Made by a program: the position numbers and the translations under genes. From NCBI GenBank assembly GCA_965206595.1, contig OZ242214.1:6016001-6080000 (forward strand): a stretch of DNA of 64,000 bases. Direction: 5' to 3'. This stretch comes from Candidatus Latescibacterota bacterium (GTDB lineage: Bacteria > Latescibacterota > UBA2968 > UBA8231). Shown here piece by piece: positions 1-64,000 of this stretch (position 1 is the stretch's first letter; every line of letters begins with the position of its first letter). The notes under the pieces were generated by a model. That model did not search any database. It had not been told where the DNA came from and worked only from the letters and a program-made list of their open reading frames with translations.

Positions 1-14059: not shown

Positions 14060-14400
14060 TCATCTACATCAAGTCTTTCGCTCGCGATACCAGGATGTTC
14101 CAGGTGTAAAGGGTTTCGTGCCTTCCATCCTTCAGAAAAGCTACGGCCTTTTCCCGCTCTCCATCTTCCAGGTCCAAATAGCGCAGCCGCTTTACCACCA
14201 GTCCCTTTGGCCAGCAGTCATATCTGCTCGTGGGTGTCTTTGTCGCAGATGTTGTGACGGCTGGCGAATTCGGAGACCGTGGCCAGTTCTTTGCCTGTAT
14301 GCTCCTCACTTCAGGGTAGCATGGCGAAATCCGCTTCGTCTGTTTACAATTTGGACATTGCAGGCCCTGTTTGGAAACTCGCCCAGAAGAGGGCAATGAC

Positions 14401-15531
14401 TTGATCGGACAGAGGCTCAAGCTCTCACGTACCGCGGCCGGCATGTCCCTTCGCGGCCTGGAGGAACGCATCGGAAACCGGGTAACGGCGCAGGCGATCG
14501 GCAAGTACGAGCGCGACGAATCCATGCCCAGCTCGGGAGTCCTCATTGCGCTGGCCGACGCCCTTGCGGTCCCGGTGGACTATCTGCTCGGTGACCAGGA
14601 AATGGCGCTGGAATCCGTCGAGTTCCGCAAGAAGAAGATCACGGGGAGGCGTGAGGAGGCGCAGGTCGAGGCAAAGGTCCTGCACTTGCTGGAGCGCTAC
14701 CTCATGGTCGAGGAGTTTCTCGGGCTGACCAGCATCAACTGGGACAAGCCCCGGGAAGCCCCCTACCCTATCGTCAGCGGCCCCGCGGAGGCTGATCGGG
14801 CCGCTCACAGCCTCCGCTCGTACTGGGGCCTGGGCCTCGACCCTATCCCCAATCTGGTTGAGCTGATGGAAGAGCACGGTATCAAGGTGCTTTCATGTCC
14901 CCTCGGGAAGATCGACGGGCTTACGGCCCGGGTGCGCCGCGCCGGCAGCACCCCGGTTCCCGTTCTCGTCGTGAACGACAGCGACTGGGGAGAGCGGCAG
15001 CGGTTGACGATGGCGCACGAGCTTGGACATCTGGTCCTGGAAGTAGCCCCAAAGGTAGATGCCGAAAGGGCCGCCTTCCGTTTTGCCGGAGCATTCCTGA
15101 TGCCTGCCGAGGCCCTGTGGGCTGCCATGGGCAAGCGCCGCAGTTCCATCGGCTGGGAGGAACTCTTTGACCTCAAGCAGCTATTCGGGGTGAGCGTTCA
15201 GGCTCTCACCTATCGGTGCAAGGACCTTGGAATCTTCAGCGAAACCCTGTACCGGCGGCTGTTCAAGGACATCTCGCAATTAGGCTGGCGCACGCCTCCC
15301 TACCGGGAGCCCCTCGCCATGAAGAGGGAGAAGCCCCGACGTTTCGAGCGCCTGTGCTTCCGCGCCCTGGCCGAGGGCGCGATCTCCGAACCCAAGGCAG
15401 CGGAGCTGCTGGAAATCTCCGCCTACGCCCTGAACCAGCGCATGGAAGAGCCCCCGGCCCTGGAAGAATCGCCAGACCTGGAGTATGCGGGCAATGAAGG
15501 TGCTGGTCTCGGACACCTCCGTCCTGATTGA
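14401..15531 (+). CDS. XRE HTH fused to ImmA/IrrE (M78) metallopeptidase
   Basis: IGQRLKLSR..MSLRGL..QAIGKYE HTH; RQRLTMAHELGH and FAGAFLMP motifs. Probable TTG start at 14401. Confidence 0.9.
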   Translation: MIGQRLKLSRTAAGMSLRGLEERIGNRVTAQAIGKYERDESMPSSGVLIALADALAVPVDYLLGDQEMALESVEFRKKKITGRREEAQVEAKVLHLLERYLMVEEFLGLTSINWDKPREAPYPIVSGPAEADRAAHSLRSYWGLGLDPIPNLVELMEEHGIKVLSCPLGKIDGLTARVRRAGSTPVPVLVVNDSDWGERQRLTMAHELGHLVLEVAPKVDAERAAFRFAGAFLMPAEALWAAMGKRRSSIGWEELFDLKQLFGVSVQALTYRCKDLGIFSETLYRRLFKDISQLGWRTPPYREPLAMKREKPRRFERLCFRALAEGAISEPKAAELLEISAYALNQRMEEPPALEESPDLEYAGNEGAGLGHLRPD

Positions 15532-15532
15532 C
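15494..15532 (+). pseudogene. 13-codon remnant of a PIN-domain gene
   Basis: MKVLVSDTSVLID overlaps the end of the IrrE gene, then the sequence switches to the methylase leader. Confidence 0.6.
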
Positions 15533-18443
15533 CCGAGCAAGGAGAGGAAACATCTACCGCAAAAAGCTCATCGAGGTCGCCCTGCCCCTCGACGCCATCA
15601 ACGCCGCGTCGGCGCGGGAAAAGTCGATCCGGCACGGGCACCCGAGCACCCTGCATCTCTGGTGGGCGCGCCGGCCCCTGGCGGCGGCGCGGGCGGTGAT
15701 CTTCGCGCAGATGGTGGACGATCCCTCGGCCTGCCCCGAGGAGTTCCCCACCGAGGCGGACCAGAAGCAGGAACGCAAGCGGCTGTTCGGTCTCATCGAG
15801 GAGTTGGTCCGCTGGGAGAACACCACCAACGAGAAGCTGCTGGAACAGGCGCGGGCGGAGATTCGAAAGAGCTGGCGCCGCACCTGCGCCGACAATGCCG
15901 GGCATCAGCGCGCCTGCGACCTGTTCGACCCGGACAGACTGCCGGCCTTTCACGATCCCTTCGCGGGCGGCGGCGCCCTGCCGCTGGAGGCCCAGCGCCT
16001 GGGGCTGGAGGCCCATGCCAGCGACCTCAACCCGGTGGCGGTGCTCATCAACAAGGCGATGATCGAGATCCCGCCCAAGTTCGCCGGCCGGCCGCCGGTC
16101 AACCCGGAGGCCCGGCCCGGCGGCTCGTCGGCCAAGGCGTCGCTGATCGAACGCGGCTGGACCGGCGCGCAAGGGCTCGCCGAGGACGTGCGCTACTACG
16201 GGCAGTGGATGCGCGACGAGGCGGAGCGGCGCATCGGGCATCTGTATCCGCCGGTCGAGGTCAGCGCGGAGATGGTGCGGGAGCGGCCCGACCTCAAGCA
16301 GTACCAGGGCCGCAAGCTGACGGTGATCGCCTGGCTGTGGGCGCGCACGGTGAAGAGCCCGAACCCGGCCTTCGCCGACGTCGACGTGCCGCTGGCCTCG
16401 ACCTTCATGCTGTCGACGAAGCGGGGCAAGGAGGCGTATGTCGAGCCGGTGATCGAGGGGCGCGGGTACCGATTCGCGGTGAAGGTGGGGGAGCCGCCGG
16501 ATCCCGAGGCGGCCAAGGCCGGGACCAAGCTGGCACGGGGAGCGAACTTCCGCTGTGTGATGTCGGGGTCACCGATGGCAGGGGACTACATCAAGGCCGA
16601 GGGGAAGGCCGGGCGTATGGGTGCACAGCTGATGGCGATCGTGGCGGGGGGCGATCGGGGGCGAGTGTATCTCACGCCGACGCCAGAACATGAAGCGGTT
16701 GCACATGATGCACAACCAGAGTGGGCACCAGATGTCGAGTTCTTCCAGCAGGCACTTGGTTTTCGCGTTGGCGGCTACGGTATGGCTAATTGGGGCGACC
16801 TCTTCACTCCTCGCCAACTCACCATGCTTTCAACCTTGTCTGACCTGGTGGGTGACGCACGCGAACGCATCGCACGTGACGCCGGGGTGGAGTGCCCGGG
16901 TAACGACTGCCAGCCGTTGCGCGACGGTGGCATTGGTGCCACAGCTTACGCCGAGGCGGTCACGGTATATCTGGGATTTGCACTGAGCAAACAGGCCGAC
17001 TTGGGGAATAGCCTCTGTGCCTGGGAGCCCATCGCGCAGTGTCCACGTCATCTCTTCGGGCGACAGGCGATTCCCATGGTCTGGGACTACCCCGAAGGCA
17101 ATCCTCTTGGCGACAGCTCAGGTGCCTGGACCGTCCTCATTGACGGCATCGTCAAAGCGTTCTCGAAAGCATTTGGGACCGTCCAAACGAGTGCGTCAGG
17201 ACGTTCCCAACAAGCAGATGCCGGAGCGCAACGTATCTCTTGCGACAGACTGATATCCACCGATCCACCCTACTACGACAACATCGGCTATGCCGATCTG
17301 TCTGACTTCTTCTACGTCTGGCTACGCCGTTCACTACGGCCCGTTTTCCCAGATCTTTTCTCTACGCTTGCCGTACCCAAGGACGGGGAGCTTGTCGCCA
17401 CACCTGATCGTCATGGTGGCAAGGAAAAGGCAGAAACCTTCTTTCTCAACGGCATGTCCCAAGCGATGAATTGCTTTGCCAGTCAGGCGCATCCCGGTTT
17501 TCCGGTAAGCATCTACTACGCTTTCAAGCAGTCCGAGAGTCTTGGTGACGCTGGCACTGCCAGCACCGGCTGGGAAACCTTCCTCGGTGCAGTGATCCGC
17601 ACTGGCTTCTCCGTCACGGGTACTTGGCCCGTGAGAACAGAGAACAGCAGCCGTATGCGCGGAATGGACTCCAACGCCCTCGCCTCGAGCATCGTCCTCG
17701 TCTGCCGCAAGCGCCCCCAAGACGCGCCTCTGGCCACCCGCCGCGAGTTCGTCGCCGCCCTGAAGGCCGAGCTTCCCGCGGCCCTCGCGCACCTGCAATC
17801 CGGAAACATCGCCCCCGTCGACCTCGCCCAGGCCGCCATCGGCCCTGGCATGGGGGTCTACACCCGCTACGTCAGGGTGCTCGACGCCCAGGGCAACCCC
17901 GTCTCCGTGCGCGACGCCCTGGCGTTGATCAACCACACACTCGACGAGGTGCTCGCCGAGCAGGAAGGGGAGTTCGACGCCGACACCCGCTGGGCCCTGG
18001 CTTGGTTCGAGCAGCAGGGCTTCACCGCCGGCGAGTACGGCGTGGCCGAGACCCTGTCCACTGCCAAGAACACCAGCGTCGCGGGGATGGTGGAGGCGGG
18101 CATACTGGAGTCGAAGGCCGGCAAGGTGCGGCTGCTCCGCCCAGAGGAGCTTCCCGAGGACTGGGACCCGGCGGCGGACCGCCGGCTTCCCGTCTGGGAG
18201 GTTGTTCACCACCTCGTGAGGGTTCTGGAATCCGCCGGCGAAACCGGGGCCGCGAGGCTCGTCAGGCAACTCGGCGGCGTGGCCGAGACCGCCCGCGAAC
18301 TCGCCTATCGTCTGTACGCGGTTGCCGAGCGCAAGAACCGCGCCGCCGAGGCGCTGTCCTATAATGGTCTGGTCCAGAGCTGGCCGGAGATCGCGCGCCT
18401 TGCGCGGCAGGAGGCGCCGGCCGAGCAAGCGGGGTTTCTATAA
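15528..18443 (+). CDS. DUF1156-family adenine-specific DNA methyltransferase, copy 1
   Basis: [25 protein letters not shown] (DUF1156); DPFAGGG motif I; TDPPYYDNI motif IV. Confidence 0.93.
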   Translation: MTRARRGNIYRKKLIEVALPLDAINAASAREKSIRHGHPSTLHLWWARRPLAAARAVIFAQMVDDPSACPEEFPTEADQKQERKRLFGLIEELVRWENTTNEKLLEQARAEIRKSWRRTCADNAGHQRACDLFDPDRLPAFHDPFAGGGALPLEAQRLGLEAHASDLNPVAVLINKAMIEIPPKFAGRPPVNPEARPGGSSAKASLIERGWTGAQGLAEDVRYYGQWMRDEAERRIGHLYPPVEVSAEMVRERPDLKQYQGRKLTVIAWLWARTVKSPNPAFADVDVPLASTFMLSTKRGKEAYVEPVIEGRGYRFAVKVGEPPDPEAAKAGTKLARGANFRCVMSGSPMAGDYIKAEGKAGRMGAQLMAIVAGGDRGRVYLTPTPEHEAVAHDAQPEWAPDVEFFQQALGFRVGGYGMANWGDLFTPRQLTMLSTLSDLVGDARERIARDAGVECPGNDCQPLRDGGIGATAYAEAVTVYLGFALSKQADLGNSLCAWEPIAQCPRHLFGRQAIPMVWDYPEGNPLGDSSGAWTVLIDGIVKAFSKAFGTVQTSASGRSQQADAGAQRISCDRLISTDPPYYDNIGYADLSDFFYVWLRRSLRPVFPDLFSTLAVPKDGELVATPDRHGGKEKAETFFLNGMSQAMNCFASQAHPGFPVSIYYAFKQSESLGDAGTASTGWETFLGAVIRTGFSVTGTWPVRTENSSRMRGMDSNALASSIVLVCRKRPQDAPLATRREFVAALKAELPAALAHLQSGNIAPVDLAQAAIGPGMGVYTRYVRVLDAQGNPVSVRDALALINHTLDEVLAEQEGEFDADTRWALAWFEQQGFTAGEYGVAETLSTAKNTSVAGMVEAGILESKAGKVRLLRPEELPEDWDPAADRRLPVWEVVHHLVRVLESAGETGAARLVRQLGGVAETARELAYRLYAVAERKNRAAEALSYNGLVQSWPEIARLARQEAPAEQAGFL

Positions 18444-18672
18444 GCTTGGCGATATGGACGTTTTTTCTGAACGGTGGGTGGGCTGCTGACGGGGCGCGTA
18501 ATGTAATGTATTGGCTTCTGCGACCGGAGGAACCTGAGGCCGGAACCGACAACGGATATGCTCCCGCAGCAATCATCCGGCGCATCCCTCCAGCGCGAAA
18601 AAAGAAAAGGATCACAACGGAGAAGGGGATTCTTCCCTCTCGCTCACGGACCACTAGTGGTACGTTCCCGAT

Positions 18673-19935
18673 ATGAGAAGCTCGAATCTGCTGTTCTTTG
18701 AAGATGACCTGGATAGCCAACTCCGTGCTCGGCAGCATCGGGTCAGAGGTGCTTTAGACAGCATACCCGAGCAACAGTTCCTGATCTCAAACGATCAGGA
18801 ACTAGTCGATCACATTGTAGCCGAGCTCACAGTTGAGCCGCTCGTGCTTCGTGAAGAAGCAACTACCATGAAGAAAACCGAGACACAGGTGGATGTTTCA
18901 GGCGATCCCAGGCGGGTGTTTCGTCCAGGACAAGGAGGCCCATTCAACATTCCAGGTACGCGCATTGACGTGGATATTCCCTTCACGGGTAACGAGTGGC
19001 TTTTCCAATATCGGACCAATCGGTGGTCTTCCGTGTTTCCACGCGCAGAAGTGAACCGAGGGTATCTTCGAATCTCCATCTCCCTTCCCCACGATGCCGA
19101 GCCGGAAAGATTCAAGGAAACCTACGAGCGCGAGCTAAAGCTAATTAAAGAGTACGTTGAACTGTCGTACAACCAAGTGGTGCCCTATAACAACAGTCTT
19201 CCTCAGTTGGTGCAGGAGGCGATCGCGAATCGCCGGGAGAGGCTCAACAAGCACGCGGATATTGCAGCATTGCTCGACATTCCTCTCGCCCATAAGGCAA
19301 GCGCGCCATCAATCACGCCTGTGAAAGTCGAGATTCGTCGTCCTCCGCCGCTGCCTGTACCGCCCAAGACCGGCCTCGCGCCTGAGCCGGGTATCACAAA
19401 TGAAACCTATGAGCAAATTCTGAACTTCATCCGGCATCAGGGACGGACATTTGAAAGAACTCCTGCCACCTATGCCTTGCACGATGAGCAGGGCTTGCGG
19501 AACATCATTTTGGCACAGTTAAACGGCCATTTTGAGGGTGACGCAGTCGGAGAAGTATTCCGAGGACGCGGGAAGACGGACATTTGTATCGAGCAGGACA
19601 ACCGGGCTGCCTTCATTGGAGAGTGCAAGGTATGGACGGGGCCCGTTAGTCTGACTGCCGCATTTGACCAGCTCTTGGGCTACCTAACATGGCGAGACAG
19701 CAAGGCTTCACTGATTATCTTCAATTCGAAAAACAGGAATTTCTCCAAGATACTGGAAGTGCTGCCTGATACGGTTAGGGATCACCCTCTATTTGTCCGT
19801 AACCTGCCGTGCCTGGAGTCGGGAGAGTGGCGCATTCAGATGCGCAGCACGGAAGATGAGGGACGACGGGTGACTGTTCATCTTTTTGTCTTCAACCTTT
19901 ACCAAAACCTGGAACCTCCCGTCAGAGGACAGTGA
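18673..19935 (+). CDS. Hypothetical protein with probable C-terminal PD-(D/E)XK restriction-endonuclease-like domain
   Basis: E..LRNIIL...GKTDICIE...FIGECKVW...QLLGY. Confidence 0.6.
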   Translation: MRSSNLLFFEDDLDSQLRARQHRVRGALDSIPEQQFLISNDQELVDHIVAELTVEPLVLREEATTMKKTETQVDVSGDPRRVFRPGQGGPFNIPGTRIDVDIPFTGNEWLFQYRTNRWSSVFPRAEVNRGYLRISISLPHDAEPERFKETYERELKLIKEYVELSYNQVVPYNNSLPQLVQEAIANRRERLNKHADIAALLDIPLAHKASAPSITPVKVEIRRPPPLPVPPKTGLAPEPGITNETYEQILNFIRHQGRTFERTPATYALHDEQGLRNIILAQLNGHFEGDAVGEVFRGRGKTDICIEQDNRAAFIGECKVWTGPVSLTAAFDQLLGYLTWRDSKASLIIFNSKNRNFSKILEVLPDTVRDHPLFVRNLPCLESGEWRIQMRSTEDEGRRVTVHLFVFNLYQNLEPPVRGQ

Positions 19936-20024
19936 GATGCAAACTCACCATTGCGGGGCGTCGGTGGCGAACGACGTGCCCTGATGATGCGCCAACCAAT
20001 GCCGGCGCCTCTTGAGAAGAACGG

Positions 20025-20336
20025 ATGAACCTGCCTTATGCCCCTGCTACTCTCGAAGCCCTGATGTCGGATCTCGAGTCCGGACATGTTGAGCGCAAGG
20101 AGTCGATAAAAAGGGATTCTCCGACCCGGATTTGCCTCGTCGTATGTGCATTTGCCAACGGCTTGTCCAAGCATCGGCGACCGGGGCTCGTCTTCGCGGG
20201 CGTGTGCCGCAAACCGATCTTCGACCTGACCGTGGCCGACGGTGCCATCGGCAGCCACGCGGTGGCCGCCAGCGATGCCTCCAATGACTTCAGGGAGATC
20301 ACACAGGAAATCCTGCGGCGTATAGGGATCGGCTGA
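20025..20336 (+). pseudogene. Truncated Schlafen/AlbA_2-domain protein
   Basis: DLESGHVERKES...CAFAN...GLVFAGV, after which similarity is lost. Confidence 0.65.
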
Positions 20337-20369
20337 GCCGGAGATCAACTAGAAAAAGGGACCAAAACC

Positions 20370-21497
20370 ATGGACGAGGAAAGCCACGACAACCGCCTGT
20401 ATCTACCTAGTCTTTCAATTACCGGATTCCGCGGGATCGATGCTCTTACCATTGAGCGGTTGGGCCGCGTGACCTTGCTGGCGGGCAAGAACAGCGTCGG
20501 CAAGACGACGGTTCTGGATGCAGTCCGATTTTATGCGGCGAGGGGTCACAGTGCTGTGCTAACCGAGATACTGGAAAGCAACGAAGAGGTTGCGGTACGT
20601 GTTGACGAGAGCGGCCAAGAAACAGTCGGCCCTTGTTGGGAGGCAATCTTCAACGGACGGGATGCATCCGAAGGGGCCTTCCTTTCGATAGGTCCGAACA
20701 ACGATCCGAATCGACTGGAAATTGCGGCCGTCCCTTCAGATCTACACCCTCCTCCTTGGCGACGCCAGTTTCGGGAATTTTCGGGACGAACTCTAAGAAT
20801 TCTGAAATATGAATTTCATGGTGTGGAACTGACAGAAACTGGGCTATTTTGCCCCTATGCTTTGAGCACCAGAATAACCCGTAGCCGTCGCGTATACCAA
20901 TCATCAGCATGGGCTTCCTTCGAAAATCATGAAATAACATGTCAATCCACAGGGCCGGGCCTGTTGAGTAACAACGAGATCATGGAACGCTGGAATGCAA
21001 TTTCGCTTACCGACGACGAAGACCGGGTAGTGAATGCTCTGCAACCCATCCTCGGCAACGAAGTGAAGCGGATTGCGATCATTGGTGACGAAAGACACGG
21101 TTCACGAGTGGTGGCGAGGCTCCAGGGTCAAGCCTTTCCATTACCCCTAAAAAGCTTTGGGGACGGAGTACTTCGCCTGTTCGGCCTCGCTTTGGTCTTG
21201 GTCACCAGCCGGGATGGATTCCTGCTCATCGACGAAGCGGAAAACGGCATTCACCATTCAGTGCAGCGCGATTACTGGCGCATGGTCCTGCTGGCCGCCC
21301 ACGAAAACAACGTGCAGGTGATTGCCACGACCCACAGCTATGACTGCGTTCGCGGCTTCGCGCAGGCGATGACCGAGTGCGAAGGGATCGAAGGGGCTCT
21401 CGTCCGCCTTGAACGCGAGGACGGACACCTTCGCGCGGTCGAGTATTCGGAGCGCAACCTCAGGGCCGCTGCCAAAAGCCACATTGAGGTGAGGTAG
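20370..21497 (+). CDS. ABC-type (AAA_21/AAA_15-like) ATPase
   Basis: GKNSVGKT Walker A, FGDG signature, LLIDEAENGIH Walker B, ATTHS H-loop. Confidence 0.9.
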   Translation: MDEESHDNRLYLPSLSITGFRGIDALTIERLGRVTLLAGKNSVGKTTVLDAVRFYAARGHSAVLTEILESNEEVAVRVDESGQETVGPCWEAIFNGRDASEGAFLSIGPNNDPNRLEIAAVPSDLHPPPWRRQFREFSGRTLRILKYEFHGVELTETGLFCPYALSTRITRSRRVYQSSAWASFENHEITCQSTGPGLLSNNEIMERWNAISLTDDEDRVVNALQPILGNEVKRIAIIGDERHGSRVVARLQGQAFPLPLKSFGDGVLRLFGLALVLVTSRDGFLLIDEAENGIHHSVQRDYWRMVLLAAHENNVQVIATTHSYDCVRGFAQAMTECEGIEGALVRLEREDGHLRAVEYSERNLRAAAKSHIEVR

Positions 21498-21501
21498 GCA
21501 T

Positions 21502-22107
21502 ATGGACGGGAATACCCAGGTTCTCCTTGTCGAGGGGCAGGACGAAAGGCATGTCGTCTGGCATCTCTTCAATCTCCGCGAAGAGATGCCGGAGTTCTGC
21601 ATTCTCGATAAGAAAGGAATAGACAACCTTCTCGAAGACATCGGCGCGGAAATCCGGGCACCTAACCGCAAGGTAGTCGGCATTCTCCTGGACGCGAATG
21701 ACGACCTGTACGCCCGATGGAGTGCGGTTTCCAACAGACTTCGGGAAGAGGAGATCGAAGTGCCAGAGAGCCCCGAAGCAGGCGGTACCATTTTGGACGG
21801 CACTCCTCGAATCGGCATCTGGTTGATGCCCGACAATACATCCTCAGGGGAGCTCGAAGATTTCGTCTCGGCAATGATCTCTGACGGCGATCCAGTTTGG
21901 CCGTTAGCTCAGGACTACATCGACGGAATACCGAGGGAAGACCGAAAGTTTACCGAGAAAAAGATTCAGCGGGCAAAGCTCCATTCCTGGCTTGCAACCA
22001 GGAAAGAACCAAGGAAATTGGGTACAGCCATCCACACCGGGGATTTGAGGGTGGACGGAAAACTCAGCACAACATTCGCGGACTGGCTGCGGAAACTGTT
22101 CAATTGA
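21502..22107 (+). CDS. DUF3226 / TOPRIM-like protein, partner of the ABC ATPase
   Basis: LLVEGQDE...GILLDAND...IWLMPDN..GELEDF; begins 4 nt after the ATPase stop. Confidence 0.8.
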   Translation: MDGNTQVLLVEGQDERHVVWHLFNLREEMPEFCILDKKGIDNLLEDIGAEIRAPNRKVVGILLDANDDLYARWSAVSNRLREEEIEVPESPEAGGTILDGTPRIGIWLMPDNTSSGELEDFVSAMISDGDPVWPLAQDYIDGIPREDRKFTEKKIQRAKLHSWLATRKEPRKLGTAIHTGDLRVDGKLSTTFADWLRKLFN

Positions 22108-22126
22108 ATCGGTATAGTACCATATC

Positions 22127-23356
22127 ATGGGTCCTGCTGAACTGAATCTTGCCCGCCGACTCCGGCTCGGAGATGACTCGCCTCTGGAGGTCATGCGCGT
22201 CCTGCTGTCCGGTCGCCGCGTCACCAGCCCGGACCGGAACGAATTCGCCGACCAGCTCGCCGCCTTTGCCAACGCACGCGGCGGAACGCTCCTCATGGGA
22301 GTGGACGACGCCACCCACGAGGTCCTGGGCATCCCATTGGATTCCCTCGATGTAGTCGAGGACTGGGTGCGCGAAATCTGCAACGACTCGGTGAAGCCCT
22401 CGCTCGACGTCGACATCCTCAAGCTCGAACTGTCGAATGCCTCGGGAACGCTCGTTCCGGTCGTCCGCATCGAGGTCCCCCGCGGCCTGTTCGTTCACGA
22501 GAGTCCGGGTGGATACTTCCACAGGACGGTCAGGTCGAAGCGAGAAATGGCACCCGATGTGCTGGCCCGGCTCTTCCACGAACGCAGCCAGGGCGGTATG
22601 ATCCGCTTCGACGAATCGCCGGTGCCCCGCACCGGGCCGGGCGATCTCGACTATTCCCTTACTCGCCGGTTCCTGCGGGAGGATTCTCAGGAGAGCGTCA
22701 ACGAGGCGGCGGCACGAAAGCTCCGCCTCGTGGCCGATGACCAGGACAACGTCGCCCGCCTCACACTCGCAGGAGTTCTGCTGGGTACGCGCGAGCCGCA
22801 ACAGTGGCTACCCCATGCATGCATACAAGCCATCAGCTATGCGGGTGAGCGCACCGATGCCGACTATCAGACCGACGCCCGTGACATTGTTGGGCCGCTT
22901 GACGAGCAGGTCGCCGAGGCAATGCACTTTGTGCGGCGGAACATGCTCGTGCGGGCCACCAAGACCATGGCCCGAGTCGAGCGCCCGCAGTTCAGCGAGC
23001 GGGCCGTGTTCGAGGCCCTGGTGAATGCCGTGGCTCACCGCGACTACTCCGTGGCGGGTTCCCAAATTCGTCTGCATCTCTTCGGAGACCGCCTCGAACT
23101 CTACGTCCCCGGTGACCTGGCGTATACGCTCTCCCCGCACAGTCTGCACCTGCGGCAGGCCAGCCGGAATGAACTCATCGCCTCCCTTTTGGCTCGCTGT
23201 CCTGCGCCCGGCGGTTTCGGCCGGACGCATTTGATGGACCGCCGCGGCGATGGCGTGCGGATTATCCGGGAAGAGTGCAGGCAGCTTTCGGGCCGCCTTC
23301 CTCAATACAACCTGGTTGACGACATCGAGTTGCGGTTGGTGATCCGGGCGGCATGA
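22127..23356 (+). CDS. AlbA_2 (Schlafen-like) plus HATPase_c_4 (RecG-C-like) protein
   Basis: LAAFANARGGTLLMGVDD; FEALVNAVAHRDYS. Confidence 0.85.
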   Translation: MGPAELNLARRLRLGDDSPLEVMRVLLSGRRVTSPDRNEFADQLAAFANARGGTLLMGVDDATHEVLGIPLDSLDVVEDWVREICNDSVKPSLDVDILKLELSNASGTLVPVVRIEVPRGLFVHESPGGYFHRTVRSKREMAPDVLARLFHERSQGGMIRFDESPVPRTGPGDLDYSLTRRFLREDSQESVNEAAARKLRLVADDQDNVARLTLAGVLLGTREPQQWLPHACIQAISYAGERTDADYQTDARDIVGPLDEQVAEAMHFVRRNMLVRATKTMARVERPQFSERAVFEALVNAVAHRDYSVAGSQIRLHLFGDRLELYVPGDLAYTLSPHSLHLRQASRNELIASLLARCPAPGGFGRTHLMDRRGDGVRIIREECRQLSGRLPQYNLVDDIELRLVIRAA

Positions 23357-23790
23357 AGCTCTCTACCATCGGCTTCACCAGGAAACCTGCCCGCCGTTTT
23401 TTCGAACTACTCCGTCAGTCGGGCGCAAAGCGTGTCGTCGATGTGCGGCTCAACAACGGGTCGCAGCTCGCCGGTTTCACCAAGAAGGACGACCTCCCCT
23501 ACTTTCTCGATAAGCTTTGCGGCATGGAGTACGTCCACCTTCCCGCGCTGGCCCCGACGAAGGAAATTCTCGACGACTACAAGAAGCGGAAGGGGGACTG
23601 GGAGACCTACGAGGACCGCTTCCTCGCCCTGATGCGGGAGCGGCGGATCGAGGAGACGGTTCCCAGGGAGATGGTCGCTGACGGTTGCCTCCTGTGCAGC
23701 GAGGACAAGCCCCACCACTGCCACCGGCGCCTCGTTGCCGAGTACCTGGACCAGCATTGGGGCGGCGTCGAGATCTTCCATCTCGGATAG
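23353..23790 (+). CDS. DUF488 family protein
   Basis: TIGF...VVDVR...LLCSE..PHHCHRRLVAE. Confidence 0.85.
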   Translation: MKLSTIGFTRKPARRFFELLRQSGAKRVVDVRLNNGSQLAGFTKKDDLPYFLDKLCGMEYVHLPALAPTKEILDDYKKRKGDWETYEDRFLALMRERRIEETVPREMVADGCLLCSEDKPHHCHRRLVAEYLDQHWGGVEIFHLG

Positions 23791-23800
23791 GAAGCACAGC

Positions 23801-24124
23801 ATGATACCCGCCTCGGAAACATTCATACCGATCATGGTTGAGCGCATCGTGGAGGGCTTCGCGCCTTACCGCGTAGTCCTGTTCGGCTCGCACTTGCGGG
23901 GCGCGACCCACAAGTGGAGCGACGTCGACTTGCTGGTGGTGTTGCCGAACGGTACCGATCAGCACCATGCCGCCGTCGAAATCCACCGGGCCTTGGGCGA
24001 TCTGCCGGTGGCCAAGGACATCGTCGTGACCACGCCGGAGGAAATCAGCCGTCGCGGTCACGTCATCGGTGGTGTGCTGTACGCGGCACTGCGGGAGGGG
24101 GAAACCATCTATGAACGACCCTGA
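23801..24124 (+). CDS. Minimal nucleotidyltransferase (MNT antitoxin)
   Basis: LFGSHLRG....SDVDLLVV; overlaps the HEPN gene. Confidence 0.85.
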   Translation: MIPASETFIPIMVERIVEGFAPYRVVLFGSHLRGATHKWSDVDLLVVLPNGTDQHHAAVEIHRALGDLPVAKDIVVTTPEEISRRGHVIGGVLYAALREGETIYERP

Positions 24125-24515
24125 GCGCCTCCGTGAAGGGCGTCGCTGGCTTCGTTTCGCGAGGGAGGATCTCGATGTGGCGAAGGAGTTGCTTGGCGGG
24201 CGACGAATCCGACACGCCTGCTTTTGCGCCCAGCAAGCGGCCGAAAAGGCGCTAAAGGCGGCGCTCCTGCTTGAGGGACTCGAGATCCCCTACATACACG
24301 ATTTGAATGCCGTGCGGAACCGGTTACCTGATTCGTGGTCCGTGCGGAGCGAACATCCCGATCTTGCTGAACTCACGGTATGGGCAGCTGAATCTCGGTA
24401 CCCCGGGGATTGGCAGGAGGCCACAGCGGTCGATGCCGAACGGGCGGTGTCGCAGGCCGGAGGGGTCTACGACTCAATAGCGGCCGAGTTCGAGCAGCGC
24501 ACAAACGCTGCATAA
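24111..24515 (+). CDS. HEPN-domain protein (MNT-HEPN pair)
   Basis: AREDL...QQAAEKALKA...HDL...RYP. Confidence 0.85.
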   Translation: MNDPERLREGRRWLRFAREDLDVAKELLGGRRIRHACFCAQQAAEKALKAALLLEGLEIPYIHDLNAVRNRLPDSWSVRSEHPDLAELTVWAAESRYPGDWQEATAVDAERAVSQAGGVYDSIAAEFEQRTNAA

Positions 24516-24556
24516 GTCATTAAAGGCCCCACCCCAACGGAAAAGAGAACCAGCAT

Positions 24557-27199
24557 ATGGCAATCACGAACCACGAGCGCGTCGGCACGGCGATGGAGTT
24601 GCTCCGTCAGGGACTGGCCCCGTTCGTCGAACGCGAGCTGAACGACAAGGTCAAGAGGAACGCCGTCGACATGGACGTTCTTCGCCGCTTCGAGATCGAC
24701 AAGCCGTACCGCGAGTGGGACGCGGCTGCCCTCCTCCGGCTGATGGGGGATAACTGGAGGGACGTCTTCAGCGACACCCTCGGCTACACAGAGCGCAGCC
24801 TGGTTTCCGAGCTGCGTGAATGGCGCAACAAGTGGGCGCACCAGGAGCGCTTCTCCAGCGACGACGCCGACCGCGCCCTTGACTCCGCGGAGCGTCTTCT
24901 CACCGCGGTTTCCGCCCCCCAGGCGGCCGAGGCCGCAAAGATGAAGCTGGAGCTGCGCCGGCGGGTGTTCGACGAACAGGTGCGTGGGGAGCAGCGCCGG
25001 GCCATCGGCAGTCTTGTCGAAACCGTGAGCGCCGGTGGCCTCCAGCCCTGGCGCGAGGTGGTGATCCCTCACACCGACGTGGCCAGCGGCCGCTATCAGC
25101 AGGCGGAGTTCGCCGCCGACTTGGGGCAGGTGCACCTGGGCGAGGGCACGGACGAGTACCGCGACCCCGGGGAATTCTTCCGGCGCACCTTCCTCACCGA
25201 CAGTCTCAAGCGGTTGCTGGCCGGCGGCGCCCAGCGTCTCGCCGGCAAAGGCGGTGACCCGGTGGTGCAGCTGCAGACCAACTTCGGGGGCGGCAAGACC
25301 CACTCGATGCTGGCGCTCTACCACCTGTACTCCGGAATCCCTGCTCGCGAACTCACCGGCATGGACGAGGTGCTGGCGGAAGCCGGGGTCCAGATTCCCT
25401 CGGAGGTTAAGCGCGTGGTGCTGGTCGGCAACCGGATTTCACCGGGAAACCCGGTGACCAAAGCGGACGGCACGGTGGTGCGCACCATGTGGGGCGAGCT
25501 CGCCTGGCAGATCGGCGGCAGGGAGGGGTTCGAGCGGGTGCGTGCCGACGACGAGCGGGCGACCAGCCCGGGGGACGTGCTGCGGGAGTTGCTGCAGGAG
25601 TACGGGCCCTGCCTGGTTCTGATCGACGAGTGGGTCTCCTACGCGCGCCAGCTTCACGACGACCCCGATCTGCCGGCGGGCAGCTTCGAGACTCAGTTCA
25701 CCTTCGCACAGGCGCTGACCGAGTCGGTGAAGCTCACGGGCAACTGCCTGCTGGTGGTCTCGCTGCCGGCTTCCGACATCTCGACTCCCGATTCTCCCCA
25801 CACCGAGGCGGACGACGCCGAGGTCGGGGGCGTTCGCGGGCGCGGCGCCCTGGATCGGCTGCGCAACGTGCTGGGCCGGATCGACTCTCCGTGGAGGCCG
25901 GCCAGCGCCGAGGAGAGCTTCGAGATCGTGCGCCGGCGGTTGTTCGAGCCTCTCGCCGGGCCGGACCCCTTCACGCAGCGCGACGTCACCGCCCGCGCCT
26001 TCTCCGAACTGTATCGCTTACAACAGGTCGAGTTCCCCGCGGAGTGCCGCACCGCCGACTACGAGCGCCGCATCCGGACCGCCTACCCGATTCATCCCGA
26101 GATCTTCGACCGACTCTACACGGACTGGTCCGCCCTCGCCAAGTTTCAGCGCACCCGGGGCGTGTTGCGCCTGATGGCCGCGGTGATCCACAGCCTGTGG
26201 GAGCGGGGGGACCAGAACCCACTGCTGCTGCCCTCCACCCTTCCCATCGACGACGACCGCGTGCGCAACGAGCTGACCCGCTACCTCTCCGACAACTGGA
26301 ACCCCGTCATCGACAAGGACGTCGACGGCCCGGGCTCGCTGCCGGTCGCCATCGACGGGAGGGCGCCCAACCTCGGCAAGCTCTCCGCCACGCGGCGGGT
26401 GGCGCGCACCGTCTACCTCGGCTCGGCGCCTACTACCGCGGCGGCGCACCGCGGCATCGACGACTCCCGGGTCAAGCTCGGATGCGTCATGCCGGGGGAA
26501 TCTCCGGCGGTCTTCGGCGACGCCCTGCGCAGGCTGGCGGCGGAGGCGACCTATCTCTACCAGGACGGCCCGAGGCAGTGGTACGCCACCCAGCCGACGG
26601 TCACCAAGCTGGCCGAGGACCGGGCCGAGCAACTGGCCGGCAACCCCGACGCGGTCGCCAGGGAGCTGGAGGAGCGGCTGAAGAAGGACCTGCGCAGCAC
26701 CGGGGACTTCGACCGCATCCACACCCTGCCCCGCTCGGGAGCGGACGTGCCGGACGACCTCGACGCACGGCTGGTGGTGCTCTCCGCGGAGCATCCCTGT
26801 TCGAGGGACCCGGACAATGCGGCCGAGGTGGCGGCCCGGGAAATCCTGGAGTCGCGCGGCAGTACGCCGAGGCTGTTCCGCAACACCCTGGTCTTCCTGG
26901 CGGTCGACAAGGTGCGGTACCAGGACCTCGACGAGGCCCTGCGCCGCTACCTGGCCTGGGTGTCGATCCTCGACGAGAAGGAGGAGCTCAACCTCGACCC
27001 GCATCAGGCCCGGCAGGCGGAAACGCAGATGAAGGCAGCCGACGAGGCGGTGACCGCGCGGCTGCCGGAGGCGTACCAGTGGCTGCTGGTTCCGGGACAG
27101 GAAAGGCCGGATGCGGCGGCACCTACATCGAATCCTACGCAATCATGCGGATGCAGGATGAAGGAGGACGAGAGTAGAATCCATAAAGGAATTAAATGA
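24557..27199 (+). pseudogene. Swt1-like HEPN + DUF499 AAA+ ATPase, copy 1; 3'-truncated at about 27114
   Basis: RNKWAH, QTNFGGGKTH, LIDE motifs. Matches copy 2 up to QERPDA, then has an unrelated tail; about 250 aa are missing. Confidence 0.9.
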
Positions 27200-27266
27200 A
27201 ATCGAATCTAAATGCAGTAAATGTGACTATCCAGGCGGAGAAAAGACGTTTCGTAATCAGGTTTGC

Positions 27267-27473
27267 ATGCCTATTAACGGTAAAGTTCAGTGCATCGACC
27301 ATTGTATCCATCATATCGTTGCTGCTCTTAATGCTGGCGGAGTCCGAACTATAGCGAGCTGTTGCGGTCACGGAAAAACGAAGGGGGATATAATCCTTGA
27401 AGATGGCCGCGTATTAATCATTCAGAGTAGGCCAGAATCGACGGAAGAATGGGGTAAAGCTGTCACTCTCTAA
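27267..27473 (+). CDS. Small phage-type Cys/His protein
   Basis: IDHCIHHIVAALNAGGVRTIASCCGHG, a pattern I recognise from phage hypothetical proteins. Confidence 0.55.
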   Translation: MPINGKVQCIDHCIHHIVAALNAGGVRTIASCCGHGKTKGDIILEDGRVLIIQSRPESTEEWGKAVTL

Positions 27474-27679
27474 CTGGTATGACAGTTAGGAGAGCAGTAA
27501 GCACACCCGTTAGATTTCTCGAAATATTCCTTGGCTTTTTCAACTGCCTCTTGGCAGGTGTCAAATTCCCCGAGATAAGTTCGGTTATCGTGATATGGAA
27601 TCCGCTTGCATCCAATTTCATGAACTTCATGGTCTCCATTGTCTTGTTCATTCTTGTTCACGAAAAAATGTTTTGCCAT
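27470..27679 (-). CDS. Small conserved Cys/His-rich hypothetical protein
   Basis: FVNKNEQDNGDHEVH..GC...YLG.F..C..A...A...NGCAYCS..CHTS. Confidence 0.7.
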   Translation of the reverse strand: MAKHFFVNKNEQDNGDHEVHEIGCKRIPYHDNRTYLGEFDTCQEAVEKAKEYFEKSNGCAYCSPNCHTS

Positions 27680-27910
27680 CGGAAGCAGTTCGAGGATGCC
27701 GGGCTCGACACTCCGAGTGATTCGACCATTGCCGAGATACGGAATGAATTTCTCGGGGAAGGTCCCGACATCGGCCCGGTGACGTTTGCGTATGTCCTGG
27801 AAGGAAATGCTCTGTTGTTGTCCACCGACAATGAAAGTATTGCCCTCTCTCGAAGTAGGGTAACCGCAGTAATAACAACAAGTTGGGGTAGGATCAAGTC
27901 ACGGAATTAG
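27680..27910 (+). pseudogene. 3' fragment of a secreted-type protein ending in TAVITTSWGRIKSRN
   Basis: Open frame to TAG 27910 with a C-terminal SWGxxK motif, followed by a terminator; no 5' part present. Confidence 0.5.
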
Positions 27911-27918
27911 GCTTGTCG

Positions 27919-27953
27919 GCGGCGGGTATCTTCGGATAGTTGCCGCTTTTTTT
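27919..27953 (+). terminator. Rho-independent terminator
   Basis: gcggcgggtatc-TTCG-gatagttgccgc followed by T7. Confidence 0.75.
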
Positions 27954-27959
27954 AGCCTC

Positions 27960-27989
27960 TTGACAGGGCTCCGGGGAATGCCGTAGCGT
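27960..27989 (+). promoter_or_regulatory. Candidate sigma70 promoter for 28046
   Basis: TTGACA-18 nt-TAGCGT. Confidence 0.4.
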
Positions 27990-28045
27990 TGGGGATCGAG
28001 ACAGCAAACAGGTGAACAATCGTTCAGACGAAAGGATCAGGAATA

Positions 28046-29980
28046 ATGGCTCTCAAGAAGCTCGGAAACAGCTACCTCGTAGGTGCCAGCGACAGCGCGG
28101 AGGCATCATTCGACGAAGACATCAATTACCGGGGGTGGAAGGATTTCCTCGTGTGGGTACCTTCGTACGACTCCGATCAGCAGGCCGTGATTACCGGGTA
28201 TTCCGACGAATCGGACTCCTGGATAGATGCCTCCCTCTACCGCTGCAGCAATCTCCTGGATGATCCAGGGACGTTTGTGGACGATGAATCCGTACGATCC
28301 CTGACACGGGCAGCAGGAGGAGGGTCCATGACGTTTGAGTTCGGCCCGGAACCAGCTCGCCTTTCCGGGCTGTTCCGTCTCCGAATCAAGCCAAGAGACA
28401 ATGATTCGATGTTCACGGTGAACTTTCAGAACCTTCCCTGGTATGCCCTGGAGTGCTGGGAGCCGCGCAATAATTTCTACATCTACGGCCTCTCCAGCCT
28501 CGATTCCATCGATCAGTATTTCTTCATTCCAAGGCTGACCGAGGATGCCGATTATGTTCGGGTGCGGTTGCAGACCGAGAAGGCGATAGAAAACGCACGA
28601 ATCGACATATACACGGAAACCGGGGAAGATCCAATTGCTACGGCGGAATGCAAGGGCGAGAATGCATCAGGAGACGATCACCCCTGGTTCGACACGGCTC
28701 AGATAGAGGGAGACGACCTTCCCTCAGAGTATCCAGGAGCGATATATCGCTTCCGTCTTACTCGGGTAATTCCTAATGGGATATCAAGCAATCAGCCATC
28801 CGGAAACGTGTGGGTGCGGTTTTCCAGGAATGTGCCGCCGTATTTCGCCTCCAAGGCCGAGCGATTGATTTACCCGATCCTGCACCGGAGAATCGAGCCG
28901 GTTACATATGTCGATGAATCTCGATCCCACCGGCTATACCTGACAGTTCCCCGGACCGTTCCTTCGGGAGAAACGGCTATTATCCCGGAAGCCAGTGAAC
29001 TGAAGTTGAAAACGGGAACGTCGCCGGAATCGGACACGACAACGGGCTATTCCGTTATCACAACACTGACCTTGGATTCTCCTCAGAAGATCGAAAGAGG
29101 AGATAGCTTCATCGCGCAACTCCTGGATGGGGATACGGTAATCGCGGACAGCACCGACAAGGTCGATACCCTTTACGGCATTCGGGAGCCCGTATACGAC
29201 AGCGACTTTCCCGAGAAACTGATACCCGCTTGGGATAACGGGAACGGCAGGTATACCTCCCAGGATATGAGCGCCGGACATATCAACACAGTTCAGACGA
29301 GCGACGAAACCTCCATACCGAACATTATTGCAGTATCGGGAGTGAAAGCCTGGGGTGCTCTGTATACACCTCCAGAGCAAGACAATCCTCTAATAAAAGC
29401 TTGGTTCAAGACAGAGGTCGGAGGAGAATACCCGAATGCAAACAGCGAGAATGTTCGCTTTTGGGGATACAAAGACGAACCCGACAGCGGCCCTGGGTAT
29501 CACCGGGCTTCTGGAAACGTCTATCCGGTAACTGCTCTCAAGAACTTGTATGATGCGTTTCTATGCTATACGGGTTATACAAGCAAGCCCTTTCAAATCA
29601 CCATCCAGCACACCATTTTCATCGAGGAATTCAGCCAAGCCTGCGACATTATTGGCAGCGATCCCTACGTCTGTGCAGTGAAGCATACCGAGAATTACAG
29701 GCGAGTGCGGGACTGCGTAGCGGAGCTGACGTACAATCAAAAGTCTCAACAAAAGCGAATGATTATCATGTGGTGGTGGGACCCGAAAGTAGGGGCGGAA
29801 ACAGCCGTTGAAGTAACCCTTTTCGAAGACGCATTCGCAGAAGCAACGGACATGGAGAGCATAGGCGGATGGAACTTTTCCGCTGGAGGGTATCCGGTAG
29901 TTAACCCGCTGAACACTGGTGATACTGATTTATGGACGGCGATAACAAACAAGAACAACGACTGGATCAATCCGACATAA
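28046..29980 (+). CDS. 644-aa hypothetical protein, possible C-terminal GH-like TIM barrel
   Basis: Long ORF with RBS; WGYKDEPD and DIIGSDPY resemble clan GH-A-like motifs (tentative). Confidence 0.6.
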   Translation: MALKKLGNSYLVGASDSAEASFDEDINYRGWKDFLVWVPSYDSDQQAVITGYSDESDSWIDASLYRCSNLLDDPGTFVDDESVRSLTRAAGGGSMTFEFGPEPARLSGLFRLRIKPRDNDSMFTVNFQNLPWYALECWEPRNNFYIYGLSSLDSIDQYFFIPRLTEDADYVRVRLQTEKAIENARIDIYTETGEDPIATAECKGENASGDDHPWFDTAQIEGDDLPSEYPGAIYRFRLTRVIPNGISSNQPSGNVWVRFSRNVPPYFASKAERLIYPILHRRIEPVTYVDESRSHRLYLTVPRTVPSGETAIIPEASELKLKTGTSPESDTTTGYSVITTLTLDSPQKIERGDSFIAQLLDGDTVIADSTDKVDTLYGIREPVYDSDFPEKLIPAWDNGNGRYTSQDMSAGHINTVQTSDETSIPNIIAVSGVKAWGALYTPPEQDNPLIKAWFKTEVGGEYPNANSENVRFWGYKDEPDSGPGYHRASGNVYPVTALKNLYDAFLCYTGYTSKPFQITIQHTIFIEEFSQACDIIGSDPYVCAVKHTENYRRVRDCVAELTYNQKSQQKRMIIMWWWDPKVGAETAVEVTLFEDAFAEATDMESIGGWNFSAGGYPVVNPLNTGDTDLWTAITNKNNDWINPT

Positions 29981-29981
29981 C

Positions 29982-30944
29982 ATGGTTCTACTGTTCGCCA
30001 TTCTCGTTCCATCCCTGTCCTGGGGACAAATAGCCTTTTACGGCACTTCTCCTAACCCGAATGATGCGTCTACTTCCAGCCACCACCTATGTATTATCGA
30101 TCAATCCGGATCTTTAATAGAAAAGTGGGGTGGAGGGGGAGGCTCCTGGGATCTGTCCCCAGACGGCACAACCATTGCCTATGTATGGTTGAAGCGGGAG
30201 ATGGGAACTTCGTCGTATTATCTGCACGCGCATAATTTTCTGGAATCATCTTACTGGACCATATGGGATTCAGCAACATACGCATATAAAAGCGCGATAA
30301 GATGGTCTCCTGCGGGTGATAATCTGGTTGCTTTCTTGTTGGACAACCAGGAAATAAGGGTAATGGCGGCGGAAAACTTTTGGGAAAGGGATCATTCAAA
30401 TGAGTTGTTCAAAAGGGTGATCGATGTTGGAATGCATGTTTCCGATATTGATTGGGCTCCTAATGAACGATTCGTAGTTTCGTCCGGGACAGAGGAAATA
30501 TGGATTACGGATGGAACCAACTTGGAGTTTCTTAGCAGAGGTCAGTATCCCAGGGTATCGCCAGATGGCAAGAAAATCGCCTTTGTTGTTCCTGGAAAAT
30601 CCTTCTCTGAATACGACGACTTTCCGGACGCCAAGATTTCCGGGTATGAAAATAGTGTATGGACAATGAACCTCGACGGATCTCATAAGAGATTTATACA
30701 CAAATGGGAATTTGGATCGAGGGGAGTAGCATGGTCTCCCGATTCTCGGGAACTTGCTTTTGCCGATGGAGTAAAGATGTGGGAGAGCTACGTCAAGGCA
30801 GTGTCCTTGAATGGAGTTGTCAGAACGATACTCCATGTTGAAAAGAGGGTCAGAAAAATTGAATGGGCAGCTCCCTGGCTGGATCAGACGACAGGCATAA
30901 CTCCTGCATCTTGGGGAGCGGTGAAACATGAACAGAATTATTAA
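29982..30944 (+). CDS. Secreted TolB-like (PD40) beta-propeller with C-terminal SWGxxK tail
   Basis: Signal peptide-like N-terminus; repeated SPDG/WSP motifs; ends TTGITPASWGAVKHEQNY. Confidence 0.8.
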   Translation: MVLLFAILVPSLSWGQIAFYGTSPNPNDASTSSHHLCIIDQSGSLIEKWGGGGGSWDLSPDGTTIAYVWLKREMGTSSYYLHAHNFLESSYWTIWDSATYAYKSAIRWSPAGDNLVAFLLDNQEIRVMAAENFWERDHSNELFKRVIDVGMHVSDIDWAPNERFVVSSGTEEIWITDGTNLEFLSRGQYPRVSPDGKKIAFVVPGKSFSEYDDFPDAKISGYENSVWTMNLDGSHKRFIHKWEFGSRGVAWSPDSRELAFADGVKMWESYVKAVSLNGVVRTILHVEKRVRKIEWAAPWLDQTTGITPASWGAVKHEQNY

Positions 30945-31005
30945 GGCTGCCGTAATCGCCATCGGAGTGTTTGTGGTTCTATTTCTCCATTGGATCATTC
31001 CGTAA
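30928..31005 (+). CDS. Candidate 25-aa single-TM peptide
   Basis: GGGGAG upstream; MNRIIKAAVIAIGVFVVLFLHWIIP. Confidence 0.35.
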   Translation: MNRIIKAAVIAIGVFVVLFLHWIIP

Positions 31006-31044
31006 CGGGGGAAGACGACACAAGTAACTGCCGCCTCCCCCTTG

Positions 31045-32038
31045 CTATTTCACGAGGTCCCTGTAAAGCAGACGTTTTCCGACCATACATGCAACAAGGT
31101 CTTCCATTTGATCGAGCGTATCACGGTTCCTGATGTTATGCTTTCCGACAAACTCATCGACGTATCGCTGTAGGTGCTTTGGAGACCATAGATGATACGT
31201 TCCCTTGTAGGCTCGCTTCATCATCGACCAAAAACTCTCTATGCCGTTGACGTGACAGTCCCCGGAAACATACTCCCCCCTGGAGTGCCTTACGGCCTTG
31301 TGACGGCCCGGCCAGTCAAACCCTTGGTATGCCGTAGCACTGTCGCTGTAAAGCGTTCCACGGCGTCTCAGGTGCCTTCTTGCGAAGTCTCGGAGGGTAT
31401 CGGGAGAGGTATCGGGAATGACCTTGGCAGCTACCCTTCCGGTGCGTCTATCCCTCATGCCGACAACAGCCGTTTTGCCTTCCGGCCATCGCTCATGTAG
31501 CTTGCGGTCGGCATGTTTATTGTGCTCCCTACCGCCGAAATATGCCTCGTCAATCTCCGCTTTCTTGCTGCGTAATCGCGGGGGATCGCTCCACGCTTCC
31601 CGTATCCGGTGCGCCAGGAACCAGGCGGAACGTTGCGTCATACCGAGGTCCCGGTGCAGCTTCAGGCTGGACACACCCTTCAACGACGACAAGTGCAGGT
31701 AGATTGCAATTGCCCATTTTTGATACGAGATATTCGACGCTTCGAGCACCGTTCCGGTTCGCACAGAGAACCGATTGCGGCAGTCTCCGCACCAGTACGG
31801 CTGCGGCTTGCGATTCGGGCATTCGGAAATCATGCCGTAACATCCACAGCGAAGGGCAGCATATTACGTCGCTCCATCGCACAGATTCGAACCACTGTTC
31901 CGCCGTTCTGTTGTCCGGGAACTTCTCGAAAAGCTCTATCAGGGAGACACCTTCCCTGTCGTTCCTTCCCGGCCCCTGGGGGAGAAATCCGCGCCCGACC
32001 TTCGACCAGCGACCGAGGAAGCGTTTCAGGATTTTCAT
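31045..32038 (-). mobile_element. IS1595-family transposase, frameshifted near 31850
   Basis: Zn-ribbon (RW....CP / C.DC..RFSVRTGT), EIDEAYFGG, LYSD, HVNGIESFWS, HLQRYVDEF. Terminal IRs not identified. Confidence 0.85.
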
Positions 32039-32472
32039 ATCAATCCCAGCTCCTTGAACGAGATATTTTCCTTCGGTGGGGCAATGATTACATGGTCTTT
32101 GACATCTATCCCTATCAGGTTTCCTACGTCCCGGAGCCGGTGCGTAAGGGATATATCGTCGTCGCTCGGTGCAGGGTCTCCCGAAGGGTGATTATGGGCC
32201 AGGACGATACCGTTAGCGCCCTTGAGGATCGCGGACTTGAACACCTCCCGAGGGTGCACGATGGAGGCTGTTTGACTGCCGATAGACGTTACCTCGTGGG
32301 CAACGACACGGTTCCTGGCGTCAAGGTGAAGCACGATGAAAAACTCCCTGTCTGAATTACGGAAATCCAAGCTGTCCAGGTAGACGATGACGCTATCGGG
32401 ACCGACGAGAGCATCGGAGCATACGTCTTGCCATACCTGTTTCACGGTGCGTTCTACGATTTCGATCTTCAT
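32035..32472 (-). CDS. radC: RadC-like JAB-domain protein
   Basis: REFFIVLHLD...VHPREVF...HNHPSGDPAPSDDD...DHVII. Confidence 0.9.
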   Translation of the reverse strand: MKIEIVERTVKQVWQDVCSDALVGPDSVIVYLDSLDFRNSDREFFIVLHLDARNRVVAHEVTSIGSQTASIVHPREVFKSAILKGANGIVLAHNHPSGDPAPSDDDISLTHRLRDVGNLIGIDVKDHVIIAPPKENISFKELGLI

Positions 32473-32515
32473 TTGAAAATCCTTTCTGTCGGTGTTCACC
32501 GACGTTAGGTGAGTG

Positions 32516-32827
32516 ATGGCCTTCCGTGATATCCTGATAGAAACCATACTGAACATCGGGGAAAGCCAGATAGACAAGGGCAAGTTTAACGTTCTGCCAG
32601 ACAGCTTTCTTGTCCGTGAACTGATACGTCTGGAGCTGATTTATGCAAGACAGAAGGACGACAGGTTCAGGGACCTTCGGTTGACGAAGAAGGGAAAGCA
32701 GCTCTTCATCCGGGAGACGTTGCGAAAGCCAGCGCCAGAAATAGAGGATATTCTGTCGCGGTTCGGAAAGACAGGAGCGGAGCCGGAAACTGCTTTGATT
32801 GAACTGATATGCTTGGACTGCGAATAG
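32516..32827 (+). CDS. Hypothetical protein, possible winged-helix
   Basis: ORF containing LRLTKKGK, resembling a wing-helix end. Confidence 0.45.
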   Translation: MAFRDILIETILNIGESQIDKGKFNVLPDSFLVRELIRLELIYARQKDDRFRDLRLTKKGKQLFIRETLRKPAPEIEDILSRFGKTGAEPETALIELICLDCE

Positions 32828-33345
32828 GACTACTGGCATTACTCCTTGCGCCGGTGTGGGCACAGGACCCCCTTGAATCCATATGGGTAGTTAGACAGGA
32901 GGGACAGGTTGTTGTGGCCTGGATGGCCATAGAGGGAGCCATAGGGTATCAGGTATACGTAGAGGTGGAGGTGTCTGTCGGAATGACAGACGAGGGCTTA
33001 GTGGATTTGGAAGAGCCTACTACCGTGTTCGTCCCCTGGGGGTTTGTCGAGCAGGGGGAAGGGGAAATTATCCAGGCTGGCGTTGCCCTGTTTTCCTACG
33101 GCCGTATTGCTGTGTCTGCTGTGTATCTGATAGATGGAGAGCCGGTGCCATCAGAAAAAACATACTTGTGGATTCCTGCATCGGCTGACTTCAACGACAA
33201 TGGCCGCATTGACCTGGAGGATTTCTTCCTGTTTGCGGACGCCTTTGGGAGTACCGAACAGCAATTTGACCTGGATGGATCAGGTACTGTAGGATTCGGG
33301 GATCTTTACATCTTCGTAGATGCGTTCAATGCCCATCGCATCTAA
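32809..33345 (+). CDS. Secreted protein with C-terminal dockerin/EF-hand-like module
   Basis: Signal peptide; ADFNDNGRIDLEDFFLFADAFG...FDLDGSGTVGFGDLYIF. Confidence 0.75.
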   Translation: MLGLRIGLLALLLAPVWAQDPLESIWVVRQEGQVVVAWMAIEGAIGYQVYVEVEVSVGMTDEGLVDLEEPTTVFVPWGFVEQGEGEIIQAGVALFSYGRIAVSAVYLIDGEPVPSEKTYLWIPASADFNDNGRIDLEDFFLFADAFGSTEQQFDLDGSGTVGFGDLYIFVDAFNAHRI

Positions 33346-33544
33346 TCCACCCCTGATTAGGAAGGTAGCCTTGTTCTATGGCTACAACTGACGACAACCT
33401 GAATTCCAGCTCCCGCACTTCCCCGCCGTGCTCCTGGCGGTGCTGTGTTGCCTCTGGCAGGGTTTCAAATCGTGCAACAGCTCCGTCTTTCACGACTATC
33501 CAGCGGCGAATTACCCAGCGGGGTAGGTCTACTTCATCGGGCAT
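33326..33544 (-). CDS. Small hypothetical protein
   Basis: AGGAGG RBS; shares a base with the stop of the upstream ORF. Confidence 0.5.
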   Translation of the reverse strand: MPDEVDLPRWVIRRWIVVKDGAVARFETLPEATQHRQEHGGEVRELEFRLSSVVAIEQGYLPNQGWIRCDGH

Positions 33545-33789
33545 TACACCCTCCTTCCTGTTGGGGTTACGTGCTGCTTCAGCACTCTTGTAAGCTCCTT
33601 CGCCGATACCTGCTTCCGCTCTCCTACGAGAGTCCGGAGGGCGGTATCTGTGACTACATTCGGCAATCTGTCAAGGTCATTCTCCTTGATATGATCGCCT
33701 ACCAGCTCGACAATCTTTACCCAAGACAGCGGCACATTGCCGACGATTACTGCAAGCTTGGGCGAAGGTTGAAACAATTCTGAGGGCAT
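33544..33789 (-). CDS. Small hypothetical protein
   Basis: AAGGAG RBS; transcribed divergently from the mini-array region. Confidence 0.55.
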   Translation of the reverse strand: MPSELFQPSPKLAVIVGNVPLSWVKIVELVGDHIKENDLDRLPNVVTDTALRTLVGERKQVSAKELTRVLKQHVTPTGRRV

Positions 33790-33869
33790 GTATTCTCCTT
33801 TCGTTTTGGGGCGGGCGCTGGATAAATCGGGGGGCTCCTTTTGTGGATCGGCTCTCCGGTTTTAGGGAA

Positions 33870-33980
33870 GCCGGTTGCCCGCCCTATGGCCCCGGCCTCA
33901 TTGAAGCCGATATAGGTATCCCAATGTATAGACTTTATCACCAACCTTCCGGGATCGAAAGGTCCCGGCCTCATTAAAAT
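33870..33980 (+). CRISPR. Orphan single-spacer mini-array with type I-G (I-U)-like repeats
   Basis: Repeat 2 (33946-33980) CTTCCGGGATCGAAAGGTCCCGGCCTCATTAAAAT; degenerate repeat 1 ends ...CCCGGCCTCATTGAAGC (33907); 38-nt spacer 33908-33945. Confidence 0.7.
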
Positions 33981-34003
33981 GGAAATCCTGAAGGAGAGCA
34001 CGC

Positions 34004-34219
34004 ATGATACTGCTGCTGTTGTTGTTGGTGGCGTCTCCTATCATGGCGGACATCGACCGATGGGAAGCATTCGCATACAGTGGGACGTTCACCTACCTTC
34101 AGGCAAGGCCCATCTCTTACACTCAGAAACTGGTGTCTGACGGGCAAAGGTTCGATGTTATGTCAGTCAGTCAGTTCATTGGGGTGGGATACTGCTTCAA
34201 GGGCGGGGAGGTGGAGTGA
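34004..34219 (+). CDS. Small secreted/hydrophobic protein
   Basis: AAGGAG RBS; MILLLLLLVASPIMA signal-like N-terminus. Confidence 0.55.
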   Translation: MILLLLLLVASPIMADIDRWEAFAYSGTFTYLQARPISYTQKLVSDGQRFDVMSVSQFIGVGYCFKGGEVE

Positions 34220-34572
34220 TGGCCAAAGGAGAGTTGTTTCTTCCATCCAAAGCACTCGGGGCCATCGTTGGACATGAGCCGTTGTCCAGGGAAGAGGTGG
34301 TCAGGAATTTATGGCACTACATCAAAGATCGAGGTTTGCAGGACGGTAGGACTGTCAATGCTGACGATAAGCTCATGGTTCTATTTGGGGGCGAAGAGTA
34401 TATGGATATGATAGATGTCGTTCAGATTGTCCACCATCATCTTGATGGGGTTTTTGAAATGGATACTCTCAAGGATTTTCGTAGAGTAGTTCTTCTCAGG
34501 CTAACTCGCATAGAGAAGGCAATCCATAACCATATAGGAACGGAGCCCGATGACGGTGGGGAGGGGTTTTAG
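34216..34572 (+). CDS. SWIB/MDM2-domain protein
   Basis: PSKALGAIVG..PLSREEVVRNLWHYIK..GLQD..TVNADDKL..LFG. Confidence 0.8.
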   Translation: MMAKGELFLPSKALGAIVGHEPLSREEVVRNLWHYIKDRGLQDGRTVNADDKLMVLFGGEEYMDMIDVVQIVHHHLDGVFEMDTLKDFRRVVLLRLTRIEKAIHNHIGTEPDDGGEGF

Positions 34573-34616
34573 ATCCGCCCCTGCAGTGGTAAACGAGCAG
34601 CGCGGCTCCCGCCGCT

Positions 34617-34645
34617 TTGTGTTTCTTTGATTTTTCTGGTATAAT
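34617..34645 (+). promoter_or_regulatory. Strong sigma70-like promoter
   Basis: TTGTGT-17 nt-TATAAT with an extended -10 TG. Confidence 0.6.
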
Positions 34646-34700
34646 ATTATATAGAGCTATGTTTAGAACTTAGCTCTATTTTTTTATGGGAGAATTAAGT

Positions 34701-34988
34701 ATGACAGAATCAACGCGCAATCGTCCAGAGGATGAATCACGATTCGATGTAATAGCGAAGGAGATACTTGAACTACGCAAGAAGCATGAAAGGGATTTCA
34801 GGGTATGGCAGGAGCAATATTCGGCGCAGCTTGAGATAGCCAAAGACCAGATTGATATAGTCAAAGGCTACCAGGAAACCTTGAAGAATCAACAGATAGT
34901 GTTGACAGCATTATTTGAGGACTGGCAAAAGCAATCCAAGAAAAAACGCAAACAAGGACAAGTAACACTCGTATTTCCGACACAGTAA
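34701..34988 (+). CDS. Coiled-coil hypothetical protein
   Basis: GGGAG RBS downstream of the promoter; charged helical sequence. Confidence 0.6.
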   Translation: MTESTRNRPEDESRFDVIAKEILELRKKHERDFRVWQEQYSAQLEIAKDQIDIVKGYQETLKNQQIVLTALFEDWQKQSKKKRKQGQVTLVFPTQ

Positions 34989-35350
34989 AGTTCGAGGTTA
35001 TTTCCCAGGATAGGAACGTCATCAATGAATGTCTTCCTTAGATATGGGAAGAAGTTTGTTCTCAAGATAAGGGGAAACGGATTGGAGATAATACTTGTAA
35101 TATGGATGATTCTACTATGTATAATTGAACTGAAAACATATACTTTTGTAGGCCCCGTTATGCACGCTTTTATGTTTACCGGTGGAGTTATCCTTTCTTC
35201 ATGTGTGCATAAGTGGGCAGCAAGTCGTAATCCCAGGTAGTATAGGGATAAGGGATCAGTGTTGCAGGAAGGGAAGTGCGGCACCGGACGCGACACCCTC
35301 GCCCGGCACCGCGCAGGAATGGACTGAACATACTAACCGAAAGGGAGAAG

Positions 35351-35941
35351 ATGAAGATATTACTACTGATATTAGTAGCAGGGGGAGTGTATGCACAGCC
35401 GCTTGTAGGAGATCGCCCGGACTTCACGGAAGCAGCAGAAGCTGTCGGTATAAATGTCCTACAGATTGAGCTTGGATACACCGCCACACATAACGGGGAT
35501 TGGTCTCATTCCCTTGGAGAACCCCTTCTTCGCGCCGGGGTGCTGGCCGATTGGTTGGAGCTCCGACTTGGCAGGACAGAGGATATCTACCTGGGTATGA
35601 AGCTGGCCTTTACGCCGGGCATCGCTGTAATCCCACAGATAACCCTGCCCACTTCACCGGGAGTGAATCTCGTCTACAGTTGGGACCTTACCGACAGGGT
35701 ATCCTTGGCAGGCAGTTCACAGGTAAATCGGGGAACGGGGTGGGCTCAATCAATTGCGGTAGGAATGAAGGTTAGCGCCCCTATTGGTCTGTATGCAGAG
35801 TGGTATCGGGAGACTGAGCACTATATCAACGGGGGGCTCACTTGGCTGCTGACGGGAAATCTCCAGTGGGACATTCGAGCCGGATTCGGACTGAATGATG
35901 ATATGTTCACGGGCACTGGTATAGTCCTAAGAATTCCTTAG
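35351..35941 (+). CDS. Outer-membrane beta-barrel, MetA-pathway-of-phenol-degradation-like family
   Basis: Signal peptide followed by the DRPDFTE motif; alternating beta-strands ending GIVLRIP. Confidence 0.7.
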   Translation: MKILLLILVAGGVYAQPLVGDRPDFTEAAEAVGINVLQIELGYTATHNGDWSHSLGEPLLRAGVLADWLELRLGRTEDIYLGMKLAFTPGIAVIPQITLPTSPGVNLVYSWDLTDRVSLAGSSQVNRGTGWAQSIAVGMKVSAPIGLYAEWYRETEHYINGGLTWLLTGNLQWDIRAGFGLNDDMFTGTGIVLRIP

Positions 35942-35994
35942 AGTTAGAACAGGCTGACCCCTGGCCGCCGCCATTTACTAAAGGAGTATGAAGT

Positions 35995-36309
35995 ATGACA
36001 GAACAAGAAGAACACACGGCAATTGGTATACTTGTAAAAGACTTGAAGGCTGCTCAACAACGTTTGATATGCTTAGAGAGCAAGTCCAGGAGCATAGCTA
36101 TTAACTTAGACAATATCTCTCATGGTCTAAGTGGTAGAATGTTGATTGCAGAAACCAGCGGTGAAATATCCGTAAGCATAGGCGATGTATTTCAGCAGGT
36201 AATCTATCCATCAAAAGAAGATATTGTTACCCTGATTAAGGAACTGTCCGAGTCTCGGGATAACCTGAAGTTGCTGCAAGAACAATGGGATAGAATCAAA
36301 CCTACGTAG
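35995..36309 (+). CDS. Hypothetical protein
   Basis: AAGGAG RBS; 104 aa; AT-rich. Confidence 0.55.
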   Translation: MTEQEEHTAIGILVKDLKAAQQRLICLESKSRSIAINLDNISHGLSGRMLIAETSGEISVSIGDVFQQVIYPSKEDIVTLIKELSESRDNLKLLQEQWDRIKPT

Positions 36310-36332
36310 CGATTTCCCAGGTAGCTCAATTT

Positions 36333-36408
36333 AGCAGAGTAGCATAATTGGCAATGCCGCATACTGTTAATATGCAAAATGCAGGTTCGAATCCTGCCTC
36401 TGCTGCCA
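36333..36408 (+). tRNA. tRNA-Asn(GTT), phage-like
   Basis: Cloverleaf: AGCAGAG/CTCTGCT acceptor stem, GCAT/ATGC D-stem, GCATA-CTGTTAA-TATGC anticodon arm, GCAGG-TTCGAAT-CCTGC T-arm, G discriminator and encoded CCA; 76 nt. Confidence 0.9.
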
Positions 36409-36427
36409 TATTATTAAAGGTGAAAGA

Positions 36428-36550
36428 TTGTTATCATATGAAGAAGCGAACAAGGTTCTGAAGTATAATCCAGAGACAGGGCACTTGTCTTGGAAGGTTA
36501 ACCAGCGCAATGGATCAAAAGCTGAACAGAGAGCAGGGAGTTATCTGGGT
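36428..36550 (+). pseudogene. N-terminal fragment of a phage HNH homing endonuclease
   Basis: LSYEEANKVLKYNPETGHLSWK...KA...AGS, typical of the N-terminus of phage HNH(-AP2) proteins; low GC. Confidence 0.65.
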
Positions 36551-36976
36551 AAGATGATCCAAGCGCACGGCATCCGCCTAAAGGTGAACACGGTTGTTAA
36601 CAGGTACAACCGTGCCGAAGACCATCGTCCATTCATCCTGGCGATTCGGACGGAACGGTGGAAGATATTCCAGGCGCTTCCGGTAGAGGGTCAGAACGAC
36701 GCCCGCATCGACGAAATGAGGGTGACCGCCGACGAGTTTCAACGGTACGTAGAGCGCAATCGCACGGTCGAAGACAGCAGAATCGTGGTCGTGCCGGAGA
36801 GCAACGAGCTAATGACAGGTAGCTATGTCATGGTCGACCCACGCGGACGCATCTTCGACGACACCAAAGGCCGGCATACGTACAGCAGGCCGATTCTGGA
36901 AGTGGGCATCGCCGAGGCGCTGGACGATGTGGTGGTACACGTCGGCCGGTTTGAGGAGAGGGGCGGGATCTACTAG
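36551..36976 (+). pseudogene. C-terminal half of a prokaryotic viperin (radical SAM); CxxxCxxC part missing
   Basis: LKVNTVVNRYN, RWKIFQALPVEGQN, PESNELMTGSYVMVDPRGR, YSRPILEVG, RGGIY-stop. Confidence 0.85.
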
Positions 36977-37251
36977 CGACGGCTCATATGGTCCCCCCTT
37001 CCGTTCGACCGAACGACGGGCGGGTGAGAGAGTAGCAAGAGACATTCCGGCGGCTATCGTCGGGGCGTCTCTTGCGCTCGGGCCGCTGCCCGCCCGGGGT
37101 GCCGAAGCGCTCGCTGAATGCTTGTTCCGAGCGCTGAAGCCGGGGTCGATGCGCTACGCGGGACGCGATCCGCGTCCGTTTCCCTACCTTCTTGGTGCCA
37201 ACCAACGCTGACCTCGCATTCGAGGTGCCCGGTCCGAATCGAAGGAAACCC

Positions 37252-40824
<3,573 letters not shown>

Positions 40825-40895
40825 CGAGCAAACCGTCGATACCATTCCAGCATCGAATGGCTACGAAAACAGCGGATTCAGTGAAGGTGGGGTAC

Positions 40896-40921
40896 AAAAA
40901 GAAACGCCCCTTGCGGGGCGT
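40896..40921 (-). terminator. Hairpin with upstream A-tract (minus-strand terminator-like)
   Basis: aaaaagaa-acgcccc-ttgc-ggggcgt. Confidence 0.45.
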
Positions 40922-41079
40922 CGAGCCGGAGATGCTATCTCCGACGGGGTAATGAAAAACACTACCTTGTTCTATGTGATTATGTCAACGGCAGGACCCA
41001 AAGGAAATGCAATCTCAATTCGGAAGCTTCCCGAGGAAGTCGTCAAACCAGACGGCTTTGTCCTGCGTCGCCCAACCCA

Positions 41080-43989
41080 ATGGAAATGACAACTCCTCGC
41101 AAAAAGCTCATCGAAGTCGCCCTGCCCCTCGACGCCATCAACACGGCGTCGGCTCGGGAGAAGTCGATCCGGCACGGGCATCCAAGCACCCTGCATCTCT
41201 GGTGGGCGCGCCGCCCCCTGGCCGCGGCGCGGGCGGTGATCTTCGCGCAGATGGTGGACGATCCCTCGGCCTGCCCCGAGGAGTTCCCCACCGAGGCGGA
41301 CCAGAAGCAGGAGCGCGAGCGGCTGTTCCGTCTCATCGAGGAGCTGGTCCGCTGGGAGAACACCACCAACGAGGAGTTGCTGGAACAGGCGCGGGCGGAG
41401 ATCCGCAGGAGCTGGCGCCGCACCTGCGCGGACAATGCCGGGCATCCGCGCTCCGCCAAGCTGTTTGACCCGGACAGGCTGCCGGCCTTCCACGATCCCT
41501 TCGCGGGCGGAGGCGCCCTGCCGCTGGAGGCGCAGCGCCCTGGGGCTGGAGGCCCATGCCAGCGATCTCAACCCGGTGGCGGTGCTCATCAACAAGGCGA
41601 TGATCGAGATCCCGCCCAAGTTCGCTGGCAGGCCGCCGGTCAACCCGGTAGCCCGGCCCGGCGGGTCGTCGGCCAAGGCGTCGCTGCTCGAGCGCGGCTG
41701 GACCGGCGCCCAGGGGCTCGCCGAGGATGTGCGCTACTACGGGCAGTGGATGCGCGACGAGGCGGAGCGGCGCATCGGACATCTGTATCCGCCGGTGGAG
41801 GTCACCGCGGAGATGGTGCGAGAGCGGCCCGACCTCAAGCAGTACCAGGGCCGCAAGCTGACGGTGATCGCCTGGCTGTGGGCGCGCACCGTGAAGAGCC
41901 CGAACCCGGCCTTCGCCGACATCGACGTGCCGCTGGCCGCGACCTTCATGCTGTCGACGAAGCGGGACAAGGAGGCGTATGTCGAGCCGGTGATCGAGGG
42001 GCGCGGGTACCGATTCGCGGTGAAGGTGGGGAAGCCGGAGGATGCCGAGGGCGGCCAAGGCGGGGACCAAGCTGGCACGGGGAGCGAACTTCCGCTGTGT
42101 GATGTCGGGGTCACCGATGGCAGGGGACTACATCAAGGCCGAGGGAAAGGCCGGGCGGATGGGCGCGCGGTTGATGGCGATCGTTGCCGAGGGCGATCGG
42201 GGTCGGGTGTATCTCTCGCCGACGGTGGAGCATGAGACAGCCGCGAGAGAGCCGGTGCCGGAATGGCGTCCGGAAGTTCAACTTCCCGCGAATCCCCGCT
42301 GGTTCTCACCACCGGACTATGGCATGCCCACCTACGGCGACCTCTTCACCTCCCGCCAACTGGTCGCCCTGACCACCTTCTCCGACTTGGTGGCGGAAGC
42401 GATGGAGCAGGTCAAGCGGGATGCCGCCATCGTCGATCTGCCCGAGGACGGTATCGGCCTTAATAAGGGGGGCTACGGCGCCACGGCATATGCGGAGGCG
42501 GTGGGAGTGTATCTAGGATTGTGTGTAAGCAGGCAAGCAAATCGGTGCTCCAACCTCAATTTCTGGGATCCTGCCGGAGCGAATGTTCAGCAGGTATTTG
42601 CTAGACAAGCCCTGCCAATGGTTTGGGATTTTATTGAATCCAATCCATTCTCCAATTCGAGCGGAAGTTTCATAGGGCAAGTTGGCTATCTTTGCAAAGT
42701 AGTCTTTTCCTCGCCTAGTAATGCCAGTCCTGCTACGGCGTCTCAGAAGGACGCTGCTACTCAATCAATCAGCGCAGACAAAGTCGTTTCTACAGATCCG
42801 CCTTACTACGACAACATTGGTTATGCCGACCTCTCCGACTTTTTCTACGTTTGGCTGCGCCGATCGTTGAAGTCAAGAATTCGTGATCTCTTTTCCACGC
42901 TCGCCGTACCGAAGGCAGAGGAGTTGGTCGCTACTCCATACCGGCATGGAAACAGAGAACAGGCAGAGAAGTTTTTCCTCACCGGGATGGGGAAGGCGAT
43001 GGGTCGCCTTTCCGAACAAGTGCACCCCAGTTTGCCGGTGTCCATCTACTACGCCTTCAAGCAGTCCGAAACCAAAGGTGACGTTGGAATGGCTAGCACC
43101 GGTTGGGAAACGTTTCTGGCCGCGGTGATCAAGTCAGGCTTCACCGTCACCGGTACTTGGCCGATGCGTACTGAACTAACAGGTAACTTAAAGAAAAATG
43201 TCGCTGCCCTTGCCTCCAGCATCGTCCTCGTTTGCCGTAAACCCCCTCAAGACGCACCCCTGGCCACCCGCCGGGAGTTCGTCGCCGCCCTGAAGGCCGA
43301 GCTTCCCGCTGCCCTCGCCTACCTGCAATCCGGCAACATCGCACCGGTTGATCTCGCCCAGGCCGCCATCGGCCCCGGCATGGCGGTTTACACCCGCTAC
43401 GCCAAGGTGCTCGACGCTCAGGGGGATCCCGTGTCCGTGCGGGACGCCCTGGCGCTGATCAACCATACCCTCGACGAAGTCCTGGCTGAGCAGGAAGGGG
43501 AGTTCGACGCGGACACCCGCTGGGCTCTTTCCTGGTTTGAGCAGCAGGGCTTCACCGCAGGAGAGTACGGCGTGGCCGAGACCCTGGCCACGGCCAGAAA
43601 CACCAGCGTCGCCGGCATGGTGGAGGCGGGCATCCTCGAGTCGAAGGCCGGCAAAGGTGCGGCTGCTCCGCCCCGAGGAGCTGCCCGAGGACTGGGACCC
43701 GGCCGCGGACCGCCGGCTTCCCGTCTGGGAGGTCGTTCACCACCTCGTGAGGGTTCTGGAATCCGCCGGCGAAACCGGGGCCGCGAGGCTCGTCAGGCAA
43801 CTCGGCGGCGTGGCCGAGACCGCCCGCGAACTCGCCTATCGCCTGTACGCGGTTGCCGAGCGCAAGAACCGCGCCGCCGAGGCGCTGTCCTACAATGGTC
43901 TGGTCCAAAGCTGGCCTGAGATCGCGCGCCTGGCGCGGCAGGAGGCGCCGGACGAGCAGGGCGGGCTATTTGGGGGAGGAGAGGGGTGA
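41080..43989 (+). pseudogene. DUF1156 methyltransferase, copy 2, with three +1 frameshifts (about 41540, 42050, 43656)
   Basis: Comparison with copy 1 shows an extra C, G and A, each in a short homopolymer. DPFAGGG and TDPPYY are intact. May be assembly error. Confidence 0.88.
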
Positions 43990-44024
43990 GGCTACGCTTG
44001 GGGCCAAACTGATAGAAAAAACTG

Positions 44025-44597
44025 ATGATGGATTCTAGCATCGAAGCAATTCCAGGGCGTGTGTTTCTTGATACCAACGTGGTGAATTTCATTCTCGACT
44101 ACGGTGAACAGATCCATGATGGCGCCGAAGTGCCAGACAGATATTCCCTGCGGGTCCGGGGTGATATAGAGGCGTTGGCCGGCATCTTTCTCACCGGGCA
44201 ACGAGCCACTTGGCAGCTTGCGATCTCGCCGCACACCTATCGTGAAGTGACGGCGACGGACAATTCCTCACGCGCCCATCAGCTGGAACGCTGGTTTTTC
44301 CAGATCTGGAACTACTGGCGGGAGTTTCTGCATTCTGATGCCTCACTTCCCGCATTTAGTGAGGCTGAGGAAATTCGTCTGCAACTGCTTGCCTCAGATG
44401 TTCTTAACATCCTACCTGACACTTCGGACCGAGTCCTCGTTTGCGATGCCGTCGTGTATGGGTGTGACGCATTCTGCACGCGGGACTGGTCAACTATCCT
44501 GAGCCTTCGTGATGAGCTCCAAGACTTGCCAATAAAGATCCTAACCCCAGTCGAGTGGTGGGACGAAGTCCGGCCCTGGGCAGGCATTTGGGTCTAG
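44025..44597 (+). CDS. PIN-domain protein
   Basis: VFLDTNVV...SDRVLVCDAVVYGCDAFCTRD. Confidence 0.75.
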   Translation: MMDSSIEAIPGRVFLDTNVVNFILDYGEQIHDGAEVPDRYSLRVRGDIEALAGIFLTGQRATWQLAISPHTYREVTATDNSSRAHQLERWFFQIWNYWREFLHSDASLPAFSEAEEIRLQLLASDVLNILPDTSDRVLVCDAVVYGCDAFCTRDWSTILSLRDELQDLPIKILTPVEWWDEVRPWAGIWV

Positions 44598-44695
44598 TGG
44601 GCTGATAGACCGCACCGCTGCCACCTGCAGCTTGTGGCAGGGTAATACAGCATTGGGGCGACCTGGAGATCGTCCATTACAGATAGGAACAAGCA

Positions 44696-47600
44696 ATGGC
44701 AACGAACCACGAGCGCGTCGGCAAGGGGATGGAATCCCTCCGGCAGGGACTGGCCCCGTTCGTCGAACGCGAGCTGCATCACAGGATCGAGACCGGCGCC
44801 GTCCACATGGACGTGCTCCGCCGCTTCGAGATCGACAAGCCGTACCGCGAGTGGGACGCCGCCGCCTTTCTCCGGCTGATGTGGGAGACCTGGAACGACG
44901 TCTTCCGCGACATCCTCGGCGCCACGGAGCGCAGCATGGTCAATGAGTTGCGCGGCTGGCGCAACAAGTGGGCGCACCAGGAGTCCTTCTCCAGCGACGA
45001 CGCCGACCGCGCCCTCGACTCGGTCGAGCGGCTGCTCACCGCGGTTTCCGCGCCCCAGGCGGCAGAGGTCGCCGCGATGAAGATGGAGCTGCGCCGGCGG
45101 GTGTTCGACGAGCAGGCGCGCGGCGAACGTCGCAGGGCGACCGGAAGTCTTATCGAGGCCGTGGGCGAGGGTGGCCTCAAGCCCTGGCGCGAGGTGGTGA
45201 CGCCTCATGCCGACGTGGCCAGCGGCCGCTACCAGCAGGCGGAGTTCGCCGCGGACCTGGGCCAGGTGCATCTGGGCGAGGGCTCGGACGAGTACCGCGA
45301 CCCCGGGGAGTTCTTCCGGCGCACCTTCCTCACCGAAAGCCTGAAGCGGTTGCTGGCCGGCGGTACCCAGCGCCTCGCCGGCAAAGGCGGTGACCCGGTG
45401 GTGCAGCTGCAGACCAACTTCGGGGGCGGCAAAACGCACTCGATGCTGGCGCTCTACCACCTGTACTCCGGGATCCCTGCGCGGGAACTCACCGGCATGG
45501 ACGAGGTGCTGGCGGAGGCGGGGGTCGAAATTCCCCGGGAGGTCCGGCGCGTGGTGCTGGTCGGCAACCGGATTTCACCGGGAAACCCGGTGACCAAAGC
45601 GGACGGCACGGTGGTGCGCACCCTGTGGGGGGAGCTCGCCTGGCAGCTCGGCGGCAAGGAGGCGTTCGAGCGGGTGCGCGCAGACGACGAGCGGGCGACC
45701 AATCCCGGGGACGTGCTGCGGAAGCTGCTGAACGAGTACGGGCCCTGCCTGGTGCTGATCGACGAGTGGGTCTCCTACGCGCGCCAGCTTCACGACGACC
45801 CCGATCTGCCGGCGGGCAGCTTCGAGACCCAGTTCACTTTCGCCCAGGCGCTGACCGAGTCGGTGAAGCTCACGGGCAACTGTCTGCTGGTGGTCTCGCT
45901 GCCGGCTTCCGACATCTCGACTCCCGATTCTCCCCACACCGAGACGGACGACGCCGAGGTCGGAGGCGTTCGCGGCCGCGGCGCCCTGGATCGGCTGCGC
46001 AACGTGCTGGGCCGGATCGACTCTCCGTGGAGGCCGGCCAGCGCCGAGGAGAGCTTCGAGATCGTGCGCCGGCGGTTGTTCGAGCCTCTCGCCGGGCCGG
46101 ACCCCTTCACGCAGCGCGACGTCACCGCCCGCGCCTTCTCCGAACTGTATCGCTTACAACAGGTCGAGTTCCCCGCGGAGTGCCGCACCGCCGACTACGA
46201 GCGCCGCATCCGGACCGCCTACCCGATTCATCCCGAGATCTTCGACCGACTCTACACGGACTGGTCCGCCCTCGCCAAGTTTCAGCGCACCCGGGGCGTG
46301 TTGCGCCTGATGGCCGCGGTGATCCACAGCCTGTGGGAGCGGGGGGACCAGAACCCACTGCTGCTGCCCTCCACCCTTCCCATCGACGACGACCGCGTGC
46401 GCAACGAGCTGACCCGCTACCTCTCCGACAACTGGAACCCCGTCATCGACAAGGACGTCGACGGCCCGGGCTCGCTGCCGGTCGCCATCGACGGGAGGGC
46501 GCCCAACCTCGGCAAGCTCTCCGCCACGCGGCGGGTGGCGCGCACCGTCTACCTCGGCTCGGCGCCTACTACCGCGGCGGCGCACCGCGGCATCGACGAC
46601 TCCCGGGTCAAGCTCGGATGCGTCATGCCGGGGGAATCTCCGGCGGTCTTCGGCGACGCCCTGCGCAGGCTGGCGGCGGAGGCGACCTATCTCTACCAGG
46701 ACGGCCCGAGGCAGTGGTACGCCACCCAGCCGACGGTCACCAAGCTGGCCGAGGACCGGGCCGAGCAACTGGCCGGCAACCCCGACGCGGTCGCCAGGGA
46801 GCTGGAGGAGCGGCTGAAGAAGGACCTGCGCAGCACCGGGGACTTCGCCCGCATCCACACCCTGCCCCGCTCGGGAGCGGACGTGCCGGACGACCTCGAT
46901 GCGCGGCTGGTGGTGCTCTCCGCGGAGCATCCCTGTTCGAGGGACCCGGACAATGCGGCCGAGGTCGCGGCCCGGGAAATCCTGGAGTCGCGGGGCAGTA
47001 CTCCGAGGCTGTTCCGCAACACCCTGGTATTTCTGGCGGTGGACAAGGTGCGGTACCAGGATCTCGACGAGGCCCTGCGCCGGTACCTGGCCTGGGTGTC
47101 GATCCTCGACGAGAAGGAGGAGCTCAACCTCGACCCGCATCAGGCCCGGCAGGCGGAAACGCAGATGAAGGCCGCCGACGACACGGTGACCGCGCGGCTG
47201 CCGGAGGCTTACCAGTGGCTGTTGGTTCCGGAGCAGGAGAGACCGGATGCCGAGGTCTCTTGGGAAGCCATCCGTCTGACCGCGGCCGGGGCATTGGCGG
47301 AACGGGCAGGCAAGCGGCTGCGTAACGAGGAACTGCTGGTAGCGGGTCTCGGGGCGACCATCCTGCGCAAGCACCTCGACGAGGTGCCCTTATGGCGCGG
47401 GGGGGATCACGTGGCGGTGCGGCAGCTAGTGGAGGATTTCGGCCGGTATTTGTACCTGCCACGCCTTCGCAACCCCGAGGTTCTCACCCGGGCGGCCCAG
47501 GACGGCGTCGCCCTGCTGACCTGGGAGTCGGATTCATTCGCCCTGGCCGAGAGCCAAGACGAGGCCGTTGGACGCTACCGCGGTTTGCAGGCGGGACAGG

Positions 47601-48007
47601 CGGTCGGAGTTTCCCCCGAAAGCCCGGCCCTGCTGGTCAAGCCGGAGGTGGCCCGCCTGCAGCTGGACGCGGAGGTGCCGCCTACGCCGGCGCCGGCTCC
47701 AGGGAGTCAGGAGCCACAACCTGATCCTGGTCCGGATGGGACTGAGCCGCCCCCTCCGCCGCCTGAGAAGAAAGCGCGGCGGTTTCATGGCGCGGTTGCG
47801 CTCGACGCCGCTCGGGTGGGCCGGGACGCCGGCCAGATTGCCGACGAGGTGATCTCCCATCTCTCCGGCCTGGTCGGAGCAGAGGTCACGGTCACCCTGG
47901 AGATCGATGCCGAGATCCCGGAGGGAGCGCCGGAGAACGTCGTGCGCACGGTCACCGAGAACAGTCGTACGCTGAAGTTTACCAGCCACGGGTTCGAGGA
48001 GTCGTGA
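44696..48007 (+). CDS. Swt1-like HEPN + DUF499 AAA+ ATPase, copy 2 (full length)
   Basis: RNKWAH, QTNFGGGKTH; C-terminal RTVTENSRTLKF..HGFE. Confidence 0.92.
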   Translation: MATNHERVGKGMESLRQGLAPFVERELHHRIETGAVHMDVLRRFEIDKPYREWDAAAFLRLMWETWNDVFRDILGATERSMVNELRGWRNKWAHQESFSSDDADRALDSVERLLTAVSAPQAAEVAAMKMELRRRVFDEQARGERRRATGSLIEAVGEGGLKPWREVVTPHADVASGRYQQAEFAADLGQVHLGEGSDEYRDPGEFFRRTFLTESLKRLLAGGTQRLAGKGGDPVVQLQTNFGGGKTHSMLALYHLYSGIPARELTGMDEVLAEAGVEIPREVRRVVLVGNRISPGNPVTKADGTVVRTLWGELAWQLGGKEAFERVRADDERATNPGDVLRKLLNEYGPCLVLIDEWVSYARQLHDDPDLPAGSFETQFTFAQALTESVKLTGNCLLVVSLPASDISTPDSPHTETDDAEVGGVRGRGALDRLRNVLGRIDSPWRPASAEESFEIVRRRLFEPLAGPDPFTQRDVTARAFSELYRLQQVEFPAECRTADYERRIRTAYPIHPEIFDRLYTDWSALAKFQRTRGVLRLMAAVIHSLWERGDQNPLLLPSTLPIDDDRVRNELTRYLSDNWNPVIDKDVDGPGSLPVAIDGRAPNLGKLSATRRVARTVYLGSAPTTAAAHRGIDDSRVKLGCVMPGESPAVFGDALRRLAAEATYLYQDGPRQWYATQPTVTKLAEDRAEQLAGNPDAVARELEERLKKDLRSTGDFARIHTLPRSGADVPDDLDARLVVLSAEHPCSRDPDNAAEVAAREILESRGSTPRLFRNTLVFLAVDKVRYQDLDEALRRYLAWVSILDEKEELNLDPHQARQAETQMKAADDTVTARLPEAYQWLLVPEQERPDAEVSWEAIRLTAAGALAERAGKRLRNEELLVAGLGATILRKHLDEVPLWRGGDHVAVRQLVEDFGRYLYLPRLRNPEVLTRAAQDGVALLTWESDSFALAESQDEAVGRYRGLQAGQAVGVSPESPALLVKPEVARLQLDAEVPPTPAPAPGSQEPQPDPGPDGTEPPPPPPEKKARRFHGAVALDAARVGRDAGQIADEVISHLSGLVGAEVTVTLEIDAEIPEGAPENVVRTVTENSRTLKFTSHGFEES

Positions 48008-48030
48008 TAGGGCGGACCCATTGGTGCCTC

Positions 48031-49249
48031 TGTAATGGCTTTCGCGTGCCAATTGACAATTGAAAATAAGACGGTGGTCAAACCCGCCCCTGCTTGGGGA
48101 TTTAGCGAAGGACGACCAAGCACCTTCCAACCCAAGGAGGCAGAAATAACCACCACCAAGAAGGTAGCACGAAGGAAGCTCAGCCTGCTACAGCTGGTCC
48201 AGGAAATCAACAACGTCAGCAGGGCATGCAAGATCATGGGCTACTCACGGCAGCAGTTTTACGAGATCCGGCGCAATTACCAGACCTACGGAGCCGAGGG
48301 TCTGATCGATCGCTTGCCGGGCGCTCGAGGTCCGCACCCAAACCGGTTCAGCCCCGAGGTGGAGCAGGCCATCCTGGCTCACTGCCTGGAATACCCCACG
48401 CAGGGCTGCCTGCGCGTGTCCCAGGAGTTGGCCTTGAAGGGCGTCCAGGTCAGCTCAGGCGGGGTACGGGGCGTCTGGGGACGGCATCGTCTCCTGTCCA
48501 AGCACGAACGTCTGCTGCGCCTGGAGGAACACACCCGACAGCGGCGGATCGAACTGAACGAGCAGCAGATCCGGCTCCTGGAGCGCTTCAGTCCCGAGTT
48601 TCGCGATCGCCACATCGAGACCCGGTACACGGGGGAGTTGCTCGGGGTGGACACCTTCCACGTGGGGACGCTCAAGGGGGTGGGACGCGTATACATGCAG
48701 GCGGCCATCGACTGCCACAGCCGTTACGCCTGGGCCCGGCTCTACCCCAACAAGCTGCCGGTGACGGCCGTGCAGCTGCTCAACAACCAGGTCTTGCCGA
48801 CCTTTGAGAAGCACCGGGATTCCGTCCAGGCGGTCCTTTCCGATAACGGCCGGGAATTCTGCGGTCGCCGGGACCGGCACCCCTACGAGCTGTTTCTACA
48901 GCTGGAGGGAATCGAGCACCGCACCACCCGGGTCAACAGTCCCCAGACCAACGGCTTCGTCGAGCGCTTGCACCGAACCATCCTGGACGAACACTTTTGC
49001 ATCGCCGGGTGAAAGACGTGGTATGAATCGCTGGACCAGATGCAGAAGGATCTGGATGCATACCTGGTTCAGTCCAACGAGAAACGCCCGCATCAGGGCC
49101 GCAACATGAACGGCATGACCCCGCTGCAGGGGTTCAAGAAAGGGCTCACTACCAGGCCCCGAGACAAGGGGAAAGCAGTGGAGAAAAACGCGGCCTGAAC
49201 AACTACCCCGAGGAGGGGGCGAGTGTCAGGTAATTACCATCACTGTACA
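48031..49249 (+). mobile_element. IS481-family element; transposase 48146-49198 inactivated
   Basis: TGTA...TGACA and TGTCA...TACA ends; SDNGREF and QTNGFVER integrase core. ATA in place of ATG after AAGGAGG, and in-frame TGA at 49010-49012. Confidence 0.88.
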
Positions 49250-49408
49250 CGTTGAGTTCTATGTTGCTAGTAAGGATCCCAACTATTCAGATCTAAGTCA
49301 TCAGGACACTCAAAACGGTGACGATAACGCAACATTAACTACCCGTATCGGATAGAGAAATCAGTTCCGTGAGCTAAAGTCGCGGTGGTCATTGAGTGTG
49401 ACCTATGT

Positions 49409-50485
49409 TTACTGCGAATCAGCCTCCGAAACATCCTTAATTGTTACAACACGCGGTTTAGCGTTGTCTACTTCGGTCATCCGAAATCCTTCTTTTTTGA
49501 AAAACCGAGCTAGTTCTTGGAAATAATTTTGGATTGGGGCGATTTTCACAATCTTGGTCAGCTCTTTGCCTGCTTGCGTAAGAGCGACGCCATGCAATCT
49601 AAGTTTCTTGCCTCTCTTATCATTGGATATAGGTACTAAGATCCAGTGCTGTCCTTGAAAGCTTAAAGGTATACATATTGTCTGATTTGTCGTGTCCGGA
49701 ATAGCCACACAGGGCATATGTTCCCTCCAAGAATTGTAATCAGAGATTACTAAGCCATGCTCATTCAATAGATTGAGTGTTGCAAAGTTCAGGCCGTATT
49801 CCTGAAGCGTGTTTTGACCAGCATCGCCCCCCATGGAGCAGACTCTAATATCTTGAAAATCTGTTGAAATACACATAGAAGATAAGTTCGAAAAATGGTT
49901 AGCAATATTGTGATCAAGACTGCCAAGGATTTTGATGGTCCTTGTCGAATAGGACCCTGGATTTTTAATTTCGCCAGCGAGAACCTTACCGAAGTAGGCT
50001 TGCATTTCTTCAGTACTTTTTTGCCTAGCTTCAATTTCAAAAGCGTTCAGCCAATCATCATTGATCGGATCCCTTGAATTCTCCGGTGACGATTGGCCAG
50101 TGAAATCACTATCTTTGTGTATTTCGGTCGCGGCTCTTTGAGTAATCATATCTAAGTTCACCTGCTCACGAAGCACTCGGTGTCCAAATTTCTGGACTGC
50201 CACGCGCGCATACTCAGGATCGGTCTTCATTTGTTGAGCAATTTGCGCGGCTGATAAATTAATCAGTTTGACCCGGGCGGTTGTTTCTGCGCGTCGTTCA
50301 TCTGCTATTCCCGTAAGGTATGCAAGGGGCATATCAATTGCAGCAGCACACAATTGCCCGAAGGCTTTGAGAAAGTTTCGCCTAACCGGTGCGGGGATAG
50401 CTGTACCAGCTACTAGATCGGTGATGATTTCGGAGACTTCATCGGTTGGAGCTTCGAAGTCTTCGTTAGTCGATTCGTCAACCAT
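49409..50485 (-). CDS. DUF2806 (Abi-alpha-like) protein
   Basis: REQVNL...DDWLNAF..EA...STEEMQ..FGKVLAGEIKNPGSYS.RT; probable start MVDES at 50485. Confidence 0.8.
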   Translation of the reverse strand: MVDESTNEDFEAPTDEVSEIITDLVAGTAIPAPVRRNFLKAFGQLCAAAIDMPLAYLTGIADERRAETTARVKLINLSAAQIAQQMKTDPEYARVAVQKFGHRVLREQVNLDMITQRAATEIHKDSDFTGQSSPENSRDPINDDWLNAFEIEARQKSTEEMQAYFGKVLAGEIKNPGSYSTRTIKILGSLDHNIANHFSNLSSMCISTDFQDIRVCSMGGDAGQNTLQEYGLNFATLNLLNEHGLVISDYNSWREHMPCVAIPDTTNQTICIPLSFQGQHWILVPISNDKRGKKLRLHGVALTQAGKELTKIVKIAPIQNYFQELARFFKKEGFRMTEVDNAKPRVVTIKDVSEADSQ

Positions 50486-50814
50486 TTTTACTATCTGATT
50501 GTCCTCTCCCTGGCTGCTAAAGGAAGGAACGATGGATTTCGCTTGGACCGGAAAAAGTAGGTGGACAAGCGGAAACGCAGGGCTTTTTTTTCGAATACAA
50601 TGCTGTCGATGTTCCCGCCCACCGTATACTAAATGCATAGGAAAAATAGCCGGGGGCCTTTGGGGGGGCAAATCGGCTCTTTCGGCCATCGCAGGGAGGC
50701 AAATCGAGAAGGAAAGCAAACGGCCGAATCCGGCTGAGGGCCAAAAAAGTGCTCCGTCGGGTGGCGGAAGATCGGAGCAGGTTCGGTGGGACCTCAAGGA
50801 TGCTCAGGGGATTT

Positions 50815-52560
50815 TTACATGGGGAAATTTCCAGGACCGAGCAGTCCCTGCAGACGGCCCAAAAGACGATCGCGGCGTGCTTCGTAAAATACGTTGAATC
50901 TTGTAATATCGGCCGGAATTTCCCCAAGGTCATGGCGAGTGAGGTACTCACTCGCCGTTTTTGGATCATTGATGCTGCTTGCCATCCATTGCTGGGGCAG
51001 TTTGTCTCGCTTGCTCTCGTTCTCCTCGCCGAGGAGCAGCTGTAGATTGGGGAGGCGGTCGGCCCGGTCCTGGAACTCTGGGATACCTTCCTCGGCCACT
51101 CCCGCCCGGCGGAGGCGCATAGTCGTGAACCGGCTCTTCGGAAACACGTGGTCAATGTGAAACCTATTGTTCTGCAGATCCACGAAAGGGTACAAAAGGG
51201 TCAGTAGTGCCAACGTACGATCCTTCGATTCCACTAGATCCTCAATCTCTTCTTCCTCAAACGTAAGGCTCTTGCCTCGCGTCCGCATCGTGGCTTCCAG
51301 TTGAGCCGACGGAAACGCCTCGCCCCCGTGCGTATCAATAACGCTCCTGAGCGCTGTGAGCAGGGAGTCTAGTCCGCTGCCCCAGATTCCGCGCTTGAGT
51401 AGTGACCGTACAAGCCACCTTCGGATAGCGTCGCGATCCTGGCGATGGGAGACATGAGAGAGGAATCCCCTCGGTGTGGATCGCCGATATAAATAGTGGG
51501 CGATAGGCAGGACCGCGTTGTTTGCACTGAGACTGCCTTGGGAGAAACCGAACCTCGCCACCAGTTCAACGGCCGTGCGGACGGCTTGCGTAATCGGTTC
51601 CCAGCGCTCTTCAAGAAGCTTCATGTTGTTCCGATTAAAATTAGTGACCCTGAAACGCACGCTGCCGACACCTGCGAGCACCAGCCCAGCTTTAAGCAGA
51701 AAATCTTGGGAAAATCCAAACCCCTTCCCAATGTCGTTGATTTCGTCCACCGTCCCGTGGATTGCTTCGCGGGCGTCCAGATCCCACTGAGCCGTGGCCA
51801 TGCTCATGAGCATGTCGGAATAGCTAAGCGGCGTGCCGCCGCTGTTCGTACGAATGAAAATGTCCAGGACCTTGTCGAGGTCCTGGTCCTCTTCCTCGTA
51901 GTGCGCAATAACCAGATCGGTGTGCACTACCTTGTGAAGTCTGGCAAGGACCTTGAGCGGACGGCGTTGATTGCCGAGTTCCCTATCGAGGAGGAAATCA
52001 TTGAGGTCTACCGCGTCCTCGGCGTTTAGGACGTCTCCTACGGGATACCAGCAATGAGTTTCGTCCTGCTCGTCACTTTCGTCGCTGGTCAGGAAGCGGA
52101 AATCGTACTGCATATTTTGCTCGTTTTCCTCTGCGTTGGCGAGAATGTTTAGGTATAGATGCCGGGTGGGAAAGGCAAGTGGATTGTTCCGCCGGAGGCG
52201 CGGAAGCTTATAGGCGTAGCTTCCACGCAGTCCGATGTTCAGGGCCGTCAGGCGTTGCTGGCCGTCGAGCACTGCAGTGACCTCATCTCGTGTTAGCGCC
52301 CCGATAGACGTGCAATGGGGGTTGTCCTTTTCGTGGTAAGCGAGCATTAAATCGTAGAACTTGTACTTTTTGATGCTTTCCCGCTTGACTTTCCAGAACA
52401 GAAAGGAGCCTATCGGATATCCTCGCATCATGCTGTCGAAAAGACATTCAATTTGTTCCGACCACCACACGAATTCCCGTTGGATGGCCGGCAGCACATA
52501 CTCCCTTCGTTCGATTGCTAGGAGGGTTTTCCTAATTGTAATGGGGGTCTGGAATGGCAT
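50815..52560 (-). CDS. GmrSD-type (DUF262 + DUF1524/HNH) type IV restriction endonuclease
   Basis: LPAIQREFVW, LDGQQRLT, FIRTNSGG, HIDHVFP, NLQLL...N. Confidence 0.88.
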   Translation of the reverse strand: MPFQTPITIRKTLLAIERREYVLPAIQREFVWWSEQIECLFDSMMRGYPIGSFLFWKVKRESIKKYKFYDLMLAYHEKDNPHCTSIGALTRDEVTAVLDGQQRLTALNIGLRGSYAYKLPRLRRNNPLAFPTRHLYLNILANAEENEQNMQYDFRFLTSDESDEQDETHCWYPVGDVLNAEDAVDLNDFLLDRELGNQRRPLKVLARLHKVVHTDLVIAHYEEEDQDLDKVLDIFIRTNSGGTPLSYSDMLMSMATAQWDLDAREAIHGTVDEINDIGKGFGFSQDFLLKAGLVLAGVGSVRFRVTNFNRNNMKLLEERWEPITQAVRTAVELVARFGFSQGSLSANNAVLPIAHYLYRRSTPRGFLSHVSHRQDRDAIRRWLVRSLLKRGIWGSGLDSLLTALRSVIDTHGGEAFPSAQLEATMRTRGKSLTFEEEEIEDLVESKDRTLALLTLLYPFVDLQNNRFHIDHVFPKSRFTTMRLRRAGVAEEGIPEFQDRADRLPNLQLLLGEENESKRDKLPQQWMASSINDPKTASEYLTRHDLGEIPADITRFNVFYEARRDRLLGRLQGLLGPGNFPM

Positions 52561-52718
52561 ATCTAAAGCCTCCCTTTCCTTGATTGATATGGAGCGGTTT
52601 CGCGAAAAAGTCCTTGATTTACAGTACATTGAGCTAATTCTGCACGAGGCCATCCGATGGTCGCAGGATTGGCCTGAGTGCCCCGCATTCCACACGAAAG
52701 CGGGCCCCATTCAATCAT

Positions 52719-54854
52719 TCAATCCCCTGCCTCCGGAGCATCGAGAATTGATTCCAAGCGCTTCAAGGTCCTCAGCCACTCCTTTTTGACAAGCTCAACA
52801 AGAGTGCTTGCCTTGAGGTTGCCAGCTTCCTCAAACTAATCCCGGTGATGCTTCGATACTCGAACCCGATACCCTGGTCCTTGTCCCCATTCATCATCGC
52901 AGGTCACCCAGAATGTTCCATCCCGTTTCATCTGTACGGCATGAATCGTAGTTCCTAGCTGTTGACACTTCAGCAGAAGAACTTCAGTCCCAGATTTGAC
53001 GATATGCCGTGACTGCCGAACCAAGCTGTATGCCTCCCTCAAATCAGGATCCCTGAGGAGGTTTTCTACAATGGTCTCAAAGTTCATTAGTTTAGATCCT
53101 ACAGCATCTGCAGCCACTGCCCGAGCACCGCCATAGCCGAGTTGGTGAGAATAATCAAGGTTGTACCATTCTCCTTGGCGACGAACGCTTGCGTGGAGTG
53201 AACTAGCATGCGCACTATTGATTGCCAGGAGCAAGCCATCTTGGAGGGAATTAGAAAAGGAGCCGATTTCCTGGTTTTCTTTCGCCCAAACCATCAGACG
53301 TCTACCGGCCTGTTGTTGTATTTCTTGGACTTGTGTCTCCTGATAATTCTGTGCAAGATCATTGGGTCCGTCTATCGCTTCCCTTAGGTTCCTCCGGTGG
53401 ACTTCCCGGAGGTCATTGACCAACCTTAGCAAGAAGTCCCTGAGGCGGATCGGCTCGTCTTCAAGAGCATTATAGAATTCGATTGACATGGTTGGGATTT
53501 TCAGGGCCTCAAGACGGAGCTTGACTTGGTCCTCCTTTAGTTGGTATCCCTCGTCTACAGTCTCAGCAGAAAAACCCGCATCATCCTTCACGGCCAAAGC
53601 CTCCCCCCTCCGGGGCAAAGCTAGAACTGCCGCCTTAGTCTCCAAACTGGAAATACGTCCTCTCTTGGCTCTTTCTAAGAGCTGTTGCACCGATGTTGCA
53701 GGCGAGTCGTTAAAGGACGTGCAAAGGACCACAACTGTATTTGGAGCGTTGAAGTGGTCTTCTAAATCCCGACGCTCGGCTGTCCGATCAATACCCTTGG
53801 TATCCACGATACGGATGGACAACTTTTCGTCCTGAAGGATGGGTTGAGGGACGGAAATTTCAATTCGCCTTGGTATGGTAAATTCCAGATGTCTCCCATT
53901 GTTCACCTGCTCAAAGTTCTTCTTCAGCCACAGAAGCGGCTCTTCCCCAGAGGTCTCTGAATACCAGAGTTCACGCCTCGTTCTCTTGTGAAGAGCCATT
54001 CTTGTCAAGATTTCCACGACCAGGGCGCTCGGATCTGTGGTCTCAGCTAGGTTTCTTGCCGGATCTATGACTATCCGAGCTTGCTTGCCGTTAGGTCTGA
54101 TTTCTCTTCTGACCTGTCTAGTGAGCCCACTCATGTTTCGAATCGCTCGTTCTATCTCCTTTGAGGTTCCGTGAGAGTCTATGTCTCCCGCTTCTTCCTC
54201 TTTAGACGTCTCCTTCGAGCTTTTGAGAAAATGGGCGAACTCAACGACCTCTCTGCGGAGCTCGTTTTCCCCCATGGGCTCCACCGCAATTCCATAGTGA
54301 GGTCCTCGTACGAGATGGACTTCGCAAATGGTCACTCCTCCGCCACCGACTTCAAGCACGGGCGTTCGTGCCTTTACCTCAAGGTCAGCTACACGGCAAA
54401 TGGCCGTGGATTTAACTACTCCGATGTTTCCGAAAAATGCGACGCTATGCTCTGTATCCAAGACAAGCTGTGCGGCGCCACTTAGTTCATCGCGGAATGC
54501 CTCCAATCGCCTTATGAATACGTTTCGGATGTCCGGCATTTCCCTTAGCTCCTCTATGCGCTGAAGGGCCTTCTCTGCCTCCCACAGGAGCTGCTCGTCC
54601 GGGTGTCCAAGCGGCGGCCTTCGTGTGATCTTCCAATCTCGCCCAGCTCTCTTTCGGAATCCTAGTGCTTCTTCGGTGCCGATTGCCTCTAAGATGGAGT
54701 TGAGATCCTCCGTGGACACCGGCCGATCGCCTGACTCTACGCGAGAGAGAACCGCTGCACTCCAAGTTACCTTCTGGGCAAGTTCATTTTGCTTGAGGCC
54801 GGCTCTCACCCTAAGGCGGGCAAGGTACCTGCCCAATTCGATACTAGTGCTCAT
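52719..54854 (-). pseudogene. XRE-HTH fused to a dynamin-like P-loop GTPase; in-frame TAG at 52836-52838
   Basis: N-terminal HTH; GNIGVVKST (degenerate G1) and IVDTKG (G3). The frame stays open 39 codons past the TAG, to TGA 52719. Confidence 0.7.
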
Positions 54855-55317
54855 TCCAACCCCTCCTGTTGTCCTCCTCGCCATTTTCTGTCCTGCTCTT
54901 TTTGAGAAAGGTTGCAGATAGAATACAGCAATATATCTGCAAAAACGAGTCCAACATGAGGAAAATTTCTGGTATTATTGGGCGATTCCGAGAAAAATAC
55001 CCATTCTAGGCAAGATCAGGGACGAATGGTTCCTATTTTGGGAACTTGGAGTCGCGGAGGCAGCGCGGCTCCACGCCGAGTCAAACGAGTCGGCCCCAGG
55101 GCGAGGCGGAAACCGTAGGCGGTCATTTCTGTCGGCCGGGCAGGATCGCCGAGCGGTGGGCGTAGCGGGTGACCTTTTACGGCCTGCCTCCACGAGCCTC
55201 CCCGGGAGGCGCGCAGCTAGCCGTCTGCCGGTGTGGTGCGGGGAGACGGCGAAACGCGAGCAGACCCACTGGCGCGGACCGGATGCACTCTGCCGGCGCC
55301 GTCCCGTGCTTGTTCTT

Positions 55318-55370
55318 CGACCGCAGTGACCTGGCCTGAAGCGACATCTTCGAACCGCTTGTATCTTCCT
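55318..55370 (+). repeat. gltX upstream block, copy A (continues at 56227 after IS5); other copies at about 56813-56873 and 63508-63633
   Basis: tgacctggcctgaagcgacatcttcgaaccgcttgtatcttcct is identical at 55328 and 63517. Confidence 0.9.
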
Positions 55371-56226
55371 GAACCTATCTCAAAATTGAAATTGTTTAAG
55401 TAAAATCAAAATGGATGCAAGTTGGACGAAGCCAAGAAAATTCTCCGGATACAATTCCCAGCGAGTGATCACTCGACGCTGCCATTGAAGCCAAGCAAAG
55501 AATCTCTCAACCATCCAACGCCGCACATAACGCCGCAATCGCCGTCCATCCTGAGTCTTTTTCTTGGTCCGATTCTGGCGATGCGGGGCGATCATCTCGA
55601 TCCCGTCTTTCTTAAGTTCTTCATCCAACGAATCGCTGTCGTACGCTTTGTCACCGATCAAGTTGTCAGGTTGGTCTTCGATCAGGTAAAAGTCAAGGGT
55701 CAACTGAACCAGCGTCACTTCATGATGGTTCGCTGCATGCGTGCTCACCGACAAGGGAAGCCCATTGCCGTCCACGATCCCCATGACCCGCACCCCCTTA
55801 CCTCGCTTGCTGTGGCCGATATCGGCCACCTCCACCCTTGGCCGCCGAGAACATGCCGTCGATGAAAGCTTCCGATTCGTCCAGGTCCCCTTGCTCGTGA
55901 AGGGTATTGGCCAAGTCCATGAGAACATCGCGCAGCACCTCGTTGCGACACCAATTTTGAAAGCGACGATGCACCGTTTTGTAGTTCGGATAGCCCTGCG
56001 GCAGCATGTGCCATTGGGCACCGGTATTGAGAATCCAAAGGACGGCTTCAAGAACCTCACGTGTGGCAACTGGTTTGCGGCCCGGATGGCTTTTGGGACG
56101 ATGTTCTTCAGGAAAGTGATGACGGATTCGCTCCCATTGCTTGTCGGTCAAAGTAACCATATAAATAATGATACATTATCATCAATCAGAACTCAAGATT
56201 AAATTTTGTGATTTTGAGATAGGTTC
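55371..56226 (-). mobile_element. IS5-family element (856 bp), transposase 56160-55380 with one frameshift
   Basis: Perfect 16-bp TIR GAACCTATCTCAAAAT; 2-bp CT duplication relative to the empty site near 63558; LTDKQWERI, GDKAYDS and RWMVERFF motifs. Confidence 0.93.
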
Positions 56227-56276
56227 CTGACACATAAAATCCATTCCAGACCCCTAGCCCCCGGGACAACCGAATC

Positions 56277-56630
56277 GTGTCAGCCGTACGCGTCCGCATA
56301 GCCCCCTAGCCGACCGGAGCCCCCCATGTCGGCACCGCCTACATCTCCCTGTTCAACATGGCCTACGCGCGCCGCCACGGGGGCAAGCTGGTGCTGCGCA
56401 TAGAGGACACCGACCGGGCGCGGTCCTCCGACCAGCACGAGCTGGGTCTTATGGAGGCGCTGCGCTGGGCTGGCATCGAGTGGCAGGAAGGCCCCGACGT
56501 CGGCGGGCCGCACGGTCTCTGCCGGCAGAGCGAGCGAATCGAGGTCTACTCAGAATACGCGAAGCAGCTCGTCGACCAGGGCTGCGCCTACTATTCCTTC
56601 ACGACCCCGAAGAGCTGGCCGCCTGGGAGG
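56277..56630 (+). pseudogene. gltX: gltX 5' fragment, copy A
   Basis: GTG start; TCG>TAG in the APSPT motif; LRIEDTD; -1 deletion near 56607; similarity ends about 56626. Confidence 0.9.
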
Positions 56631-56873
56631 AAAGAACAAAGGAACGCCCCTTTCGGGGTGTCGGACTGGCGACAATATCGCCAGCGGGGTTATGCGGCGA
56701 AGCCTAAGGTCAGAGCTGCGAATTTTTAACGACCCATCCATTAGCAACTCGCACAGCAGGTCCGTCGAAGTCGCTCACCCGCTCGATGCAATGAACAAGG
56801 AGTCAGTCTGGACTTGTATCTTCTTGACAGATACAACCCATTCCAGACCAACGACCACCGAGACAACCGAATC

Positions 56874-57314
56874 GTGTCAGCCGTCCGCCTTCGCATAGCC
56901 CCCTCGCCGACCGGAGCCCCCCACGTCGGCACCGCTTACATCGCCCTGTTCAACATGGCCTTCGCCCGCCGCCACGGGGGCAAGCTGGTGCTGCGCATAG
57001 AGGACACCGACCGGGCGCGGTCCTCCGGCGAGCACGAGCGGCGCTTGATGGAGGCGCTGCGCTGGGCCGGCATCGAGTGGCAGGAGGGCCCCGACGTCGG
57101 CGGGCCGCACGGTCCTTACCGGCAGAGCGAACGGATCCCGCACTACACCGAACACGCGAAGCAGCTCGTAGACCAGGGCTGCGCCTACTATTCCTTCACG
57201 ACCCCCGAAGAGCTGGCCGCCTGGCGGAAGCGCAAGGACTCGGGCGAGCCGGCCCCGTACGAGGCGGAGCGCGAGCAGTCGACCGAGGCGGCGCGGAACA
57301 GCGCTCGTTATTGA
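56874..57314 (+). pseudogene. gltX: gltX 5' fragment, copy B (about 146 codons, open)
   Basis: [28 protein letters not shown]; stops well before the KMSKS region. Confidence 0.9.
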
Positions 57315-57361
57315 GGCCACACGGGTCGTTGAATCAATCCCTGCGCAAGGAGAGCCTGGTT

Positions 57362-59473
57362 TTGGAACAATTCTCACTGGAGCACCCCGCGGGAAACAGC
57401 TCTCTGCTACTCAATGGCGAGTGGCAGTTCAGCGAGGGAACAGACGGGTCGCCACCGGCTGACAGTGACTGGCAGCGGGTGCGGGTGCCGCATCGATCGA
57501 GGGAATTCGAAAACGATCCGCCGGTATCAGGTTGGTATCGCACAACGCTGCGCGTGCCGGAGCAGTGGGATCTTCACGACAGTGACCCGGTGTTCGATCT
57601 GGCGCGGGTAAGGCATTACGGGCGGGTCTATCTGGGGGATCGGGTGGTGGGCGAGCATTTCGGTATGCGGACGCTGTGGCGGGTCGAGCTGCGTGGACTG
57701 GTGGAGGCGGGCGGCGAGTATGATCTGATGATTTACACGCACAACTCGTCGGGCTCTTATGCCCATCCCGACCTCGACGAGGTCAGCGAAAGGGTGGCGA
57801 TCGCGCTCGATACCTTCACGTGGCAGACGGGTTCCAGCACCATCGGGGTCGAGGGGGATGTGTGGCTGCGACTGGAGCCGCGGCTGCTCATCGAGGATCT
57901 CTACGTGATGACGTCGGTGCGAGAGAAAACGCTCACAGTCGCCGTCACGGTGCGCAATAAGAATTCGGCGGGTGCCTCGGCCGTTCTGGATCTGGTGGTG
58001 ACGCGGGACGGAGGAGTCGAGCTCGAGCTGCCGACGCAAGAGGTCGGGCTCGAAGCCGGGGAAAAGCAGGTCGTGCGGGTGGCCCTGCCGTGGGGGGATC
58101 CCGTGCTCTGGGGGAGTCCGCCTTACGGGCAGCCGGTGCTGTATTTCCTGCAGGCGGCGTTGCGCCATGCCGACGAGGCGACGCCGATGCACACGCGGGT
58201 CGAGCGCTTCGGATTCAGGGAGGTGTGGGCGGAAGGGGAGCGACTGCTGCTGAATGGGCAACAGCTCATGCTGTGGGGTGATCACTCGCTCCCCTATGTG
58301 CACGAGCGGCAGTGGATGACGCGGAAACTGCTGGATCTGGCTGACGGTAACATGAGTGTCGTCGAGAACCATCGCATCGATCCGCCGCCGCTGCTCTACG
58401 ATGTGGCTGACGAGCTGGGTGTCTTCGTGGTGTCGTCCAACTTCTGCGTGGCCACGGGTCAGGTGAACGAAGAGTTGGAGGGGGCGGAGCTGGATCTTGT
58501 GCTCGAGAACAACCTGGCGATCTGCGAGACCTGGATCCGGCGCGACCGCAATCATCCGAGCATTCTGTTTTGGGATGTGACTGACTCGCGGGAACCGAGG
58601 TTCGGAATCCCTCTGCTGCGGCGGGCGCAGGAGCTGGATGACACCCGCATGAGGGAGGTCACGTACGACGTCACCAGTCACTCACCCGAACTGGTCGATA
58701 CCTACCGGTTGTTCAGCGACAAGGAGCATATCGAGGAGGCGATCCATTTTATCCGCACGAACCCGGAGATGCCGGTAAAGCCGATCCGCGTCGGTGAGGC
58801 GGGCATTTTCGGGCGGCCGACGTGGGACTATGACGAGGCGCCGCCCATGCAGGAGGGGGAGGACTGGCCCGAGTTTCTGGAGAGTATGCCCGAACGGAAG
58901 ATTCACGGCCTGCAGACTTTCTACCTGATCGACCAGGATGGCAAAGGCTTCTATAATGAGAACACGGGCAATCTGTCAGCGCCCGTGCATCCTCAGATCA
59001 CCTGGCCGTCGCAATCGGGACTTGACGCGCGCATCGATCCGTTTGGCGAGGGGACACAGGAGGCCTGGGGAAAGGCGGCGCTGTACCTCAACTGGTGTGA
59101 TCCCGAGGAGCCGCTGTCACGCCGCACGTCCACATGGGAGTGGTCGCGTGAGATGTTCCGCGGGGTTACGGGCAGGGATGTAGGACCGCTGGCGGAGACG
59201 CGGGTGCCCGAGGTGATCGTGCATGTGTCACGAGGTGGTGAGCCGGTGGCTGGGGCCCAGGTTTTTGTTAAGGCGCTGGAGGGACAGGGTGTAGTGCCGT
59301 TCGGGATTCGGGGGGACGGGGCGGGTGCGAGTTGGTTCGTGTTGCCGGAGGCTGGGAGGTATGCTTTTGCGTGTGATGGGGGGCGGGTGGAGGTGTTGGC
59401 TCAGCGGCAGCCGATTCGCACCTCTCCGGGTTATGAGCATATCCAGCATGTGCAGATGGAATTGGGTGATTGA
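57362..59473 (+). CDS. Glycoside hydrolase family 2-like protein
   Basis: LNGEWQF, GWYRT, RFGFRE, RDRNHPSI..W, KPI.VGEAG; TTG start after AAGGAG. Confidence 0.82.
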   Translation: MEQFSLEHPAGNSSLLLNGEWQFSEGTDGSPPADSDWQRVRVPHRSREFENDPPVSGWYRTTLRVPEQWDLHDSDPVFDLARVRHYGRVYLGDRVVGEHFGMRTLWRVELRGLVEAGGEYDLMIYTHNSSGSYAHPDLDEVSERVAIALDTFTWQTGSSTIGVEGDVWLRLEPRLLIEDLYVMTSVREKTLTVAVTVRNKNSAGASAVLDLVVTRDGGVELELPTQEVGLEAGEKQVVRVALPWGDPVLWGSPPYGQPVLYFLQAALRHADEATPMHTRVERFGFREVWAEGERLLLNGQQLMLWGDHSLPYVHERQWMTRKLLDLADGNMSVVENHRIDPPPLLYDVADELGVFVVSSNFCVATGQVNEELEGAELDLVLENNLAICETWIRRDRNHPSILFWDVTDSREPRFGIPLLRRAQELDDTRMREVTYDVTSHSPELVDTYRLFSDKEHIEEAIHFIRTNPEMPVKPIRVGEAGIFGRPTWDYDEAPPMQEGEDWPEFLESMPERKIHGLQTFYLIDQDGKGFYNENTGNLSAPVHPQITWPSQSGLDARIDPFGEGTQEAWGKAALYLNWCDPEEPLSRRTSTWEWSREMFRGVTGRDVGPLAETRVPEVIVHVSRGGEPVAGAQVFVKALEGQGVVPFGIRGDGAGASWFVLPEAGRYAFACDGGRVEVLAQRQPIRTSPGYEHIQHVQMELGD

Positions 59474-59619
59474 GAAGTGCTTGCACAGGGTTCGTCAATA
59501 TCCCCGCTCTCTAAAAAAACCGTCAACCAAAGCGTTATTCTCGCTGCCGCCTACCCGATAGCCGCCCAAGAAGAAATAAGGGACCGCGCCGGCACATTTC
59601 GTCGACATACTGTGCTGTC

Positions 59620-59785
59620 AGCAGGTGCTGGATGACCTTGTTGAGAATGCCAGTGACCGGACAGGTGTCCTCGGAAAGCTGAGCACCCACTGGCGCACCG
59701 GCACCCGGGGCAGCACATCGTCGACCCGGCGCGCCGCCGTATCGGCCATGCGCCGGCTGCAGCAGGGGGGGCAGGAGTGGCCAAT
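59620..59785 (-). mobile_element. IS91-family transposase remnant (Zn-binding region)
   Basis: CPPCCSRRMADTAARRVDDVLPRVPVRQWVLSFP. Confidence 0.75.
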
Positions 59786-59789
59786 GACA

Positions 59790-60560
59790 ACAGCTCCGCA
59801 ACTCTCCTCGCCATCTCCGCAAAGTACATCACTTCCTCCGGTGACAGCGCCCGCCCGAGCACATCGCGTTCCCGGTAGGACACCCATTTCTTGAGCACCT
59901 GGTAGCCGCCGAGCTTGTAGCCCCAGATCGCAGCGGGGACGTTGCGCCAGAAAGCGCGGTCGTTCAGATAGACGTCCAGAGTTCTTGCGCCGAGGGTGGT
60001 TATTGAATTACCGAGCGCGGCGCGTTCCTCCGGGGTGTACTCGCGTTCGACGATGCGGCCCTGTCCCGGCATCACCGCTTCGCCGGTTCCGTAGTGGCCC
60101 CACCCTGCTGTATTCGCGAAGTCGTCGCCGGTCATGTTGCGACCGTCGGTGGTGGAGGGCACAGCTATGGCGGCGACCTCCGGGCGCAATGCGCCTTGGG
60201 TAACGCTGGGAACCGGCGTGTCGGGATCGAGCAAGCGTGCCAGTTCGCGGCCCCGTGCCGCTGATGCAGCGAGTGCCTCTGGTGCGCCGTCAGCTTCGCC
60301 ATCGGGCCAGCCCGGCAGCGGGATGCGTGGCCATTCCATGCGGAGCGCCCCGGCGTTGGCTTTGCGGTAAGCGGGATCGTGGAGGGTGGCGAGGACGTGG
60401 TGGAAGAGGTCTTCTAAATCCGCGCCGATACGGTGGAGATAGCGTTGGGCGGCCCCGGACAAATTGGGGCGGCGTTGTATTTCGTTGCCGCTGATTCCGA
60501 GGCCCCCGTCACGGAGGTAGGCGGGGAACATGTTAGCATCGCGCTCAATCAGCGGAAGGA
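59790..60560 (-). pseudogene. C-terminal remnant of a type ISP RM enzyme
   Basis: LHDPAYR..N...L..EWPRIP ... NVPAAIWGYKLGGYQVLKKWVSYR. Confidence 0.8.
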
Positions 60561-60872
60561 GCGCCCGGGGGCTAGAGTCACCCAACAAGGGCCAGCAAGT
60601 GGGTCAGGGGTCATGGGCTCGGTGGAGCCGCATCGGCCTGACGGCGAGGTGGGCCTGATCGAAGGTCTGGACGTTCCTGACGCCTCGGCGGCGGCAGCTG
60701 GCGGGAAACGCTCCCCACGCTAGCGGCGCTGACGAGGACCGCATGGCCGTGGCTGGAGAGGGGGGTGGTATGTCAAATGCTAAGGCTACTTCAGGTCCTG
60801 TTCCCTACGGGGAATGGAAAAAACCCCCGGACTTACCACGATAGAAAAGCTTGGTGGGACAGCGAATTCGGG

Positions 60873-61385
60873 CTAAGGAAGCGGTAGAGAAACGTTGCGT
60901 TTCCTTAGGGACTGTGCCATCTCTTTGGAGACATTCTCTTTACTGATGAAATTTGAGGTCACGGATTGTCCGATTGCCTGGGCAACCTCCTTGTCATTGA
61001 AGCGTTTTATTCGTGCTTGGGTCTTGATGGCGCCAGCAAATCGGGCAATCTTGGCAATAGATAGTTCAACAAGATCTATATGCCACTGGTTGACGCCAGG
61101 GTCCGGCGTATCTCCTTCCTTGCTGGCTGCCCGTATGTCGCAATCCTCAAGGATGCTATCTGGAATTACGGCTAGATCCATGTGAGCCAAGTGATCTCGA
61201 GTTAGTGCCAATGCCGCGACTACTCTCTCCATTTGTCGAGCGGGACGATCCAGAATGTAGACTGACAGTTTATTGTTCGCGGGATACAGGCACTTCACGA
61301 CATCGGCTTGAGTGTCTCCCTGTTCAAGCCACTCCATGTCATCCCAATGTCGTTTCTGACTTAGCTTCCTGAGGACGACTGCCAC
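60873..61385 (-). CDS. 170-aa hypothetical protein, possible ART/RES-like toxin fold
   Basis: N-terminal LRK, central LSVY, late HIDL; overlaps the upstream gene by 25 nt. Fold call is tentative. Confidence 0.55.
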   Translation of the reverse strand: MAVVLRKLSQKRHWDDMEWLEQGDTQADVVKCLYPANNKLSVYILDRPARQMERVVAALALTRDHLAHMDLAVIPDSILEDCDIRAASKEGDTPDPGVNQWHIDLVELSIAKIARFAGAIKTQARIKRFNDKEVAQAIGQSVTSNFISKENVSKEMAQSLRKRNVSLPLP

Positions 61386-62299
61386 GGATACTCCAACTCC
61401 AGCGAGCCGACTAGGTCAGTGAGGTCCTCACGTAGTTCCGGCACACCCTCGCTCTCAATAGCCTGCCTAAGGAGTCCTATAGCAGCACTTCTTTCGAGGT
61501 AAGCCAAGCCCAAGGCGGCAGCATCTCGGACCAGTGGAGACCCATTACAAAGCCCGAGGGATAGCAAATTAACAACGGTTTCGCGTAAAGGCCTTGCTTC
61601 TCGGCGCGAGACCCACTCCAGCATTTCTGACATTACCTCTGGAGAGGCACCGCCTTTAATTAACCGTAGCCTCAGATAATCAAGTACGTCGACCGGGTCG
61701 GTCTGAAAAAGCTGCTGGAGGCCGGTTGAGAAGCGGCTCTCCACCCCAGCCTCGAATTGTTCATCATGGGCGGCCGAGAATAAGCGATCTAAATTGGATA
61801 CTATAAAATCAGGTGCTAAGACGCCGAGGAAGTCATGACTCCTTTGGTTGTCTGAGGCGCCAGCAGCGGGGGAATGCAACACGTCTTTCAGGTTGGCAAT
61901 TTCGACTATAGTCCATAAAGAATCATCTAGAAGCTCGGGAGGCAGTCGAACAGTCGCCGTTTGTGGTTGTAGGAGGTAATTGTGATAGTCGGCTGAACAA
62001 AAAAGGTGTTCCGTGGCAGCCTGCGACTGGACGACATGGCGTGTCGAATTGACTCCTGGCTGCCTGTCAAAGAGGGGCAAGTAAGTGCCCTTGCGCTCGG
62101 ATCCGAAGTAGTATTTTACCATGGCCTTCTGGGAGCGATCGGTACGCGGCGCGGAGGAAAACAGCCTTTCTATTCTAGTCCAACTATCAGGCGAATCATC
62201 GTGGTCAATCCCATACCTAGGCTGCGTCTCAGTGTTGGCAGGGCAGTCTAGAGACGCGGGACTAGTGAGATCCTCAAATGACAAGACACCGCTGTTCAT
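61361..62299 (-). CDS. Hypothetical protein with C-terminal HEAT-like helices
   Basis: LCNGSPLVRDAAALGLAYL...LRQAIESE..ELR; ATGA overlap with the upstream gene. Confidence 0.65.
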   Translation of the reverse strand: MNSGVLSFEDLTSPASLDCPANTETQPRYGIDHDDSPDSWTRIERLFSSAPRTDRSQKAMVKYYFGSERKGTYLPLFDRQPGVNSTRHVVQSQAATEHLFCSADYHNYLLQPQTATVRLPPELLDDSLWTIVEIANLKDVLHSPAAGASDNQRSHDFLGVLAPDFIVSNLDRLFSAAHDEQFEAGVESRFSTGLQQLFQTDPVDVLDYLRLRLIKGGASPEVMSEMLEWVSRREARPLRETVVNLLSLGLCNGSPLVRDAAALGLAYLERSAAIGLLRQAIESEGVPELREDLTDLVGSLELEYPWQSSSGS

Positions 62300-63030
62300 G
62301 CAACGTCCCCCTTGGCAGCAATTTCGTTTCCCAAGTCAACGAGCTCTTCAAAAATGCCTGCTAAGTCATCGATTCTTTGCGTGGGCTGCGGAGCAGTATT
62401 GACGTCTAATTCTAAGCGACAGACATTTCCGGTGACTGTAGACTCCACTCGTTCAGAGCCTTGCACCTCTACTCGTATTTCCAGAATACTCGCAATTGAC
62501 CATGTTGACAGGCGATTGAGTTCTACGCCCTCTATTGTGCGAGAATGGCGGCGTCGGTTAACTCGGTATAGAAGATCGTGCATATCCATGTCGATCTTGA
62601 GTGCGGGAAGCAACTCGGTGAGAATCTTGTTTCCCTCAGCTGGATCCTGAACGGGGAACAATAGCACGGCACCGAAGGCGAGCCTTTGAGTGGGCGGGCA
62701 CGAGCGCACGATCCATTGATGCATCAGTTCGCGAAAATCCTTCTGTAGGTCCTCATACCCTCCCGCAACCGGGAACTCATTGGCAGGGTTTGAGGGATCC
62801 TGACTCAACCTCCAGTCTATCCGATTAGGGTTTGCTTGAACGCTCAACCTTCCGGTCAAATGGGGGCCCTCTTCCTGCATTGAGCGCTCACGCGGCCTGT
62901 GATTTACTGCTTCTGGTGGTGTGCCCACCAATTGCTCCCAGAAGCTTGCTGTTTGCGCTAAGGGTTCGAGAGTGAACGCGGAGAGCCTAAGGCTTTCCGT
63001 TTGCCAGTCATTCAGACTCTGTATGGGCAT
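62296..63030 (-). CDS. TIGR04255-like protein
   Basis: NRIDW, QRLAFGAVL and CRLELDVNT motifs; GGAGG RBS before ATG 63030. Confidence 0.6.
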   Translation of the reverse strand: MPIQSLNDWQTESLRLSAFTLEPLAQTASFWEQLVGTPPEAVNHRPRERSMQEEGPHLTGRLSVQANPNRIDWRLSQDPSNPANEFPVAGGYEDLQKDFRELMHQWIVRSCPPTQRLAFGAVLLFPVQDPAEGNKILTELLPALKIDMDMHDLLYRVNRRRHSRTIEGVELNRLSTWSIASILEIRVEVQGSERVESTVTGNVCRLELDVNTAPQPTQRIDDLAGIFEELVDLGNEIAAKGDVA

Positions 63031-63561
63031 TAGTGGATTCCTCCATAAATGGGGCTGTATCGGTCCCAGTTCCTCAGGAGGGGTTTGAGAAGTAGTGCAC
63101 GAATGATCTCTATTGATGAAGCTCAAACCGGTGCTGCTACCCTATGAGGTGGAGAAATTGGAAGATAGGAGGGGGTGACTCTACTGCAAGTCTGGGGCCC
63201 AAGCCTCCTGGGCATTGAGGAGGGAGCACCCTTTCTTGGCGCCCGAAGGGAGGAATGTGGGGCAAATTTCCGGCAGGGTCCTCACCAGAGACCTTGGCCT
63301 GCGAATTCGACTTGGCTTGGGTTTACCGTCATCCTGGGCTCCAGCAGCCACTAGGCTTACGGCGGCGTGGAATGGGTCGAATGCCGGGAAGTGATTCAGG
63401 TGGTGGAGGTGTACCAGCGGGTCATGCTGGATGGCCGTTGCGCGAGGTGACCCGACCGATGTATGGGGCGCGTCTCTCATGCCATTGCCCACCCGTGCTC
63501 GATTCTCGACCGCAATGACCTGGCCTGAAGCGACATCTTCGAACCGCTTGTATCTTCCTGA

Positions 63562-64000
<439 letters not shown>

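Follow-up and report, generated by a model that had tools for sequence, protein, structure and literature searches.

A one-guide unit derived from CRISPR repeats and cognate to the type I-G system of its host lies in the stretch of DNA analyzed here, a 64-kb segment (hereafter, the window; G000:C1:6016001-6080000) of a genome that consists of a single contig of 7.05 Mb with 63.7% G+C. The unit, which is composed of a truncated repeat (R1), a spacer-like guide, and a degenerate second repeat (R2), is on the plus strand in the 214-bp gap between two divergent small-gene operons of a low-GC island, and probably belongs to the 5' untranslated region (UTR) of one of them, the ORF71-SWIB operon. Elements of this kind are already known as CreA/CreR, Cracr, and mini-arrays. 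We put the chances at about even that the unit is a functioning gene, of the CreA/CreR/Cracr kind, for a crRNA-like RNA whose target was not found, and this probability is divided roughly equally between a non-cleaving use, as a regulator or anti-CRISPR-like RNA, and true interference against an unsampled rival. A working gene is favored because the host possesses cognate I-G genes and an array of 98+1 repeats that share GGCCTCATTGAAGC with the unit, because the parts conserved are the functional parts (stem and linker of R2, handle of R1), and because a likely functional twin of the unit is present upstream of the host csb1 gene.

Architecture and setting of the unit

Table 1. Positions, in window coordinates, of the unit, its parts, and the features around it.
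Feature	Positions	Strand	Description
Low-GC variable island	27400-36330		~9 kb, 48-52% G+C vs 64% for the genome
IS1595 transposase	31045-31833	-	In island
RadC	32035-32583	-	In island
ORF72	33326-33544	-	Follows SWIB81 in divergent minus-strand operon
SWIB-domain protein (SWIB81, 81 aa)	33544-33789	-	PF02201, E 6e-9; first gene of minus-strand operon
Sigma-70-like match	33769-33796		Consensus match only
Conserved divergent intergenic block	33790-33885	+	~80% identical to G001:C2; likely promoter and 5' UTR of plus-strand operon
R1, truncated repeat	33886-33907	+	3' stem arm, linker, intact 8-nt handle
R1 stem arm	33888-33895	+	GGCCCCGG
R1 linker	33896-33899	+	CCTC
R1 handle	33900-33907	+	ATTGAAGC
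Predicted mature crRNA-like RNA	33900-33972	+	73 nt; handle, guide, 3' hairpin, and CCUC, as expected from the Csb2 cleavage rule
Spacer-like guide	33908-33945	+	38 nt, 37% G+C
R2, degenerate repeat	33946-33980	+	CTT CCGGGATC GAAA GGTCCCGG CCTC ATTAAAAT
R2 hairpin	33949-33968	+	8 bp + GAAA
R2 linker	33969-33972	+	CCTC
R2 decayed handle	33973-33980	+	ATTAAAAT
ORF71	34004-34219	+	First downstream gene; AAGGAG ribosome-binding site; hydrophobic signal-like N-terminus
SWIB/MDM2-domain protein (SWIB118, 118 aa)	34216-34572	+	PF02201, E 5e-17; second gene of plus-strand operon
tRNA-Asn	36333-36408		At island end

R1 and R2 have in common the 18-mer GGYCCCGGCCTCATTRAA, two copies of which are present in the window, 73 nt apart; in shuffled windows its mean count was 0.03, and none of 100 shuffles reached two. 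A 19-nt stretch of R1 (query 4-22/23) is 100% identical to the array repeats of relatives; ATTTCCGGGGTGGAAACGCCCCGGCCTCATTGAAGC and TCTTCCGGGGCGAAGCTGCCCCGGCCTCATTGAAGC are examples of the repeats found in I-G arrays of the same family. The handle and linker of R1 match CCTC + ATTGAAGC at all 12 positions, and those of R2 at 9 of 12. R2 folds into a hairpin of 8 bp closed by GAAA (-14.8 kcal/mol), the geometry of which is identical to that of the host repeat (8 bp + UGUU; -14.4 kcal/mol), and the spacer length is inside the range of the host's array B (mostly 34-43 nt). The intact handle of repeat 1, the 38-nt spacer, and the GAAA hairpin with a decayed tail in repeat 2, all claimed in the original prediction from which this analysis started, were confirmed. 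Mere chance likeness to a CRISPR repeat is very improbable: coding DNA can yield GGCCTCATTGAAGC, as it does in the IS1595 transposase genes of genome G010, but the copy count, the 19-nt identity, and the hairpin comparison described below, in which R2 has the full repeat geometry, effectively refute such a reading. The unit contains two diverged repeats only, whereas an array proper would have at least three regular, near-identical repeats by a leader or cas genes; and, in agreement with what had been noted earlier, cas1, csb1, and csb2 are absent from the 64-kb window.

The canonical stem arm is absent on the 5' side of R1, and only a surrogate stem of 4-5 bp can form there, in which CCGG (33871-33874) and the R1 3' arm can pair in the proper register, at a distance of 4 nt from the cleavage site. 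Of the basal stem that had been proposed for repeat 1, the CCGG/CCGG pairing stands, but its 5' arm is not derived from a repeat and its fold is on par with shuffles (z -1.0; 34 of 200 shuffles equally good). The DNA at 33853-33885, which includes the GCCGG arm, is ~80% identical to the intergenic region of a related SWIB module in a congener, G001, where the counterpart of the CCGG reads CCAG. Because this homology runs from the start of SWIB81 to 33885 and gives way to total divergence at 33885/33886, R1 is a truncated repeat joined to conserved DNA; what had been taken for a rewritten loop and basal stem of repeat 1 is likely promoter or 5' UTR DNA.

The window stretch is contained in public runs from seven studies. 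Contigs of X4, X6, and X7 span the unit and are identical to it, and 33817-34082 is not covered in X10; the agreement of X4, X6, and X7 is not independent support, because they probably represent one strain. The unit was not found in 60 relatives searched with a 1.2-kb DNA query, of which only the SWIB81/ORF72 side was matched, and it is missing from the island of G001, the most similar one. As the unit is unique, conservation across lineages is not demonstrable.

The setting between divergent operons of small open reading frames is as had been predicted, with SWIB81-ORF72 on the minus strand, the ribosome-binding sites of which were read in the sequence, and ORF71-SWIB118 on the plus strand. 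The end of R2 is 23 nt from the ATG of ORF71, a gene with no Pfam or PHROG family, and the location of the unit, with the conserved intergenic block on one side and the ORF71 ribosome-binding site on the other, suggests that it is co-transcribed with the operon. The island is patchy within the genus: its flanks are 94-95% identical in G001 but not adjacent there, and G001 has a shorter mosaic relative of it. A related-locus search with SWIB118 gave two distant matches only. A scan of 20 proteins of the island and its flanks recognized IS1595 transposase, RadC, a beta-propeller, an outer-membrane barrel, and two SWIB proteins. Phage structural, plasmid, integrase, and conjugation families were not found among them, and hence the phage-like block of the original prediction was not borne out, the carrier being identified neither as a phage nor as another mobile element. 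The suggestion that the neighboring small genes encode a toxin or an Acr likewise found no support, ORF71 having a signal-peptide-like N-terminus and the others being of SWIB or envelope type.

Two defense-type genes flank the island, one for an 880-aa HEPN_Swt1 + DUF499 protein (window 24557-27199) and the other for a 1210-aa SNF2/ResIII helicase with a NOV_C domain (window 37192-40824). Elsewhere in the window, ten 72-nt tandem units that were flagged as CRISPR (5252-5955) proved to be coding repeats in a 2769-aa open reading frame (513-8822).

The host type I-G system and its repeats

The host genome has three Cas1 loci and three arrays (A, B, and C). In the cas locus at 2.889-2.920 Mb, an I-G module (csb1, csb2, cas3g, cas4g/cas1g, and cas2) is fused to a III-B module, and the genes upstream of array B are csb1, csb2, a Cmr2/3/4/6 module, cas3g, cas2, and cas4g/cas1g. 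In profile searches, Cas3g scored 735 bits (cut-off 400), Cas4g/Cas1g 735 bits (cut-off 560), Csb1 79 bits (cut-off 38), and Csb2 150 and 141 bits (cut-off 45), with Cmr3 slightly below its cut-off (96.2 vs 100.4); the large subunit Csx17/Cas8g (TIGR04113) had no match in the genome in a search whose control was likewise silent. Array B (2912672-2919874) contains 98 identical repeats, CTTTCCGCGATCTGTTGATCGCGGCCTCATTGAAGC, and one extra repeat beyond a 395-bp insertion (99 in total). The final 14 nt of this repeat, GGCCTCATTGAAGC, are the tail of R1, and exact CCTCATTGAAGC occurs outside the 98-repeat run at only two sites in 7.05 Mb, namely, the extra terminal repeat and R1, the window unit (genome 6,049,886-6,049,980) being 3.13 Mb away from the array. 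Both I-G genes and an array with a matching repeat are thus present elsewhere in the genome, which upholds the type I-G identity given to the repeats in the original prediction; the lack of such a system in the host, named there as evidence to the contrary, does not apply.

The hairpin of R2 was compared with those of real repeats in a set of 13 repeat-type hairpins, three arrays identical to that of G086, R1, and the decayed second repeat of G067 being left out. Stem pairs 1, 2, 3, and 5 are invariant across the set, and R2 keeps eight of eight pairs. A-T at pair 6 was found in R2 and host array B only, and C-G at pair 8 is common to these two; at pair 4, R2 has the family-consensus G-C and array B has C-G. 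Compared with the host repeat, R2 shows one compensatory pair flip and one wobble-preserving change in the stem, with all four loop bases changed, CCTCATT kept at seven of seven positions, and three of the last five handle bases changed; 25 of 35 positions (~71%, in our own alignment) are identical overall. The R1 handle is kept at eight of eight. Searches of JGI metagenomes and IMG/VR found no copy of the R2 30-mer, and 167 other genomes of the phylum sample had none at up to three mismatches. Since no array repeat with the R2 hairpin sequence occurs in the collections searched, R2 is not merely a fresh copy of a known array.

In the part of the published I-G biochemistry considered here (PMC9638904), Csb2 cleaves on the 3' side of the hairpin, 4 nt from its base, which generates an 8-nt handle; the enzyme stays bound to the hairpin (KD 43 nM) with no binding of the handle, and the PAM is TTN. 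The parts retained by R1 and R2 are those that are important in this account, and cleavage by the same rule would give a 73-nt RNA with AUUGAAGC at its 5' end and ...CCCGGCCUC at its 3' end. Repeat-mimicking RNA anti-CRISPRs, such as Racr and solitary repeat units, are known (in the portion of PMC10651486 considered), and R2, the structure of which mimics the host repeat hairpin well, resembles them in this respect. The R2 hairpin alone might accordingly be a pure decoy that titrates Csb2 and nucleates aberrant complexes, with the spacer being irrelevant, but we judge this improbable. A decoy needs no upstream handle, yet the window unit differs from Racr, as described there, in having an upstream handle, intact and 38 nt away, and a spacer-length guide, which together with R2 make up a whole crRNA rather than a lone repeat. 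The island, moreover, has no recognizable phage or plasmid identity, and the 99-repeat I-G array bears no sign of attack from it, the spacers of arrays A, B, and C having no match to the window beyond 17 nt.

Several irregularities were observed in array B itself. Its end (G000:C1:2919875-2920430) is rearranged, with the 395-bp MITE-like insertion, which has inverted ends, lying inside the last spacer; beyond the insertion there are one perfect repeat, 22 nt, and then a gene-fragment copy that is 81% identical to the 3' end of the gene preceding the csb1-upstream unit described below. Leader-proximal units (G000:C1:2912708-2913300) have odd spacer lengths of 20, 22, 23, 27, 53, and 77 nt, and a truncated or interrupted repeat lies within both the 53-nt and the 77-nt stretch, each of which separates perfect repeats. 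A 22-nt sequence, GGCCTCATTGAAGC+CGATATAG, is identical between the junction of the array B terminal repeat with its trailer (2920292-2920313) and the R1/spacer junction in the window (33894-33915). By our own estimate, in which all 99 array B junctions of repeat and following sequence were counted, the chance of this identity is ~0.002; common descent from an array end, or recombination between both sites, would explain it.

Aberrant repeats were also seen in other genomes. In G097 (L021, ~2820-2900), an I-G array ends in a degenerate repeat, beyond which the repeat tail recurs in inverted orientation, and a long hairpin could form that sequesters the terminal handle. G067 (L064, ~1480-1600) has a two-repeat orphan, the first repeat intact and the second decayed, between a VapBC-like pair and a dioxygenase-like gene. 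A solitary repeat is present in G010 (L065), a genome with no csb1 match, and three further orphan-repeat matches there (L068-L070) were rejected, being IS1595-family transposase coding sequence (...GLIEADETY...) with DNA identical to GGCCTCATTGAAGC.

A possible though not probable alternative is suggested by such array ends, namely, that the unit is an inert relic. The last spacer of an I-G array, either a former or a rearranged one, would then have been recombined, along with its degenerate terminal repeat, onto the SWIB promoter block, and may persist as 5' UTR sequence without a role in Cascade. The rearranged end of array B, with its insertion and gene fragment, shows that kind of change in the host's own array; the 22-nt identity hints at common descent, and the orphans of G067 and G010 are comparable. 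R1 is cut exactly where the intergenic homology with G001 ends, R2 is decayed at its 3' end as terminal repeats are, and the island, which includes a copy of IS1595, is mosaic. What a relic accounts for less readily is the retention of every stem pair and of the 4-nt linker despite heavy divergence of the loop and distal handle.

A twin unit upstream of csb1 and the search for a target

A genome scan for a 7-8 bp hairpin followed by CCTCATT (at most one mismatch) returned 96 sites, of which only two have the form TT-CCGGG...CCCGG-CCTCATT: R2 and a second one-spacer unit, located in the csb1 upstream gap (G000:C1:2890012-2890100) on the minus strand, opposite to that of csb1. This unit consists of a handle-only first repeat, CCTCGTTGAAGC, a spacer that is 38 nt long in G000, and a hairpinned second repeat with a decayed handle, ATTGAATA. 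When the 420 nt upstream of csb1 were surveyed in 10 loci (Csb1 identity 54-100%; eight more distant loci left out), such units were found in four, those of G000, G023 (L036), G080 (L038), and G086 (L032), with a tail-to-tail spacing of 71-74 nt, vs 73 nt in the window unit. In all four carriers, a match to the initial 8-14 nt of the spacer is found upstream of csb1, on the strand of that gene and beside TTT, TTG, TTA, or TTC. With positions 6 and 12 left free, the seed runs are 12, 12, 14, and 8 nt, lengths that were reached by 1, 0, 0, and 40 of 500 shuffles, respectively; guide and csb1 site differ at position 6 in three of the four genomes. From its sequence, we infer that the csb1-upstream unit follows the CreR pattern, as a regulatory guide. 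The csb1-promoter seed matches in G000 and three relatives suggest that this I-G lineage uses crRNA-like regulators, and the part of 10.1101/2023.03.10.532045 considered here makes mention of creA-like elements of subtype I-U, which is now I-G.

For the window guide, no target was found in the host genome or in viral databases, although the original prediction had looked to these for one. In its own genome, no site other than the unit itself matches the spacer at 25 or more of 38 positions (up to 13 substitutions). The 11-nt seed with at most one mismatch occurs at 36 sites, including the window unit, and the 28 sites that combine TTN with a 7-nt seed are all inside open frames of at least 173 aa; in G000, no cas or toxin promoter was found to contain a match to the seed beside a PAM. 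In the csb1 upstream regions of four genomes, the best seed runs are 4-7 nt (4 nt in G000), none with TTN, and window positions 27-37 kb contain no seed match. INPHARED phages and PLSDB plasmids gave nothing above chance (best E 2 and 5). IMG/VR and JGI metagenomes had no match to the spacer, whether exact or with every sixth base free, in searches by exact patterns that would miss diverged targets. The 76 family genomes yielded chance-level matches only, and the loci fetched (383,322 positions) yielded only a site at genome 2318547.

That site, TTG + seed and the best seed site, is within a coding frame and was rejected, as was a 12-nt seed at genome 490477, which has CCG as its PAM. A match at 27 of 38 positions in G036 is inside a 787-aa surface-protein gene with GTG as its flank, and was attributed to chance together with the shuffle-level matches in G032 (25/38) and G023 (23/38). 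An inverted match (19/25) at window 33162-33186, within ORF178, was likewise put down to chance, since it is flanked by AGC and the seed is mismatched at positions 5, 6, and 10; ORF178 is a member of a multi-copy domain family.

The window guide, which starts with CGATATAGGTA, has no seed in common with the host csb1-upstream guide, which starts with GATGGAAGTTG. The analogy with single-spacer regulators that had been drawn in the original prediction is thus sustained by the csb1-upstream sister with its csb1-promoter seed match, but not by the window guide, which has no target and does not mimic the host's cas-regulating guide. The failure to find a target, and the absence of the unit elsewhere, would also be expected of an inert relic. 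However, the surviving parts amount to exactly one crRNA's worth, arranged in the same pattern as in the seed-matched csb1-upstream unit, and the site downstream of the conserved intergenic block makes transcription likely, both of which argue against a relic.

Relation to known crRNA-like RNAs and possible roles

CreR and CreA are degenerate mini-CRISPRs in cas loci, by means of which Cascade represses a cas or toxin promoter. The window unit resembles them in that two degenerate repeats surround one spacer-length guide, the first keeping its handle and the second its hairpin, and its layout equals that of the host's csb1-upstream unit. It differs from them in being 3.13 Mb from the cas locus, on the low-GC island, and in that its guide has no PAM-flanked promoter seed match in its own genome and no toxin candidate is recognized next to it. 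Cracr RNAs, as described in the part of 10.1101/2024.10.29.618823 considered here, are phage- or plasmid-borne crRNA-like anti-CRISPR RNAs, and the window unit is like them in lying outside the CRISPR-cas locus on apparently foreign DNA and in having pseudo-repeats of the resident system; its RNA could compete for Cas proteins. By contrast, Cracr RNAs are defined in that study by sharing at least nine PAM-proximal bases with the host CreR/CreA guide, which the window guide does not, and the carrier here is a low-GC island with no recognizable phage or plasmid. That study covers types V-A, I-F, I-E, I-C, and I-B, and the part considered, which excludes its supplementary tables, does not mention I-G.

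With viral and prophage mini-arrays (the part of PMC10120712 considered), the unit shares a content of one to two spacers between host-like repeats outside cas loci, but its repeats are far more degraded (R2 as aligned above, R1 truncated), and whereas most of their spacers have a match in another virus or in a cas promoter, none was found for the window spacer. In Table 1 of that study (Shmakov et al.), mini-arrays are recorded in 4% of 235 I-G loci, all of them within CRISPR-cas loci. No I-G example outside a cas locus was found in the literature searched, the scope of which did not extend to the supplementary tables of the Cracr and CreR preprints, where I-U/I-G elements are possibly listed. 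Because the target searches were negative and the guide is unlike that of the host, the window unit departs from CreA/CreR as regards a self promoter target, from Cracr as regards the seed of the guide, and from viral mini-arrays as regards a match to a rival.

If the unit is a working gene, the conserved intergenic promoter would transcribe R1, guide, and R2 together with the ORF71-SWIB operon, and Csb2 would bind the R2 hairpin and cut after CCUC. Either Csb2, with the surrogate stem of CCGG and CCGG as its substrate, or a different RNase would define the 5' end at AUUGAAGC. The resulting 73-nt RNA would nucleate a full I-G Cascade, and could also load the neighboring Cmr complex, which would use the same 8-nt tag. 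Since there is no self target, the loaded complex would compete with the 98 array guides for Cas proteins and/or bind a target outside the genome, possibly in a rival element or in a cas promoter of variant sequence. This possibility is weakened because the target searches were negative, because the unit is unique, and because the R1 hairpin is no better than shuffles. The compensatory changes in the R2 stem could predate the unit, stemming from time in a working array. Terminal repeats of ordinary arrays show decayed 3' ends, a degenerate terminal repeat was seen in G097, and the decayed 3' end of R2 is for this reason a less telling feature. The large subunit Csx17/Cas8g, undetected in the search with the silent control, is a further weakness.

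A more specific and rather unlikely version is that the crRNA-like RNA is matured from the 5' UTR of its own operon, such that cleavage at R2 frees the guide and at the same time severs the ORF71-SWIB mRNA from its leader; the island would thereby tap or dilute, and sense, the I-G/III-B immunity of the host. Were this the case, the RNA would be the first I-G counterpart of Cracr-type RNAs and, together with the host guide that targets the csb1 promoter, would form a two-guide circuit on one Cascade.

Should the unit instead be a relic, it would be an example of array ends scattered by rearrangement. Screens for orphan repeats call for caution, as the repeat tail also occurs in IS1595 transposase genes. 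If the unit is a working gene, crRNA-like guides would prove to be borrowed in type I-G as well, a subtype that has received less study than any other of type I, and on a carrier not recognizable as a phage or a plasmid. The window unit and the csb1-upstream unit would then constitute a natural guide pair in one cell, through which the partition of Cascade between immune and non-immune guides may be approached.
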